64,000 bases of DNA from an uncultured Gemmatimonadales bacterium (lineage in GTDB: Bacteria > Gemmatimonadota > Gemmatimonadetes > Gemmatimonadales > GWC2-71-9): the NCBI GenBank assembly GCA_963730185.1, contig CAVSQW010000015.1, forward strand, positions 544,001-608,000. The letters are read 5' to 3'. Position 1 is the first letter of the stretch, and every line of letters starts with the position of its first letter. The notes under the pieces were generated by a model. The model was not told the origin of the DNA and made no database searches. It saw nothing but the letters and a program-made list of their open reading frames with translations. Positions 1 through 64,000 of the stretch are shown here, one piece after another. Position numbers and translations under genes: made by a program.

Positions 1-515
1 GACCGGCCGGCGCCGTCGGCGGCGCGCCACCGCCGCTCGGTCTCCACCTTGCTCTCGCCATAGGTGGTGGTCGGCTGGTAGTCGTCGTCCCGGGTGGGCC
101 GGTAGCCCATCGTGCAGACCAGCTGGCTCGAGGTGCACACCACCCGGCCGACCGACGGGGCGTCGGCCAGGGCGTCGAGCAGGGCGGTGACCCCGTCGGT
201 ATTGGCGGCGTAGCCCGCGATCCCGCACCGCTCGTCGAGGTCGGTGCGGGCGGCCAGATGCACCACCGCGGCCGGCCGGGCCAAGGCAAGGGTCTTGGCC
301 AGGCGCTCCGGATCGAGCAGGTCGCCCACGTGCTCGGTGTAGCCGGGAAGGTCGCGGCCGGACGCCTCCCGGTCGTATCCGTGGACCCGATAACCGGACG
401 TGGTGAGGTGCCGGACCAGGTGGCGGCCGATGAACCCCGCGGAGCCGGTGACCAGGATGGTGCCCGGCGGCGCGACGGGAGCCTCGCCCCGGTCGGGCGG
501 CGGGGCGGCGGTCAT
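1..515 (-). CDS. NAD-dependent epimerase/dehydratase (extended SDR), 3' end outside window
   Basis: Translated by hand (not in the ORF track): MTAAPPP...ILVTGSAGFIG (GxxGxxG), VVHLAA, TSS, YGESK (YxxxK). ATG at 515 overlaps the upstream TGA (ATGA). Confidence 0.85.
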   Translation of the reverse strand, partial: MTAAPPPDRGEAPVAPPGTILVTGSAGFIGRHLVRHLTTSGYRVHGYDREASGRDLPGYTEHVGDLLDPERLAKTLALARPAAVVHLAARTDLDERCGIAGYAANTDGVTALLDALADAPSVGRVVCTSSQLVCTMGYRPTRDDDYQPTTTYGESKVETERRWRAADGAGR

Positions 516-2251
516 CCGGATTTGGCCACCAGGTACGGACCCACCGCCAGCAGGTCGATGTCGTTCCGGAGAAAGCAGGCGACCGCCTGGGCCGGGGTGT
601 CGACGATCGGCTCGTTCTCGTTGAAGCTGGTGTTGAGCAACACCGGCGTGCCGGTCCGTTCGGCGAAGGCCGAGATCAGGTCGTAGTAGGCGGGGTTCTG
701 CTCCCGGTTGACGGAGTGGAGCCGCCCGGTCGCGTCCTCGTGGCAGACGGCCGCCAACTCGGCCCGGCGCTCGGGGCGGATCCGGACCACGTGCATCATG
801 AAGGGACTCTCGATCGTCTGCTCGAAATAGTCGCCGACCGCCTCGGCGAGGATCGAGGGGGCGAACGGTCGAAACGACTCCCGGCGCTTGACCTTGGCGT
901 TGATGATGTCCTTCATGCCGGGCCAGCCGGGATGGGCCAGGATGGACCGGTTGCCGAGGGCCCGGGGGCCCCACTCGCTCCGGCCCTGGTACCAGCCCAC
1001 CACCAGGCCCTCGGCGAGGGCGTCGGCGACCCGGGTTAGGACTTCCTCCGGCGCCAACGGGTCCGCCGGCAGGCCCGCCTCCCGGAGCGCCGCGGCGATC
1101 TCGGCCTGGTCGTGAGCCGGGCCCCAGTAGGTGGCCCGCACCGGAGCCGGCCGGGCACCCCCGCTCTCGTGCCAGGCCTGGAGGGCGGCCCCGACCGCGG
1201 TGCCGTCGTCGCCGGCGGCGCCGTGGATGTACGTTCGGCGGAACGGCGTGTCCCGGAGAATCCGGGCGTTACAGACGCCGTTCAAGGCGCAGCCACCGGC
1301 GGCGACCAAGGTGTCGACCGGCACCTGGTCGTGGAGCCAGCGGAGGCACTCGACGACCAGGTTCTCGAAGTGCAGCTGGCAGCTGGCGGCCAGGTCGCGT
1401 TCGCGCTGGGTCAGCTCCGCGCCCCGGCGCCGGGGCGGTCCGACCTCGGCGGTCAGGGCCTCGGCGTGGTAGAGCGGTGGCACGATCAGCCGCCCCTGCT
1501 CGTCGAGCAGCTCCTCGTGCGGGCGTTGGAGCAGGCCCGAGAACCAGGCGCCGTCCATCCGATACTGTCCCCGTCCGGCGTAGGACACCATCCGCTCCAT
1601 CAGGGGCAGGTAGGTCGGCCGGCCGTAGGCCGCGAGCCCCATCACCTTGTACTCCTCGCCGAACTCGTCGAAGCCGATGAACTGGCAGAGCGCGGTGTAG
1701 AAGTAGCCGAGCGAGTGGGGCAGGTGGACCTTGTCGATCACGTCGATGTCGCCGTCGCAGCGAGCGTAGGCCCCCGAGACGAAGTCGCCCGACGCATCGT
1801 ACGAGAACCCGGCCGCGGCGACGAAATCGCTCCCCCAGTAGCTGCTGGCGAGGTGGGCCAGGTGGTGCTCCACGTGGACCAGGCGAAACCGGCACTCGCT
1901 CCGGTCGACGCCGCACTCGCGGGCGATCCGGTCGGGCAGGGCGTCGAGCTGCCGCTCCCGGGAGAGAAAGGTTCGGGCGGAGCCGACCACCCGGGCCGGA
2001 TTGCGGACGGCGTAGCCGGCCTTGGCCAGCAGGTTGGCCTTCGGGTCGTGACCGACCGCCACGATGTCGACGTCGCGCATCCGGAGGCCGCCTTCGGCCA
2101 ACGCTCGAGCGATTGCGTGGGTCGGAAACCCGGCGAAGTGCTTGCGGCGCTCGCCGAGCCGTTCTTCGGCCACGGCGGCAACGACGGTGCCGTCTTTGAC
2201 CAAGCAGGCGGCGGCGTCGGCGTGAAAGGTATTGAGGCCGAGAATGTTCAT
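512..2251 (-). CDS. Carbamoyltransferase, NodU/CmcH family
   Basis: MNILGLN-HADAAA, EERL, VEHHLAH, SLGYFY, EYKVMGLAAYG, AGGCALN, GPRALGNRSIL, RESFRPFAP, LLNTSFN. Start placed at ATG 2251. Confidence 0.95.
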   Translation of the reverse strand: MNILGLNTFHADAAACLVKDGTVVAAVAEERLGERRKHFAGFPTHAIARALAEGGLRMRDVDIVAVGHDPKANLLAKAGYAVRNPARVVGSARTFLSRERQLDALPDRIARECGVDRSECRFRLVHVEHHLAHLASSYWGSDFVAAAGFSYDASGDFVSGAYARCDGDIDVIDKVHLPHSLGYFYTALCQFIGFDEFGEEYKVMGLAAYGRPTYLPLMERMVSYAGRGQYRMDGAWFSGLLQRPHEELLDEQGRLIVPPLYHAEALTAEVGPPRRRGAELTQRERDLAASCQLHFENLVVECLRWLHDQVPVDTLVAAGGCALNGVCNARILRDTPFRRTYIHGAAGDDGTAVGAALQAWHESGGARPAPVRATYWGPAHDQAEIAAALREAGLPADPLAPEEVLTRVADALAEGLVVGWYQGRSEWGPRALGNRSILAHPGWPGMKDIINAKVKRRESFRPFAPSILAEAVGDYFEQTIESPFMMHVVRIRPERRAELAAVCHEDATGRLHSVNREQNPAYYDLISAFAERTGTPVLLNTSFNENEPIVDTPAQAVACFLRNDIDLLAVGPYLVAKSG

Positions 2252-2468
2252 GACCGAGAATCGCTCACGAATTCCGTCGCGCGGTGAACCGCCACACCAC
2301 ACCTGCGGAGCGGACGCGACACAATTCGAGCCCGGTCCAGGAGCGAATCGCGGATCGGCCCAGCGTCAGCGCCCCGATTCATGTCGGGTTCAGGCGGTCT
2401 AAGTGGTGGCAATGTAATCCCATAGCCATCTGTTAGCGCGAGAACTTGCATCCGCCGTTGAAGGCGGT

Positions 2469-2483
2469 CGGCACGGATGCTGC
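2469..2483 (+). promoter_or_regulatory. Sigma54 (-24/-12) promoter of the PEP-CTERM gene
   Basis: CGGCACGGATGCTGC has GG at 2470-71 and GC at 2482-83, exactly 10 nt apart, matching TGGCACG-N4-TTGC. It lies 68 nt upstream of ATG 2552. Confidence 0.7.
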
Positions 2484-2551
2484 CTAGAAGTTAAGCGTCA
2501 AATTTGGCGGCGGTCGTCGGGCCGCAATTCCTCATTTCGGACGAAGGTTTC

Positions 2552-3205
2552 ATGCGCATTCTTCGCTCTCTCGGACTGACGGCGGTTGGCCTGGCGCTCG
2601 TGGCGGGGGCAGCCCAAGCCCAGCAGCGGGTCAACTTCGACAACCTGACCTCGGGGCCGTTCGCCTGGCTGCCCGATGGGTACGACGGCTTCAAATGGTC
2701 CAACGGCTTCGTGATCGACCCTAACGCCTGGTTCGGTGGGGTGAGCGCGGCCGGCGGCTTCGGCCAGGGTCTGGATTCCCCCAGGATGCTGATGAGCAAC
2801 GGCGGCGGGAACATGCTCGTCCTGACCAGCATGAACGGTGGCCTGTTCAACCTCGCCGACGGCAAGTTCGGCTCCGCCTGGCGGGAGGGGATGACGCTCA
2901 ACATCCGCGGCTTCACCAACGGCAACCAGACGTTCTTCCGGACCGTGCTGCTCAACTGGGACAATCCCCAGTTCTTGAAGCTCGGCATCCGGGGCGTCGA
3001 CCGGATCGAGTTCGAGTCGTCGGGCGGCACCGTGGGCGCCGGTTTCGACGCGGGCAGCAACGCGGGCTTCACGGCCGACAACCTGGGGCTCGACTCCACC
3101 GTGACGCCCGAGCCCAGCACCTGGGTGCTGATGATCACCGGTCTGGCGGGTCTCGGTATCGTGGCCTTCACCCGGCGCCGCCAGATCCAGAAGCTCACCG
3201 CCTGA
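2552..3205 (+). CDS. PEP-CTERM sorting-signal surface protein
   Basis: Signal peptide MRILRSLGLTAVGLALVAGAAQA. C-terminal VTPEPSTWVLMITGLAGLGIVAFTRRR (PEP, TM helix, basic tail). Confidence 0.93.
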   Translation: MRILRSLGLTAVGLALVAGAAQAQQRVNFDNLTSGPFAWLPDGYDGFKWSNGFVIDPNAWFGGVSAAGGFGQGLDSPRMLMSNGGGNMLVLTSMNGGLFNLADGKFGSAWREGMTLNIRGFTNGNQTFFRTVLLNWDNPQFLKLGIRGVDRIEFESSGGTVGAGFDAGSNAGFTADNLGLDSTVTPEPSTWVLMITGLAGLGIVAFTRRRQIQKLTA

Positions 3206-3221
3206 TCCCGTCCTTCTCCGA

Positions 3222-3260
3222 AACCGCTCGGCGGGCCCGTCACCGGTCCGCCGAGCGGTT
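3222..3260. terminator. 16-bp hairpin between convergent genes
   Basis: AACCGCTCGGCGGGCC-7nt-GGTCCGCCGAGCGGTT, with one G-U pair. The right arm lies in the last codons of the convergent glycosyltransferase. Confidence 0.6.
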
Positions 3261-4358
3261 CGGTGCGTCGGGGCGGTGGACCCGGAGCAGCTGATCGACC
3301 GTGCGCGCCACGGTTTCCTCCCAGCAAAAGTGCCCGGCCCGGCCGGCGGCCGTGTCGCGAACGGTTCGGCGCTCGGCGGTCGACAGGGCCAGCGCGGAGC
3401 GAATCCGGGCGGTCAGTCCGTCGACATCGCCGGCGGTGTAGTACGAGGCCCCGGTCTCGAAGAACTCGGGCATGGGCCGACACTCGGTCGAGATGCACAC
3501 CGCGCCTTGGGCCATCGCCTCGAGCGCCGTATTGGGGCAGGCCTCCACCCGGCTGGTCATCAGGAACGCCGCGCAGGACTCGTAGGCCCAGGCCAACTCG
3601 GGTGCCTGGAGCTGTCCGAGCCACCTGACCCGGCGCTGGACGCCCAGCGTCCGAGCGAGCGAGTCCATCTGCGCCTGATAGTCGGCGCTCCCGCTCCCGG
3701 CGATGGCGAGGATCACCTCGGCGTCGTCGGGCCGGTCGAGCCGGGCCAGCGCCCCGATCGCGTCCTCGAGCCCGCGGTAGGGCAGGAGCGAGCCGGCCGC
3801 GAGCAGGAAACGACGGCCGGCCAGGCCACCGGGCGGGTCGGTCGCGGGCCTGACCCGGTCGACCCCGTGGTACACGACGCCGACCCGGCCGGCGGGGATC
3901 CGCCACGCGGCTTGGACGTGATCGGCGACGAACCGCGAGACGGCCACGACCCGGGCGGCCCGCTGGGCGGCTCGCCTGGCCACTCGGGCCATGGCTTGTC
4001 GGCGGAGCCATCGCGCCGGAGATCCCGCCGGCTGATCCACGAACGGCTCCATGTTCCGCACCATGACCACGGCCGGCGCGCCGGCGTCGATCCACCGGGC
4101 CGTCGGGACAAAGACCACGTCGGGACGCCAGGCGCGGACCCGGGTGGCCAGCCGCGGAAATCCGAGCCACGGGTCGGCCGGCGGCCAGGCGAGGGCGATC
4201 TGATCCGCATCCAGCAGGGACTCCTCGCCCGGCGGGATCCCGATCATCAAGTCAGAGACCGCTGGATGGCGGAGGAGCAAGGGTGCCACCCGGCGCAGAT
4301 ACTTCCGATATCCACCGCTCAGACCGCCCTGGGTCAGGTTGAGCATCGCGACTCTCAT
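3240..4358 (-). CDS. Glycosyltransferase family 4 (GT-B)
   Basis: MRVAMLNL start (ATGA overlap), VSRFVAD, VVYHGVD, EACPNTALEAMAQG (EX7E). Confidence 0.9.
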   Translation of the reverse strand: MRVAMLNLTQGGLSGGYRKYLRRVAPLLLRHPAVSDLMIGIPPGEESLLDADQIALAWPPADPWLGFPRLATRVRAWRPDVVFVPTARWIDAGAPAVVMVRNMEPFVDQPAGSPARWLRRQAMARVARRAAQRAARVVAVSRFVADHVQAAWRIPAGRVGVVYHGVDRVRPATDPPGGLAGRRFLLAAGSLLPYRGLEDAIGALARLDRPDDAEVILAIAGSGSADYQAQMDSLARTLGVQRRVRWLGQLQAPELAWAYESCAAFLMTSRVEACPNTALEAMAQGAVCISTECRPMPEFFETGASYYTAGDVDGLTARIRSALALSTAERRTVRDTAAGRAGHFCWEETVARTVDQLLRVHRPDAPNRSADR

Positions 4359-5335
4359 GGGCGGGTTCCTCGCCCCACGACGAACCCGAGTCGCTCCACT
4401 GACACGTCCGCCAGGCCGGCCTGCTCGAACCAGCGCCGGAGCGTCCCGACCGATTGGGGCTGATCGAACGCCGGGGCCAGCATGTCGAAGGTGTCGAGCA
4501 CGGCCCAGGTCTCCAGCTGCTCCCGCGAGAGGGGGAGCACGCCCGAGTAGTCGGCGACCGGGACCAGGCGACGAAGCTGGCCGCCGACCACCGGAATGCG
4601 GCCGAGGCCGCGGCTCAGCGGGAGCAGCCAGGGGACGGCGCGCTGGAGCAGCCGGAACAGCCGATCCGCCGGCATCCGCCGGGTCACGGGCCTCAACCAG
4701 TACTTGGGCCAGACCAGGTTCCGCCAGAGCCGGGGATAGAGGTCCACGCCCAGGTGCCCGCCGGGGCGGAGCATCGGCGGGAGGGCGGCGAACGCTCGGG
4801 CCACGTCGGGGGTGTGCTGCAGGACCCCGAGGCAGTAGACGAAGTCGAACGAGCCGGGTTGGAAGGGCAGGGCGTAGATGTCGCCCTGCACGACGTCGAG
4901 CCCCGGGTGTCCCCGAAGGTTGGCCCGGCAGGCGTCGACGGCGCTGGAGGCATCGACCGCGACCACCGTCGCCCCGGCGTCGAGCGCGACCTCCGCGAAG
5001 CGGCCGGCGCCGGCCCCGGCGTCGAGCACCCGGGCGCCGGCCAGCTGCTCGGGCCGCCAGCCGGTGAACCGGTAGAACCGGTCGCGCGAGATGGGCGCTC
5101 CCGAATGGCTGTCGAGCTGGGTCCGGCGGAAGCGGTTCCACTGGAGGCCGAACGAGTCGGTGTAGCCGCGCTCGGGAACGAATCGGGGCACCCCCCGAAC
5201 GATCGGGTAGGTGGTGCCGTCGGCCGCGCGCAGGGTGCCGGTCTCGATCTCGTCCGAGGCGCCGTCGGCGTCGGCGAGCGCGAGCGGGGTGCCCGACCGC
5301 GGACACCGGAGCAGATCGAGGAGACGCCGGTTCAC
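4355..5335 (-). CDS. Class I SAM methyltransferase with N-terminal Trm112-like segment
   Basis: GTG 5335 overlaps the asnB stop. LLDLLRCP...YPIVRGVPRF is Trm112-like, followed by VLDAGAGAGRF and FDFVYCLGVLQH. Confidence 0.88.
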   Translation of the reverse strand: MNRRLLDLLRCPRSGTPLALADADGASDEIETGTLRAADGTTYPIVRGVPRFVPERGYTDSFGLQWNRFRRTQLDSHSGAPISRDRFYRFTGWRPEQLAGARVLDAGAGAGRFAEVALDAGATVVAVDASSAVDACRANLRGHPGLDVVQGDIYALPFQPGSFDFVYCLGVLQHTPDVARAFAALPPMLRPGGHLGVDLYPRLWRNLVWPKYWLRPVTRRMPADRLFRLLQRAVPWLLPLSRGLGRIPVVGGQLRRLVPVADYSGVLPLSREQLETWAVLDTFDMLAPAFDQPQSVGTLRRWFEQAGLADVSVERLGFVVGRGTRP

Positions 5336-7209
5336 GCCGCCACCTCGGGCAGCTCGATCCGGTGTTCCTCCCGCCAGAGGGCCAGGAACGCCAGGGCGAA
5401 CAGCCGCTGACCGTTGTGGAGTCCCCGCCGCTGTCCCTCGAGTAGCCGCTCGACGCCGGCCGGAGCGAAGAGCGCCGAGGGGGCCGCCCGCAGCGCGTCG
5501 GTGATCCGAGCGCCCCACTCGCCTCGAAGCCAGGCGGCCAACGGAATCGAGAACCCCCGCTTTCGGCTCAGGTCCAAGGTCGGCGGCAGCACCCGCTCGG
5601 CCAGGAGTCGGGGGAGGATCTTCCGGTGCCGAACCGAGGCGCGGTACCGGTCGGGCACTCGGCCGAAGGCAAACTCGACGATCCGCCGGTCCAGGAACGG
5701 CGCCCTGACCTCGAGCGAGGCCAGCATGCTGGCCCGGTCGACCTTGACGAGGATGTCGTCGGGGAGATAGGACGCGAAGTCGGCCCGAGTCAGGCGTTGG
5801 AGCGTGCCCCCGACGGCGGCCGCCGCACGGGCGCGATAGCGTTCGCCGGGGGCGTCGGGACGGGCCGCCGCCAGGAGCGGCGAGAGCCGACGCCGGGTGG
5901 CGGCATCGAGGTAGAGGCCGCTTCGGGCCACGGCCTCGAGGGGGTCGAGGCCCACCGTCTGGAGGTAGGTCCGGCCGCGGAAGCCGACCGGCAGCTGGGC
6001 GGCCGAGCGGCCGATCAGGTGGCGAACCGGCGACGGCAGCCAGCGGCGGACCCGGTCCTGGGCCAGGCCGACCTGGTAGAGGTGGTACCCCCCGAACAGC
6101 TCGTCGCCCCCGTCCCCGCCGAGGGCCACGGTGCAATGGGGGCGAATCAGCCGCGACACCAGGAAGGTCGGGAGCATCGAGGAGTCGGCGATCGGCTCGT
6201 CGTACTGGTGTACCAGCGCCGGCAGCAGGTCGAGCGAGGCCGACTCGGCCACCAGCTCGTGGTGCTCGGTTCCGAAGTGGTCGGCGACCAACCGGGCGTA
6301 CGGCGCCTCGTCGAACGCCCCGTGCCCCGGAAACGAGATCGTGAAGGTGCGGACCGGCCGGCGGGAGGCTCGCGCGGCCAGGGCGACGACCAGGCTCGAG
6401 TCGATCCCGCCGGAGAGCAGCACGCCGACCGGCACGTCGGCCACCAGCTGCTCGGACACGGCGGTGGCCAGCAGCCCCTCGAGCTCGGCGGCCAGGTCGT
6501 CGGGTGACGCGGCGGCGGTGGGCGGTGCCGGCAGGGCCCAGTAGCGATTCACGCTCGACCGTCCCGACTCGAGGTCGAAGGTCAGGACCGAGCCGGGGGC
6601 GAGCTTGGCCATGCCGTCGACGAGGCAGGCCGAACCCGGGACGTAGCCGAAGGCGAGGTAGGCGTCGAGGGCGCCGGGGTCGAGCACCCGGGGGAGGGCC
6701 GGATCCGCGAAGAGAGCTTTGAGCTCCGACGCGAAATGGAGCCGGCCGCCCGCCAGACGGTAGAAGAGCGGCTTCTCGCCGGCCCGGTCGCGGGCGAGCA
6801 CCAGCCGGCGCTCCGCGAGATCGTAGAGGGCGAAGGCGAACATCCCCCTGAGCCGGTCCAGGCAATCGAGGCCCCAGGCCTGGTAGGCCGCCAGCACCAC
6901 CTCGGTGTCGGAGTGCCCGCGGAACCGGACTCCCCGCTCGGTCAGCTCGGCTCGGAGCTCGGCGAAGTTGTAGATCTCCCCGTTGAAGGTGAGGGCCAGG
7001 GCGCCGTCGGCCGAGAGCATCGGCTGGTGGCCGGCGGCCGAGAGATCGAGGATGGCGAGCCGCCGGTGGCCGAACCCGACCCGTCCATCCGCGGACCACC
7101 ACTCGCCGGCGTCGTCGGGGCCCCGGTGGCGGAGCGCGTCCCGCATCGCGGGCAGGGGAGGGCGGGGCTCCCATGCTTTGGTGGCCGCGACGCCGACGAT
7201 GCCGCACAT
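5332..7209 (-). CDS. asnB: Asparagine synthase (glutamine-hydrolysing) family amidotransferase, probably sugar-amidating
   Basis: MCGIVG, HRGPD, GHRRLAILDLS, FNGEIYNF, LLSGGIDSS, GDGGDELFGGY, KVDRASM, LEVRAPFLD. Confidence 0.95.
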   Translation of the reverse strand: MCGIVGVAATKAWEPRPPLPAMRDALRHRGPDDAGEWWSADGRVGFGHRRLAILDLSAAGHQPMLSADGALALTFNGEIYNFAELRAELTERGVRFRGHSDTEVVLAAYQAWGLDCLDRLRGMFAFALYDLAERRLVLARDRAGEKPLFYRLAGGRLHFASELKALFADPALPRVLDPGALDAYLAFGYVPGSACLVDGMAKLAPGSVLTFDLESGRSSVNRYWALPAPPTAAASPDDLAAELEGLLATAVSEQLVADVPVGVLLSGGIDSSLVVALAARASRRPVRTFTISFPGHGAFDEAPYARLVADHFGTEHHELVAESASLDLLPALVHQYDEPIADSSMLPTFLVSRLIRPHCTVALGGDGGDELFGGYHLYQVGLAQDRVRRWLPSPVRHLIGRSAAQLPVGFRGRTYLQTVGLDPLEAVARSGLYLDAATRRRLSPLLAAARPDAPGERYRARAAAAVGGTLQRLTRADFASYLPDDILVKVDRASMLASLEVRAPFLDRRIVEFAFGRVPDRYRASVRHRKILPRLLAERVLPPTLDLSRKRGFSIPLAAWLRGEWGARITDALRAAPSALFAPAGVERLLEGQRRGLHNGQRLFALAFLALWREEHRIELPEVAA

Positions 7210-7211
7210 GG

Positions 7212-8288
7212 TCAGGCGCTCCGCCGGGGCCGACGCCCCGCGAGCACCGCGTCGTAGGCCCGGTCGTACTGCTCCACGATCCGGGGCAGGTCGAACGGCT
7301 CGACCCGACGGCCCGCGGCCCGGGTCCGGGCGCCCACGTCGCTCCGGTCGGTCAGGGCGGCGCGAATGGCCTCGGCCAGCTGGGTCGGGTTCTCGGGGTC
7401 GACGAACCAGGCCGAGGTCGAGTCGAGGATCTCACGGTGGGCGGGAATGTCGGACACGATCACCGGCCGGCCGGCCGCCATCGCCTCGAGCACCGCATTG
7501 GGACGTCCCTCGAACGCGCTCGGGTTCACCACCACGGCCGCGCTCCGGATGACCGACCAGGCGTCGTCCCGGCGTCCCAGGAATCGAACCCGGTCGGCCA
7601 GGCCGAGCCGGGCCGCCAGCGCTTCGAGGGCGGCGCGCTCGGGACCATCGCCGCAGAGAAACAATTGAGCGTCGGCCGGGGGCGACCCGTCGGCCAGGGC
7701 GTGAAGCAGGGTGGCCACCCGCTTCTCCGCGGACAGCCGGCCGACGAAGACGACCGCGTTCGGAGGGAGGTCGACGGCCGGGGCGTTCCGAATCCGGTCC
7801 AGGGGCAGCGCGTTGCCGATGACTCGGCGCGGCGTCGCCGGCGCCGCGGCGGTCCAGTAGGCCGCCCCGCCCTCGGAGTTGGCGACGATCAGGTCCGCGC
7901 TCCGCGCCAATCGGGCCCGAAGCGATTGCTTCCAGCTCGCCGGATAGGCGGCGGCGGAGGATCGCTCGGCCAGGACCCAGGGCCGGCCCGTCAGCCGGGT
8001 CGCCAACCCGGCGGCGACGTCCATCTGGGTGAGCCAGGTCTGCACCAGGGCCGGGTTCACTCGGGTGGAGAGCCGGGCCAGAGCCCACACCAGTCGGGGG
8101 TCGGTGTTGCTCGCTACCCCGATCGGGTGGGGGTGGACGCCGGCCCGCTCGAGGGCCTCCAGGTGCGGTCCGGCCCGGACGAAGGCGACGTGGACCTCGT
8201 GCCGTTCGGCCTGGGCGGCCGCGAGGAGGCCCAGCTGTCGTTCGGCGCCACCGGTCTCGAGCGAGCTGATGCAGTGGAGGAGGCGCAT
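7212..8288 (-). CDS. Glycosyltransferase family 4
   Basis: GGAERQL, VGRLSAEKR, EGRPNAVLEAMAAG. Confidence 0.93.
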   Translation of the reverse strand: MRLLHCISSLETGGAERQLGLLAAAQAERHEVHVAFVRAGPHLEALERAGVHPHPIGVASNTDPRLVWALARLSTRVNPALVQTWLTQMDVAAGLATRLTGRPWVLAERSSAAAYPASWKQSLRARLARSADLIVANSEGGAAYWTAAAPATPRRVIGNALPLDRIRNAPAVDLPPNAVVFVGRLSAEKRVATLLHALADGSPPADAQLFLCGDGPERAALEALAARLGLADRVRFLGRRDDAWSVIRSAAVVVNPSAFEGRPNAVLEAMAAGRPVIVSDIPAHREILDSTSAWFVDPENPTQLAEAIRAALTDRSDVGARTRAAGRRVEPFDLPRIVEQYDRAYDAVLAGRRPRRSA

Positions 8289-8294
8289 GCCGGG

Positions 8295-9740
8295 TCAGGT
8301 CCCCACCGGCGGGCCGGGCCGGCGTCGGTGGCCGGCGAGGACCTCCGCGAGCGCCACGGCCTGGACGAAGGCCATGACCGGCTTCGACACGCCGTGCTGC
8401 TGGGTGGCGGCCATCACCAGCCAGACCAGGATGGCGCCGGCCACGACGAGGGACGGAGCCGCCTCGGGGCGATGGCGTCGGAGCCGGTCGGTGAGCCGGC
8501 AGAGGATCAGAGCGACCGCCGCGACCAGAAGCAGAACGGTCGGGAGACCGAAATTCAGGATGCCGTACAGATAGCCGCTGTCGACTGCTTGCTGTTGGAT
8601 GCTCGCGCCGCTCAGGATGTGCTGAACGAGCGGGTCGGTGACGACCCGAGTGGTGTAGTCCGGCCCCAGGCCTAGCAACAACGTCCTGGGCGAGTCGAGG
8701 AGGAAACGGGCCACGTTCCGCCACACGGCGAGGCGGAGCCGAAGCGATTCCGACTGGCCGACCCGGGCCGCGAGCAGGGCAACCTGGGAAGCGGGCAGGG
8801 TGAGGGCCGCCGCGGCGACCGTGCCCAGCCCGGCGACGGCCACCACCAGCGCCGCACCCATCGCGGCGAGCGGCCGGCGCCTCAGCGCGGCCCCGAGCGG
8901 GACGACGGCGATCACGGCGAGGACGACGCCGAACCACACCGTCAGGCTGGCCATCAGCATCGCCGTGGCGAGGTTGACCGCCGTCGCCGCGACGAGAAGG
9001 AGCACCGCCGCCGGACGCCAGTGGCAGCCGACCAGGGCCGCGACCGCACCCACCAGGCACGCCGCGAGGGGGAAGATGAACCCGGTGACGAAGAAGGTCG
9101 CCCGGTACAGGGTCTGGTCGCTCTGGAGAAGGGCCCCGGCCTGGTCGGCGGTCCCCGCGTCGATCCCGACCAGCAGGGGAATGCCTCGAGCGTACGCGAC
9201 CAGCACCAAGGCGCTGGACAGGGTCACGGCGAGGAGCCACCCCTCGAGCACCTTCCAGACGTCGGGCGCGGACCGGACCGCGCCCAAGGTGAGCAGATAG
9301 GCCACGGCCAACTCGCCCAAGCCGACCATGCTCGGCAAGAGCGGTCGGGGGGCCCGGGAGGCCAGCCAGCTGACCATTAGGATGGGCACCACGAGACCGG
9401 CGAGCCAGCGGGTCGGAGACGCGGGTGGCAAGCGGAACGGCCGCCCGGAAAGTACCCCGATCGTGATCCCGGCCAGGTAGGCGTCGCCCGCATTGAGGTT
9501 GACGCCGGCAACCCCGAGGCGGGCGGCCGGACCCAACAGCGCCGGGCCCGCCAGCAGGGCGACTGCCGCAAGGGGAGAGAGGTAGCCGAGCAGGAGACCG
9601 GACCCCGCGAGGAGCGCGGCGACGCCCATCCGGAACGGCACCGGGGCGTGGAGCGGCTCGAGGGTGGCGAGCACGATGGTGAGCCCGACGACGATCGCCG
9701 CCATGCGAGCCGTGACCGCCCCACGCCGACCGCCCGTCAC
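8295..9740 (-). CDS. O-antigen ligase/Wzy polymerase-like multi-TM protein
   Basis: About 11-12 hydrophobic segments. Late periplasmic loop SLRLRLAVWR...LLGLGP...VDSGYL. GTG 9740 overlaps the upstream stop. Confidence 0.75.
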   Translation of the reverse strand: MTGGRRGAVTARMAAIVVGLTIVLATLEPLHAPVPFRMGVAALLAGSGLLLGYLSPLAAVALLAGPALLGPAARLGVAGVNLNAGDAYLAGITIGVLSGRPFRLPPASPTRWLAGLVVPILMVSWLASRAPRPLLPSMVGLGELAVAYLLTLGAVRSAPDVWKVLEGWLLAVTLSSALVLVAYARGIPLLVGIDAGTADQAGALLQSDQTLYRATFFVTGFIFPLAACLVGAVAALVGCHWRPAAVLLLVAATAVNLATAMLMASLTVWFGVVLAVIAVVPLGAALRRRPLAAMGAALVVAVAGLGTVAAAALTLPASQVALLAARVGQSESLRLRLAVWRNVARFLLDSPRTLLLGLGPDYTTRVVTDPLVQHILSGASIQQQAVDSGYLYGILNFGLPTVLLLVAAVALILCRLTDRLRRHRPEAAPSLVVAGAILVWLVMAATQQHGVSKPVMAFVQAVALAEVLAGHRRRPGPPVGT

Positions 9741-10930
9741 GCCGTGCCACCCCGCCGGTCGGGCCGGCCGAATCGGGAGAGGATGTCGTCCCGGAGTTTC
9801 CGGACCCGCCGGGCCAGGCCGATCGCCACCCGCCGCGCCAGCCGGGTCGGGGCCACGACTGGAGCCACGAGTCCGTGGAGGGCTCGCCGCCCTCGGGTGC
9901 CCTCGCGGTGGCGAGCCAGCCAGACCTGAACCGGCTCGGCCGGGGCCGATCGACGGCCCATCAGCGGACCAACCGCGTCGATCACGTGTCGGAACGCGGC
10001 CACCTCGTTGTAGTCGCGGAGGGCGCGCCGCCAGCCGGCCGCGGCCATGGCGCGACGCTCGTCGTCGTGGTCGAGGTAGTAGCGGCAGCGATCGATCGCC
10101 TCGTCGATGGTGTCGAACCCGACCACCTCTTCGTCCAGCCGGAACACCCGGCCCAGCCATGAGCGGTTGTCGCAGATCTGCAGGACGCCGTTGGCCGGGA
10201 GGTAGAAGGTCCGAAAGTTGATCGGCCCGGTCGAGTTGTGGACGTTGACGCCGAGCCGCGATCGTTGGAGCAGGGGGATGCGGTCGGCCTCCGGCAGGAA
10301 TCCGGCCGGCCAGCCGGGACCGTAGTAGGCGCCGTCGGGGAACGCGGCCGCGAAGCGATCCACTCGCTGCCGGCGGTAGTGGGTAACCCGCTCGCAGACG
10401 AGGCTGACCGGGACGTCGCGCTCACCGGTGAGAATCGCCTCCTCGGTGAGGCTCGGGTCGTAGTCGTCGGCCCGGAATCCATTCGGCCACCACGCCACCA
10501 CCCGGGCGCCCCACCGTCGGTAGGCGTCCAGCTCGGCGACGTTGCCCACCAGACAGACGTCGTGACCCGCGGCGATCGGTTCGGAGTAGTCGGCGGACGA
10601 CTCGGGGTCGTCGAAGAAGCCGAGCGCGCTGACGACGTTCAACTGGGAAAGGAAGTCGGGGTGGAGGTTCACGCCGCCGTAGTTGATCAGGACGTCGGCC
10701 GCCTCGGAGGCCTGGGCCACTCGTTCGTAGAGCGCCATGAGGCGCCGGTCGCCCCGCCGCCAGGCGGCGTCGAGGTCACGCCAAGGCATCCGCCTCCCCG
10801 GGACCGGCATCGAGACCTGCACCGGCCACACCTCGATCCCCGCCGTCCTGAGGCGGGCGAGCCAGGCTTCGATCCAGGTCGCGCCAAACGCGCCGGTGCC
10901 CTGAAAGACGTGGGCGAGCAGGAGACGCAT
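9737..10930 (-). CDS. Glycosyltransferase, CgeB-like (Glyco_trans_1_2)
   Basis: FFDDPE, YGPGW, SRLGVNVH, NFRTFY, EEVVGFDTIDE, ERRAMAAAG. ATG at 10930. Confidence 0.8.
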   Translation of the reverse strand: MRLLLAHVFQGTGAFGATWIEAWLARLRTAGIEVWPVQVSMPVPGRRMPWRDLDAAWRRGDRRLMALYERVAQASEAADVLINYGGVNLHPDFLSQLNVVSALGFFDDPESSADYSEPIAAGHDVCLVGNVAELDAYRRWGARVVAWWPNGFRADDYDPSLTEEAILTGERDVPVSLVCERVTHYRRQRVDRFAAAFPDGAYYGPGWPAGFLPEADRIPLLQRSRLGVNVHNSTGPINFRTFYLPANGVLQICDNRSWLGRVFRLDEEVVGFDTIDEAIDRCRYYLDHDDERRAMAAAGWRRALRDYNEVAAFRHVIDAVGPLMGRRSAPAEPVQVWLARHREGTRGRRALHGLVAPVVAPTRLARRVAIGLARRVRKLRDDILSRFGRPDRRGGTA

Positions 10931-10932
10931 GG

Positions 10933-12249
10933 TCAGGGTAGCCGGACCAGGTCGTGTCGGACCCTGAGGGTGATCGCCGCGAGGCCGACCGACCGTCCCG
11001 CCAGGTACGCGGCCGCGGCGCCGAGCGCTCCGATCCGGGGCACGAGCAGGGCGGCGGCGATGAGGATCACCGCGTCGCGGGGAACGTTCACGGCGGCCAG
11101 GGCGCTCCACATCCGCTCCCGGACCTGGAGCCCCTGGTTGAGCGCGATGGTCAGGGCCTCGGGCACCCCGGCCAGGAGCAGGAGGATGAGGACGTCGTAC
11201 CCGCCCCGGAACCCCGACCCGTAGAGGCCCAGCAGCCACCGCCCGAGCAGCCCGGTGGCGGCGAGGGCGAGGGCGAGAATCACGGTGGTCGCGACCAGGT
11301 TGGTCCGGAGCGCGTGGCGATAGCCCCGATCGCCTTCGAGGGCGTTCCGGCGGTTGATCCACGGCATCGTCACCCCGTTGACGATGGTCGGAACGAAGAG
11401 CACCGCGGTCAGCAGGTTCAGGCAGGCGGCGTAGACGGCCACGTCGCCGAAGCCCCGCGGCGAGCGCGCCAGCAGGGCTTGCACGCCCCAGAGCGCGGGA
11501 ATGGAGGTGAGGCCGCTCAGCGCTCCCGGGAGCGCGAAGTGGAGCAGGATCCGGCCCTCTTCGCGGATCGGAGCCGCCGCCTTCGGGATCGCCTGGCGCC
11601 GGCGTTCGACGTGGAGGGCCCAGGTGAGGAGGAGCGTCTGGAGCGCCGTGGCGGCCATCAGCCCGGCGACGGCGCCCTCGACGCCGCCGGTCCAGGCGCC
11701 GTAGGTCGTCAGCCCCAGGTAGCCCGTGCCGGCTGCGACGCCCGCGAGGCCCAGTCGGCGGAACGCCTCGAGGCCGGATAGAGCGCCGGTGAGGAAGGCG
11801 TTCCTGACCGAGAAGAGGGCGGTCGCCGCGGCGATCACCAAGGCGGCGTGGAGCCCCGGCGCCCGGAACACGGGGCCGGCCAGGCCGGAGGCCGACACCC
11901 CCAGCACGAGCGCCGCGACCACCGCGGCGGCCCAGGAGATCCGGCTGAAGAGTCCGAGCAGCCGCCCGGTCCGTTCGACGTCCCGGTGCCGCCACTCGGC
12001 CAGGTAGCGGGTGGCAGTGTAGCCGAGCCCCAGACTGGCGAAGCCGGCGGCCGCCTGGACCGTGGTCAGCACCAGGGCGTACTCGCCGAACGACGTCCGG
12101 CCGACCAGGTTGGCGATGGCCAGGTTGCTGGCCAGGGTGCTGCCCTGGTTGAACACCGTGCCGACGATCATCCAGGCCACGCTCCGCACCAGCGGCCCCG
12201 GGCGGGCGGTCGGTCCCGGCATCGCGGCCTCGGCCGGAGCGCCGGTCAC
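10933..12249 (-). CDS. Oligosaccharide flippase (Wzx/MOP family)
   Basis: About 12 TM segments. LAIANLVGRTSFGEYAL, ASLGLGYTATRYLA, LVPRIGALGAAAA. Start is GTG 12249 (coupled) or ATG 12222. Confidence 0.88.
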   Translation of the reverse strand: MTGAPAEAAMPGPTARPGPLVRSVAWMIVGTVFNQGSTLASNLAIANLVGRTSFGEYALVLTTVQAAAGFASLGLGYTATRYLAEWRHRDVERTGRLLGLFSRISWAAAVVAALVLGVSASGLAGPVFRAPGLHAALVIAAATALFSVRNAFLTGALSGLEAFRRLGLAGVAAGTGYLGLTTYGAWTGGVEGAVAGLMAATALQTLLLTWALHVERRRQAIPKAAAPIREEGRILLHFALPGALSGLTSIPALWGVQALLARSPRGFGDVAVYAACLNLLTAVLFVPTIVNGVTMPWINRRNALEGDRGYRHALRTNLVATTVILALALAATGLLGRWLLGLYGSGFRGGYDVLILLLLAGVPEALTIALNQGLQVRERMWSALAAVNVPRDAVILIAAALLVPRIGALGAAAAYLAGRSVGLAAITLRVRHDLVRLP

Positions 12250-13013
12250 GGGCGCCGCTCGCCTTCGCATACCAGCCAGGGGGCCAGGGGGGCCAGGTCG
12301 GTCGGCTGGATCAAGGCCAGCGCGTTGACGAGCCAGAAAAGCGCGGCCGGCAAGGGACGGGGCAGGACGCGGCCGATGCTCAGGAGCCCGACCGACACCC
12401 GCCCGGCGGGCCGGGCGGCGACCGAACCGGCCAGATTGCGAGGTGCCAACCGGGCCAACCGGTCCAGGTCCATGATCCCGGTGTTGTGGAGCGCCAGGTT
12501 TTCGGGGTCGAGCCGGCGCTGGAGCCGTCCGTAGACGCCGCCGTAGTTGGGAATCGCGATGATGGCGCGACCGCCGGGGCGGAGCAGCTCGAAGTGCCGC
12601 CGCACGATCGGGAGGGGGTCGTCGAAGTGCTCGATGACCCCGAGGCTGTAGACCAGGTCGAAGCTGCCAAGCGGGAAGGTGGTAGCGAAGACGTCCTCGC
12701 ACCGAAGGTCGGCGGTCAGCCCCAGGGTCTCGAACAGCCGCCGGCCAGTCCGCACTCCTGGCTCCGAGAAGTCGAGGCCCGCGACCGACGCCTCGAGTTC
12801 GGCCGCCACCCAGGCCAGGTGCTTGCCCGGTGCGAACCCGATCTCGAGCACCCGCGCGCCGGGGCGGACCCACGGGCGAACCAGCCGCTGAAAGTCGCGG
12901 GTGCTCGCGAGCCAGCCGGACGGCAGGCGAAACCGGATCGGGGCGTCGTGCGCCTCGTCCCAGTGGCCTTTCGTCGTGAGCCGTCCCTCGGTCGAGGAGC
13001 CGGTATCGGTCAT
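12246..13013 (-). CDS. Class I SAM-dependent methyltransferase
   Basis: VLEIGFAPG, GLDFS, FDLVYSLGVIEHF, LLRPGG. ATG at 13013. Confidence 0.9.
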   Translation of the reverse strand: MTDTGSSTEGRLTTKGHWDEAHDAPIRFRLPSGWLASTRDFQRLVRPWVRPGARVLEIGFAPGKHLAWVAAELEASVAGLDFSEPGVRTGRRLFETLGLTADLRCEDVFATTFPLGSFDLVYSLGVIEHFDDPLPIVRRHFELLRPGGRAIIAIPNYGGVYGRLQRRLDPENLALHNTGIMDLDRLARLAPRNLAGSVAARPAGRVSVGLLSIGRVLPRPLPAALFWLVNALALIQPTDLAPLAPWLVCEGERRP

Positions 13014-13027
13014 CCGGGTGGCCCCCT

Positions 13028-13966
13028 TCAGACGACGGCTTCGGACCTCATCGCGGCGGTGGTGCGCTCCAAGCCGTCCCGGAAGCCGACGGTGGGTTCG
13101 TAGCGGAGCAGCTGCCGGGCCTGGCCGATGTCCGCGTAGGAATGCGGCACGTCGCCCATCCGGGACGGATTGAACCGGGCCGGCAGCCGCTCTCCGGTGA
13201 TGTCCTGCAAGTTCTCCAGGAGCTCCAGCACCGTGTGACGCGAGCCGGCCGCGATGTTGAACACTTGGCCCGCCACGCCGGCCGACTGGCAGGCGTTCAG
13301 ATTGGCCTGGACCACGTTGTCGACGAAGGTGAAGTCGCGGGTCTGGCTCCCGTCCCCGTTGATCAGCGGCGCCTCGCCCTTGAGGAGCTTGCTGATGAAG
13401 ATCGGGATCACCGCCGAGTACTGGGAGGTGGGGTCCTGCTGGGGCCCGAAGACGTTGAAGTAGCGGAGCATCACCGTCTCGAACCGGTAGAGCTCCCAGA
13501 AGGCGCGGCAGTAGTTCTCGCCCGCCAGCTTGCTCACCGCGTAGGGCGAGATCGGGAGCGGCATCATGTCCTCGCGCTTGGGCAGCTCCGGATTGCGGCC
13601 GTAGATGGAGGAGCTGCTGGCGTAGATCAGCCGCGCCACCTTGGCGTCGCGGCTGGCGTTGAGGACGTTCAAGGTGCCGACCACGTTGACGTCGTTGGAC
13701 GTGATCGGGTCGCGAATCGACCGGGGAACGGACGGCAGTGCCGCCTGATGAAGGACGAAGTGCACTCCCTCGACCGCTTCCCGCACCGTGTGGTAGCTCC
13801 GGATGTCGCCCTCGATTACTTCCACCTCGGGCAGATCGGCGAGGTTCCGCCGAAAACCGGTGGAGAAGTTGTCGAGCACGCGGACCTTGTCGCCCCGCGT
13901 GTGAAGAGCCCGGACCAGATGCGAGCCGATGAAGCCCGCGCCGCCGGTGACGAGATAAGTGGCCAT
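13028..13966 (-). CDS. UDP-GlcNAc(A) 4-epimerase-like SDR (WbpP/TviC group)
   Basis: VTGGAGFIGSH, HQAALPSVPRSI, SSSSIYG, PYAVSK, RYFNVFGPQQDPTSQYSAVIP. SD GGGAGA upstream. Confidence 0.92.
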   Translation of the reverse strand: MATYLVTGGAGFIGSHLVRALHTRGDKVRVLDNFSTGFRRNLADLPEVEVIEGDIRSYHTVREAVEGVHFVLHQAALPSVPRSIRDPITSNDVNVVGTLNVLNASRDAKVARLIYASSSSIYGRNPELPKREDMMPLPISPYAVSKLAGENYCRAFWELYRFETVMLRYFNVFGPQQDPTSQYSAVIPIFISKLLKGEAPLINGDGSQTRDFTFVDNVVQANLNACQSAGVAGQVFNIAAGSRHTVLELLENLQDITGERLPARFNPSRMGDVPHSYADIGQARQLLRYEPTVGFRDGLERTTAAMRSEAVV

Positions 13967-14301
13967 GAGGTCTCCCTGAGGTCAGTGTCAATAAAAGGCG
14001 GGTCCGGCGCTCCCGCCAAGGTTCTCGACCGCCGACGAGGGCCCTTTGGTCCCCTGACGCGGGTCGGCGCTTGGATCGACGCGACCATCATGACAAGATT
14101 CAGGGCGGAATGGAGGGTTTTCGATCGAGGACGGTCCGCGCATTCCGGGATGGCGGGGCCTTACGTCCAGGAGCCACTCCAAACCGTGCAACAACGAGGT
14201 GCCCGGCTCGTCTCTCGTCGTGTTATGATCAAGCGGTCGGCGGCGACGCCGGCCTCCTGACCGACCGGTTCAGGACCGAACTTCAGTCCCAGGAGTGCCC
14301 C

Positions 14302-16257
14302 TTGGTGAGGCGTCTCAGCCGCCGACACGTCCGGAACCGCTACCTGGCCGGGTTCGACATCGCGGGGTTCGCGATCGTCCTGTTCCTGGCCTACAGCGTC
14401 CGTTTCGAGGCGTTCGCGTGGCCGGTGGCCCAAGCGGAGACGTTTCTCCGGTTCCTGCCCCTCACGATCGCCCTCAAGGTGCTGGTCTTCTACCGAGCCG
14501 GCCTTTACCGGCGGCTCTGGCGCTACGCCGGCATGGTGGAGCTGGAGCGGATCGCCGTCGCGGTCCTGGTGGCCGCCGGCCTCTCGTTCACGGTCGGCGT
14601 GTGGTTCCTGCCGGCCCTAGGCCTGGTATCGGTCCGGGTGCCGATGTCGGTCGCGGCCCTCGACGGGGTGCTGACCCTGGTCGTGGCCGTGGCGCCCCGA
14701 TTCTACATCCGGGCGGTCTCCGCCCGAGGCAGCGGCCGGCCGCTCCATCCCGAGGCACGCCGGGTGCTGATCGCCGGAGCCGGGTCGGCGGGCGAGCTGA
14801 TCGCCAAGGAGCTGCGAGCCAATCCCGAGCTCAGCCTGACACCGGTGGGCTTCGTGGACGACGACCCGGCCAAGCACGGCCTCGAGCTCTCGGGGATCTC
14901 GATCCTTGGCCCGGTCGAGAAACTGATCGACTACCGGGAGCGATGCCGGGCCGACGAGGTGATCGTGGCGATGCCCTCGGCGACCGGGGCCACCATCCGG
15001 CGGGTCATGCAGCTGGCCGAGGCCGCCGGGCTCCGGACCCGCACCATCCCGGGGATGTTCGAGCTCCTGTCGGGCCGGGTGGCCGTCAGCGCCCTCCGAC
15101 CGATCCAGATCGAAGACCTGCTCCGCCGCGATCCGGTCCGGATCGACTTCGACCGGGTCCAGTTGCTGGTCGAGAACGAGACCGTGGTGGTGACCGGGGC
15201 GGGCGGGTCGATCGGCAGCGAGATCTGCCGCCAAGTTGCCGCCCTCGGTCCGGGACAGCTGCTGCTCCTGGGGCACGGCGAAAACTCGATCTTCGACATC
15301 ACGGCCGAGCTGACCGACCGGTATCCGTCGGTGCCGATCATCCCGCTCATCGCCGACGTCCGCGACCGGCCCCGGATCTTGCAGCTGTTCGAGGCCTACC
15401 GTCCCGGGCTGGTGCTCCACACCGCGGCCCACAAGCACGTGCCGCTGATGGAGATCAACGTGCCCGAGGCGGTGAGCAACAACGTGGTGGGCACCCGGAA
15501 TGTGGCCGAGGCGGCGGTCCAGTGCGGCGCCGCCAGGATGGTGATGGTCTCGACCGACAAGGCGGTCCGGCCCACCAACGTGATGGGCGCCACCAAGCGA
15601 GTGGCCGAGCAGATCGTCCAGGGCCTGGCCCAGCAGCACGGGGTGGACTTCATCTCGGTCCGGTTCGGCAACGTGCTCGGGAGCCGGGGCAGCGTGGTGC
15701 CCACCTTCCTGAGCCAAATCCAGCTGGGCGGCCCGATCACGGTGACCCACCCGGAGATGCGCCGCTACTTCATGACCATCCCCGAGTCGGTGCAGCTGGT
15801 GCTCCAGGCGGCGGTCCTGAGCCGGGGCGGGGAGGTCTACGCGCTCGACATGGGTGAGCCGGTCAAGATCGTGGACCTGGCGGCCGATCTGATCCGGCTC
15901 TCCGGGCTCGAGGTCGGGCGCGACATCGAGATCCAGTTCACCGGGGTCCGCCCCGGCGAGAAGCTCTACGAAGAGGTGTTCTTCGGGAAGGAGGAGGCCG
16001 AGCCCACCGAGCATCCCAAGGTGCTCCGGGCGCGGCACGCCCACCTGCCGATCGGGCTCTCGACGGTGGTGGCGCGCCTCGTCGCCGGCGCCGAGGCCGG
16101 CGCCTCGGACGACGAGCTCCGCGAGCTCCTTCAGCGCCTGGTGCCCGACTACGCTCCCGAGGGGAGCGCGCACAACATCGCCCACCGGCGCCCGTCGGGC
16201 AGGTACGAGCTCCCGCCCTCCCCGGTCCCGAAGCCGATCAAGAACCCCGGCGCCTAG
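14302..16257 (+). CDS. Membrane-anchored nucleoside-diphosphate sugar 4,6-dehydratase (PglF/CapD/WbpM)
   Basis: Four N-terminal TM segments, IAGAGSAG, IEDLLRRDP, VTGAGGSIGSE, AAHKHVPLME, STDKAV, MGATKR, RFGNVLGSRGSV, GEKLYEE. Start TTG 14302 or GTG 14305 after AGGAG. Confidence 0.95.
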   Translation: MVRRLSRRHVRNRYLAGFDIAGFAIVLFLAYSVRFEAFAWPVAQAETFLRFLPLTIALKVLVFYRAGLYRRLWRYAGMVELERIAVAVLVAAGLSFTVGVWFLPALGLVSVRVPMSVAALDGVLTLVVAVAPRFYIRAVSARGSGRPLHPEARRVLIAGAGSAGELIAKELRANPELSLTPVGFVDDDPAKHGLELSGISILGPVEKLIDYRERCRADEVIVAMPSATGATIRRVMQLAEAAGLRTRTIPGMFELLSGRVAVSALRPIQIEDLLRRDPVRIDFDRVQLLVENETVVVTGAGGSIGSEICRQVAALGPGQLLLLGHGENSIFDITAELTDRYPSVPIIPLIADVRDRPRILQLFEAYRPGLVLHTAAHKHVPLMEINVPEAVSNNVVGTRNVAEAAVQCGAARMVMVSTDKAVRPTNVMGATKRVAEQIVQGLAQQHGVDFISVRFGNVLGSRGSVVPTFLSQIQLGGPITVTHPEMRRYFMTIPESVQLVLQAAVLSRGGEVYALDMGEPVKIVDLAADLIRLSGLEVGRDIEIQFTGVRPGEKLYEEVFFGKEEAEPTEHPKVLRARHAHLPIGLSTVVARLVAGAEAGASDDELRELLQRLVPDYAPEGSAHNIAHRRPSGRYELPPSPVPKPIKNPGA

Positions 16258-18818
16258 AGCTTGGTCGCCACCACCAGGATGGTCACGGTGCTGGCCAGGA
16301 TCTGCGCCACCGAACCGAGGAAGCCGGCCCAGTCCCTCCGGTCGTTGGGGTCGCGCTCCGGGACGAACACCGTGCTGCCCGCCCGGGGCTTGGGCTTGGA
16401 GTCGGGAAGCAGGAACCGCCGCTTGACGCTCTCCAACCGGCCGCCCGGCTGGACCACGTAGGCTCGGCCCTTGTCCGCCAGGCGGGAATACCCGCCCGCC
16501 GCCGCCACGTAGTCGTCCACGTTCCAGCCGGGCTGCGAGAGCACGGTAGTGGGCGAGTTGACCGCGCCGAGGATCCGGACCGTCGGGTCGAACTCGGGAA
16601 TGTCGAGCGAGTCGCCGGTCTGCATCACGATGTTCTGCCGGGCGTCCGGCCGTTCCAGGGCGAGGCTCAAGTCGAGCCCCACCCGTCGGGCCAGCGAGGT
16701 CCCGAGTCGAAGCGAGTCGGCCATGACGGACAGACTGTCGCGCTGGCCCGAGTCGGCCTGGGACGCCAGGCGTCCCAGGAGCCGGATGTCGTCGGGTGAG
16801 GTGGGCTGCCGCCGATAGAGTCCGGCGCCCAGGGGATACGCCTCTCGGGTCAGGCCGCCGGCCCGCTGGATCAGGTCGCGGACCCGATCGGTCTTGGTCA
16901 GCAGGGCATAGCGGCCCGGGAACTTGACCTGGCCGGTGAGGGTGACCGTGCGCTGGAGCTCCCAGTCCGGCTGCCGCATGACCAGCACGTTGTCGTACGG
17001 CGCGAGTCGGGTCTCGGGCGCGCCGCCGGCGGGGGCGGGAAGCCCGGGCGGGCCATCGTACTTGCCGTCGGGACCCCGGTCGAAGAGGTAGCTCGAGTCC
17101 ATCGGCGCCCGGAAGCTGGTCGCCAGGACGCCCGCGGTGCGGTCGGTCGGGAGCCTGGCGATCTCGGCTTCGGCCAGCCAGGCGTCCTCGGTGAGCCCGT
17201 CGGCCTCGAGGACCGCGTCCTTGAGCGTCATCCCTTCGCGATAGCGGATCCGGCCGGACCGTTTGACCGCGCCGGTCACCACCACGTACCGCTCGGGCCG
17301 GAAGGTGGTCCGGGCGAAGACGGTGATCTGGTCGTCTTCCTGGAGCGGGAGGTCGTTGGTCACGGCGCCGGTCGAGTCACGGAAGGCGGAGCGGAGCTGG
17401 GCCCGGGTGGAGTCCGGGTTGAGGCGGCTGATGAGAATCTGCCCGAGGAAGACGTCCGGCTTCGGCCCGCCGGCGAGACGAATGGCGTCGCTCAGGCGCA
17501 TGTCGGGGGTGTACCCCACCGGACCCACGGTCCAGACGTTGCCCTCGACCGTCACCACGTTCCGGCGCCGCTCGGCGATCCGGAACACCTTGACCCGGTC
17601 GCCCGCGAGCAGCGGGAAGCCCGGCGCCACGCTGTCGCTGAGCTCGGACTCGGCCAGATCGATCAGGACCCGGTCGCGGCCGCCCGGCCCACGCTGGGCC
17701 GGCGGCAGGATCCGCTCGATCTGGATCCGGCGGCGGAGGGCGGCCGGGTCGAATCCGCCGGCCGACGCGATCAGCTCGCGGAGGGTCTCGCCCGACGCCA
17801 GCTCGTAGTACGCAGGGCGGACCACGGCGCCGGTGATCTCGACCCGGGCACCGTGGACCGGGACGAAGATCACGTCGCCCGACTCGAGCCGGATGTCGTG
17901 GGCCGCGTTGCCGCGGAGCAGATAGTCGTAGACGTCGAGGGTGTCGATCAAGGCGCCGCCCCGCCGGATCTCCACTCGCCGGAAGCTCCCCTTGTCGGTC
18001 GGACCGCCCGCCAGGTACAGCGCCGTGAGTACCGTGCCGGCGCTCGACACCTGATAGGAGCCGGGGCGGGCCACGTCGCCGATCACGAACACCTGGTTGG
18101 TGCGGAGCCGGGCGACCGTCACCTGGAAGCGGGTCGAGGCACCGGCCCCTCGCCGGACCCCGCTGTAGACCCGGCCCAGCCGGGTGTAGAGCAGGGTCTC
18201 GAGGCTGGCGAGGGTGAGCCCGGAGACGTAGATCTGGCCGACTTGGGGGATCACGATGAAGCCCTCGCGAGTCACCTCGAGGGTGTGGGCCAGCTCCACG
18301 TCGCCGGTCAGGATCAGGACCAGCACGTCGCCCGGACCGAGCCGGTAGGACGGGTCCACCGGGCCGGTGACCACCGGCTGGAACTGGGTGCTGACCCGGT
18401 GGAACACGTCGAGCCCGAAAATCGCGACCGAATCACTGGTCGCGGGCAAGTCGCGCCGAGGGGTGCCGGGCCGGCCGGCGACGCTGTCGGCGGCCAGGAG
18501 TGGACGGTCTTCCTCGTTCCGGAACCCCAAAGCCCGCATGGCGTCGAGCACCTGGTCGTCGACCTGCCCGCCGGTGCCCGCCGATGACGAGCTCCCCAGA
18601 TAGGTGTCGAGCAACCCGGGCGGATAGCCCCCCGCGCTCAAGCGAGAGCGAACCTGGTCCGGCGTCAGGCCGGAGTTGGTGATGTAGCTCCGGATCCTCG
18701 CGCCCAGATCGGGCCGCGATTGGAGCAGCGCCCGTGCCTGGTCCGGTGTCGGCTGCTGGGCCCGGCCCACCCCGGGGAGCATGGCGAGGAGGCTCGCCAG
18801 GACGAGGAATAGGCGCAT
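16254..18818 (-). CDS. Polysaccharide export protein with multiple SLBB domains (Wza/KpsD-like)
   Basis: Signal peptide, IFGLDVF, YRLGPGDVL (Poly_export), repeated V.GxVxxPG/AGG SLBB units, C-terminal amphipathic helix. Start 18818 (alternative 18845). Confidence 0.92.
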   Translation of the reverse strand: MRLFLVLASLLAMLPGVGRAQQPTPDQARALLQSRPDLGARIRSYITNSGLTPDQVRSRLSAGGYPPGLLDTYLGSSSSAGTGGQVDDQVLDAMRALGFRNEEDRPLLAADSVAGRPGTPRRDLPATSDSVAIFGLDVFHRVSTQFQPVVTGPVDPSYRLGPGDVLVLILTGDVELAHTLEVTREGFIVIPQVGQIYVSGLTLASLETLLYTRLGRVYSGVRRGAGASTRFQVTVARLRTNQVFVIGDVARPGSYQVSSAGTVLTALYLAGGPTDKGSFRRVEIRRGGALIDTLDVYDYLLRGNAAHDIRLESGDVIFVPVHGARVEITGAVVRPAYYELASGETLRELIASAGGFDPAALRRRIQIERILPPAQRGPGGRDRVLIDLAESELSDSVAPGFPLLAGDRVKVFRIAERRRNVVTVEGNVWTVGPVGYTPDMRLSDAIRLAGGPKPDVFLGQILISRLNPDSTRAQLRSAFRDSTGAVTNDLPLQEDDQITVFARTTFRPERYVVVTGAVKRSGRIRYREGMTLKDAVLEADGLTEDAWLAEAEIARLPTDRTAGVLATSFRAPMDSSYLFDRGPDGKYDGPPGLPAPAGGAPETRLAPYDNVLVMRQPDWELQRTVTLTGQVKFPGRYALLTKTDRVRDLIQRAGGLTREAYPLGAGLYRRQPTSPDDIRLLGRLASQADSGQRDSLSVMADSLRLGTSLARRVGLDLSLALERPDARQNIVMQTGDSLDIPEFDPTVRILGAVNSPTTVLSQPGWNVDDYVAAAGGYSRLADKGRAYVVQPGGRLESVKRRFLLPDSKPKPRAGSTVFVPERDPNDRRDWAGFLGSVAQILASTVTILVVATKL

Positions 18819-18834
18819 GAACCGCTCCCGGTGG

Positions 18835-19926
18835 CTAGCTGGCATGGCGCACCGCCCGCCGCTCGTCGAGCAGGGCCTGCCAGAACTCGGCGGTCCGGGC
18901 GGCGACCGCGGCGGTGGTGTAGTGCTCGAGCGCCCGCTGGCGGGCCAGGCTGCCGAGGGCGCGACAACGGGCGGGCTCGGCGACCCACTGCTGGAGGGCG
19001 GCGGTGAGCGTGGGCCCGGCCGCGGCGACCACGCCCGCGTCTCCCACCAGCTCGGGCAGCGCACCGGAGTCGCTCACCAGAGCGGGGAGCCCGCGGGCCA
19101 TGGCGTCCACCAGGACGGTGGAATGCTGCTCGACCCAGGTGGGGGTGGTCCGCGAGGGCACGGCGAGACAGTCGATCTCGGGCCAGAACTGCTCCATGAC
19201 CTCGGGGCGGATCCCGCCGAGCCAGCGGACCCGGGCCGCGAGCCCGTGGCGCTCGACCAGCCGCTCGAGGGGCTCCTGCTCGGGGCCGGTGCCGGCCACG
19301 ACCAGCTTCCAGGTCCCATAGGTCTGACTGAGCGCCTCGAACAACTGGTCGAGCCCGCGCTCCGGAACCAGGCGGCCGGCGAAGCCGATGGTGAGGCCCT
19401 CCCGCAGGGTGGGCGCCGGGCGGAGCGGCGGCATCGCGATGCCGGCCTGGGGCAGCACGGTGGACAGCGCCTCCGGGGCGTCGGCCCGAAGCAGCTCCTC
19501 GGCCAGGCGGTTGCCGCCGATGACCCCGCTCGCGCCGCCCAACACTCGCTTGGCCCGGCGGCGGAGGCGTAGACCCAGCGGCCGGGCCAGGCTCTCCCAG
19601 CTGAAGATCACGTAGGGCACATCGAGCGAGCCGGCCGCCGCGGCCGTGGTGTCGGCGAGCGGCGTCTCCGGATTCTCCTCGATCTGGATCAGGTCGGGCC
19701 GAAACTCGGTCAGGAGCCGTCGCAGGGCGCCGCCGTGCCAGCGAAGCGTCGCCGGTTCGGCCGGATTGCCCTTGACCGGGATCGGCGCCAGCCGCACGGC
19801 CCCGTCGGCCGCGGCCTCGCCGCCGGGCGTGGCGGCGACGACGTCCCAGCCCAGCCCGGCGAGGACGCGGAGCTTGTCGCGTCTGCCGGGTTCGCGATAG
19901 AAGGTGGAGAGCACCAGGGCGCGCAC
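18835..19926 (-). CDS. Glycosyltransferase family 4
   Basis: IGFAGRLVPERG, LAVPSRTTPTWVEQ..VLVDAMARG, SDSGALPE. Confidence 0.88.
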   Translation of the reverse strand: MRALVLSTFYREPGRRDKLRVLAGLGWDVVAATPGGEAAADGAVRLAPIPVKGNPAEPATLRWHGGALRRLLTEFRPDLIQIEENPETPLADTTAAAAGSLDVPYVIFSWESLARPLGLRLRRRAKRVLGGASGVIGGNRLAEELLRADAPEALSTVLPQAGIAMPPLRPAPTLREGLTIGFAGRLVPERGLDQLFEALSQTYGTWKLVVAGTGPEQEPLERLVERHGLAARVRWLGGIRPEVMEQFWPEIDCLAVPSRTTPTWVEQHSTVLVDAMARGLPALVSDSGALPELVGDAGVVAAAGPTLTAALQQWVAEPARCRALGSLARQRALEHYTTAAVAARTAEFWQALLDERRAVRHAS

Positions 19927-19990
19927 AGTCCCACAATAATGGTCGGGGCGCGCCTCGGCGCAAAGGGATTTTCGAGCGTGATCGTTCCGG

Positions 19991-21349
19991 TCAGTGCTTG
20001 GTCCAGATGAGCACCGCGCCGCAGCCGGTGGCCGGGCTCGAGTATTCGAGCGGGACCCGGTCGCTGCTGTCGAACACCTCGATGCCGTCGATCTCGTCCT
20101 TGGGCACGTTCATCATCGCGTCGGGCGGGGTGGGCACCCCGTTGACCAGCAGGGCCATGGAGCACATCTGGCCACTGGTGTTCCGCCGGCCCTGGTTGAC
20201 CAGCGCGCTCTCGCTTCCGAAGCCCTCTTGGAGCCGGACGGAGGGCAGCTGGCGGAAGATGTCGCCGGTGTAGGTGGCCGCCATCCGCGCCAGGTCGCTG
20301 GGATCGTAGAAATTGCCGAAGCCCCGCTTCCGGCGGTCGTCGAAGCCCGAGGTCGCGGCCCGTCCGGCCTTGGCCTCGACCTTGATCTCGGGCAGGGCCA
20401 GCGCCTGGGTCGGGAGCACCAGGTCCACGCTGGTGCTCCGCTCGGCCGCCAGCGTGACGGTTCGCGCCAGCGGCGCCGAGCCGATCCGGCGAACGGCGAC
20501 CATCGCCGTGCCCGGGGTCAAGCTGTCGAGGGTGAAGCGGCCGGAGGTGTCGGTCTTGGCGACCCGGCTCCGCATCCCGGCCCCGTTCACGGTCCAGACG
20601 TCGGCGTTGGCGAGAGGACGCTTCTCCACGTCGGTCACCCGGCCGACCAGGACGGCGTTGGCGGGCGAATTCTCGGGCGCCATCACCAGGTGGAGGGTGA
20701 TCGCCTCCTCGCTCCGAAGGGTCATGTCGCCCGTGGTCGGCACGAACCCGTCGAGCTCCGCCTCGGCCGTGACGGTGGCCTTGGGCGGGAGGCCGCAGAT
20801 GGTATAGAAGCCGGTGGAGTCGGTGGTGACGTTCCGGACCTGCATTTGCCGACGGGGGCCGAGCTGCGGGTCGACGACGATGTTCCCCCACTTGACCGTG
20901 AGGGCGACGCCCGACAGGGGCTCGGCCGTGAGCGCGTTCCGGATCACCCCGAAGAGCGCGGCCTCGCTTTGGACCGCGGGGTCGGCCGGGCAAAGTCGCA
21001 TGAAGCTTCGTCCCGACGGGACGCCAAGCAGGGCCCGGGCGGAGCCGCCCGGCGGGACGTCGACCGCGACCGCGGCGCCCCGGACCCCGAGACTGTCGAG
21101 GACGGGATGGCGGAAGGTGACTTCGTAGTGCCCGGGGGGAATGCTGTCGGCGATGAAGCGGCCCCCGGCGTTCGTGGTGAAGACCCGTTTGATCCCCGAG
21201 ACCGACACCTGCGCCCCAGCCAGCCGGCGACGGTTGAGGCTGTCGGTGACGACGCCGACGATGGTCCCCGTCTGGGCGGCGACGCGGACCGGGCCGGCGA
21301 GGGAGAGGGCGAGCCCGCCGAGGAGGGCGAAGAGACGCTTCGAAGCCAT
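19991..21349 (-). CDS. Secreted protein with three carboxypeptidase-regulatory-like domains and a C-terminal TonB-plug-like domain (no barrel)
   Basis: Signal peptide from MASKR. Three repeats of G.V.D...L.G..V...T...G.F. Ends DEIDGIEVF...CGAVLIWTKH, resembling a plug terminus. Confidence 0.75.
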   Translation of the reverse strand: MASKRLFALLGGLALSLAGPVRVAAQTGTIVGVVTDSLNRRRLAGAQVSVSGIKRVFTTNAGGRFIADSIPPGHYEVTFRHPVLDSLGVRGAAVAVDVPPGGSARALLGVPSGRSFMRLCPADPAVQSEAALFGVIRNALTAEPLSGVALTVKWGNIVVDPQLGPRRQMQVRNVTTDSTGFYTICGLPPKATVTAEAELDGFVPTTGDMTLRSEEAITLHLVMAPENSPANAVLVGRVTDVEKRPLANADVWTVNGAGMRSRVAKTDTSGRFTLDSLTPGTAMVAVRRIGSAPLARTVTLAAERSTSVDLVLPTQALALPEIKVEAKAGRAATSGFDDRRKRGFGNFYDPSDLARMAATYTGDIFRQLPSVRLQEGFGSESALVNQGRRNTSGQMCSMALLVNGVPTPPDAMMNVPKDEIDGIEVFDSSDRVPLEYSSPATGCGAVLIWTKH

Positions 21350-21461
21350 GCGGGAGCATACGAAGCGAGGCCGTGCGGCCGCAACCGGGCTATGTTCTAC
21401 GGCGGTTTGGTAGGCGGACGGGCAGGGCGGCACGGTGGGCAGACGGCAGACAGGTGGCGTG

Positions 21462-21535
21462 GGGCCCTTAGCTCAGGTGGTTAGAGCAGCGGACTCATAA
21501 TCCGTCGGTCCCGGGTTCGAATCCCGGAGGGCCCA
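21462..21535 (+). tRNA. tRNA-Ile2 (anticodon CAT, lysidine type); tRNA-Met not fully excluded
   Basis: GGGCCCT/AGGGCCC acceptor stem, anticodon arm GCGGA-CTCATAA-TCCGT, GGTTCGAATCC T-loop. The 5' end resembles ileX-type tRNAs. CCA is not encoded. Confidence 0.9.
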
Positions 21536-21580
21536 TGGAGGGATGGGAAGAGATGGGGAGGGATCGGGAGGGACGGGGGG
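21536..21580 (+). repeat. G-rich decamer tandem repeat (AGGGATGGGG-like)
   Basis: GGAGGGATGGGAAGAGATGGGGAGGGATCGGGAGGGACGGGGG. The unit resembles that of the 37646-37881 element. Confidence 0.7.
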
Positions 21581-21628
21581 CATCGATGCGGATCGCGACT
21601 CCACTTCTTTCATCGGCGAGGTCTTCGA

Positions 21629-22042
21629 GTGAACGGATTTTCCACCCAGCGGATTCCTGCGGCCGCCTACACCGCACTCCGGATCGCGGCCGGCTTGACC
21701 TTCACCGTCCACGGCGCTCAGAAGATGCTCGGCTGGTTCGGCGGCTTCGGCGCCGAAGGGGCGACGGTGGAGTACCTGAGCCGATTCGGAATCGCCGGCG
21801 GGGTCGAGTTGATCGGTGGCATCCTGATCACGCTGGGGCTCTTCACCCGGTTCGCGGCCCTCATCGCCTCGGGCGAGATGGCGGTCGCCTACTTCTGGAT
21901 GCACGTTGGGGGGAGCGGCAAGCTCTTCTGGTGGGAGAACCGGGGCGAGCTGGTGATGCTCTACGCTTTCCTCTGGCTCTTCGTCTCCGCGGCCGGCGGC
22001 GGCCCGATCAGCCTCGACCGGTGGCTCCGGCGGCGCGGGTAA
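21629..22042 (+). CDS. DoxX family membrane protein
   Basis: ALRIAAGLTFTVHGAQKM, ELIGGILITLGLFTRFAA, GEMAVAYF, GGGPISLD. Confidence 0.92.
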   Translation: MNGFSTQRIPAAAYTALRIAAGLTFTVHGAQKMLGWFGGFGAEGATVEYLSRFGIAGGVELIGGILITLGLFTRFAALIASGEMAVAYFWMHVGGSGKLFWWENRGELVMLYAFLWLFVSAAGGGPISLDRWLRRRG

Positions 22043-22094
22043 TCGGAAATAACCCGGATCGACCAGGCCTATCTCCCTGGGGATATGCCTGAGA

Positions 22095-22124
22095 ACGCGC
22101 CGTGTGGATGACCACACGGCGCGT
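22095..22124. terminator. Perfect 13-bp hairpin downstream of doxX
   Basis: ACGCGCCGTGTGG-ATGA-CCACACGGCGCGT. There is no strong U-tail, so it could instead be an operator or RNA stabiliser. Confidence 0.5.
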
Positions 22125-22167
22125 CGTCATCAAGGGGTGTAAGATTACTCGAGACGAGGTGATGCCA

Positions 22168-22560
22168 ATGCCACGGGAGCCACGGGGGTGGTTCGTGATC
22201 GCGATCGCGATGGCGATGCCGACTTCCCTTTCGGCCCGAGAGCCAGGGGCGGACGCTCCGGATTTCGCCAAGACCATCGAACGCACCTGGGCCGGACGAT
22301 CGTCCACCTTCAATACGGATCTGGTCGAGATCCCGCCCGTCCTGCCGTTCGGCCGGGCCGGGTGGCTCTGGGCGGCCCGCGGGCACGGCCCCGGCTGGAA
22401 CGGGGGGCTACCACCGGCCGTCCCCGCTTCGGCGGGCCGGCAGCTGCTTCCGGTGACCACCGCCCCGGAGCCGGCCACCATGGCGTTGCTGGCGGCCGGC
22501 CTCGGCGGCCTGGGCCTGATTGGTCTGACCCGGCGGCGACGCCCGCCGGCTAGGCGCTGA
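22168..22560 (+). CDS. Short PEP-CTERM protein
   Basis: SD GAGGTG 6 nt before ATG 22168. Signal-like WFVIAIAMAMPTSLSA. C-terminus TTAPEPATMALLAAGLGGLGLIGLTRRRR. Confidence 0.8.
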   Translation: MPREPRGWFVIAIAMAMPTSLSAREPGADAPDFAKTIERTWAGRSSTFNTDLVEIPPVLPFGRAGWLWAARGHGPGWNGGLPPAVPASAGRQLLPVTTAPEPATMALLAAGLGGLGLIGLTRRRRPPARR

Positions 22561-22579
22561 GCGCCCGACCCCGTCACCC

Positions 22580-24355
22580 ATGCCTGTTCCCGCACGAAAG
22601 TCACTCCGGCGACGGCTCCCGCTGTTGTTCGCGCTGGCCATCGGCATCGCGGTCGTCGCCTTCGGGGCGATCGCCTACGGGGCGCTCCGCCGAACGCTGA
22701 TCACCACGGCGTCACTCCGACTCCGGACGGTGGCCGAGCGGTTTGCCCAGAGTTCGGCGACGGCCCTCGACCGCCGAGTCGGCGCGATGCGGGCCTTGGC
22801 CCGAGATCCGGCTGTCACGGAGGCGCTTAGCGGCGGCGACTCCGTGGCGGCGAGCCGGGTGCTCGCTCGCCTGGGCCCCGACACCGGCGCGATGGTCGCG
22901 GTGGGTCTCCGGGACGCCGCCGGCCGGACGGTGCTCTCCGGGAGGAACCTCCTCAGGCTGGAGGGACGTCCCGTGCCGGCCGACCAGCCGATCAGCCCGC
23001 TCTTTGCCCGGGGTGACTCGGTGGAGTTCCTGATCCGGGCGCCGGTCGTGGTCGGCGACTCGATCGTCGGCGAGGTCGTGCAGGTGCGCCTGGTTCGAAG
23101 CACCCCCAACGCTCTCAAGACCCTCAACGACCTGATCGGCGCCGAGGCGACGCTGATGGTCGGCAACGCCGACGGCTCCCTCTGGACGGATCTCCGTCGT
23201 CTGGTCAGCTTGCCGTCCCCGGGCGACAGCGTGACCCGCTACGTCCGGCGTGATCGAAAGCGGCTGCTCGGGATGGCCGAGCTGGCGGGCTCACCGCTGG
23301 TGTTCGCGGTCGACCAGCCGATGGATCGAGTGCTGATGCCGGCTCGAAGCCTCGTGCTCCGCTTCGCCGCCCTCGCGGTCTTGATTATCGTCGTTGGCAC
23401 CCTGCTCACGTGGTTGGCGAGCCGCCGGATCACGGGACCCCTCACCGACCTGACCCGGGCCACCGTGGCCGTGGCGAAGGGCGGGACGTCGGTCATCCCA
23501 GTTCCGGTGGACCGCGACGACGAGATCGGCGCTCTGGCCCGCGCTTTCTCGATCATGGCCCGGAGCGTCTTCCGCTCGCGAGAGGAGCTGGAGCGGCAGG
23601 TTGCCGAGCGGACTCAGGCGCTCGAGGACGCTCGGGACGAGCTGGTCCGCAAGGAACGCCTGGCGATGCTCGGTCAGTTCGCGGGCGGCGTCAGTCACGA
23701 GCTCCGAAATCCGCTCAGCGTCATGGGCGTCGCGGTGTACTCGTTGGAGGCGCTCGTCGTCGACCCGTCGCCCAAGGTGCGTGAATACCTCGGCGTGATG
23801 CAGCAACAGATCCAGCTGGTGGACAAGATCGTGGCCGACATGCTGGATTTCGTGCGGATCCGGCCGGCGGAGCGGATGCCGATGGATCTCGGACCGTTCA
23901 TCGAGGCCCAGCTGGCCCGGGTCGAGATCCCGCCTTCGCTCGAGGTCCGGCGCGATCTGGATCCGGCGCCGGCCGCGGTCTACGCCGACCCGATCCAGAT
24001 CGGGCAGGTGCTGTTCAACGTTCTCACCAACGCGGTCCAGGCGATGGAAGGAGTGGGGTGCCTCACGATCCGGACCCGCGGGATGAACGACCGGGTGTGG
24101 TTGGAGATCGAGGACACCGGTCCGGGCGTGCCGCCCGGGGATCGGGACCGCATCTTCGAGCCGCTCTTCACCACCAAGCGGTTCGGCTTCGGGTTGGGGC
24201 TCGCGGTATCGCGGTCGCTCGCCCGGGCCAACGGAGGGGAGCTCTCGGTCGTGAGCGCCGAGGGTCGCGGGGCGGCCTTCCGTCTGGATCTCCCCGCCGC
24301 CCGCCCCCCGTCCACGGCGCACCGGGTCAGCGAAGCCGCGGTCGGCCGGGTCTGA
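22580..24355 (+). CDS. Membrane sensor histidine kinase (2 TM, HAMP, HisKA, HATPase)
   Basis: DRDDEIGALARAF (HAMP), VSHELRNPL (H box), QVLFNVLTNAVQAM, DTGPG, FEPLFTTK, GLGL. Confidence 0.93.
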   Translation: MPVPARKSLRRRLPLLFALAIGIAVVAFGAIAYGALRRTLITTASLRLRTVAERFAQSSATALDRRVGAMRALARDPAVTEALSGGDSVAASRVLARLGPDTGAMVAVGLRDAAGRTVLSGRNLLRLEGRPVPADQPISPLFARGDSVEFLIRAPVVVGDSIVGEVVQVRLVRSTPNALKTLNDLIGAEATLMVGNADGSLWTDLRRLVSLPSPGDSVTRYVRRDRKRLLGMAELAGSPLVFAVDQPMDRVLMPARSLVLRFAALAVLIIVVGTLLTWLASRRITGPLTDLTRATVAVAKGGTSVIPVPVDRDDEIGALARAFSIMARSVFRSREELERQVAERTQALEDARDELVRKERLAMLGQFAGGVSHELRNPLSVMGVAVYSLEALVVDPSPKVREYLGVMQQQIQLVDKIVADMLDFVRIRPAERMPMDLGPFIEAQLARVEIPPSLEVRRDLDPAPAAVYADPIQIGQVLFNVLTNAVQAMEGVGCLTIRTRGMNDRVWLEIEDTGPGVPPGDRDRIFEPLFTTKRFGFGLGLAVSRSLARANGGELSVVSAEGRGAAFRLDLPAARPPSTAHRVSEAAVGRV

Positions 24356-24356
24356 G

Positions 24357-24986
24357 TTACCGCCGGACGATGCCGCGCTCGTGGGCGATGGAGACGGCCT
24401 GGGTCCGGTCGCGGGCGCCGAGCTTGGCGAGGATCGCTTTGACGTGAATCTTGACGGTGCCCTCGACGATGCCCAGCCGATTGCCGATCTCCTGGTTGCT
24501 GAGGCCGGCGGCGATGAGCAGCATCACTTCGCGTTGACGGGGGGTGAGCTGCGGACGGTGCAGGCTCGAGGCCAGCTTGGCCACGAGCGGCGCGGGAATG
24601 CAGGTCTCGCCACGGCTCACCTGCCGAATGGCCGCCGCGAGCTCGTCGGGTGACGCGTTCTTGACCAGGTAGCCGGCCGCCCCCGCCTGCACGGCACGGT
24701 GAATTTCCTCGTCGGTGTCGAAGCCCGAGAGGACGATCGCGCGCGTGTCCGGCAGCTCCCGAGCCAGCCCGGCAAGCACCTCGAACCCGCTCATCCCGCC
24801 CATGCGAAGATCGACCAGAGCGACGTGAGGCTGGTTGGCCCGGCAGAGTTCCAGCGCCGCCTCGCCCGTCCCCGCCGTCCCAACGACCCGGAAATCGGCG
24901 TACCGCGCGAGCAGAAAGGCCAGGCCGTCCCGGTACACCGGATGATCGTCGGCGATCACCAGCCGGATCGACTCGCCGTCGAGCAT
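24357..24986 (-). CDS. NarL/FixJ-family response regulator
   Basis: IADDHPVYRDGL, LVDLRM, GYLVK, LTPRQREV...GLSNQEIG...TVKIHVKAILAKLG. SD AGGGGGA before ATG 24986. Confidence 0.95.
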   Translation of the reverse strand: MLDGESIRLVIADDHPVYRDGLAFLLARYADFRVVGTAGTGEAALELCRANQPHVALVDLRMGGMSGFEVLAGLARELPDTRAIVLSGFDTDEEIHRAVQAGAAGYLVKNASPDELAAAIRQVSRGETCIPAPLVAKLASSLHRPQLTPRQREVMLLIAAGLSNQEIGNRLGIVEGTVKIHVKAILAKLGARDRTQAVSIAHERGIVRR

Positions 24987-25129
24987 CGGTCCCCCTGTGG
25001 TGCGGTAGCCCCGGGCCGAAGGGGTGTCCAAAAACGGTTCGCTGAGTGAAGGTTTTTGAATATAGCGGTCGGGGTCCGCCAGTGGGGAGTGGTCCGAAAA
25101 TGCTTCAGAGCCGGCCCGATCGACCCGAC

Positions 25130-25390
25130 TCAGGGGGTGCCGACCGCTCCGGACGAGCGGGGTGGGCAGAGTCGCGAGGCCAAGGTGGAGGCCCGGTCGG
25201 CGGCCGCCGACCTGCCTCGGCCGCCCTCCAACCGGGCGATCAGGTGGTATCGTGCCGCGGCGAGCGCCGCGTCCTCGCTACCCGTGACTCGGCCGATCAG
25301 GCCCAGGCCGACCGCTCGCGAGCGGATCAGCCCCGACCGGACGAGCGCGGCGAGTCGGGCGCCGCCGGAGGACGGGGCGGCCCCGGTCAT
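25130..25390 (-). CDS. Hypothetical protein
   Basis: ATG overlaps the upstream stop (ATGA at 25387-25390). No recognisable motif. Confidence 0.35.
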   Translation of the reverse strand: MTGAAPSSGGARLAALVRSGLIRSRAVGLGLIGRVTGSEDAALAAARYHLIARLEGGRGRSAAADRASTLASRLCPPRSSGAVGTP

Positions 25391-25734
25391 TGCCGATTCG
25401 CCCTCCGGGCTCGGACCAAGCGAAGAAGCTTGTCGGTCAGGGCGTCCAACTCGTCCCAAGCAGCTTCGATCCGGGATCGGGTCGCCTCCCATTGGACTCG
25501 GGTCCGTGCCACGGCCAGCTCCTCGACGAGGTGACTCAGGCGGTCGCGACAGCCCGAGAGCTGCGTCAGGTCCCGGCCGAGATAGTGCCGGTACCGGGAC
25601 TCGGTCCGGGTCGCACAGAGCACTAGAATGGCATAGCGTTCCCGCCAGACCAGGAGGCGATTGTGAACCTCCGCCTGGTACGAACGGTGGGCCCTGTGCC
25701 AGGGCGCGGTCGGAAGGGGGACGGCCGGTAACAC
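25387..25734 (-). CDS. Hypothetical helical protein
   Basis: 115 aa with protein-like amphipathic composition. TAGCTT -10-like hexamer upstream (25770-25765). Confidence 0.55.
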   Translation of the reverse strand: MLPAVPLPTAPWHRAHRSYQAEVHNRLLVWRERYAILVLCATRTESRYRHYLGRDLTQLSGCRDRLSHLVEELAVARTRVQWEATRSRIEAAWDELDALTDKLLRLVRARRANRQ

Positions 25735-25868
25735 GATGAGGGCTCCGCGAATGGATACGCTCTCAAGCTAGAGCGCGACGCCCGCGACGACTATTGCACC
25801 GAAGTGATACCGACGGACCCTTACCCGAGAGATAGGGGAAGGCCCGCTCCCGGCGGTCCCAGCGTTCC

Positions 25869-25897
25869 TTGCCCGGGCCCGAGTTCGCGATTACACT
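25869..25897 (+). promoter_or_regulatory. Sigma70-type promoter of tRNA-Val
   Basis: TTGCCC-N17-TACACT followed by a GC-rich discriminator. Confidence 0.7.
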
Positions 25898-25909
25898 TGC
25901 CCCCCCGAC

Positions 25910-25983
25910 GGGCGATTAGCTCAGCTGGTTAGAGCGCTGGTCTCACATACCAGAGGTCGGGGGTTCGAGTCCCTCATCGCCCA
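25910..25983 (+). tRNA. tRNA-Val (anticodon CAC)
   Basis: GGGCGAT/ATCGCCC acceptor stem, anticodon arm CTGGT-CTCACAT-ACCAG, GGTTCGAGTCC T-loop. CCA is not encoded. Confidence 0.93.
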
Positions 25984-25993
25984 CTGCGCTTCC

Positions 25994-27043
25994 TCAGATC
26001 GCCCCTCCCCGCCTCAGCCGTCCGATGGTGTCGTACCGCTCCTCGTGGGCGGCGAGCACCTCGTCGGGCGAGACCGTCGCCACCCCGGCCTTGCCGACCT
26101 CCACCCCGGCCGCGACGTTGGCCAGATAGGCCGCTTCGTCCAAGGTGGCGCCGGCCGACAGCGCCGTCGCGGTCCAGGCGGTGACCGTGTCGCCGGCCCC
26201 GGACACGTCGTAGACGTCGCGGGCGAGGCTCGGTACCCGCCGGGGAGCGGTCGCGCCGGACACCAGGATCATCCCATCGGCGCCGAGGGTTAGGAGCAGG
26301 TTGTCGACCCCGAGCCGGACCATGGCCTGGTTCAGGGCGTCGGGTTGCGCTTCCAGGTCGACGGCGGCGCCCAAAGCGGCCTCCAGCTCCCGCCGGTTGG
26401 GCTTGAACACGGTGGCGCCGCGGTAGTCGAAGAAGTGGCGGAACTTGGGGTCGACCACCACCGGGAGGCCCTGCCGGCGAGCTTCGACGATCACCGTCGC
26501 GATCAGGGCGGGGTCGAGCACGCCCTTGTTGTAGTCCTCCAGGACCAGGGCGTCGGCCGAAGGCAGGTGGCCGAGGATCCGCTCGATCAGGCGGTCGCGG
26601 TCGGCGGGGTCGAGGGCGGAGGCTACCTCCTCGTCGATCCGGACCACCTGCTGGGCCCGGGCCAGGACCCGGGTCTTGGTGGTGGTGGGCCGATCGGCGA
26701 CGGTCATCAGGTCCTGATCCGGCATCTGGCGGGCCGCCATCTCACCCCGGATCCAGAGGCCGTGCTCGTCGTCGCCCACGACGCCGGCCAGGATCGGCAC
26801 CGCCCCGATCGCCGCCACGTTGGCGGCCACGTTGGCCGCCCCGCCCAAGGTGGCCCGCCGCTCCCGAATCGTCACCACCGGCACCGGCGCCTCGGGCGAA
26901 AGCCGCTCGGTGTCGCCGATCAGGTAGCGGTCGAGCATCACGTCACCCACCACCACCACCCGGCGGTTCGCCATGTTGCCCATCAGGTGGATGAGCCGGT
27001 CCCGCCCGACCGGCGGCCCGGTTCCGATGCTGTCTCGCGTCAC
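25994..27043 (-). CDS. rfaE1: D-glycero-beta-D-manno-heptose-7-phosphate kinase (stand-alone RfaE domain I)
   Basis: VVGDVMLDRY, RLSPEAPVPV, GGAANVA, TTTKTR, DYNKG, DVSGAGDTV. GTG 27043 is coupled to the upstream stop. Confidence 0.92.
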   Translation of the reverse strand: MTRDSIGTGPPVGRDRLIHLMGNMANRRVVVVGDVMLDRYLIGDTERLSPEAPVPVVTIRERRATLGGAANVAANVAAIGAVPILAGVVGDDEHGLWIRGEMAARQMPDQDLMTVADRPTTTKTRVLARAQQVVRIDEEVASALDPADRDRLIERILGHLPSADALVLEDYNKGVLDPALIATVIVEARRQGLPVVVDPKFRHFFDYRGATVFKPNRRELEAALGAAVDLEAQPDALNQAMVRLGVDNLLLTLGADGMILVSGATAPRRVPSLARDVYDVSGAGDTVTAWTATALSAGATLDEAAYLANVAAGVEVGKAGVATVSPDEVLAAHEERYDTIGRLRRGGAI

Positions 27044-28557
27044 TTGAGGATTCCCCCTCCGTCCAGTCCCACGGTGGCCATCAGGCGCGCCTCCAGGCGG
27101 GTCCGGTGACGGCCCGCCACGTGATCGGCGTTGACGGTGTGGTTGAGCCCGGCGGCCCCGGTGAAGGCCAGTCCGCGCCACGCCCCCGCGACGGTGGCGC
27201 CGACCCGGTAGGTGGTGGCCACGGTACCGATGAAGAGCTCGGGCGTATCGGTAAAGGCCTGGCCGGCCGGGAAGGGCGCGTCGATCCGTCCCTCACCCTG
27301 GCGTAACACGGTCACATCCGGCCGGATGGTGCCCAGCCCGCCCACCGGGAGGGTGACGCTGGCGGTCAGGGTGGCGTTGTCGGTGAAGTTCGGACCGATC
27401 CCGACGCCCCGGTCGATCAGGTTCTGGGTCGAGTCGATGGTCCGGAAGGCGAGACTGCTCACCACCGCGAGCGAGGTCTGCCAGAGGGCGCCCCGGCCGA
27501 GCCGCCCCGAGCCCGCCAGCGTGAAGGCCCATCGGCCCGGGTGGGCCGGCTCGCCGGTGCCGTTCGGATCGGGTTTGCTCCGCCAGCGGTCGTCGATCGC
27601 CGCCTGGGCCTGGAGCAGCACCCCGCCGGGCCGCCACTGGAGGTCGCCGCCGAGGAGTACGTTCCGGTCGTCGGGCTGGCCCTGCTGGAGCGGGAAGGCG
27701 AAGGCGATCAGCGGATTCCGGAAGCTGGGGTCGAACGAGCGACCGGCGCCGGCCAGCACGGCCGTTTCCCAGATCGCGAGCCGCAGCGTGCCGGCCACCC
27801 GGGCGCTCACCCGATGGGCCATGAAGTAGCGCTTGGTTTCGGCGCCCTGGGCGTCGATCATCGGGGTGAGCTCGGTGCCGACGAAGTCGATCTGCACGTC
27901 CCGGAGCCTCACCTCGAGGCCGAGGTCGCTCCGGGGGTAGGCGTAGTCGGCGAGGCCGATCCCGAGGTTCCCCGGCGGGCCCCAGTTCCGATCCATCTGC
28001 CCGTAGAAGAGCCGCACCTTCCCGAATTGAGCGCCCAGGTAGGCCTCCGCGAACCGATACGCCTGGTTCTTGGCTCGCTGAATGGATGCCCCGGCCCAAT
28101 CGGGATCCAGCTTGAGCCGGTTCTCGGCCACCGGGCGGGTCACCAGCACCAGGTCACCGAACCGGCCCTCGGCGGTGAGCTCCGCATAGGGGCGGACCCC
28201 GCCCTCGCCGGCGGGATGAAGGAGGTCGCGGCGGGCGCTGGTGAACGCCTGGACCCCGGCCCGGGGTGCCAACCGGAACCAGTCGTGGGCGTCGCGATCG
28301 GTGAAGGCCGCCCGGAGCCGGGCCCCGATTCCGCCGGACGGCGAGTCGGGATCGAGATGGGCCTCGTCCAGGGCCCGGATCAGGTCGGCCCGACGGAACG
28401 GGCGCACCATCGGACTGGGGTCGCCGATGTCACCCCGGGCGATGAGATACTCCGCCAGTGGCAGCAGCGGGTGATCGCGGGGGACGTAGGGTGACCCCTG
28501 GCCGGCGAGCGGGGTGGCGCCGGCGAGCGCGAGGGCGAGGACGAGGAGGCGGCGCAC
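27040..28557 (-). CDS. Outer-membrane beta-barrel protein, capsule-assembly Wzi-like
   Basis: Signal peptide VRRLLVLALALAGATPLAG, RPFRRADL, GQMDRNWGP, YFMAHR, WETAV, DDRNVL, and an alternating beta-strand pattern. Confidence 0.65.
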   Translation of the reverse strand: MRRLLVLALALAGATPLAGQGSPYVPRDHPLLPLAEYLIARGDIGDPSPMVRPFRRADLIRALDEAHLDPDSPSGGIGARLRAAFTDRDAHDWFRLAPRAGVQAFTSARRDLLHPAGEGGVRPYAELTAEGRFGDLVLVTRPVAENRLKLDPDWAGASIQRAKNQAYRFAEAYLGAQFGKVRLFYGQMDRNWGPPGNLGIGLADYAYPRSDLGLEVRLRDVQIDFVGTELTPMIDAQGAETKRYFMAHRVSARVAGTLRLAIWETAVLAGAGRSFDPSFRNPLIAFAFPLQQGQPDDRNVLLGGDLQWRPGGVLLQAQAAIDDRWRSKPDPNGTGEPAHPGRWAFTLAGSGRLGRGALWQTSLAVVSSLAFRTIDSTQNLIDRGVGIGPNFTDNATLTASVTLPVGGLGTIRPDVTVLRQGEGRIDAPFPAGQAFTDTPELFIGTVATTYRVGATVAGAWRGLAFTGAAGLNHTVNADHVAGRHRTRLEARLMATVGLDGGGILK

Positions 28558-28599
28558 GGCTCGGAATGTAACGGTGCCCGGCGCTATGTTTCCCGCCTC

Positions 28600-29613
28600 A
28601 TGAGCGCACTCTCGGTCGAAGTCACCCGCGGCGATCTGGTCGAGTCCCGCCATCGTCTGGCGGTGGCCGTGGTCGATCCGGCCGGCCGCCTCGTCGCCCG
28701 GGCGGGCGATCCGGAGCTGGTTACCTACTGGCGTTCGGCCGCCAAGCCGTTTCAGACCCTGCCGCTTCTCGACGACGGCGCGGCCGAGCGCCACGGCTTG
28801 AGCGACGAAGACCTGGCGTTGGCGTGCGCGTCGCATTCGAGCGAGCCCTTTCACCTGGCGGGCGTGGACCGGTTCCTGGCCAAGACGGGGGGCTCGGAGC
28901 GCGAGCTGGCCTGCGGGCCCCATCCGCCGCTCTCGGGAGACGTCGCCCGCGAGGTGATCCGCACCGGCGTCGAGCTCACGCCGCGATGGAGCAACTGCTC
29001 CGGCAAGCACACCGGGATGGTCGCGCTGGCCCGGCATCACGGGTGGCCGGTCCAGGGCTACCACCGGGCCGAGCACCCCGTCCAGCAGCGGGTGATCGCG
29101 GAGGTCGAGCGGTGGACCGGGCTCGATCGCGGTGCGATGACGCTCGGTGTCGACGGCTGCCGGGTGGTGTCGTTCGGGCTGCCGCTCCGGGCGATGGCGC
29201 TCGCCTACGCCCGCTTCGGAGCCTCGAGCGGGCCCGGGCCGCGACGGCTCTGGGGAGCCGTCACCGGCCATCCCGAGTTGGTGGCCGGGACCGGGCGGTT
29301 CGAGACCGTGCTGATGCGACGCTGGCCCGGGGCGGTGTTCGCCAAGGTCGGCGCCGAAGGCGTATACAGCGCGGTCCTCCCGGAGCGGGGTGTGGGGATC
29401 GCGCTCAAGGTCGAGGATGGCGGCTGGCGGGCCGCGCCGCTCGCCCTGCTCGGCGTGCTGGACCAGCTCCTGGCTCGGCAGGGAGGCGCTCCGCCCGGCT
29501 TCGCGACCTGGGAGGAGCTGGCCCCCTTCCGGTCGTCTTTGGTGCTGGACACCCACGACGAGCCGGTCGGCGCGGTGCGCCTGGCCGGTGAACTGGAGTT
29601 TTTGGGTCCGTGA
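28600..29613 (+). CDS. L-asparaginase II family (Rhizobium AnsA type)
   Basis: VTRGDLVESRH, RSAAKPFQ, ACASHS, NCSGKH, DGC, AKVGAEG, ALKVEDG. Confidence 0.92.
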   Translation: MSALSVEVTRGDLVESRHRLAVAVVDPAGRLVARAGDPELVTYWRSAAKPFQTLPLLDDGAAERHGLSDEDLALACASHSSEPFHLAGVDRFLAKTGGSERELACGPHPPLSGDVAREVIRTGVELTPRWSNCSGKHTGMVALARHHGWPVQGYHRAEHPVQQRVIAEVERWTGLDRGAMTLGVDGCRVVSFGLPLRAMALAYARFGASSGPGPRRLWGAVTGHPELVAGTGRFETVLMRRWPGAVFAKVGAEGVYSAVLPERGVGIALKVEDGGWRAAPLALLGVLDQLLARQGGAPPGFATWEELAPFRSSLVLDTHDEPVGAVRLAGELEFLGP

Positions 29614-29654
29614 TGCGGCGATCGGATGCCGGGTCCGGATCGAGGAGACGATAG

Positions 29655-31282
<1,628 letters not shown>

Positions 31283-31293
<11 letters not shown>

Positions 31294-32392
31294 CGAGCGG
31301 GCGGCGTACCTGCGGCTGGCGTTGACGCCGGGGATCGGGCCAATCCGGCTGGCCCGGCTTCACGAGGCATTCGGTTCCTACGCCGCCGCGCTCGCCGCCC
31401 CGTTTGCCCTGTTGACCCAGGTGCCGGGCTTCTCGACGGCGGCCGCGACCGCGCTTGCCACGTCGGACCCGGCGGGCATGGCCCGGGCGCTCGACCGGGC
31501 GGAGGCGGTCGGCGCCACGGTGCTGACCCGCTTCGATCCCAGCTTCCCGAGCCAGCTGCTGCCGCTTCCCGATCCGCCGGCCGTGCTCTTTCTCAAGGGT
31601 CGCTTCGAGCTCCTGGACCGGCCGGCGGTGGCGGTGGTGGGGAGTCGTGAACCGACCGACTACGGCCGCCGGGCGGCCCACGCGGTGGCGAGCTCGGCCG
31701 CGGCTGCCGGCCTGGTGGTGGTGAGCGGCATGGCCCGCGGGCTCGACGGGGTCGCTCACGGCGCCGCGCTCGATGCCGGCGGCGGGTCGATCGGGGTGCT
31801 CGGCAACGGGATCGGGGTGATCTACCCGGCGGCCAATCGACGGCTCTACCAGCGGATGGCGGCCGAGGGCCTCCTCCTCACCGAGTACCCGCCCGGGGAG
31901 CGGCCCCACGCCGGCAGCTTTCCGCAGCGGAACCGCCTGATTTCGGGGCTGGCCCGAATTACCGTCGTGGTCGAGGCGGCCCACGATTCCGGCGCGATGA
32001 ACACCGTTCGCCAAGCCTTGGCGCAGGGGCGCGATGTGATGGCCGTGCCGGGGCCGATCACCAGCCCGACCAGCGCGGGCACCAACGGCCTGATCCGAGA
32101 TGGCGCGGGCCCCTGGCTCGACCCAGACGACCTGTTGGGACACTACCCCGAGGTCTCGATCGAGACCCGGGCCCGGCTCCGCGACGCGGCCGGCCGTGAC
32201 CAGCGGGCCGCCCGGCTCCGCGCCGACCTCCGGCGGGTGTACCAACTCCTCGACGAGGTCCCGCGCTCCACCGACGAAGTAGCCGAGCGGCTGGCGCTCG
32301 CGCCGGGCGAGGTGCTGAGCCTCCTCACCGAGCTCGAGATCGACGGCGCCGTGGAGCGCCGTGACCAGGGGTTCGTCCGGGGCCTGTCCTGA
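31283..32392 (+). CDS. dprA: DNA-processing protein DprA
   Basis: PDPPAVLF, VAVVGSR, VSGMARGLDG, FPQRNRLISGL, VVVEAA..SG, C-terminal winged helix. Confidence 0.95.
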
Positions 32393-32404
32393 GGCGCGGG
32401 CCCA

Positions 32405-33505
32405 ATGCACGTCTACGTCCACGTTCCCTTCTGCGCCCGCCGGTGCAGCTACTGCGACTTCGCCATCGCCGTCCGGCGCCGGGTGCCCGAGGCCGAGTTC
32501 ACCGGCCTGGTGCTCGGCGAGTGGGCCCGGCGCGAGGCCTGGGGCGGTTGGACCTACGCCGGCCCGATCGAGACCCTCTACCTGGGAGGCGGGACACCGT
32601 CCCGGCTGGGGGCCGAGGCGATCGAACGGATCGTAACCCGGATTGGCCGGGAGGGGCCGCTCGCCGCCGACGCCGAGGTGACCCTGGAGGCCAACCCCGA
32701 AGACGTGATCCCGGCCGCCGCCCGCGGGTGGCGCCGGGCCGGGGTGACCCGGGTGTCGTTAGGTGTTCAGTCGTTCCACGACCCCACCCTCCGGTGGATG
32801 CACCGGGTGCATGACGCCGACCGGCCGGCCGACGCGGTCAAGGCCCTGCGGGCGGCCGGGATCGGGAACGTGTCGGTCGACCTGATTTACGCCGTTCCGG
32901 CCGCGCTGGAGCGGTCCTGGGGCGCCGATCTCGACCGGGCCCTGGCGCTCGAGCCCGATCACCTCTCGCTCTACGGGCTCACGGTCGAGGAGCACACCCC
33001 GCTGGGGAAGTGGGTCGCCCGGGGCCAGGCGGCACCTCCCGCCGACGACCGTGCCGCCGACGAGTACCTCACCGCTCACGCCCGGCTGACCGGGGCCGGG
33101 TTTCTGCACTACGAAGTCTCGAACGCGGCCCGGCCCGGTCGGCTGTCGCGCCACAATCTCGGCTACTGGCGGCGGGAGCCCTATCTCGGTCTCGGCCCTT
33201 CGGCCCACTCCGCGACCGGCCTCCGGCGCTGGTGGAACGTCCGCGAATGGGAAGCCTACCGGGCCCGAGCAGGGGCCGGAGCGTCACCGGTGGCGGAGGA
33301 AGAGAGCCTCTCGCCTGAATCGGCCCGGCTGGAGACCCTCTATCTCGGTCTCCGCACCCGGGAAGGAGTGCCCCAGGGGCTGGTCCCCGGCCCGATGGCG
33401 GCTGCTTGGGAGCGGGAGGGATGGGCGGCGCGTGACGCGGGGCGCCTGGTGCTCCGCCCGGAGGGATGGCTCCGGCTCGACGCGCTGGTGGCGGCGGTGG
33501 GGTAG
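32405..33505 (+). CDS. hemW: Radical SAM heme chaperone HemW
   Basis: YVHVPFCARRCSYCDF, YLGGGTPS, EANP, YEVSN, HNLGYW. Confidence 0.92.
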   Translation: MHVYVHVPFCARRCSYCDFAIAVRRRVPEAEFTGLVLGEWARREAWGGWTYAGPIETLYLGGGTPSRLGAEAIERIVTRIGREGPLAADAEVTLEANPEDVIPAAARGWRRAGVTRVSLGVQSFHDPTLRWMHRVHDADRPADAVKALRAAGIGNVSVDLIYAVPAALERSWGADLDRALALEPDHLSLYGLTVEEHTPLGKWVARGQAAPPADDRAADEYLTAHARLTGAGFLHYEVSNAARPGRLSRHNLGYWRREPYLGLGPSAHSATGLRRWWNVREWEAYRARAGAGASPVAEEESLSPESARLETLYLGLRTREGVPQGLVPGPMAAAWEREGWAARDAGRLVLRPEGWLRLDALVAAVG

Positions 33506-33626
33506 TGGCCCCAACCCTGCTCCGTACGCTACCATCAGCCGTTCGATCTGCCTGAATGGCGGACCGAGGTGGCAGGGTGGCACGTTGGCATGGATTTCAC
33601 CGGGGTCGTAGGCCTAAATTGCGGCG

Positions 33627-34661
33627 ATGCAGCGAGTTGACCAACTGACCGATCGCGAGGTCCAGGTTCTGGACGCGATCATCCAGCTCTATATCGAGAC
33701 CGCCGAGCCGGCCGGGAGTCAGGCCGTGGCCCGGCGGTCGAACTTGGGCATCTCGCCGGCGTCGATCCGGGCCACGATGGCCGAGCTGGAGAGTCGGGGG
33801 TATCTGTTTCACCCCCATACCTCGAGTGGTCGGGTGCCGACCGACCTGGCGTACCGGCTGTATGTGAACCGGCTGATCCGTCGGGCGCCGCCGAGCGAGC
33901 GGGAGCGGGAGCGGCTGGAGTCGGAGGTGGCCAGCGGTGGGCCGATCGAGGAGATCCTCCGTCGGGCGGCCGAGGTGTTGGGGGTGCTGGCCCAGGAGCT
34001 GGGCGTGGCGGTGGCGCCGGCGTTCGACGGCGCCATCCTGGAGCGGCTGGATCTGGCTCATCTCTCGACCGACCGCCTTCTGGTGGTCCTGACGCTCCAG
34101 AGCGGGCTGGTGCGAACCATCTTCGTCGAGATGCCGAGCGCGGTGGCCCCTGAGGTGGTGGAGCACGTGGCCCGGATCCTCAACGAGCGGCTGGCCGGGT
34201 TGAGTCTGGCGGAGATCAAGTCGTCGGTGGGCGAGCGGCTCCGCGACGCCGACGGCACCGGGAAAGCGACCGCCCTCCTCAACGTGTTCGTGGCGGAGAG
34301 CGAGGAGGTCTTCGACCTTCGGGTGGAGGGTGGCGAGGTGCTCCTGGGCAGCGCCCAGCCGCTGGCGGAGCAGCCCGAGTTCGCGAGCAAGGACCGGATC
34401 CGGGGGCTGATCGCGCTGACCGAACGGCGCGATCTCCTCAAGCGGGCGTTCGACGCCCACCGGAAGCGGGGTCTGACGATCACGATCGGGACCGAGAACG
34501 AGGACCCGCGGTTGGCGAACTTCACCTTGGTGACGGCGTCGTACCGGCGGGGCGGGCTCACCGGGGTGCTGGGCGTCCTCGGCCCCACCCGGATGCCCTA
34601 CGACAAGATCGTCGGCCTGGTCGATCACACGAGTCGGTTGGTGGAAGGATTACTCCAGTGA
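33627..34661 (+). CDS. hrcA: Heat-inducible transcription repressor HrcA
   Basis: [50 protein letters not shown]. Confidence 0.96.
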
Positions 34662-35791
34662 GCGAGTTCTACGATCTCCTGGGCGTGGCGCGCGACGCCT
34701 CGTCCGACGACGTCAAGAAGGCCTACCGGAAGCTCGCGATGCAGTACCATCCGGATCGGAACCGCGAGCCCGATGCCGAGGCCCGGTTCAAGGAGATCTG
34801 TGAGGCGTACGAGGTGCTCCGCGATCCGGACAAGCGGGCCGCGTACGACCGGTACGGTAAAGCGGGTCTGGGGAACGGGCCGGGCGCCGGCGGGTTCCAT
34901 CACGTGGATCTGGCCGAAGCGCTCAACATCTTCATGCGCGACTTCGGCGGGATGGGCGGGTTCGAGAGCATCTTCGGCGGCGGGCGGGCCTCGCCGACCG
35001 AGGCGCGACGGGGCCAGGATCTCCGGGTTACGGTCCGCCTCTCGGTCGAGGAGGTGGCCACCGGGGCCAAGCGGACCGTCAAGCTCAAGACCTACCTCGG
35101 GTGCGGCACCTGCAGCAGCTCCGGGGGTGCCAAAGGCTCCCGTCCGGCCAGTTGCAGCACCTGCGGCGGCGCCGGTGAGGTCCGGCGGGCCACCCGGAGC
35201 ATGTTCGGCCAGTTCGTGTCGGTCGGGCCGTGCCCCACCTGCGGCGGTGAGGGCGCGGTGATCACCGACCCCTGCGAGGTGTGCCGGGGCGAGGGCCGGG
35301 TCCGCGGTGAGCGGACGGTCCAGGTGGAGATCCCGGCCGGCGTCTCGAGCAACAACTACATCACCCTCCGCGGCCAGGGCAGCGCCGGCCGGCGAGGCGG
35401 CCCGAACGGCGACCTGGTGGTGCTGATCGAGGTCAAGGAGGACGAGCGCTGGGAGCGTCAGGGTGACGACCTGGTCGTCGACCTGCCCCTGTCGTTCACC
35501 CAGGCGGCCCTGGGCACGACCGCCAAGGTTCCGATCCCCGGCAGCGAGGAGCAAATCACGGTGCCGGCCGGGATCCAGGCGGGAACGGTGCTCCGGCTCA
35601 AGGGGAAGGGCCTCCCCCGGCTGGGCCGCTCGGGCCACGGCGACCTCAACGTGCGGGTGTCGATCTGGACGCCGCAGAACCTGACCGACGAGCAGCGCCG
35701 GCTGCTGGAGGAGCTGGCCAAGGTGGAGGGCGGCCCGCCCACGGAGAGCAGCGGGTTCTGGAGCAAGCTCAAGGAAGCCCTGGGCGCATGA
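34658..35791 (+). CDS. dnaJ: Chaperone DnaJ
   Basis: J domain with HPD, G/F region, four CxxC zinc motifs. Confidence 0.97.
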
Positions 35792-36609
35792 CCTGGTGGG
35801 CCATCGAGGTCGAGGCGGCGTCCGACCGTCGCGATCTCGTGGGCCAGCGGCTCGCCGCCCTGACCGGGCAAGCCGTGGTGGAGCGGCCGGAAGGTGTGTT
35901 GGTCGGCTATCAGGCCGACCGCGATGCCGCGGACCAGGTGGCCGCCGATCTCCAGCGGCGCTTCGAGGGGCTCACCGTGATCGTCCAATCGGTCGAGCCG
36001 GTGGACTGGACCGAGCGCTGGAAAGACGGCCTGGCGGTGCGCGAGGTGGGCCGACTCGCGATCGGACCATCATGGCTGCTCGAGCCGGGACCGGCCCGGG
36101 TGGTCGTCGATCCGGAAATGGCGTTCGGCACTGGGGAGCACGGATCCACCCGGGGTGCGCTCACCCTCCTGGCTCGCCATCTCCCGCCGGGCGCCGCCGT
36201 GCTGGACCTGGGCAGCGGGAGCGGCATCCTCACGATCGCGGCAATCAAGCTGGGCGCCCGACACGCCATCGGGATCGAGATCGATCCCGACGCCGTCCCG
36301 GTCGCGGAAGCGAACGCCGGACACAACGGCGTCGGAGCCCGGGTCCGGTTCCTATTGGGGGACGCCGGCATCCTCGCCCCGGTCGCGGGTCCGGTCGGCC
36401 TGGTGGTCTCGAACATTCTTCGGAACGCCAACTTGGCGCTGCTCGATCCGATCGCTCGGGCGCTCGCGACCGACGGGGTGGCCATTTTCGCGGGGATGGA
36501 AACCGACGAGGCACCGCTCTTCCGGCCCGGCCTCGAGGAGGCCGGCTTCGAGCCGATCGACGAGCTGGTCGACGCCGGCTGGTGGTCGGTCGCGGCCCGG
36601 GTGCGATGA
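35788..36609 (+). CDS. prmA: Ribosomal protein L11 methyltransferase
   Basis: DW...[27 protein letters not shown]. Confidence 0.92.
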
Positions 36610-37310
36610 TCCGCCTGTTCTCGGCCGACCCCCTGGCACCGGACCAGGCCCGCTTCGATCCCGAGCCCGACGACCGCCACCACCTGGGGGTGCGCCGGGC
36701 GGCGCCGGACGATCCGGTGGAGGTGCTCGATGGGCGGGGTGGGATCGCGGCCGGCCGGCTGGTCGGCGAGCCGAAGACGGCGTGGGTCGCGATCGACGCC
36801 GTACGCCGGGTTCCCCGGCCACCCCCGCTGGCGCTCCTGGTCGGGGCCGGCGACCGCGATCGCTTCCTCTGGCTGGTGGAGAAGGCGCAGGAGCTGAGCG
36901 CGACCCGGGTGGTGCCGGTGACGACCGAACGGGTGCGCGGGGTGGCCACCCGGGTGCGGGCCGAGCAGCTGACCAAGGCCCGTCGGCGAGCGGTCGAAGC
37001 GCTCAAGCAGTCTGGTGGGGCGTGGCTGCTCGAGCTCGACCAGCCGATCGAGCTCCTCCCCGCGCTGGCGGGAGTCGACGCCCCGGTCCGATGGCTGGCC
37101 GACGGGGCGGGTCGCGCGCCGGGGCCGGTCGGCGGCGCCGCGGTGGCCGTGCTCGTAGGCCCCGAGGGCGGGCTTACCTCCACCGAGCGCGAGGCCGCCC
37201 AGGCCGCGGGCTTCGAGCCGGTCCGCCTGGCGGCCGCCACCCTTCGGTTCGAGACCGCCGCGATCGCCGCGGCGGCCGTGATCACCTCCCAGCGAGGGAG
37301 CCCATCGTGA
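36606..37310 (+). CDS. rsmE: 16S rRNA m3U1498 methyltransferase
   Basis: HHLGVRR, LVEKAQEL, EALKQSG, LVGPEGGL, LRFETAAI. ATG 36606 is coupled. Confidence 0.92.
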   Translation: MIRLFSADPLAPDQARFDPEPDDRHHLGVRRAAPDDPVEVLDGRGGIAAGRLVGEPKTAWVAIDAVRRVPRPPPLALLVGAGDRDRFLWLVEKAQELSATRVVPVTTERVRGVATRVRAEQLTKARRRAVEALKQSGGAWLLELDQPIELLPALAGVDAPVRWLADGAGRAPGPVGGAAVAVLVGPEGGLTSTEREAAQAAGFEPVRLAAATLRFETAAIAAAAVITSQRGSPS

Positions 37311-37645
37311 GCTGCATCTTCTGCCGGATCGTGGCCGGCGAGATCCCGGCCACCATCGTCGCCCGGAACGAACACGCCGTGGCCTTCCGGGACCTGAATC
37401 CTCAGGCGCCGACCCATGTGCTCGTCATCCCGACCAGCCACCTCGCCAGCCTCGCCGACACCGCCGGCCCGGAGGGCCAGACGGCCCTGGCTCACACCAT
37501 GGCGCTGGCCGTCGAGGTGGCCGGGCAGCTCGGTCTGGAGAGCTACCGGGTGGTGACCAACGTGGGGCCCGATGCCGGCCAGTCGGTGTTCCACCTGCAC
37601 GTGCATCTGTTGGGGGGCCGGAAGATGGGGTGGCCGCCGGGGTGA
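37307..37645 (+). CDS. HIT family nucleotide-binding protein (HinT-like)
   Basis: CIFCRI..GEIPA, FRDLNPQAPTH, GQSVFHLHVHLLGG, WPPG. GTG at 37307. Confidence 0.95.
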   Translation: MSCIFCRIVAGEIPATIVARNEHAVAFRDLNPQAPTHVLVIPTSHLASLADTAGPEGQTALAHTMALAVEVAGQLGLESYRVVTNVGPDAGQSVFHLHVHLLGGRKMGWPPG

Positions 37646-37881
37646 GGGACGGGGGGAGGCGGGGGAGAGAGGGGGAGAGAGAGATGGGGAGAGATAGGGG
37701 AGATGGGGAGAGATGGGGGGGGATGGGGGGGAGATGGGGGGACTGGGAGGGCCTCCGAGGATAGCGGGGTAGGGGGAGAGCGGATCGGCGCCGCGCTCCC
37801 ACCCCGTCCCACCCCATCCCACCCCATCCCTCCCCGTCCCACCCCATCCCACCCCCCCCCCATCCCTCCCCATCCCTCCCC
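37646..37881. repeat. Intergenic element: G-rich decamer array, spacer, C-rich decamer array
   Basis: 37646-37750 has GAGATGGGGA-like units. 37801-37881 has (A/T)CCCC(A/G)TCCC units, five of them in register from 37801. Confidence 0.85.
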
Positions 37882-37958
37882 TTGTTCTTCTTTTCGCGCT
37901 AACTTTCATCCCTCCAAAGTGTTCGCCCAGTCGGGCACGGAAGGGGTGAGTTCAGCGC

Positions 37959-38156
37959 ATGTCCGAAGTCATCCTTCATGATGACGAGAACTTCGAGCGC
38001 GCTCTGAAGCGCTTCAAGAAGAAGTGCGAAAAGGCTGGGATCCTGGCGGATCTCCGCAAGCATCGGCACTACGAGAAGCCGAGCGAGAAAAAGAAGCGGA
38101 AGACCAACGCGGCCGCTCGAAAGTCGCGGCGCAGCGCCCGGTTTTCCCGTGGTTGA
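37959..38156 (+). CDS. rpsU: 30S ribosomal protein bS21
   Basis: [28 protein letters not shown]. Confidence 0.97.
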
Positions 38157-38224
38157 ACGGCATGGCGGCGGCTTGGTGGCCCCGCGTTCGGGGACCGCCC
38201 GATGATCGGAGCACCGTGGGCAGG

Positions 38225-40708
38225 ATGAAGTCGGAGTCGGAGGAAAACGGCGAGGGGGTGCGGGTGCCCGCGGGCACCGGCACCCCTTCCCCGTTCGAGC
38301 CGTCGTTAGGCGGCCGGCGCCCGGTCCAGGAGGCTCCCGCCGCGGGCCCCGCCCTCGACGACGCGGCCGCCCTCGATTTCGACGAGGCCCTCGCCCTGGT
38401 GGCCGAGCACGCGAGCGGTCCGCTCGGGGCCGAGCGGGTTCGGGCCCGGCGCCCCCTGGCGGACCCCGCGGCGGTCGAAACCGAGCTGGCGCCGGTGGCG
38501 GAGCTGTTGGCCCTGGCCGGCCGGGGCGAGACGGTCGACGTGCCGGCGGTGCCGCCGATCGACGGGGCGCTGGGCCGCCTCCGGGTGGAGGGTAGCGTGC
38601 TGAGCGGCCCCGAGCTGGTCCGGATCCGGCAGACCGTCGCGGCCGCCCGGACGGTGCATGCCGAGCTCCGGCGGGTGGCCGCCGAGGCGCCGACCGCGGC
38701 GGGGCTGGCCGTTCCGCCTCCCGACCAGGCGCTCGAGCGCCGGCTGGCCGAGGCGGTGGACGACGAGGGCGAGCTGCTCGACACCGCGAGCCCCAGGCTC
38801 CAGAAGGCCCGGCGCGAGATCCACGCCGCGCGCGAGCGGTTGGTCAAGAAGCTGGAGTCGATCCTGGGCTCGCTCGACAGCGAGGCCCCGGCCGGCGCCC
38901 AGGTCACGATCCGGGGCGATCGCTACGTGATTCCAGTCCGCCGGGACTCGCGCTCCCGGCCCGAGGGCGTCGTCCACGACGAATCCGCGAGCCACGGCAC
39001 CCTCTTCATCGAGCCGACCGCCGCGATCGAGACCGGCAACGCGCTCCGGAGCGCGGTGCTGGCGGCCGAGCGCGAGGCGTTGGCGGTGCTCCGGGAGCTG
39101 ACCGAGCGGTGCCGGCCGGAGCGCGAAGCGCTCCGGAGCGCCCACGCGATGTGCGTCGCGGCCGACGACCTGGTGGCCCGGGTCCGGTACGCCACCGTGG
39201 TCCGGGGGGCGGTGCCCCGGGTTACGACGGGGCGACTCGACCTCCGGGGCGCCCGGCACCCGCTCCTCCTGGCCCGGGAGGTCGCGGTGGTCCCGTTCGA
39301 CCTGGCCCTCGAGCCACAGGAGCGGACCCTGCTGATCAGCGGCCCCAACGCGGGCGGGAAGACCGTGCTGCTCAAGACGGTCGGGCTGACGACCCTGCTC
39401 GTTCAGGCCGGCATCGTGCCGCCCCTCGGGGCCGGCTCGGAGGTCCCCGTCTATGCCCAGGTGTTCGCCGACATCGGCGACCACCAGTCGCTGGCCGCCG
39501 ATCTGAGTACCTTCAGCGCCCACCTGGTCACCCTCCGCAAGGTGCTGGAACGGGCCGGTCCCGGCACCCTGGTGCTGATGGACGAGGTCGGGAGCGGCAC
39601 CGACCCCGCCGAGGGCGCCGCGCTCGCCCGGGCGGCCCTCACCGTCCTGACTCGGCGCGGCGCCACCGCGATCGCCACCACCCACCTGGGCGCACTCAAG
39701 ACCCTGGCCGGTGACGTTCCCGGGGTCGTGAACGGCTCGCTCGAGTTCGATGCCGAGCGTCTGAGCCCGACCTTCCGTTTCCAGAAGGGGGTGCCGGGCC
39801 GGTCCTACGGGCTGGCGATCGCCCGCCGGCTCGGGCTCGATCCCGAGGTGCTGAACGACGCGGAGGCCCAGGTGCCGGACCGGGAACGGGCCCTGGACGA
39901 CCTGTTGAGCCAGGTCGAGACCCGAGCCCGGCGCCTGGAGGGGTGGGAGACCAGCCTCGAGGCCCGCCAGGCGTCGGTGACTCTCCGGGAGGAGTCGACC
40001 GAGGCCCGCGAGACGCTCCAGCGGGCGAGGGAAAAGGAGCTCACCCGGCGAGAGCGCGATGCCGAGAAGGCCGGACGCCGCGAGGCCCGGAAGCTCCTGC
40101 TCGACGCTCGCTCGAAGGTGGAGGACACGCTCCGCCAGGCGCAGGCCCTGACCAGCGCCGAGGAGGCCCGCCGGGTTCGTCGCGAGCTGGAGGACGCGGC
40201 CCGCGGCGAGACCGATCGGCTGGAGGCGATCGAAGCGGCCGAGGTGGCGGAGCTGGACGGCGGGCCGGTGGAGCCCGGGCAGCGGGTCCGGCTCTCGGCG
40301 GGTGGCGTGGGCTCGGTCCTCGAGATCCGCGGCGACGGTAAGGCGCTGGTGGCGCTCGGCGCCGTCAAGGTCATCGTGCCCGTCAGCGAGCTGATCCCGG
40401 TGGCCGGCGAAGCGCCCAAGGCCCCCGCGCCCCGGCCCACGATGCCCGATCCGACGCCGTCGGCCGGCGAGATCGACCTCCGTGGCTTTCGGGGCGACGA
40501 GGCCGAGGCCGCGACGCTCGCGGCGGTCGACGCGGCGGTTCTGGGCGACCAGCCGATCCTTCGCATCATCCACGGCATGGGGACTGGGGTGGTGCGCGAC
40601 CGGGTGCGGCGGGTGCTCCAGCACGACCGCCGGGTGGCCCGGTTCGACTTCGCGCCCCGGCAGCAGGGCGGCACCGGCGTGACCATCGTGGAGTTTTCGG
40701 GCGGATGA
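38225..40708 (+). CDS. mutS2: Endonuclease MutS2
   Basis: VHDESASHGTLFIEP, ISGPNAGGKT, DIGDHQS, LSTFSAH, DEVGSGTDP, C-terminal Smr (IDLRG, IIHGMGTG). The start is approximate. Confidence 0.93.
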   Translation: MKSESEENGEGVRVPAGTGTPSPFEPSLGGRRPVQEAPAAGPALDDAAALDFDEALALVAEHASGPLGAERVRARRPLADPAAVETELAPVAELLALAGRGETVDVPAVPPIDGALGRLRVEGSVLSGPELVRIRQTVAAARTVHAELRRVAAEAPTAAGLAVPPPDQALERRLAEAVDDEGELLDTASPRLQKARREIHAARERLVKKLESILGSLDSEAPAGAQVTIRGDRYVIPVRRDSRSRPEGVVHDESASHGTLFIEPTAAIETGNALRSAVLAAEREALAVLRELTERCRPEREALRSAHAMCVAADDLVARVRYATVVRGAVPRVTTGRLDLRGARHPLLLAREVAVVPFDLALEPQERTLLISGPNAGGKTVLLKTVGLTTLLVQAGIVPPLGAGSEVPVYAQVFADIGDHQSLAADLSTFSAHLVTLRKVLERAGPGTLVLMDEVGSGTDPAEGAALARAALTVLTRRGATAIATTHLGALKTLAGDVPGVVNGSLEFDAERLSPTFRFQKGVPGRSYGLAIARRLGLDPEVLNDAEAQVPDRERALDDLLSQVETRARRLEGWETSLEARQASVTLREESTEARETLQRAREKELTRRERDAEKAGRREARKLLLDARSKVEDTLRQAQALTSAEEARRVRRELEDAARGETDRLEAIEAAEVAELDGGPVEPGQRVRLSAGGVGSVLEIRGDGKALVALGAVKVIVPVSELIPVAGEAPKAPAPRPTMPDPTPSAGEIDLRGFRGDEAEAATLAAVDAAVLGDQPILRIIHGMGTGVVRDRVRRVLQHDRRVARFDFAPRQQGGTGVTIVEFSGG

Positions 40709-42501
40709 TTCCGGACGAGGTGATCGAACAGGTTCGCGACGCGGCCGATCTGATCGGCCTGATCGGCGAGTCGGTGCAGCTCAAGCGCACCGGGGCCGAC
40801 TGGCGCGGCCCCTGTCCGTTCCACGGCGGGACCCACCGGAATTTCGCCGTGATTCCCCGGAAGGGGATGTACTACTGCTACGTCTGTCACGAGGCGGGCG
40901 ACGTCTTCACCTTCCTGATGAAGAAGTTCGGGATGGACTACCCCACCGCGGTTCGGGAGGTGGCCCGGCGGGTGGGGATCGTGATTCCGGAGCGGAACGA
41001 GCGGCAGGGCCCTGATCCCCGGGAGCCGCTCTTCAGCGCGATGGCCGTGGCGCAGGAGTGGTTCGCGACCCGGCTCCGGGAAGGACGGGACGCCGATCAG
41101 GCCCGCCGCTACCTCGAATCGCGCGAGCTGGCCATGCCGGTGGCGGCGGAGCTCGGGCTCGGCTACGCTCCGAGCGACAAGAGCTTCCTCGCGGCGATGA
41201 AGCAGCTCGGAATCGAGGAGCCCGTGCTGCTCGAGGCCGGGCTGATGGTCCAGCGGGCGGACGGGTCGACCGGACTGCGGTTCCGGAGCCGGCTCATCTT
41301 CCCGATTCACGACCTTCGAGGGCGGGTGGTGGCCCTCGGCGGCCGCCTGCTCGGTCCCGGCGAGCCCAAGTATCTCAACTCGCCGGAGACCCCGATCTTC
41401 CACAAAGGTGGCACCCTGTACCATCTTCACCAGGCTCGGAACGCCATCCGGAAGGAAGGGGCGGCGATCCTGGTGGAGGGATACTTCGACGTGCTCCGGC
41501 TCGCGCTCGCTGGGATCGAGCACGTCGTCGCGCCGCTCGGCACGGCGCTCACCGGCGACCAGGCCGAGCTGCTGAAGCGGTACGCGGGCACTGCCGTGCT
41601 GCTCTACGACAGCGACGCCGCCGGCCTCCGGGCCACGTTCCGGGCCGGGGAAGAGTGCCTTCGGCACGGGCTTCGGGTCCGGGTGGCGACGTTGCCGCCC
41701 GAGGAGGATCCGGATACGCTGGTGAGACGGGGAGGCGCCGCCGCGATGGAGCCGATCCTCAAGGACGGGGTGGATCTGCTGGAGCGGAAGATCCAGCTGC
41801 TGGAGCGGAAGGGATGGTTCGAGGATGTGGCCCGGCGCCGCGATGCCCTCGACAAGCTGATCCCGACGATCCGGGCGGCCAGCGATCCGATTGCCCGGGA
41901 CCTGTACCTGGCGCGGGTGGCCGAGCGGGTCGGGATCTCCCGAGCGGTGCTGGAGCGGGAGCTGGCCGAGCGGCCGGCGTCGCCCCCGTCGGCGCCGCCC
42001 CCTCCACGCCGGGCGGATGGGCCGCCGCCGGCGCCTCGGCGGCCGAGGGTTCGCCGGGAGGGCGCCTCGATCGAGGAAGGCCTGCTCCGGCTCCTCATCC
42101 GCGATCGCTCGTGGCTCGACCGGGCCCGGCGCGAGGTTCCGCCGACCCGGTTCGAGGTGCCGGAGTTCCGGGAGGTGTACGACGCCCTGCTGGGCCTCGA
42201 TCCCGGCGAGACGACCGGCGACCTGGCCGATCGGCTGTCGCCCGGGGGACAGGCCGCCTGGCAGCGGCTGGCCGAGCCCGCCGGACCGGCGGGCGAGCTG
42301 GACTGGGACGCCGAGTACGCCGGCGCGGTTCAAGTCCTGGAAGAACGCGAGCTGTTCCGGTCGCTCCCGTCGGGCAGCGATCCGGAAGCCCGCCGTCAAG
42401 GCCTCGAGCAGCTGTCGCCCGAGGCGCGGCAACGATTGTCCTGGCAGCAGCAACTCAAGCGCACCCGGTCCCGACCGACCGACGCCCGTTCCGAAGGATG
42501 A
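40705..42501 (+). CDS. dnaG: DNA primase
   Basis: CPFH..CYVC zinc finger, PKYLNSPET, VEGYFDV, YDSDAAG, DPD. Confidence 0.97.
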   Translation: MIPDEVIEQVRDAADLIGLIGESVQLKRTGADWRGPCPFHGGTHRNFAVIPRKGMYYCYVCHEAGDVFTFLMKKFGMDYPTAVREVARRVGIVIPERNERQGPDPREPLFSAMAVAQEWFATRLREGRDADQARRYLESRELAMPVAAELGLGYAPSDKSFLAAMKQLGIEEPVLLEAGLMVQRADGSTGLRFRSRLIFPIHDLRGRVVALGGRLLGPGEPKYLNSPETPIFHKGGTLYHLHQARNAIRKEGAAILVEGYFDVLRLALAGIEHVVAPLGTALTGDQAELLKRYAGTAVLLYDSDAAGLRATFRAGEECLRHGLRVRVATLPPEEDPDTLVRRGGAAAMEPILKDGVDLLERKIQLLERKGWFEDVARRRDALDKLIPTIRAASDPIARDLYLARVAERVGISRAVLERELAERPASPPSAPPPPRRADGPPPAPRRPRVRREGASIEEGLLRLLIRDRSWLDRARREVPPTRFEVPEFREVYDALLGLDPGETTGDLADRLSPGGQAAWQRLAEPAGPAGELDWDAEYAGAVQVLEERELFRSLPSGSDPEARRQGLEQLSPEARQRLSWQQQLKRTRSRPTDARSEG

Positions 42502-42507
42502 GAGGAA

Positions 42508-43215
42508 ATGCAAGCTGAACTGGAAAAACTGCTCGACCTGCAAACCCGCGACCTCGCCCTGATCGACACCGACCAGCGCCTGAGCGCGATCCTCGAAGAG
42601 ATCGCCGGGCTCGAGGCGGAGCTGGCATCGGCCCGGACCGAGGTCACGGCCGCGCGGACCCGCCACGCCGACGCGGTGAAGCGCCGTGAGGAGCTGGAGA
42701 CGCGGATCGAGAGCTTCCGGACCATCCAGGAGCGGCGCCGCTCGCGGCTGGAGATGGCCCGGGGCGCCCGCGAGGCCCAGGCCATGGTCACCGAGGTGGA
42801 GATGGCCCGCACGGTCCTGGTCCGCGAAGAGAGCGAGTGGGTCAAAGCCGCCGAGGCGGTGAACGACCTGGAGCGGAGCGTCGCGGCCCTCGAGGAACGG
42901 ATCGCCGAGCTCGAGACCGGCCAGGTGGCGGACCGGGAGCGGCTCGACAGCGAGCGGGCCTCGCTCGAGTCACAGCGGGACGAGGCGCAGGCGACCCGGC
43001 AAGCGATCGCCGATTCGATCGAGCGCTCGCTCCGGATGCGCTACGATCGACTGCGGTCGGCCCGGACGGCGGCCGTGGTGGTTCCCCTCCGGGGCGAAGC
43101 GTGCGGGGCGTGCTTCACCGCGGTGCCGCGGAACCGGCGGACCCAGATCCGCGCCGGTCTCCTGCTCGACGCGTGCGAGGCCTGCGGCGTGATCCTCTAC
43201 TCCGACGAGGGGTGA
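42508..43215 (+). CDS. Coiled-coil protein with C4-type zinc ribbon (DUF164/CT398-like)
   Basis: LLDLQTRD, long coiled coil, YDRLR, CGAC..CEACGVILY. Confidence 0.9.
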   Translation: MQAELEKLLDLQTRDLALIDTDQRLSAILEEIAGLEAELASARTEVTAARTRHADAVKRREELETRIESFRTIQERRRSRLEMARGAREAQAMVTEVEMARTVLVREESEWVKAAEAVNDLERSVAALEERIAELETGQVADRERLDSERASLESQRDEAQATRQAIADSIERSLRMRYDRLRSARTAAVVVPLRGEACGACFTAVPRNRRTQIRAGLLLDACEACGVILYSDEG

Positions 43216-44933
43216 TGCTCGCGCTTCCCACGCGGTGGGTGCTGTCGGCGCCGCCGGACCAGGGCGCGACCAGCGCGCTCGCGGCGGCGATCACCATTCC
43301 CCGAACCCTCGCGGCTCTCCTGGTCCAGCGAGGCTACGCCGACCCCGAGGCCGCCCGGCGCTTTCTCCGGCCCGGTCTGGAGGGGCTCTCCGATCCGATG
43401 ACGCTGGCCGGGATGGCCGAGGCGGTCGACACCATCGCCCGGGCGGTCCGCCAGGACCGGCCGATCCTGGTGCACGGCGACTACGACGTCGACGGCCAGT
43501 GCGCGTCGGCCCTGCTGACCCGGGTGCTCCGCGCCGCGGGCGCCACCGTCGAGGCGTTCGTTCCCCACCGGATGCGCGACGGGTACGACTTCGGCCTGGC
43601 CGGCTTGGCCCGGGCCCGGGAGATCGGGGCCGGACTGATCGTCACCTGCGACTGCGGGATCACCGCGGTCGAGCCGGTGCGCCTGGCGCGCGAGGGGGGG
43701 ATCGAGGTGGTGGTGACGGACCACCACCTGCCCGGTCCGGTGCTCCCGCCGGCCAACGCGGTGGTGGACCCCCAGCGTCCGGACGACGCCTCGGGCCTCG
43801 GCGCCCTCTGCGGCACCGGGCTCGCCTTCAAGCTGGCGCAGGCGCTGGTCGAGCCGCTCGGCCTCCCGGCCAACCTGCCGCTCCACCTGCTCGACTACGT
43901 GGCGTTGGCCACCGTGGCCGACGTGGTGCCGCTGGTGGGAGAGAACCGGATCCTGGTCCGGCACGGGCTCAAGCTGCTGCGGGCCTCGCGCTGGCCTGGG
44001 CTTCGGGCCCTGGTGGCGGTGACCGGGTTAGCCGACAAGGAGATCCGCGCCTCGCATCTGGGCTTCATGCTCGGCCCCCGGCTCAACGCGGTCGGCCGGA
44101 TCGGCGATGCCAACGACGGGCTCCGCTTGCTGCTCTCGGACGACTGGCCCCAGGCCCAGGCCCTGGCCAACCGGCTGGAGCAAATGAACGGCGAGCGGCA
44201 GGAGCTCGATCAGCGGATCCTGGCCGAGGCGCTGGGCCGGATCGAGCGCGAGGTCGACCTGTCGCGGGTGGCCGGGCTGGTGCTGGCCTCGGACGAGTGG
44301 CACCCCGGGGTGGTGGGCATCGTCGCGTCGCGGGTGGTGGAGCGGTTCGGCCGTCCCACCTTTCTGGTGGGGCTGGACGGCGACTTGGGGAAGGGATCGG
44401 GGCGGAGCATCTCGGGATTCGACCTCCATCAGGCGCTCACCCAGTGCGGCGATCTCCTGGAACGGTACGGCGGGCACCGGATGGCGGCGGGAGTCACCGT
44501 CCGCCGGGACCGGCTCGACCAGTTCCGGGACCGGTTTGCCGAGGTGGCGGCCCGAACGCTCGATCCGGGCGATCTCGGCCCCGAGCAACGGGTCGACCTG
44601 GTGATCAACCTCGACGAAGCGAGCGACGACCTGGAGCGGCTCTGCCGTCACCTCGAGCCCTGCGGGATGGGTAACCCGGGACCGGTGTTCCTGGCTCGCG
44701 GGGCGGACCTCCTGAACCGGCAGTACGTGGGCGCGAACAACGATCACCTCCGCGGCTTTCTCCGCGACCTGTCGGGCGGGATCTCGGCGATCGGCTTTCA
44801 ATTCGCGGACCGGGCCGGATGGCTCGACGAGCGGCCGGTCGATGCCGCGTTTCGGCTGGATCGCAACGAGTTTCGGGGGCAGTCGCAGCTTCAGGCCCGA
44901 CTGGTCGCCCTGGCGCCGCATCACGGGCCGTGA
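43215..44933 (+). CDS. recJ: Single-stranded-DNA exonuclease RecJ
   Basis: HGDYDVDG, TCDCG, TDHH, ATVADVVPL.GENR, PRLNA.GR, GSGRS, GGH.MAAG. ATG at 43215. Confidence 0.96.
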   Translation: MLALPTRWVLSAPPDQGATSALAAAITIPRTLAALLVQRGYADPEAARRFLRPGLEGLSDPMTLAGMAEAVDTIARAVRQDRPILVHGDYDVDGQCASALLTRVLRAAGATVEAFVPHRMRDGYDFGLAGLARAREIGAGLIVTCDCGITAVEPVRLAREGGIEVVVTDHHLPGPVLPPANAVVDPQRPDDASGLGALCGTGLAFKLAQALVEPLGLPANLPLHLLDYVALATVADVVPLVGENRILVRHGLKLLRASRWPGLRALVAVTGLADKEIRASHLGFMLGPRLNAVGRIGDANDGLRLLLSDDWPQAQALANRLEQMNGERQELDQRILAEALGRIEREVDLSRVAGLVLASDEWHPGVVGIVASRVVERFGRPTFLVGLDGDLGKGSGRSISGFDLHQALTQCGDLLERYGGHRMAAGVTVRRDRLDQFRDRFAEVAARTLDPGDLGPEQRVDLVINLDEASDDLERLCRHLEPCGMGNPGPVFLARGADLLNRQYVGANNDHLRGFLRDLSGGISAIGFQFADRAGWLDERPVDAAFRLDRNEFRGQSQLQARLVALAPHHGP

Positions 44934-45448
44934 CCCGGATCGTCGCGGGCACGATGCGGGGGCGGCGGCTGGTCCTCCCCGCCGACCCGCGTGTCCGGCC
45001 GACGGCCGACCGGGTTCGGGAGGCCTGGTTCAGCATCCTGGGGGGGACGCTCCCCGGGGTGGCCGTGGTCGACCTCTACGCCGGAAGCGGAGCGCTCGGG
45101 CTGGAGGCGCTGTCGCGGGGCGCGGAACGGGTGACCTTCGTCGACATCGCGCCGGCCTCGCTGGCCGCGATCAAGGCCAATGTCGAGGCGTTGGGGGTGA
45201 TCGACCGGGTCCAGGTCGTGCGGAAAGATGCCCTCCGGTGGGTGGCCGAGGCCGAGGAGGGGGCCTACGACCTGGCCTTGGCCGACCCCCCGTATGGGCA
45301 CGGCGCGGCCGCCAAGCTGGTGGCGGCCTTCCGGGAACGGCCCTTCGCCAGAATCTTGTCGGTGGAGCATGCGGCATCCGAGCAGCCTGGGGGCGACGAC
45401 ATGCGGCGGTACGGTGACACGGCTCTGACCTTCGTGAACGCGCAATGA
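44930..45448 (+). CDS. rsmD: 16S rRNA m2G966 methyltransferase
   Basis: RIVAG..RGR, RPTADRVREA, DLYAGSGALGLEALSRGA, DPPY, YGDT. Confidence 0.95.
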   Translation: MTRIVAGTMRGRRLVLPADPRVRPTADRVREAWFSILGGTLPGVAVVDLYAGSGALGLEALSRGAERVTFVDIAPASLAAIKANVEALGVIDRVQVVRKDALRWVAEAEEGAYDLALADPPYGHGAAAKLVAAFRERPFARILSVEHAASEQPGGDDMRRYGDTALTFVNAQ

Positions 45449-45927
45449 CCCGAATCGCGCTCTACCCCGGCTCGTTCGACCCGCCCACCCGCGGGCACGA
45501 GGACCTGATCCGGCGGGCGGTGAGCCTGGTCGACAAGCTGGTGGTGGCGATCGCGGTCAACCCCGCGAAGCAGCCGCTCTTTTCGGTGGAGCAACGCTTG
45601 GGGTTACTCCGGGCGACCGTCGGGGACGATCCCCGGATCGGCTTCGATTCGTTCGAGGGGCTCCTGGCGAGCTATGCCCGGTCGATCGGCGCCAGCTTTC
45701 TGGTGCGGGGGCTCCGCGCGGCCGGCGATTTCGAGTACGAGCTCCAGATGGCGCTCATGAACCGACAGCTCAACGACGGCCTGGAGACGCTCTTCATGGT
45801 GCCGGCGTCAGGGCTCACGTACATCAGCGCCAGTCTGGTGCGCGAAGTCGCCCGCTTCGGTGGCGACGTGAGCCAGCTGGTCCACCCCGTGGTGGCCGAC
45901 GCCCTCCGGGCGCGCTTCGCCTCGTGA
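45445..45927 (+). CDS. coaD: Phosphopantetheine adenylyltransferase
   Basis: YPGSFDPPTRGH, VRGLR..DFEYE.QMA.MN, ISASLVREVA. Confidence 0.97.
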   Translation: MTRIALYPGSFDPPTRGHEDLIRRAVSLVDKLVVAIAVNPAKQPLFSVEQRLGLLRATVGDDPRIGFDSFEGLLASYARSIGASFLVRGLRAAGDFEYELQMALMNRQLNDGLETLFMVPASGLTYISASLVREVARFGGDVSQLVHPVVADALRARFAS

Positions 45928-46826
45928 GCGGGCTGGAACAGTTGACTGAGCGGGCCCGGGCCCACCATGCCCGGGTGGTGCTCGTGCCGGGGCTCGACGA
46001 GACCGCCGCCGGGACGGCCGACCGGATCGCCGCCGAGGCGGGTGCCACCGTCACCGTGCTGGGCGACGGCGGTCTCGCCCCCGTCAACGACCCCCGGCTC
46101 GGCAAGCTGGCCGGGCTGCTTCGTGACCGCTGGCCGGAGCGGGTTCGGGACGGAATCCACGCCCTGGACCTCGCGGCGGAGCCGCTGCTGTTCGCGGTCG
46201 GGCTCTTGCTGGGTGGGGAGGCCGACGTCTGCGTCGCTGCCGGTAACACGCCGCCCGACGCGGTGGAAGACGCCTACCGCTGGATGTTGGGGCCGGAGCG
46301 GGCGGTGCAGGGGCGGGGTTCCATCCGCTACCTGGTCACCGCCGAGGGCCGGCTCCTCACCACGGCCACGCCGGACACGGCCGGTCCGCTCGACGCCAAA
46401 GGCGTGGCCCGGCTCGCCCTGATGGCGGCGGGGCATCGGGGGCGGGCGGTGGGCGACGAGCCCCGGGTGGCCTTTCTGGTGCCGCCGCCGACGGTCGACG
46501 CCAGCCACGCCGACGCCGAGCTGGCGGTGGCCGAGCTCAAGGCCCTGGCGCCAGGGATGGCGGCCTCGGTCGAGTGGAACTGGCCGGCGGCGGAGGGGGC
46601 CGGGACGGGCCCCCGGTTCCGGAGCCGCCCCAACGTTCTCATATTACCTGATCCGATCTCCGGTCATCTGGCCCATGCCCTGCTGAGGGACGCGGGCAAG
46701 GTCCGGGTCTGGGGTCCGCTCTTCCCGGCCGACCGCTGGGTGGTAGCCGGGGCGCCGGAGGGATCGTCGCCGGAAGACATCGCGGCCGTTGCCACCGTGG
46801 CGGCGGCCGGGCTCGCGGGCGTGTGA
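45924..46826 (+). CDS. Divergent phosphate acetyltransferase (Pta/Ptb)-fold protein
   Basis: EPLLFAVGLL..GEADVCVAAG, EPRVAFL, NVLILPD..SGH, WGP, EDIA.VA.VAA follow the Pta scaffold, but key motifs are altered. Confidence 0.65.
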   Translation: MSGLEQLTERARAHHARVVLVPGLDETAAGTADRIAAEAGATVTVLGDGGLAPVNDPRLGKLAGLLRDRWPERVRDGIHALDLAAEPLLFAVGLLLGGEADVCVAAGNTPPDAVEDAYRWMLGPERAVQGRGSIRYLVTAEGRLLTTATPDTAGPLDAKGVARLALMAAGHRGRAVGDEPRVAFLVPPPTVDASHADAELAVAELKALAPGMAASVEWNWPAAEGAGTGPRFRSRPNVLILPDPISGHLAHALLRDAGKVRVWGPLFPADRWVVAGAPEGSSPEDIAAVATVAAAGLAGV

Positions 46827-46836
46827 CGGAGGCCGC

Positions 46837-47172
46837 ATGGGATTCAGCATGACCAAGGCAGGCAACGGCGTCACCCTGATCAAGGTCGAAGGGCAGCTCA
46901 TCGTCGGCAATCGGCAGGAGCTCAAGGCCCTGATCCAGCAGGCGCTCGACGGGGGCGACCGCAAGTTCCTGGTCGACTGCTCGGAGACGGGCTACATCGA
47001 CTCCTCGGGGCTCGGGGCCCTGGTCACCATCTCCAAGAAGGTTCGGGAGAGCGGGGGCGAGCTCCGGATCGCCGGGCTCAACGCCGACCTCCGGTCGCTG
47101 TTCGAGCTCACCAAGCTCGACAGTCTGTTCCACCTCGCCGACAGCACCGACGCCGCGCTCGCCGATTTCTGA
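46837..47172 (+). CDS. STAS anti-sigma-factor antagonist (RsbV/SpoIIAA-like)
   Basis: YIDSSGLGALV with the phospho-acceptor Ser, LFELTKLD. SD GGAGG. Confidence 0.93.
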   Translation: MGFSMTKAGNGVTLIKVEGQLIVGNRQELKALIQQALDGGDRKFLVDCSETGYIDSSGLGALVTISKKVRESGGELRIAGLNADLRSLFELTKLDSLFHLADSTDAALADF

Positions 47173-47175
47173 GCC

Positions 47176-47640
47176 ATGACGGCGCCGCTCTGCGTCACGG
47201 TCCGCCGGGCCCTCGCTCCCGAGGGCTCGAGCCCCGCCGTGGCCGTGGAGCTCCGGATGCCAAGCCTGGTGGCTCAGGTCGAGGCAGCGGTCGAGATCAT
47301 GGTCCGCCACTGTTTCGCGGGGCAGTCGCCCTGCGCCACCACCAGCTTCCGGCTCCGGGTGGCCCTCAGTGAGGCCCTCAACAACGCGATCCTCCGGGGC
47401 AACCAGGAAGACCCGGGGAAGCGGGTCTGGGTGCACGCCGTGCTCTACCCGGACACCATCCGGCTCGGCGTCCGCGACGAGGGGTTGGGCTTCGACCCCG
47501 GCGGCGTACCCGAGCCAACCACGCCCGACGCCCTCGAGTGCGATGGCGGTCGCGGGCTCTTCATCATTCGGAACCTGGCCGAACAGGTCGAGTTCAACGA
47601 ACGAGGGAACACCATCTGGATGACCCTGCCGCGCTGCTGA
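47176..47640 (+). CDS. Anti-sigma factor/Ser kinase (RsbW-like HATPase_c_2)
   Basis: VALSEALNNAI.RG, VRDEGLGFD, GGRGLFII, GNTI.M. Confidence 0.9.
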   Translation: MTAPLCVTVRRALAPEGSSPAVAVELRMPSLVAQVEAAVEIMVRHCFAGQSPCATTSFRLRVALSEALNNAILRGNQEDPGKRVWVHAVLYPDTIRLGVRDEGLGFDPGGVPEPTTPDALECDGGRGLFIIRNLAEQVEFNERGNTIWMTLPRC

Positions 47641-49208
47641 AGCGGCTCGCCGCCATCCTGGACGTCGTCGACAGCGTCGCCGGACCCCCTCACCGCCTCT
47701 GGGTGATGGACGGCGGCGTTCCGCGACTCGTCCATGGCACCGACCCCGGCTGGGTGCCGTCCTCCCCCGCCGCCGCCGGACCCGTCGACACGCCCGACGG
47801 GCCCCGCTGGTTCGTGCCCGTCCCCGACGGCGATGGGCTCTGGCTCGAGACGGAAGTCTCCGGCGGCCGGCCGTCCCCCCGGTCGGTCTCGCTGCTCGAC
47901 CTCCTGGAGCACCTGCTCCACTCCGAGCGCGAGGTCGGCCGGCTCTCGCAGGAACTGGCCAGCCGCTACGAGGAGATCGACCTCCTCTACACCATCTCTG
48001 AGATCTTGGGGCAGACCGTTCGCCTGGAGCAGGCCGCCCAGATCATCGTCCGGGCGGTCAGCTCCGTGGTGGGCGCCCGCCGGGCCTCGATCCTGGTCGT
48101 AAACGAAGACGGCACCATGCTTCGCACCGTCGCGGCCCAGGGCATCCCGCCCGGCCGGGCCGGGGTGGTGCCGATCGAGGATCCGGTCTCGATCGCGGCC
48201 CGGGTGTTCCGCGACCGACGGGCACTGATCGGCGACCCGATCGAGGGGATCATCAGCTCGGCCGGCGACGAGGAGCGCGGCTACCAGGGCGTCGCCTTCA
48301 TGAGCGTGCCGATCTGCTATGCCGGCCCGGGCGCCGACCCCAAGTGCATCGGAGTGGTCAACCTGACCGACCGGATCGGTGGCGATCGCTTTGCTCCCAG
48401 CGACCGGAAGCTGGTCATGGCCGTCGCCAACCAGATCGGCGCCGCCCTCGAGAACGCCCGGCTGGTGGAGCGGGAGAAGGAACAGCAGCGCCTCCAGCGC
48501 GAGCTCGAGCTGGCCCACCACCTCCAGCAGAGCCTGCTGCCCGACCCGGCGGTGCTCCAGGACGACGCCCAGGTGGCGGTGCGCTGCCTGTCGCTCGAGT
48601 CCGTGGGCGGCGACTTCTACACCTTCAACCGGCTGGGACTGGGCGTGGTCGGAGTCATGGTGGGTGACGTGAGCTCCCACGGCTTTTCGGCCGCCCTCCT
48701 CATGGCCTCGGCCCTCGCCGCCGCCGGCATCCACGCCTCGGCGTCGGTGATGCCCGACGAGACCCTGATCGCCCTCCGGGCGAGCCTTGGTCCCAAGCTT
48801 CGGCCCAACGAGAGCTACCTCACCGTCTTCTACGGCATCCTCGACCCCACCCATAGGCGGCTCACCTACGCCAACGCCGGACACGGCTACGCCTTCCGGG
48901 TGCCGCCCGAGGGCGATCCGGTCCGCCTCGAGGCCACCTCGCCGCCGCTCGGCCTCGGGCTAGGTCAGCCGATCGAGGCCCGGCGTCTCGACTGGGATCG
49001 GAAGGATCTGCTTTGCATCTGGACCGACGGGCTCGCCGACGCCGAGGGCCCGAGCGGCGAGCGCTTCGGGGAGCGCCGGGTGCTGGACGCCATCCTCAGC
49101 CGGCGCGGGCTCGAGCCCGAGGCCATCGTGCAGGCGGTGATGGCCGAGGCCGACACCTTCGCCCCGCAGCAAGTCGACGATCGGACCCTGCTGGTCCTCC
49201 GGATCTGA
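47616..49208 (+). CDS. GAF + PP2C (SpoIIE/RsbU-like) phosphatase
   Basis: GAF (RASIL, SVPI, IGVVNL), LQQSLLP, VGGDFY, GDVSSHG, YANAGH, WTDGL, DDRT. The start is uncertain; CTG 47616 follows GAGGG. Confidence 0.9.
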   Translation: MDDPAALLKRLAAILDVVDSVAGPPHRLWVMDGGVPRLVHGTDPGWVPSSPAAAGPVDTPDGPRWFVPVPDGDGLWLETEVSGGRPSPRSVSLLDLLEHLLHSEREVGRLSQELASRYEEIDLLYTISEILGQTVRLEQAAQIIVRAVSSVVGARRASILVVNEDGTMLRTVAAQGIPPGRAGVVPIEDPVSIAARVFRDRRALIGDPIEGIISSAGDEERGYQGVAFMSVPICYAGPGADPKCIGVVNLTDRIGGDRFAPSDRKLVMAVANQIGAALENARLVEREKEQQRLQRELELAHHLQQSLLPDPAVLQDDAQVAVRCLSLESVGGDFYTFNRLGLGVVGVMVGDVSSHGFSAALLMASALAAAGIHASASVMPDETLIALRASLGPKLRPNESYLTVFYGILDPTHRRLTYANAGHGYAFRVPPEGDPVRLEATSPPLGLGLGQPIEARRLDWDRKDLLCIWTDGLADAEGPSGERFGERRVLDAILSRRGLEPEAIVQAVMAEADTFAPQQVDDRTLLVLRI

Positions 49209-49211
49209 GCC

Positions 49212-50003
49212 GTGGCGGCCAAACGCCACCTCGGCCAGCACTTCCTCTCCGACCCCAAGATCCTGGGCCGGATCGCCGATGCCCTCGGGGCGGCACCCGG
49301 TGACCGGGTGCTGGAGATCGGTCCGGGCCGGGGGGCCCTGACCCGGCCGCTCCTGGACCGGGGCGTCCGACTCACCGCGATCGAGCGGGACCGCGACCTG
49401 ATCCCGGCGCTCCGGGCCCTGCCGGGACTGGCCCTGATCGAGGGCGATGCCCTCGAGGTGGATTGGCCGTCGGCGCTCGGGCTGGAGCCCGGGGAACGGT
49501 GGCAGATCATCGGCAACATCCCCTACAACCTCACGAGCCCGCTGATCGACAAGGCGCTGGCCCCGCCCCGGCCGGCCCGGGTCGTGTTCCTGGTCCAGCG
49601 AGAGGTCGCCGACCGGCTGGGCGCCGAGCCCGGGACCGCCGAGTACGGCGCCCTGACCGTGGGGGTGCTGGTGGCGGCTCGCGTCGAACGGCTGTTTGGC
49701 GTCCCGGCCGGTGCCTTCCGCCCCCGCCCCCGGGTGGCCAGTGCGGTGGTCCGGTTGGAGCCGCGTCCGGTTCCCCTGGTTACCGATGCCGAGCTGCCCC
49801 GGTTCCGCCGGCTGGTCAGGGGCCTCTTCGGGGCTCGGCGGAAGCAGCTGGTCCGCGCCATCCGAACCGTCACTGGCCTCGGGCCGGAGCAGGCCGGTTT
49901 GGTCGTGGCGCGGGCGGGGCTCGATCCCATCCAGCGGCCGGAGACGCTGGCCCCGGAGGATTTCGTCCGGCTGCTCGCGGTCGGAGCCGCCGGGCCGTCG
50001 TGA
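49212..50003 (+). CDS. rsmA: 16S rRNA dimethyladenosine transferase KsgA
   Basis: KRHLGQHFL, VLEIGPGRG.LT, GNIPYNLTSP, VQREVA.R, RPETL. Confidence 0.96.
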   Translation: MAAKRHLGQHFLSDPKILGRIADALGAAPGDRVLEIGPGRGALTRPLLDRGVRLTAIERDRDLIPALRALPGLALIEGDALEVDWPSALGLEPGERWQIIGNIPYNLTSPLIDKALAPPRPARVVFLVQREVADRLGAEPGTAEYGALTVGVLVAARVERLFGVPAGAFRPRPRVASAVVRLEPRPVPLVTDAELPRFRRLVRGLFGARRKQLVRAIRTVTGLGPEQAGLVVARAGLDPIQRPETLAPEDFVRLLAVGAAGPS

Positions 50004-50020
50004 CCAGGGATTAGCCCGTC

Positions 50021-50077
50021 CCCCTACCGCCAACTCACCACTCCCTCCCTGCTCCCCACGCACAACTCACGACTCCC
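50021..50077. repeat. C-rich heptamer array (xCxACTC), solo arm of the 54393-54554 family
   Basis: Its reverse complement matches 54393-54449 at 47/57 positions without gaps (hand alignment). Confidence 0.8.
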
Positions 50078-50084
50078 GATCCTG

Positions 50085-50131
50085 TTGACGGAGGGAGGGG
50101 GATACGCGTAGCTTTGTGAAATCTTTCACAT
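50085..50131 (+). promoter_or_regulatory. rex promoter with overlapping Rex operator
   Basis: TTGACG (50085-90)-N18-TAGCTT (50109-14). TTGTGAA-ATCT-TTCACAT (50114-50131) matches the Rex box TTGTGAA-N4-TTCACAA. Confidence 0.88.
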
Positions 50132-50134
50132 TCT

Positions 50135-50755
50135 ATGCGCAATATCGCCGAGAACACCGTCCGCCGCCTCTCCCTCTACTTGCGATTCCTCGAGGAATTC
50201 GAGCATGAGGGGGCGGCGACGGTCAGCTCCGGGGCCCTGGCGGCCCGGGGCGGCACCACCTCGGCGCAGGTTCGGAAGGACCTCTCGTTCTTCGGATCGT
50301 TCGGCAAACGGGGCCTGGGGTATTCGGTTCCGCAGCTGATCACCCGGCTCCGGGAGATTCTGGGTCTCGGGCGCCGGTACCAGGTGATCGTGATCGGGGC
50401 AGGCAAGATCGGGAGCGCGTTGAGCCAGTACCAGGGTTTCGCGGACCGAGGCTTCGACATCGTGGGAATCTTCGATCGCGACCCGGCCAAGATCGGAATG
50501 ACGTGGGGCGGGCTCGAGGTGCGCGACGTGGCCGATCTCGACCTGAACTGCGGCGACCTCCATCCGGACATCGCGGTGATCGTGACCTCGGGCGACGGCG
50601 CCCAACCGGTGGCCGACCGCGCGGTGGCCTGCGGGGTGACCGCCATCCTCAACTTCGCCCCGGTGCAGCTCCACGTGCCGGCGACGGTGACGGTCAAGAA
50701 CGTGAACCTGGTGCTGGAGCTCGAGGCGCTCAGTTTTGCGCTCGCCAACAAGTGA
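50135..50755 (+). CDS. rex: Redox-sensing transcriptional repressor Rex
   Basis: TVRRLSLYLR.L, QVRKDLS.FG.FGKRG.GY, IGAGKIG, ILNFAP. Confidence 0.97.
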   Translation: MRNIAENTVRRLSLYLRFLEEFEHEGAATVSSGALAARGGTTSAQVRKDLSFFGSFGKRGLGYSVPQLITRLREILGLGRRYQVIVIGAGKIGSALSQYQGFADRGFDIVGIFDRDPAKIGMTWGGLEVRDVADLDLNCGDLHPDIAVIVTSGDGAQPVADRAVACGVTAILNFAPVQLHVPATVTVKNVNLVLELEALSFALANK

Positions 50756-50811
50756 TTGGGGACGACCCAGCCACCTAGTCCCAGCCTTCGTCCCGACATA
50801 TAGTTGGATCC

Positions 50812-51144
50812 ATGAGTTCACGTCGTCGGCGGCAGCGACGGACCGGATGGCTCGCCCTGGTCATGTATCTGGGCGCGGCGATCGTGCTGCCGTTGCTCCA
50901 TGCCGAAGACGAGGTCCTCTGGAGCCAGCCGAGCTACGAGGCGCACCATACGGATGGTTGTCGCGTCATCCATTCGGAAGCCGGTTGCCCCACCCACCAT
51001 CACTATGCCAATCCCGAGCTGGCCGCGCGCCGGCTCGTGTCGCTTGCCGGACCGGTGGTCCAGGTTCCGGCGCCCGCCACCGACCACCCGGTCGGGGCGC
51101 TCCTCGTCCTTCTCCTTCGTACCCGCGCGCCTCCCATCGCCTGA
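50812..51144 (+). CDS. His/Cys-rich secretory leader protein ending in RAPP (DUF2946/CutF/CruR-like)
   Basis: Basic N-terminus plus hydrophobic segment, HHTDGC-RVI-H-SEAG-CPTHHH, Pro-rich spacer, ...RTRAPPIA-stop. TATAGT lies 7 nt before the ATG. Confidence 0.75.
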   Translation: MSSRRRRQRRTGWLALVMYLGAAIVLPLLHAEDEVLWSQPSYEAHHTDGCRVIHSEAGCPTHHHYANPELAARRLVSLAGPVVQVPAPATDHPVGALLVLLLRTRAPPIA

Positions 51145-51247
51145 CGGTCTGAGTCGCGAGCGGTGAGGGTGGACGCCGGCCGTGGCCGGCGGCCGCTCGC
51201 TCTCCGTTCGCTCATCTCGTCATCATCAGCCCTGAGGAGGAGCAGAG

Positions 51248-52513
51248 ATGCGCGGTCTCACCGCGATCTGCTTCGCGCTGGCCGTGGGAGCCGCCGGGAT
51301 GCCGGCGGTAGCCCGGGCCCAGACACCGGAGCAACGCGCCGATTCGTTGGCGCGAGACCTCGCGCGTCTCAAGGCGCGCATCGATTCCCTGGAACGCACC
51401 GTGGCCGGGCTGCGGGGCCCGTCGCGGGATACGGCCCCAGCCGCCGACGAGCTCACGGCGCTCCGGGCGGCCGCGGCCGCGGCCGCCCCCACCGACACCA
51501 CCAAGCGCGAAGAGCGGACCTTCGTGAGCCGGACCCGGAGTCAGCCGCAGCTCAATCCCGAGATCAGCGCCACCGGCGACGTGCGTTTCGTCGCCCGGCA
51601 GCCGGGGCCGCAGCAGGACAACGTCGACGTCCGGGAGTTCGAGTTCGCGTTGCAGTCGCCCCTCGATCCCTTCTCGAGCACCAAGATCTTCCTGTCGTGG
51701 GAGGGCGGGCACGTCGACGTGGAGGAGGGCTACGCCTACTGGACCGGGCTACCGGGGCACCTTCGTCTCGACGTCGGCCGCTTCCGCCAACAGGTCGGCG
51801 AGCTCAACCGGTGGCACCTCCACGCGCTGCCCGAGTCCGAGTACCCGCTGGTGATCACCGAGTACCTGGGGGAGGACGGCCTGGTGGGCGATGGCCTGAG
51901 CCTCTACTGGCTGGCGCCCTCCACCGGGAAGGCGCTCGGCACCCACGAGCTCTACGGCCAGGTGACGCTGGCCAACAGTGACGCTCTCTTCGACGGGGGC
52001 CACCGGCTGGCCGTCAACGGGCACTTCCTGAATTTCTGGCAGCTCTCGCCCAGCACCTTTCTTCAGGTCGGCGCCTCGGGGCTCTACGGTCGGAACCCCG
52101 ATGCCGATCTCTCGACCACGCTCTACGGGGCCGAGTTCCGGCTCTCGTGGCGGCCGCCCAGTCGGGCGCTCTACCGGTCGTTCACCCTCCGGGGCGAAGG
52201 CTTCCGGGTCAGGCAGAAGGTCGCCGGGGTCGGCGACCCGCACCACGGCGGCTACCTCGGCGCCGACTGGCAGGTGAGCCGGCGCCTTCATCTGGGCACC
52301 CGCTTCGACTGGGTCGAGCCCCGGATCGGCGGCGACGCGATCTGGGCGGTGGTGCCGCATCTCACCTGGTGGCAAAGCGAGTGGGTGTATCTCCAGGCCG
52401 AGTGGGAACACCGCGCCACGCCCAGCCCCGACCTCGACGCCCGCCTCACGACCAACCGCCTCCTGCTCCGCGCGGTCTGGTCGATCGGTCCCCATAAACA
52501 CGAGAACTACTGA
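51248..52513 (+). CDS. Outer-membrane beta-barrel (porin-like) putative metal-uptake protein
   Basis: Signal peptide, coiled coil, NPEIS, E.E.ALQSPLDPF, VEEGY, LNRWHLH, C-terminal IGPHKHENY. SD GAGGAGGAG. Confidence 0.8.
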   Translation: MRGLTAICFALAVGAAGMPAVARAQTPEQRADSLARDLARLKARIDSLERTVAGLRGPSRDTAPAADELTALRAAAAAAAPTDTTKREERTFVSRTRSQPQLNPEISATGDVRFVARQPGPQQDNVDVREFEFALQSPLDPFSSTKIFLSWEGGHVDVEEGYAYWTGLPGHLRLDVGRFRQQVGELNRWHLHALPESEYPLVITEYLGEDGLVGDGLSLYWLAPSTGKALGTHELYGQVTLANSDALFDGGHRLAVNGHFLNFWQLSPSTFLQVGASGLYGRNPDADLSTTLYGAEFRLSWRPPSRALYRSFTLRGEGFRVRQKVAGVGDPHHGGYLGADWQVSRRLHLGTRFDWVEPRIGGDAIWAVVPHLTWWQSEWVYLQAEWEHRATPSPDLDARLTTNRLLLRAVWSIGPHKHENY

Positions 52514-53568
52514 TGACCACGATCCTGATCCTGCTCCTGGCCTCCGTGCCGTCGCCCGTCGCGGCCGCGCCGCCGGTCCCACCGCCCGCCGCCGAGCTCC
52601 GGGTGGTCACCTCGCTCTCGACCTACGCCGCCATCGCCAGGGAGCTGGTGGGCGACAAGGGCACCGTGGTCTCGATCGGCCAGGGCGACGAGAACCCCCA
52701 CTACGTCCAGCCCCGGCCCAGCTTTGCGCTCGAGCTCCGGCGGGCCGACCTCTTCGTCTCGACCGGGCTCGACCTCGAGCTGTGGGTCCCGGCCCTGCTC
52801 GACAAGGCCAACAACCCGAAGGTGAGCGACGGCGGCCCCGGGCAGGTGACCGCGTACACCGGGGTGCGTCTGCTGGACATCCCGACCTCGACCAGCCGGG
52901 CGGAGGGCGACATCCACGCCTTCGGGAATCCGCACATCTGGGCCGATCCGATCAACGCGATCGTGATCGGCCAGAACATCACCACCGGGCTTGCCCGAGT
53001 GGCCCCGGGCGACGCCCGGTACTTCAAGGACCGGTTCACGGCCTGGCGGAGCCGGGTGCTCCAGGCCCTGGTCGGCGAGCCGATCGTCAAGCTCCTCGGC
53101 GAGGACGCCGTCTTCAGCCTGCTGGACCAGGGCAAGTTCTGGAACTTCGTTCAGAACCAGCAGTACCAGGGGGCGCCGCTGATCGAGCAGCTCGGCGGTT
53201 GGCTCAAGAAGGGCGAGGTCTTCCGAGGGAAGGAAATGGTCTGCTATCACAAGGAGTGGGACTACTTCTCCCGGCGGTTCGACATTCCCTGCATCGATTT
53301 CATCGAGCCCAAGCCGGGGATCCCGCCGTCGCCGGGGCACGTCGCCAAGCTGATCGCGGAGATCCGCGACCGCCATATCCCGGTGATCTTCGCGGCCAAC
53401 TTCTACGATCCCCGGCAGGCCAAGGTGATCGCCCAGCGGACCGGCTCCACGGCCGTGATCGTCCCGGCCAACGCGGCCGGGGCGCCGGGGACGGACACCT
53501 ACATCGGACTCGTCAACTTGTGGGTCGACCAACTCGCCGCCGGCTTCGCCCGGCAGGGCGGGGACTGA
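52513..53568 (+). CDS. Metal ABC substrate-binding protein (ZnuA/TroA cluster A-I)
   Basis: ENPHY, GLDLE.W, GNPHIWADP, YHKEWDYF, EPKPGIPPSP.H. Confidence 0.92.
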   Translation: MTTILILLLASVPSPVAAAPPVPPPAAELRVVTSLSTYAAIARELVGDKGTVVSIGQGDENPHYVQPRPSFALELRRADLFVSTGLDLELWVPALLDKANNPKVSDGGPGQVTAYTGVRLLDIPTSTSRAEGDIHAFGNPHIWADPINAIVIGQNITTGLARVAPGDARYFKDRFTAWRSRVLQALVGEPIVKLLGEDAVFSLLDQGKFWNFVQNQQYQGAPLIEQLGGWLKKGEVFRGKEMVCYHKEWDYFSRRFDIPCIDFIEPKPGIPPSPGHVAKLIAEIRDRHIPVIFAANFYDPRQAKVIAQRTGSTAVIVPANAAGAPGTDTYIGLVNLWVDQLAAGFARQGGD

Positions 53569-53588
53569 GCCAACCGAGGAGCAGATCC

Positions 53589-54410
53589 ATGCTCGAATTG
53601 ATCCTGCCGCCGTTCGTCGCCTGTCTCGTCCTGGTGTCGATCCTGGCCTACCTCGGCGTCCACGTGATCGCGCGCGAAGTGATCTTCGTCGACCTCTCGC
53701 TCGCCCAGATGGCGGCGCTCGGCAGCACCACGGCGCTGCTGTTCGGGATCGAGGGCGGGAGCCCGGGCGCCTACGGCTTCGCCCTGGCCTTCACGGTGGT
53801 GGGCGCCGCGATCTTCGCCGCCACCCGGTCCAACAAGAAGTCCCAGCGGGTGCCCCACGAGGCGATCATCGGCATCGTCTACGTGGTGGCGTCGGCGGCC
53901 ACGCTGCTGGTGGCCGACAAAGCCCCGCAGGGGGCCGAGGCAGTGAAGGAGCTCCTGGTGGGCGCGATCCTCTGGGTCACCTGGCCCCAGATCCTCCGAC
54001 TGGTCGTGGTGTTCTCGATCGTGGGGCTGGTCCACTGGCTCCTCCGCGATCGGTTCCTCGCCATCTCGTTCCACGAGGAGGAGGCCGAGGCGCGCGGTTG
54101 GCGGGTCCGGTGGTGGGACTTCGTCTTCTACCTCACCTTCGGCGTGGCCATCACCCTGGCCGTGCCGGTGGCGGGCGTGCTGCTGGTGTTCTCGTTCCTG
54201 GTCGTGCCGGCGGTGGTGGCGTTCCTGTTCACCACCAACATCCGGAAGCTGGCCCTGGCCAGCTGGGCCGCCGGCGCCCTGGCCTCGGCCGTCGGCCTCG
54301 GTCTCTCGTTCAAGTACGACCTCCCGACCGGGCCGCTGATCGTGTGCGGCTTCGGGGCGCTGCTGGTGCTGGCCGGGGCGGTGAGACGGGTTGTGACTCG
54401 TGAGTTGTGA
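53589..54410 (+). CDS. Metal ABC permease (ZnuB/ABC-3 family)
   Basis: YLGVHV..R.VIFVDLSLAQMAALG, EAIIG..Y, LLVG.IL.V, GVLLVFSFLVVPA, DLPTGP.IV. SD GAGGAG before ATG 53589. Confidence 0.92.
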   Translation: MLELILPPFVACLVLVSILAYLGVHVIAREVIFVDLSLAQMAALGSTTALLFGIEGGSPGAYGFALAFTVVGAAIFAATRSNKKSQRVPHEAIIGIVYVVASAATLLVADKAPQGAEAVKELLVGAILWVTWPQILRLVVVFSIVGLVHWLLRDRFLAISFHEEEAEARGWRVRWWDFVFYLTFGVAITLAVPVAGVLLVFSFLVVPAVVAFLFTTNIRKLALASWAAGALASAVGLGLSFKYDLPTGPLIVCGFGALLVLAGAVRRVVTREL

Positions 54411-54554
54411 GTGGCGACTAGGGAGGGAGTGGTGAGGAGGGAGTAGGGGTGCGCCGGACGCCACTCACTACTCCCGCCTGGTCGGGGTGCCGGCCGCGCC
54501 CTACTCACGACTCACGACTCCCTCCCTACTCCCTATTCCCAACTCCCTAGTCCC
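54393..54554. repeat. Imperfect 56-bp inverted repeat built from heptamers (GAGTxGx / xCxACTC)
   Basis: 54393-54448 matches the reverse complement of 54499-54554 at 44/56 positions without gaps, with a spacer of about 50 nt. Confidence 0.85.
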
Positions 54555-54571
54555 TACCATTAACTTCCGTC

Positions 54572-55801
54572 ATGCGCGTCCGCGTGACCTCCGAAATCGG
54601 GCCCCTCCAGGCCGTCGTCGTGCATTCGCCGGGCAAGGAGCTCGAGGCAGTCACGCCGGGCACCCGGGAGGACTATCTCTACGACGACTTGATCGGGCTC
54701 GAGGTCTCGGCCCGGGAGCACCGGCGGCTGGTGGCGGTGCTCAAGAAGGTCTCCCGGGTGCATGAGATCGCCGACCTGATGGCCCAGGCGCTGGCGATTC
54801 CCGAGGCCCGGGAGTTCGTGATCGCCCGGACCCTCGACGTGGTGCCCTCCGAGTCGTTGACCCAGGACCTGAGCGAGCTGGCGCCGAAGGCCCTGGTCCG
54901 GACCCTGATCGAAGGGGTCGAGGCCAAGGGGGGGCCGATCTCCCGGACCCTCAACGAGGTCGGCTTCGCGCTTCCCCCGCTGCCCAACCTGTTTTTTCCG
55001 CGCGACGTGGGGATCGTGGTGGGGAGCCATGCGGTGGTGGGGTCGATGCGCTACGGGATCCGCTGGACCGAGGAGCTCCTGCTGGCCACCCTGTTCCGCT
55101 TCCATCCCGAGCTCGAGAACGCGGGCCTGCTCTACGATGGGTTCGAGGAGAAGCGGAGCAACTACACTCTCGAAGGGGGCGATGTCCACGTCCTCCGGGA
55201 GGACCTCCTTCTGGTGGGGTTCTCGGAGCGGTCGTCGCCGGCCGCCCTCGACCGGCTGGCCGACCTGGCGTTCGAGCACACCTCAGTGACCGACGTCGTC
55301 GTGGTGGTGATGCCGCGGCAGCCGATCGCCATCCACCTGGACATGCTCTTCACCCACCTCGATCGCGACCTCTGCGCCGTCTATCCGCCGACCTTCATCG
55401 GGCCGGAGCGCCTGACCATCCTCCACCGGAAGAAGGGCCGGAAGACGGTCCGGGAGCGGAGCGACCTCTTCTCGGCGCTCAAGCAGGTCGGGCTCCCCCT
55501 GCAGGCGGTGCTCACCGGCGGAGCGCGGCGGATCACCCAGGAGCGGGAGCAGTGGGCCAGCGGCTGCAACTTCTTCGCGGTGCGGCCCGGCATGGTGTTG
55601 AGCTATCAGCGTAACGAGGCCACCCTGCGGGCGATGGAGGAGGCGGGGTTCAGCGTGGTGCCGAGCCAGGAGTTCGTCGGGTTCGACGACTGGGCCGAGT
55701 CGCGGAGCCGGGTGGTGATCACCATTCCGGGGAGCGAGCTGGTCCGGGGCGGGGGCGGGCCCCGGTGTATGACCATGCCGATCCGGCGGCTCGATCCTTG
55801 A
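54572..55801 (+). CDS. arcA: Arginine deiminase family protein
   Basis: V.SEIG.L..V.VH.PG.E, PLPNLFFPRD, LEGGDV, HLD, EQW..GCN, SELVRGGGGPRCMT.P. Confidence 0.9.
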   Translation: MRVRVTSEIGPLQAVVVHSPGKELEAVTPGTREDYLYDDLIGLEVSAREHRRLVAVLKKVSRVHEIADLMAQALAIPEAREFVIARTLDVVPSESLTQDLSELAPKALVRTLIEGVEAKGGPISRTLNEVGFALPPLPNLFFPRDVGIVVGSHAVVGSMRYGIRWTEELLLATLFRFHPELENAGLLYDGFEEKRSNYTLEGGDVHVLREDLLLVGFSERSSPAALDRLADLAFEHTSVTDVVVVVMPRQPIAIHLDMLFTHLDRDLCAVYPPTFIGPERLTILHRKKGRKTVRERSDLFSALKQVGLPLQAVLTGGARRITQEREQWASGCNFFAVRPGMVLSYQRNEATLRAMEEAGFSVVPSQEFVGFDDWAESRSRVVITIPGSELVRGGGGPRCMTMPIRRLDP

Positions 55802-56652
55802 CCGGTTTGGCGCCGGTGCCGGCCGGGACGCTCGCCGATCGCGCGATCGCGATGCTCGGCGAGGGGCCCCGGCCGGCGTCGGCGCTCTCTCAGGAGGTCT
55901 TTGGCCTGGCCCGGGCCCCGGCCGCCGTCGCCGAGCGGCTGGCGGTGGCCCTGCTCGGGGCCGACCCGCGGGTCCGACGTCTGCCGGACGGCCGCTGGAG
56001 TCTGGTGGCGGCCGCCGCCGGCTCCCCCCTGATCGGCGACTGCGCCTTTGCGGTGGTCGACGTGGAGACGACCGGCAGCCGGTTCGGCGGGGCCGACCGG
56101 GTTACCGAGGTGGCGGTGGCGGTGGTCCAGGGCCCCCGCTGCGAGGTGGTGCTCGACACGCTGGTCAATCCCGAGCGTCCGATCCCGTCCTTCGTCAGCG
56201 CGGTCACCCGGATCACCGACGCCATGGTCCGCTCGGCCCCGACCTTCGACGAGGTTGCCGACCAGCTGCTCGAGGCCGTGGCCGGCCGGGTCTTCGTCGC
56301 CCACAACGTTCGATTCGACTGGCGCTTCCTGAGCGGCGAGCTCCGCCGGGCCCGGGGGCTCACCCTCGAGGGCTCCCGCCTCTGCACGGTTCGCTTGGCC
56401 CGCGCCCTGGTGAGCGGGCTCGGCTCCTACGCCCTCGACAACGTGAGCCAGTACTTCGGGGTCGAGAATCCGGCCCGGCACCGGGCCGGCGGCGACGCCT
56501 GGGCCACCGGCCGGGTGCTCCAGTCGCTCCTCACCCTCGCCCGGGACCGGGAGGCTCGGACGCTGCAGGACCTCGAGGGGCTCCAGGTTCGCCGGAAGGG
56601 CAAGAAGCGCCGGGGCCGCCGGGGCCGGAGCGCGCCCGAAGACATGTTCTAG
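55798..56652 (+). CDS. DEDDh 3'-5' exonuclease (DnaQ/PolC-epsilon-like) with N-terminal extension
   Basis: VVDVETTG, AHNVRFD, LCT..LAR, HRAGGDA. TTG 55798 overlaps the arcA stop. Confidence 0.88.
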   Translation: MTGLAPVPAGTLADRAIAMLGEGPRPASALSQEVFGLARAPAAVAERLAVALLGADPRVRRLPDGRWSLVAAAAGSPLIGDCAFAVVDVETTGSRFGGADRVTEVAVAVVQGPRCEVVLDTLVNPERPIPSFVSAVTRITDAMVRSAPTFDEVADQLLEAVAGRVFVAHNVRFDWRFLSGELRRARGLTLEGSRLCTVRLARALVSGLGSYALDNVSQYFGVENPARHRAGGDAWATGRVLQSLLTLARDREARTLQDLEGLQVRRKGKKRRGRRGRSAPEDMF

Positions 56653-56671
56653 CCGGCGTTATACTTGAATC

Positions 56672-57568
56672 ATGGCTCTCGTTCATAGCTTCGAGCTGGG
56701 CCGGCTCCGCTGCCACGCGCTGGAGGCGGGCCTCCAGCGGCTCGACGGCGGCGCGATGTTCGGCGTCGTCCCGAAGCCGCTGTGGCAACGGCGGATCGCG
56801 CCCGACGACCGGAACCGGATTCCCCTGGCGATGCGCTGCCTCCTGGTGGAGCACCCGGACGGGCTGGTCCTGATCGACACCGGACTGGGCAACAAAGAGG
56901 ACGCCAAGTTCAAGGACATCTACGGGATCGAGAACGAGGGCCCGGACGGGCGGACCTGGTTGGAGCAGGCCCTGGCCGAGTTGGGGCACCCGCCGGCCGA
57001 CGTGCGGTGGGTGATCAACACCCACCTTCACTTCGACCACGCGGGCGGCAACACCTGGGAGGAGCACGACGACGGCGTCGCGATCGGGGGGCCCCGGCTC
57101 ACCTTCCCGAAGGCCACCTACGTCGTCCAGTGGGGTGAGCTCGAGTTCGCCCAGGAGACCAACGAGCGAACCCGGGCCTCGTACCTGCCGGCCAACTTCG
57201 AGCCGGTGGCGGAGGCGGGGAAGTGGAAGCTCCTCCGGGGCGACGTCGAGATCCTGCCCGGCATCCAGTCCCGGGTTACCCCAGGGCACGTGCCCAATCA
57301 CCAGAGCATCGTGCTCCGGAGCGAGGGTGACACCTTGATCTACCTGGCCGACGTCATGCCGACCAGCCACCACCTCCCGCTCCCCTGGATCATGGGCTAC
57401 GACCTGGAGCCGCTCCGGACCCTCGAGTCCAAGCGGAAGATCGTCCGGCAGGCCATGGAGGACGGCTGGTGGCTCTTCTTCGAGCACGATCCCGACCTGA
57501 TCATGGGTCGGCTGGGCGAGGGCGATCGCGGCCCGGCCCTCGGCGATGTGGTCCGGGTGCGGCGGTGA
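56672..57568 (+). CDS. MBL-fold metallo-hydrolase (YtnP-like)
   Basis: LDGGAMFGVVPK.LW, LIDTG.G, THLHFDHAGG, TPGH..HQ, W.MGYD, FEHD. Confidence 0.92.
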   Translation: MALVHSFELGRLRCHALEAGLQRLDGGAMFGVVPKPLWQRRIAPDDRNRIPLAMRCLLVEHPDGLVLIDTGLGNKEDAKFKDIYGIENEGPDGRTWLEQALAELGHPPADVRWVINTHLHFDHAGGNTWEEHDDGVAIGGPRLTFPKATYVVQWGELEFAQETNERTRASYLPANFEPVAEAGKWKLLRGDVEILPGIQSRVTPGHVPNHQSIVLRSEGDTLIYLADVMPTSHHLPLPWIMGYDLEPLRTLESKRKIVRQAMEDGWWLFFEHDPDLIMGRLGEGDRGPALGDVVRVRR

Positions 57569-57575
57569 GGGCCGG

Positions 57576-59177
57576 GTGACCGGACCGGTGCCCGAAGCCA
57601 GCGACCCGGGCGGCCGGACCTCGGCCCCGGCCGCGCTTCGCGAGGCGCTGGCCGAGCGCTACGACCTGCAGCGGTCGATCGGCCAGGGCGGCATGGCCAC
57701 GGTCTACCTGGCGAACGACCGGAAGCATCACCGCCCGGTCGCGGTCAAGGTCCTCCGGGGTGATCTCTCGGCCACCCTCGGCGCGGCGCGCTTTCTCCGC
57801 GAGGTGGAGATCGCGGCCCGGCTGCAACATCCCAACATCGTGATGCTGATCGATTCCGGCGAGGCGGCCGGGCTCCTCTACTACGTGATGCCGTTCGTGG
57901 AGGGCGAGTCGCTTCGCCAACGGCTGGACCGGGACGGTGCCTTGGCGCCCGCCGACGTGGTCCGAATCGCGGGGCAGGTCGGCGACGCCCTGGCGTACGC
58001 CCACGGACAGGGCGTGGTGCACCGCGACATCAAGCCGGAGAACATTCTCTTTTCGGCCGGGCATGCGGTGGTCGCCGACTTCGGAGTGGCCAAGGCGGTC
58101 ACCACGGCGGCCGAGCGGTCGGTCACCCGGACCGGCTACCCGGTCGGGACGGTGGGCTACATGAGCCCGGAGCAGGCCGCCGGCTTCACCGACCTCACCG
58201 CCCGCACCGACGTGTTCTCGTTGGGCACCGTCGTCTACGAGATGCTGATCGGTGAGGTCCCGGGCCACTGGCCCAGCGAGGAGGCGGGACGGCTCCGCCG
58301 GCTGCTCGAAGCCAAGCCAGAGCACCGGAAGCGCCTGGACCGGCTGCCGGGGAGCGTCGAGGCCGTGCTGGCGCAGGCGCTCCGGATGCGTCCCGAGGAC
58401 CGCTTCTCCGGTCCGGGCGAGCTCACCGCCGCCCTGGCGGCCGCGTTCGAGGCCAAACCCCGCTACAGCGAATCGCGAGCCCGCGAGATCATCGCCAGGG
58501 CGGCGGACCTCGAGGCCACCGCCCCGACCCTGACCGGTTCCCTCTCGCTCGGCGGATTGCAGCAGGTGGCCGCGGAAGCCGGGATTCCTCCCGAGCACGT
58601 CGCGGCGGCCGCCCGATCGAGCGGCGTCATGCCGGCGGAGCCCGAGCGCCCCAATCCCTTCCTGGGGTCCAGCACCAGGATCGTGGTGGAGCGGATCGTC
58701 ACCGGCGAGGTCGACGTCGACGAGTATCCCACGCTGGTCGACGAGGCCCGGATCACCGTCGGCAACGTGGGGCAGACCTCCACCCTGGGCCGGTCGCTCG
58801 CCTGGCGGTCGGTGGTGCCTTCCAATCAGGTGGGGCGGGTCGTGGCCCTGACGGTGACCCCGTCGGGGGGGCGGACCCGGATCCGGCTGGAGGAGTCGCT
58901 GGCCCCGCTGGCCGGCGGCTTTTTCGGCGGGATCATGGGTGGAGGCGGCTCCGCTGGGGTGGCCTTCTCCCTCGCGATCGGCGTCGGGGCGCTGCACGCC
59001 CCGTTGATCGGGGTCACCTTGGCCGGGTTGACGCTGACCGGAAGCTGGGGCTTGGCACGAACCCTCCTGGCGCACTATCGGCGCAAACGGGAGCGCGAGA
59101 TCGAGGGGCTCGGCGACCGGCTGGCGTCCTACGTCGCCGAGTGCGCCGGCAGGCAGAGGCGACGGCTGGGTCCCTGA
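57576..59177 (+). CDS. Hanks-type Ser/Thr kinase with C-terminal membrane domain
   Basis: IGQGGMATVY, VAVKVL, HRDIKPEN, DFG, GTVGYMSPEQ, DVFSLG, and two TM segments near the C-terminus. The start is approximate. Confidence 0.93.
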   Translation: MTGPVPEASDPGGRTSAPAALREALAERYDLQRSIGQGGMATVYLANDRKHHRPVAVKVLRGDLSATLGAARFLREVEIAARLQHPNIVMLIDSGEAAGLLYYVMPFVEGESLRQRLDRDGALAPADVVRIAGQVGDALAYAHGQGVVHRDIKPENILFSAGHAVVADFGVAKAVTTAAERSVTRTGYPVGTVGYMSPEQAAGFTDLTARTDVFSLGTVVYEMLIGEVPGHWPSEEAGRLRRLLEAKPEHRKRLDRLPGSVEAVLAQALRMRPEDRFSGPGELTAALAAAFEAKPRYSESRAREIIARAADLEATAPTLTGSLSLGGLQQVAAEAGIPPEHVAAAARSSGVMPAEPERPNPFLGSSTRIVVERIVTGEVDVDEYPTLVDEARITVGNVGQTSTLGRSLAWRSVVPSNQVGRVVALTVTPSGGRTRIRLEESLAPLAGGFFGGIMGGGGSAGVAFSLAIGVGALHAPLIGVTLAGLTLTGSWGLARTLLAHYRRKREREIEGLGDRLASYVAECAGRQRRRLGP

Positions 59178-59235
59178 TCGGGGTCGGGAACGGCCGGCCC
59201 TCAAGCGGCGCCCCGGCCGGCCCGATACTTCAGCC

Positions 59236-62200
59236 ATGTCGATTCATCGCGCGCCCCTCGAGTCTGGGGAGGTCGAGCGAGTGAGTCGGGCCGGTTCGCC
59301 GCCCGACGAGGCCGGGCGGATCGGGTTGCTCGAATCGCTCGAGATCCTCGACACCGAGGCGGAGCCTGCCTTCGACGAGCTCGCCACCCTCGCCGCGGAC
59401 CTCTGCGACGCTCCGATCGCGCTCGTGAGTCTGGTCGACCGCGAGCGCCAGTGGTCCAAGGCGCGGATCGGGACGGACTCCTGCGGTACCTCGCGCGATG
59501 ATGCCTTCTGCGCCCACGCCATCCTCCACCACGGGCTGATCTTCGAGATCGAGGACGCCACCCAGGACCCCCGCTTCGCCGACAACCCGCTGGTGACCGG
59601 CCCGATGGGCGGTCCGGTTCTATGCCGGCCTGCCGCTGGTCGTCCAAGGGCACGCGATCGGCACCCTTTGCGTCATCGACCGTCGACCCCGGCGGCTCGA
59701 TCCCGACCAGCGGCGGCGGCTGACCCTGCTGGCCCGGCAGGTGGTTCGGGAGATCGAGTACCGGGCGGCGGAGTCCCGAAGCAGGGAGCTCACCGATACG
59801 ATCCAGGACGTGTTCTGGGTCACCGCGTCGGACCAGAAGCGGCTGATCTACGTCAGCCCGGCGTACCAGGCCGTCTTCGGCCGACCCACCGCCGAGCTGG
59901 TGGCGACGCCCGAGGTTTGGCTCGAGGCCGTCCACCCGGACGATCGACCGCGAGTGACCGCGTCGATCCCCGAACAGGCGAACGGGCCGTTCGAGCAGGA
60001 ATTCCGGATCGTGCGACCGGGCGGCGAGGTCCGCTGGGTCCAGACCCGGTCGTTTCCGGTCCGGGACGCGGGCGGCCGGACTATCCGGATCATCGGCATC
60101 ACCCGCGACGTCACGGCGCGCTGCGAGTCCGACCAGCAGCTGGTGCAGCGGAAGGCCGAGCTGCAGCTGGCGCTCGAGGCCGCCCGGCTCGCCGCCTGGA
60201 CCTGCGACGTGACCACCGGCGCGCTCCGGTGGAGCGCCGACGCCCCGACGGTGCTCGGGGTCCCGGCCGACGACCTGGGGGAGCACGCCGACGACTTCTT
60301 CGCCCTGCTGGCCCCCGGGGACGTCGACCGGGTCAGGCGGGTTACGATCGACGGCTCGGGAGGGACCCCGACCTACGAGGTGGAGTTCCGGGTGCCGGGT
60401 GCCGCCGGCGGTCCCCGGCGGATCGCGGCCACCGGACGCTTGATCCGCGACGGCCGCGGCACCCTGATGTCGCTCGGGGTGATCCAGGACGTGACCGCCC
60501 GCCGGGCCGCGGAGGACCAGCTCCAGCGAAAGACGGCGCTGCTGGCGGCGATTCGTCGGGCCCACGCCCGGTACCTGGAGCGGCACGGGGAGCGGCAGGC
60601 CTTCGACGAGATCCTCGAGGCCTTGCTCCGACTCACGGGCAGCCGCTACGGGGTCGTGGCCGAGGTGGAACCGGGGCCGGACGGGAGGGACCGGATGGTC
60701 CCGGGCCTGGCGACGATCGGCTCCTGGGACACGGAGGCCCAGGCCTACGATCATCGAGAGGTGCTCGGTCCCGGTCTGGCGGTGATGGAATCGCTCCTGG
60801 AACGGGTGCTGACGACCGGGGAGCGAACCCTCATGGCCTCGCTACCGCCGCCGGCCGGCCTGCTCGGCAACTTCGCCGGCTTTCCCATCCGCCTGGCCGG
60901 GGTGCTCGTTGGCGTGGTCGGCCTCGCGAACCGGGAAGGTGGCTACCAGGCCGACCTGAGCGACGAGCTCGCCCCGCTCCTGGTCACCGCGGCCCAGCTG
61001 ATCGACGCCCGACGGACCGAGGCGGAGCGATCTCGGGCGGCGGCCGATCGGGCCATGTTCTTCTCGCTGGTCGAGAACAGCGCCGACTTCGTGGGGATGA
61101 CGGGACTCGACGGCCGGGTGCTCTACGTCAATCCGGCGGGCCGCCGGCTGATCGGTCTGCCGCCGGATGCTCCGTTGGAGCAGGTCGACGTCGCCCAGTT
61201 CTTCACGCCGGAGAGCGCCCGGCAGCTCGAGGCCGAGGTGCTGCCCGCGGTGCAGGCGACCGGCCGGTGGCACGGTGAGGTCACCGTTCGCCAAGCCGGC
61301 ACCGGCGAACTCGTCCCGGTGCACGCCAGCCGGTTTCTGGTCCAGAATCCGGGGCCGGACGAGTCCTTCTGCATCGCGACCACGATGCGCGACGTCCGGG
61401 CCCAGAAGGAGCACGAGCGCGAGCTGGTGGAGGCGAAGGAGGCCGCCGAAGCCGGGACCCGGGCCAAGAGCGAGTTCCTGGCCACGATGAGCCACGAGAT
61501 CCGGACCCCGATGAACGGGGTGCTCGGATTCGCCCGGCTGCTGGCGGAGACCGCCCTCGACGGCGAACAGGCCGACTACGTCGAACGGCTCCAGCGTTCG
61601 GGCGCCGGGTTGCTCCAGATCATCAATGAAGTGCTCGACTTCTCGAAGATCGAGGCCGGACGGCTCGAAGTGTCGGCGGAGCCGTTCGCCGTGATGCCCT
61701 TGGTGGAGGAGACGGTGGGACTCCTGGCCCGGGAAGGGGAGGCGCAGGGCCTCCGCCTCGGCGTTCGCGGCGGCGCCGGGTGTCGAGGCCTGGTCGTGGC
61801 CGACCCGGGCCGGGTTCGCCAGGTCCTCCTCAACCTGGTCGGGAACGCGCTCAAGTTCACCGAGCGGGGCAGCGTGGTGGTCGGAGTCGACGACGCCGGC
61901 GACCGCGAGGTCATGATCCGGGTCACCGATACCGGGATCGGCATTCCGGTGGAGAAGCAGTCGCTCCTGTTTGCCGAGTTCTCCCAGGTCGACGCCTCCA
62001 CCTCCCGGCGGCACGGTGGCACCGGCCTCGGCCTCGCGATCTCCCGGCGCCTGGTCGAGGCCATGAACGGCCGGATCGGGATGACCAGCGAGCCCGGACT
62101 CGGTTCCTGTTTCTGGTTCACCCTTCCCCGGGATCTCGAGCCGGTGGAGGCGATACCGAAGCGCCGGCCTGGTGCGGCGCTCCGCGCCGAGCTGCTCCTG

Positions 62201-63031
62201 GTCACCGACGACGAGTTCGCCCGGACGGAACTCTCCGGACAGATCCAGGCGTGGCGCCTCCCGTATCGACACGTGCCGAGCTTGGCGGCGGCCGCCGAGG
62301 TCCTCCGCGGCCCCCCGCCGGCCGAGGGGCGCGTGGTCTTGGTGGACAGCAACCTCCCGGACGCCCTCCGGCTTGGCCGGGGGATCGCCGACGAGGTCGG
62401 ACCGCACCAGCCCCTGATCCTGATCGGCCGGCGGAGTGGGGCCCCGTCGGACCAGGAGCTGCGCGATGCCGGATTCTCGGGCCGGGTGCCGGACGCGTTG
62501 ATCCGTCCCTCGGACCTCCTCGATACCATCATGTTGGTTCGGCGGGCCGCCAGCGGCGGGGGGGCCGAGGCCGCCGCCGGGGCCGTCGCGGTGCGGCGGC
62601 CCGCCGACCGCCCTCAGCTCCAAGTGCTGGTGGTCGAGGACAACGCGGTGAACCAGCTGCTGGCCCGCCGGATGCTGGAGCGGTTGGGCTGCGCCGTGGC
62701 GGTGGCGAACGACGGCGAGCAGGCCGTGGCGGTCGTCCAGGAGGGCGAGTTCGACCTGGTCTTCATGGATTGCCAGATGCCGGTGGTCGACGGCTACCAG
62801 GCGACGGGGATGATCCGGGCCTGGGAAGAAGGTCGCCTGTCCCCGGGCGACCGGCCCTTGCCCATCATCGCGCTCACCGCCAACGCCCTCCGGGGTGATC
62901 GGGAGCGCTGTCTCGCCGCCGGCATGAGCGATTATCTGGCCAAGCCGGTCGTGCCGGAGGAGCTGGCAGACATGGTGGAGCGCTGGGCCCCCGGGGCGGT
63001 CTCCACCGACGCCCCAGATCACCTGAATTGA
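59236..63031 (+). CDS. Cytoplasmic hybrid histidine kinase (GAF-PAS-PAS-GAF-PAS-HisKA-HATPase-REC-REC), +1 frameshift at about 59607-59609
   Basis: GAF (LEILDT..E.AFD, RD.AFC.HAI, DPRFADNPLV) continues as VRFYAGLPL..IGTLC in the next frame. Then SEFLATMSHEIRTPMNG, NLVGNALKFT, GGTGLGL, VVEDN.VNQ, FMDCQMP. Confidence 0.9.
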
Positions 63032-63056
63032 CGGAAGCCTCGGCCCCGTCTACATT
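63028..63056 (+). promoter_or_regulatory. Sigma70 promoter of the infC-rpmI operon
   Basis: TTGACG-N17-TACATT. Confidence 0.85.
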
Positions 63057-63064
63057 TATCCAAC

Positions 63065-63198
63065 TGCAAGTGAGGGCGGGAACGCCGTCCTCCACCCCGA
63101 GCCGACGGCAGGCGACAGGGTCCCGAGCTCGCTCCGTAGTCCCGTGTGGGGGGCGGAGTCGTTCTGGACACCCCGGTTGCCCGGGGTGTTTGTGTTTC
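63065..63198 (+). ncRNA. Structured 5' leader, L20-leader-like, with terminator-like hairpin
   Basis: CCGTCCTCCAC (63085-95) pairs fully with GTGGGGGGCGG (63146-56). GACACCCCGG-TTGC-CCGGGGTGTT (63167-90) is followed by TGTGTTT. Confidence 0.6.
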
Positions 63199-63221
63199 AC
63201 CGTCTGGTGGGGAGGTCGTCG

Positions 63222-63743
63222 CTGAGCACCAACGAGCGCGAGCGAAGGGTTCGGATCAACCGCATGATCCGGATCAGCCCCGTCCGAGTCATCTCGGATT
63301 CGGGTGAGCAGTTGGGAGTGTTGCCGGTGGACGAGGCCCTGGCGATGGCGGAGGACAAGGGGCTCGACCTGGTGGAAGTGGCGCCGATGGCGCGGCCGCC
63401 CGTGGTCAAGATCATGGACTACGGGAAGTACAAGTTCGAGGAGGCCAAGGCGGCGCGCGCGGCGAAGAAGAAGCAGCACGTGATCGAGATCAAGGAGATC
63501 AAGTTCAGACCCGGGATCGACGATCACGACTTCGACTTCAAGACCCGGCACATGCGGGAGTTTCTCGAAGCGGGGAACAAGGTGAAGGTGACGATGATGT
63601 TCCGGGGCCGGCAGATGACCCGAATCGATCTGGGGAAGGCGGTCCTGGATCGGGTGGCCGAGACGCTCGCGGACATCGGCAAGATCGAATTCGACGCCCG
63701 GCTCGAAGGCCGGAACATGACGATGGTGATGGCGCCCAAGTAA
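63222..63743 (+). CDS. infC: Translation initiation factor IF-3
   Basis: RIN..IR...VRVI...GEQLG, LDLVEVAP.A.PPV.KIMDYGKYKFE, KEIKFRP.ID.HD. Probable CTG start at 63222 after GGAGG. Confidence 0.95.
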   Translation: MSTNERERRVRINRMIRISPVRVISDSGEQLGVLPVDEALAMAEDKGLDLVEVAPMARPPVVKIMDYGKYKFEEAKAARAAKKKQHVIEIKEIKFRPGIDDHDFDFKTRHMREFLEAGNKVKVTMMFRGRQMTRIDLGKAVLDRVAETLADIGKIEFDARLEGRNMTMVMAPK

Positions 63744-63799
63744 GGGACGGGAAGGGAGCGGAGTTCCCTATCCCTCCCAACGAATCACGGAGTGATGAC

Positions 63800-63994
63800 G
63801 TGCCGAAGATGAAGACCAAGCGCGCGGCCATGAAGCGGTTCCGCTTCACCGGCAGCGGCAAGATCAAGCGAAACAAGGCGAACCATCGCCACATCCTGAC
63901 CAAGAAGACGCGGAAGCGGAAGAATGGGCTCCAGAAGCCCGCTCTCGTCAGCTCGGCCGACTATCCGCGCGTGAAGCGCCTGCTCGAGGCGTAG
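63800..63994 (+). CDS. rpmI: 50S ribosomal protein bL35
   Basis: MPKMKT.RAA.KRF..TGSGKIKR..A..RHILTKK. Confidence 0.97.
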   Translation: MPKMKTKRAAMKRFRFTGSGKIKRNKANHRHILTKKTRKRKNGLQKPALVSSADYPRVKRLLEA

Positions 63995-64000
63995 GAGGAG

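Follow-up and report, generated by a model that had tools for sequence, protein, structure and literature searches.

The porin–ZnuA–ZnuB cassette of an uncultured Gemmatimonadales bacterium is preceded by a conserved CruR/CutF-like open reading frame (ORF) whose N-terminus resembles an export signal and which has a core of His, Cys, and Glu residues and a RAPP motif near its C-terminus. Here, we propose, at a probability of about one-half, that this leader acts as a switch in the manner of CruR. Scarcity of a periplasmic metal, probably zinc, would make the ribosome stall at RAPP, the stall would free the ribosome-binding site of the porin, and metal binding would end the stall and turn the operon off. 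The locus lies in a window of 64,000 nucleotides (contig CAVSQW010000015.1, positions 544,001 to 608,000), and its features are listed below by position in the window.

50799-50804 (+), -10-like hexamer, TATAGT, separated from the ATG by 7 nt (sequence)
50812-51144 (+), leader ORF P0001, 110 amino acids (translation, homologues, alignment)
50812-50904 (+), basic-then-hydrophobic N-terminus, predicted Sec export signal (sequence, AlphaFold2 helix)
50938-50988 (+), core E43-x2-H46-x3-C50-x3-H54-x4-C59, predicted metal site (homologue alignment)
51099-51105 (+), further pyrimidine-rich stretch that could pair with the Shine–Dalgarno of the porin (folds, this locus only)
51124-51135 (+), RAPP codons in the C-terminal end R-A-P-P-I-A-stop, Pro-Pro being CCT CCC
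51145-51247 (+), intergenic region (103 nt) containing a long GC-rich hairpin, by which the stall site comes to lie beside the Shine–Dalgarno (folds)
51234-51242 (+), porin Shine–Dalgarno, GAGGAGGAG (sequence, opening-energy folds)
51248-52513 (+), outer-membrane protein of 421 amino acids, predicted to be a plug-less 16-strand porin that has N-terminal helices (AlphaFold2, Foldseek)
52513-53568 (+), cluster A-I substrate-binding protein (SBP) with a three-His site (H63, H141, H246) and invariant H135 and H276 (Pfam ZnuA)
53589-54410 (+), ABC-3 (ZnuB-type) permease (Pfam ABC-3, gene order in homologous loci)

The ORF, its terminal RAPP codons, and the TATAGT hexamer had been described in an earlier note on this DNA and were confirmed in the sequence; the metal-uptake cassette that it placed about 100 nt downstream begins with the porin ATG (51248), 103 nt past the leader stop codon. 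The assignment of the export signal has two bases, the hydropathy filter that the N-terminus passes and one predicted helix, and the signal may be cleaved after ...LHA. In the AlphaFold2 model, this helix (residues 2–34) is the sole confident one, pLDDT values are 55–70 past residue 40, and no folded mature domain is predicted. The leader contains the cluster H-H-T-D-G-C-x3-H-x4-C-P-T-H-H-H, and its terminal motif comprises R105 and the Pro-Pro at residues 107–108. Pfam and NCBIfam searches with the leader gave no match. Comparison with the DUF2946 HMM (PF11162, cut-off 23.7 bits), a check proposed in the earlier note, likewise gave none for P0001 at E values up to 10, and the CxxC motif is missing from this copy, which reads C-P-T-H.

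The view that the target is a cluster A-I system is borne out by Pfam, with a ZnuA-family SBP (153 bits, cut-off 29) and an ABC-3 permease (120 bits, cut-off 20.1). The His ligands are kept in 162–163 of 163 SBPs; the third ligand is His rather than Glu, and the fourth-ligand position has no conserved Asp. No cognate ATPase gene was found in the cassette, and the best ATPase match of the genome (82% complete) sits in another ABC operon; Pfam places an ATPase gene with the cassette in a distant clade (loci L175 and L181). At locus L147, the fourth gene encodes a ZIP transporter. A distant ZnuA/ZnuB pair on contig C7, in a low-GC region, was not considered further. TonB-dependent receptors consist of a plug domain and a 22-strand barrel. 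The 421-residue protein was considered as such a receptor and rejected: Pfam gave no plug or barrel match, 16 strands were counted in the model (mean pLDDT 86.5), and Foldseek matched it to porins, among them OprP, Omp32, and chitoporin (TM 0.52–0.54). A PDB sequence search with the porin gave nothing significant.

A signal-like segment with a terminal R[A/G/S]PP was found just 5' of the porin–SBP–permease cassette in 150 of 166 evaluable Gemmatimonadota loci and in 0 of 166 in the reverse-strand control, after a hydrophobicity filter had been added and RSPP admitted once it had turned up in the data; the first search pattern, before the filter, gave 143 of 164 loci versus 7 on the reverse strand. 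The loci include non-independent kin, and their sampling was not random. The conservation of terminal RAPP upstream of homologous cassettes, on which the earlier note had made its proposal depend, is found (RAPP 129, RGPP 15, RSPP 6), with RAPP codons that differ at synonymous sites. In this genome alone, a hydrophobic segment with terminal R[AG]PP occurs in 6 frames and each of six control tetrapeptides in 4–10, which is not above background; it is therefore the conservation across loci that lifts the leader above chance. The leader is always the first gene of its operon, and its distance to the porin has a median of 90 nt. In at least five loci, the cassette stands without a leader. The names returned by the homologue searches were nearly all "hypothetical."

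Among the 150 homologues, E43 is kept in 136, H46 in 103, C50 in 115, H54 in 140, and C59 in 149; at the level of 89 clusters with <50% identity, E43 is kept in 76, H54 in 79, and C59 in 88. The distance from C59 to the Arg of the motif is 46–49 residues in 143 of 150 (mode 48, present copy 46), the spacer being fixed in length and free in sequence. DUF2946 matches at E values up to 0.1 were obtained for 21 of 150 homologues, and of 26 leaders scanned singly, 1 passed the cut-off (24.0 bits). The expected His/Cys conservation holds for the five-residue core, whereas the CxxH/HHH part is private to this copy. The idea that a change from CxxC to CxxH in a His-rich cluster is the defining feature is not supported: 87 of 150 homologues have Cys at position 62, and the present copy is the single one with His. 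CxxH/HHH was also ruled out as a zinc signature; of the 150 best profile matches, 5 contain a CxxH at any position.

The leader mRNA is likely leaderless, with transcription from the ATG, as judged from the sequence. In 75 of 150 leaders, a TAnnnT hexamer is present 5–9 nt upstream of an in-frame start, the controls giving 0, 3, and 2 of 150, and a Shine–Dalgarno (SD)-like word precedes the leader in 28 of 150 and the porin in 121 of 150. At the locus, a sigma-70 scan found no -35/-10 pair and an intrinsic terminator scan found none. No AT-rich palindrome was found at the leader promoter, in agreement with the earlier note; with no Zur-like box there, post-transcriptional control, as it had suggested, is the likely mode.

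The Pro-Pro codons CCT CCC are predicted to double as an anti-SD of the porin. In the folds, positions 51130–51134 pair with 51236–51240 (P 0.85–0.91). The opening energy of the SD is 11.7 kcal/mol in the free mRNA, 7.7 with the leader removed, and 10.4 with only the ribosome footprint blocked. In the last case, 51099–51105 is predicted to pair with the SD instead (P about 0.6), and because of this second anti-SD the gain at this locus would be limited unless the upstream mRNA is also covered. The fold energy of the intergenic region is no better than that of shuffles (z -0.88). Across loci, the opening energy of the start region falls by 2 kcal or more in 77 of 143 when the footprint is blocked, and by less in the other 66; with the block placed 40 nt upstream, a fall of 2 kcal or more is seen in 13 of 143. 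In 84 non-redundant loci, the RAPP region pairs more strongly with the SD of its own locus than with that of other loci (z -5.5, compared with -1.7 for an upstream control), and in 57 of the 84 the native duplex also outperforms synonymously recoded versions, a co-variation to be read with the facts that Pro codons are inherently C-rich and that genome GC co-varies between the two regions. CCT serves as the first Pro codon in 64 of 150 leaders; in the porin genes, it accounts for 246 of 3257 Pro codons. Since the Pro-Pro codons are predicted to pair and co-vary with the porin SD, a stall that means ON is favored.

The porin is homologous to a Vibrio "zinc-regulated TonB-dependent receptor" (omr; Atlas cluster name), and its Vibrio campbellii homologue was found at an HMM E value of 1e-44 and an HH probability of 97%. 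The omr-znuAII-znuBII cluster resembles the present cassette in having the same three genes, no ATPase, and a homologous porin and SBP, as compared in V. campbellii. According to Table 1 of PMC9817125, these genes are 1034-, 543-, and 283-fold up in Vibrio parahaemolyticus upon zinc limitation; we infer, from gene order among other points, that the V. campbellii locus (L249) is the cluster named in the accessible part of that paper. In contrast to the present locus, the V. campbellii cassette has no leader and carries two perfect TGTTAT-N3-ATAACA palindromes, which are Zur-like. When this palindrome was sought in the 150 leader loci, none was better than 10/12, and the Gemmatimonadota Zur box may look different. 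The two Fur-family proteins of the present genome (82% complete) match PerR and Fur better than Zur. A zinc repressor protein thus appears to do the job of the leader for the same genes in Vibrio, and because the same cassette has Zur-like boxes and no leader there, the metal sensed by the leader is read as probably zinc. DUF2607 proteins also have a RAPP end and lie ahead of DUF2796/ZrgA; ZrgD (DUF2607) is called a protein of unknown function in the accessible part of PMC9817125.

The leader family heads two further operon types: among 38 evaluable non-porin copies, 15 precede RND efflux operons and 23 TonB-receptor operons. The motif alone therefore does not name the metal, and a stalling switch of the same kind that responds to Cu, Ni, Co, Cd, or several metals is an unlikely alternative that several observations favor. 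The efflux targets are CzcB/NccB-like, one TonB-receptor copy is followed by CopC, and CruR is largely copper-specific (PMC9426467, text portion). The CxxC motif and DUF2946 matches among the homologues and the two extra invariant His of the SBP point the same way. On the other hand, the cassette is homologous to the Vibrio zinc-limitation cluster, the third SBP ligand is His, not Glu, and the second Cys of CxxC is missing in 63 of 150 leaders. H46 and C50 are also rarer in the efflux leaders, each being present in 2 of 15, than in the porin leaders, as counted with a profile built from porin leaders. The efflux operons need an output opposite to that of the importer, and the presence of the family ahead of efflux and TonB-receptor operons counts against specificity. 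An output of opposite sign would be expected of the efflux paralogue at C15:89748–90134. In the paralogous leaders, with starts picked automatically, SD co-variation is borderline for efflux (z -1.6, n 15) and present for TonB receptors (z -3.6, n 23).

It is quite unlikely that the main output of a metal-released stall is Rho-dependent termination in the spacer, as in CruR, with SD masking secondary. The region from -30 to +30 nt around the Arg codon is 48% C and 23% G, the C-over-G excess goes beyond synonymous expectation in 134 of 150 leaders (controls 78 and 60), Rho is encoded in the genome, and the locus lacks a detected intrinsic terminator. However, C enrichment is lost close to the stop codon (C–G 0.06 in the following 30 nt), and Rho loading does not need locus-specific SD complementarity. 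It is improbable that the leader senses, instead of a metal, the capacity for export or the formation of periplasmic disulfides (as a SecM/ApdP-like peptide, with a C50–C59 disulfide). Every target is an exported protein and at least two core Cys are present in 138 of 150 leaders, but 12 of 150 have a single Cys, and Glu and His are conserved as well as Cys. All three target classes are metal-transport-like, and no sec or yidC genes stand next to the leader. The loci that have the cassette without a leader would suit a constitutive stall (fixed translational coupling) or a small secreted metal chaperone without a part in regulation. We consider both very improbable given the fixed length and free sequence of the spacer, the first-gene position, and the absence of a predicted folded mature domain.

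CruR (Bp2923, DUF2946/PF11162) of Bordetella pertussis shares with the present leader the first position in an uptake operon, an export signal (predicted here), the terminal RAPP with Cys 46–49 residues before it, a long spacer, a C-rich stretch, and the expected ON state upon stalling. The CruR spacing (C90–R139) is 49 residues, and the present copy has three fewer; according to the available text of PMC9426467, five additional residues strongly weakened the copper effect. Unlike CruR, the present copy has neither a DUF2946 match nor CxxC and carries extra E/H/C ligands upstream. The CruR target is a copper TonB receptor, not a porin–ZnuA–ZnuB cassette, its mRNA has a 45-nt 5' leader, and SD masking by the Pro-Pro codons, predicted here, is a further difference. 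The text of PMC12992588 reports CruR arrest by toeprint and poor stalling of Escherichia coli ribosomes on 6 of 7 Streptomyces RAPP/RGPP peptides, which makes RAPP arrest host-dependent. ApdA, ApdP, and SecM share the RAPP-type motif and the kind of export signal predicted here (PMC12992588, introduction); unlike the present leader, they precede sec or yidC genes, and their description there includes no conserved metal core.

The CutF-like filter, as given in the accessible part of PMC9973294, covers the leader in size and neighborhood (110 residues, <150; PP within the last 15 residues; same-strand neighbor at 103 nt, <1000). CutF of Rhodobacter capsulatus shares an output via an unmasked ribosome-binding site (PMC9973294 and bioRxiv 10.1101/2025.02.05.636593, parts available). 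In those descriptions, its motif is a proline repeat instead of RAPP, and copper raises stalling and induces a detoxifying oxidase, whereas for an importer the opposite sign is expected. In the literature found, as far as its accessible parts extend, nascent-chain metal sensing has been shown for copper only (CruR, CutF), with other metals proposed. The earlier note had proposed a non-copper variant in a lineage for which it knew of no description. A CruR/CutF-like leader on a cluster A-I target stands, but the novelty was overstated, as His-only CutF-like leaders had been proposed as Ni/Co sensors (PMC9973294, section 11). RAPP leaders ahead of zinc-annotated genes are listed in source data of the RAPP uORF survey (PMC12992588); for these rows, no ligand, RNA switch, or Zur comparison was found in the parts covered. 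The words "zinc" and "Gemmatimonad" are absent from its main text, and the rest of its source data may list this family. The accessible supplements of the CruR and CutF papers have no ZnuA or Gemmatimonad entry, the CutF neighbor list probably lying outside this coverage.

The proposed CruR-type switch starts from the observed leader anatomy, its conservation, and the fixed spacing of 46–49 residues. Transcription would begin at the leader ATG. By analogy with CruR and other RAPP peptides, arrest would place 51130–51132 in the P site and 51133–51135 in the A site. The stalled ribosome is predicted, with support from co-variation, to cover the Pro-Pro codons, the partners of the SD in the absence of a stall, and it would also cover a C-rich stretch that could load Rho. 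With the signal in SecY, the core would lie near the periplasmic exit, where metal-induced folding, with zinc as the presumed metal, may pull the chain free. A fuller version is put forward tentatively: a phylum-wide zinc-sensing arrest peptide would replace Zur for this cassette, combining a leaderless mRNA, stall codons that are the anti-SD, and a five-ligand periplasmic site, with paralogues tuned to turn importers off and exporters on.

The leader family offers a testable zinc case of nascent-chain metal sensing, and the predicted short RNA switch is open to compensatory-mutation tests. A natural control exists in the shared cassette, which is preceded by Zur-like boxes in Vibrio and by the leader in Gemmatimonadota. 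Uptake and efflux paralogues occur as a matched set within a single genome and may tell how one scaffold yields opposite outputs. Such leader genes lack a Pfam name and can easily go unnoticed.

Sequence inspection agreed with the earlier note on the position of every element: the ORF with its RAPP codons and His/Cys cluster, the -10-like hexamer 5' of it and the cassette that follows. The features of the window are as follows:

50135-50755 (+), gene for what we take to be a Rex-type redox repressor (Pfam Put_DNA-bind_N and CoA_binding), ending 56 nt 5' of the leader
50812-51144 (+), 110-aa leader ORF
51234-51242, Shine-Dalgarno (SD) sequence of the porin gene
51248-52513, porin
52513-53568, ZnuA-type substrate-binding protein (SBP)
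53589-54410, ABC-3 (ZnuB-type) permease
54400-54560, inverted repeat, imperfect and purine-rich/pyrimidine-rich, between the permease gene and an arginine-deiminase-like gene

The genes upstream of the leader are not the same in relatives. The SBP and the permease passed the Pfam cut-offs, and the structure model and Foldseek predicted a porin fold of 16 strands without a plug for the first cassette gene. The leader matched no family in Pfam or NCBIfam, and the named homologues from the homologue searches belong to Gemmatimonadota. A hydrophobic segment with a terminal R[AG]PP occurs in six frames of this genome and each of six control words in 4-10 frames, so that the single copy is weak proof.

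The case for the leader is built on its relatives. Of 61 close relatives, 33 have a match to the porin, as do 174 of the 401 genomes searched across the phylum. The best matches from the relative, phylum and homologue searches, together with 60 regions hand-picked to cover other families, gave a non-random sample of 198 loci (181 once exact duplicates were dropped). A first leader pattern was found in 143 of 164 evaluable loci, against 7 for the reverse-strand control. Once the pattern also required hydrophobicity, chose starts better and admitted RSPP, it found a leader in 150 of the 166 loci that had at least 600 nt upstream, and in none of them on the reverse strand. These 150 leaders have a median length of 111 aa and a median spacer to the porin of 90 nt. 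Among the 16 loci missed, two do show a leader, two carry it on the opposite strand (L177:706-1050 and L179:657-1073 in oriented coordinates, RAPP leaders upstream of the porin and pointing away), and at least five are without one. In five loci with a leaderless cassette (L014, L016, L037, L148 and L151), a -10-like hexamer was seen by eye shortly 5' of the porin start. The Arg and both Pro residues of RAPP are invariant by selection of the 150; the core residues and their spacing are independent of it. Glu43 is present in 136, His46 in 103, Cys50 in 115, His54 in 140 and Cys59 in 149 homologues, and the distance from Cys59 to the Arg is 46-49 residues in 143. The CxxH motif, formerly proposed as the defining change, proved private to this copy, since position 62 is Cys in 87 homologues and His in one. 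The RAPP codons vary synonymously across homologues. At E up to 0.001 the leader profile matched 2577 representatives; of the best 150, 139 end in R[AGS]PP.

By the Pfam tests, this copy falls outside DUF2946; 21 of the 150 homologues touch the family at E up to 0.1, and 1 of 26 scanned singly passed the cut-off. As described for CruR, Cys90 lies 49 residues ahead of Arg139, and copper control was strongly reduced when the spacer was made five residues longer (PMC9426467). The CruR distance of 49 compares with 46-49 in 143 of the 150 Gemmatimonadota leaders, and the present leader likely works like CruR and CutF by this analogy. Both are reported for copper (PMC9426467, PMC9973294), and the latter paper proposes that CutF-like leaders with His only, found upstream of HupE/UreJ, sense Ni/Co. 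Among the papers listed by the literature search, none dealt with a zinc-sensing bacterial arrest peptide or with Gemmatimonadota leaders of this kind; one may exist in subscription journals or supplements.

Half of the leaders (75 of 150; controls 0, 3 and 2) have TAnnnT 5-9 nt 5' of an in-frame start, and SD-like words precede 28 of 150 leaders versus 121 of 150 porins; the leader mRNA is therefore likely leaderless. RNA folding at this locus predicted pairing of the Pro-Pro codons with the porin SD (probability 0.85-0.91). The predicted SD opening energy fell from 11.7 to 7.7 kcal/mol with the leader removed; with the upstream mRNA left free it fell only to 10.4, since a second anti-SD then pairs with the SD. 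A ribosome footprint at the stall site gave a predicted gain of at least 2 kcal in 77 of 143 loci (the 150 minus 7 with long spacers); with the footprint placed 40 nt further upstream, 13 of 143 gained as much. The native RAPP-region:SD duplex, compared over 84 non-redundant loci, was better than cross-locus pairs (z -5.5; upstream control -1.7; both z-scores overstate independence) and, in 57 loci, better than synonymous recoding (control 45). Accessibility increased once the 5' boundary passed the Pro-Pro codons (first 60 of the 84). These pairing and accessibility results are predictions on related genomes. The last 42 nt of the leader are C-rich beyond the amino-acid requirement in 134 of 150, and Rho is present in this genome, so that Rho-dependent termination may add to SD masking.

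Some of the observations on the target cassette favor zinc as the metal. In the SBP, His fills three of the usual ligand positions, two further His are invariant and the fourth position has no Asp; among cluster A-I proteins, such a set of ligands fits Zn-type over Mn-type sites. The invariant H190-x-H192 (51815-51823) and the C-terminal H-K-H (52493-52501) of the porin are candidate metal-binding sites, and the Vibrio homologue has His at matching places. The three genes also occur together in Sulfurovum and V. campbellii, whose E-values ranked first and second among the 25 plasmid-collection matches listed. Homology of the porin extends to V. campbellii, with E 1e-44 and an HH probability of 97%. 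The ATPase gene is absent from the cassette in the main clade and from both fetched stretches; a distant clade has it. Two perfect 6-3-6 palindromes just upstream of the V. campbellii porin are taken to be Zur-like; they resemble the motif that PMC6103462 gives for E. coli. No leader precedes the porin in the fetched stretch. PMC9817125 names an omr-znuAII-znuBII cluster in V. campbellii and reports 283-1034-fold induction of the V. parahaemolyticus cluster genes under zinc limitation, with the SBP playing only a minor part in growth. None of the 150 leader loci exceeded 10/12 matches to the V. campbellii palindrome, and the two Fur-family proteins of this genome (completeness 82%) resemble PerR and Fur. 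In Sulfurovum mangrovi, a His-rich CxxC ORF ending in HAPP, not RAPP (L248:1759-2115 (+)), heads the same cassette; the leader profile did not hit this ORF. From the source data of PMC12992588 together with Table 1 of PMC9817125, DUF2607 proteins are His/Cys leaders that lie before ZrgA and have RAPP at their end; Vibrio ZrgD, of "unknown function" and part of a zinc-limitation operon, is one of them.

The zinc reading must be weighed against the company that the family keeps. The leader profile matches 54 of 61 genomes; 40 of the 45 copies not adjoining a porin, plus the paralogue of this genome, were fetched, and 38 had a usable neighbor. Efflux operons are headed by 15 of the 38 (14 with a Pfam OEP hit, one judged from context) and TonB-type receptors by 23 (15 by Pfam/NCBIfam domain, 8 by size only), one followed by CopC. 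ZnuD was the best NCBIfam match in 9 of 11 copies with such matches, all far under its cut-off. His46 and Cys50 are less frequent in these paralogues than in porin leaders. The paralogue of this genome (G000:C15:89748-90134 (-), outside the window; L200, L247) carries H-D-x3-CxxC and RAPP and lies 56 nt before outer-membrane efflux, adaptor and RND pump genes, the last CzcA/CusA-like by eye and apparently frameshift-split. Elsewhere in this assembly, GC falls from about 69% to 32-36% (G000:C7:715000-758262), likely foreign or mis-binned DNA. Leaders before efflux and TonB-type receptor genes count against a zinc-only reading as judged from gene context, and importers and exporters would need opposite leader outputs; CruR and CutF are reported to give opposite outputs (PMC9973294).

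The full model, in which metal releases the stall, the SD is masked and zinc is the metal, stands at roughly even odds. A response of the leader to metal is considerably better favored and quite probable, and its function as an arrest leader is the firmest part (probability about 0.9). The leader is real, conserved and mechanistically coherent, a variant of the CruR/CutF type.
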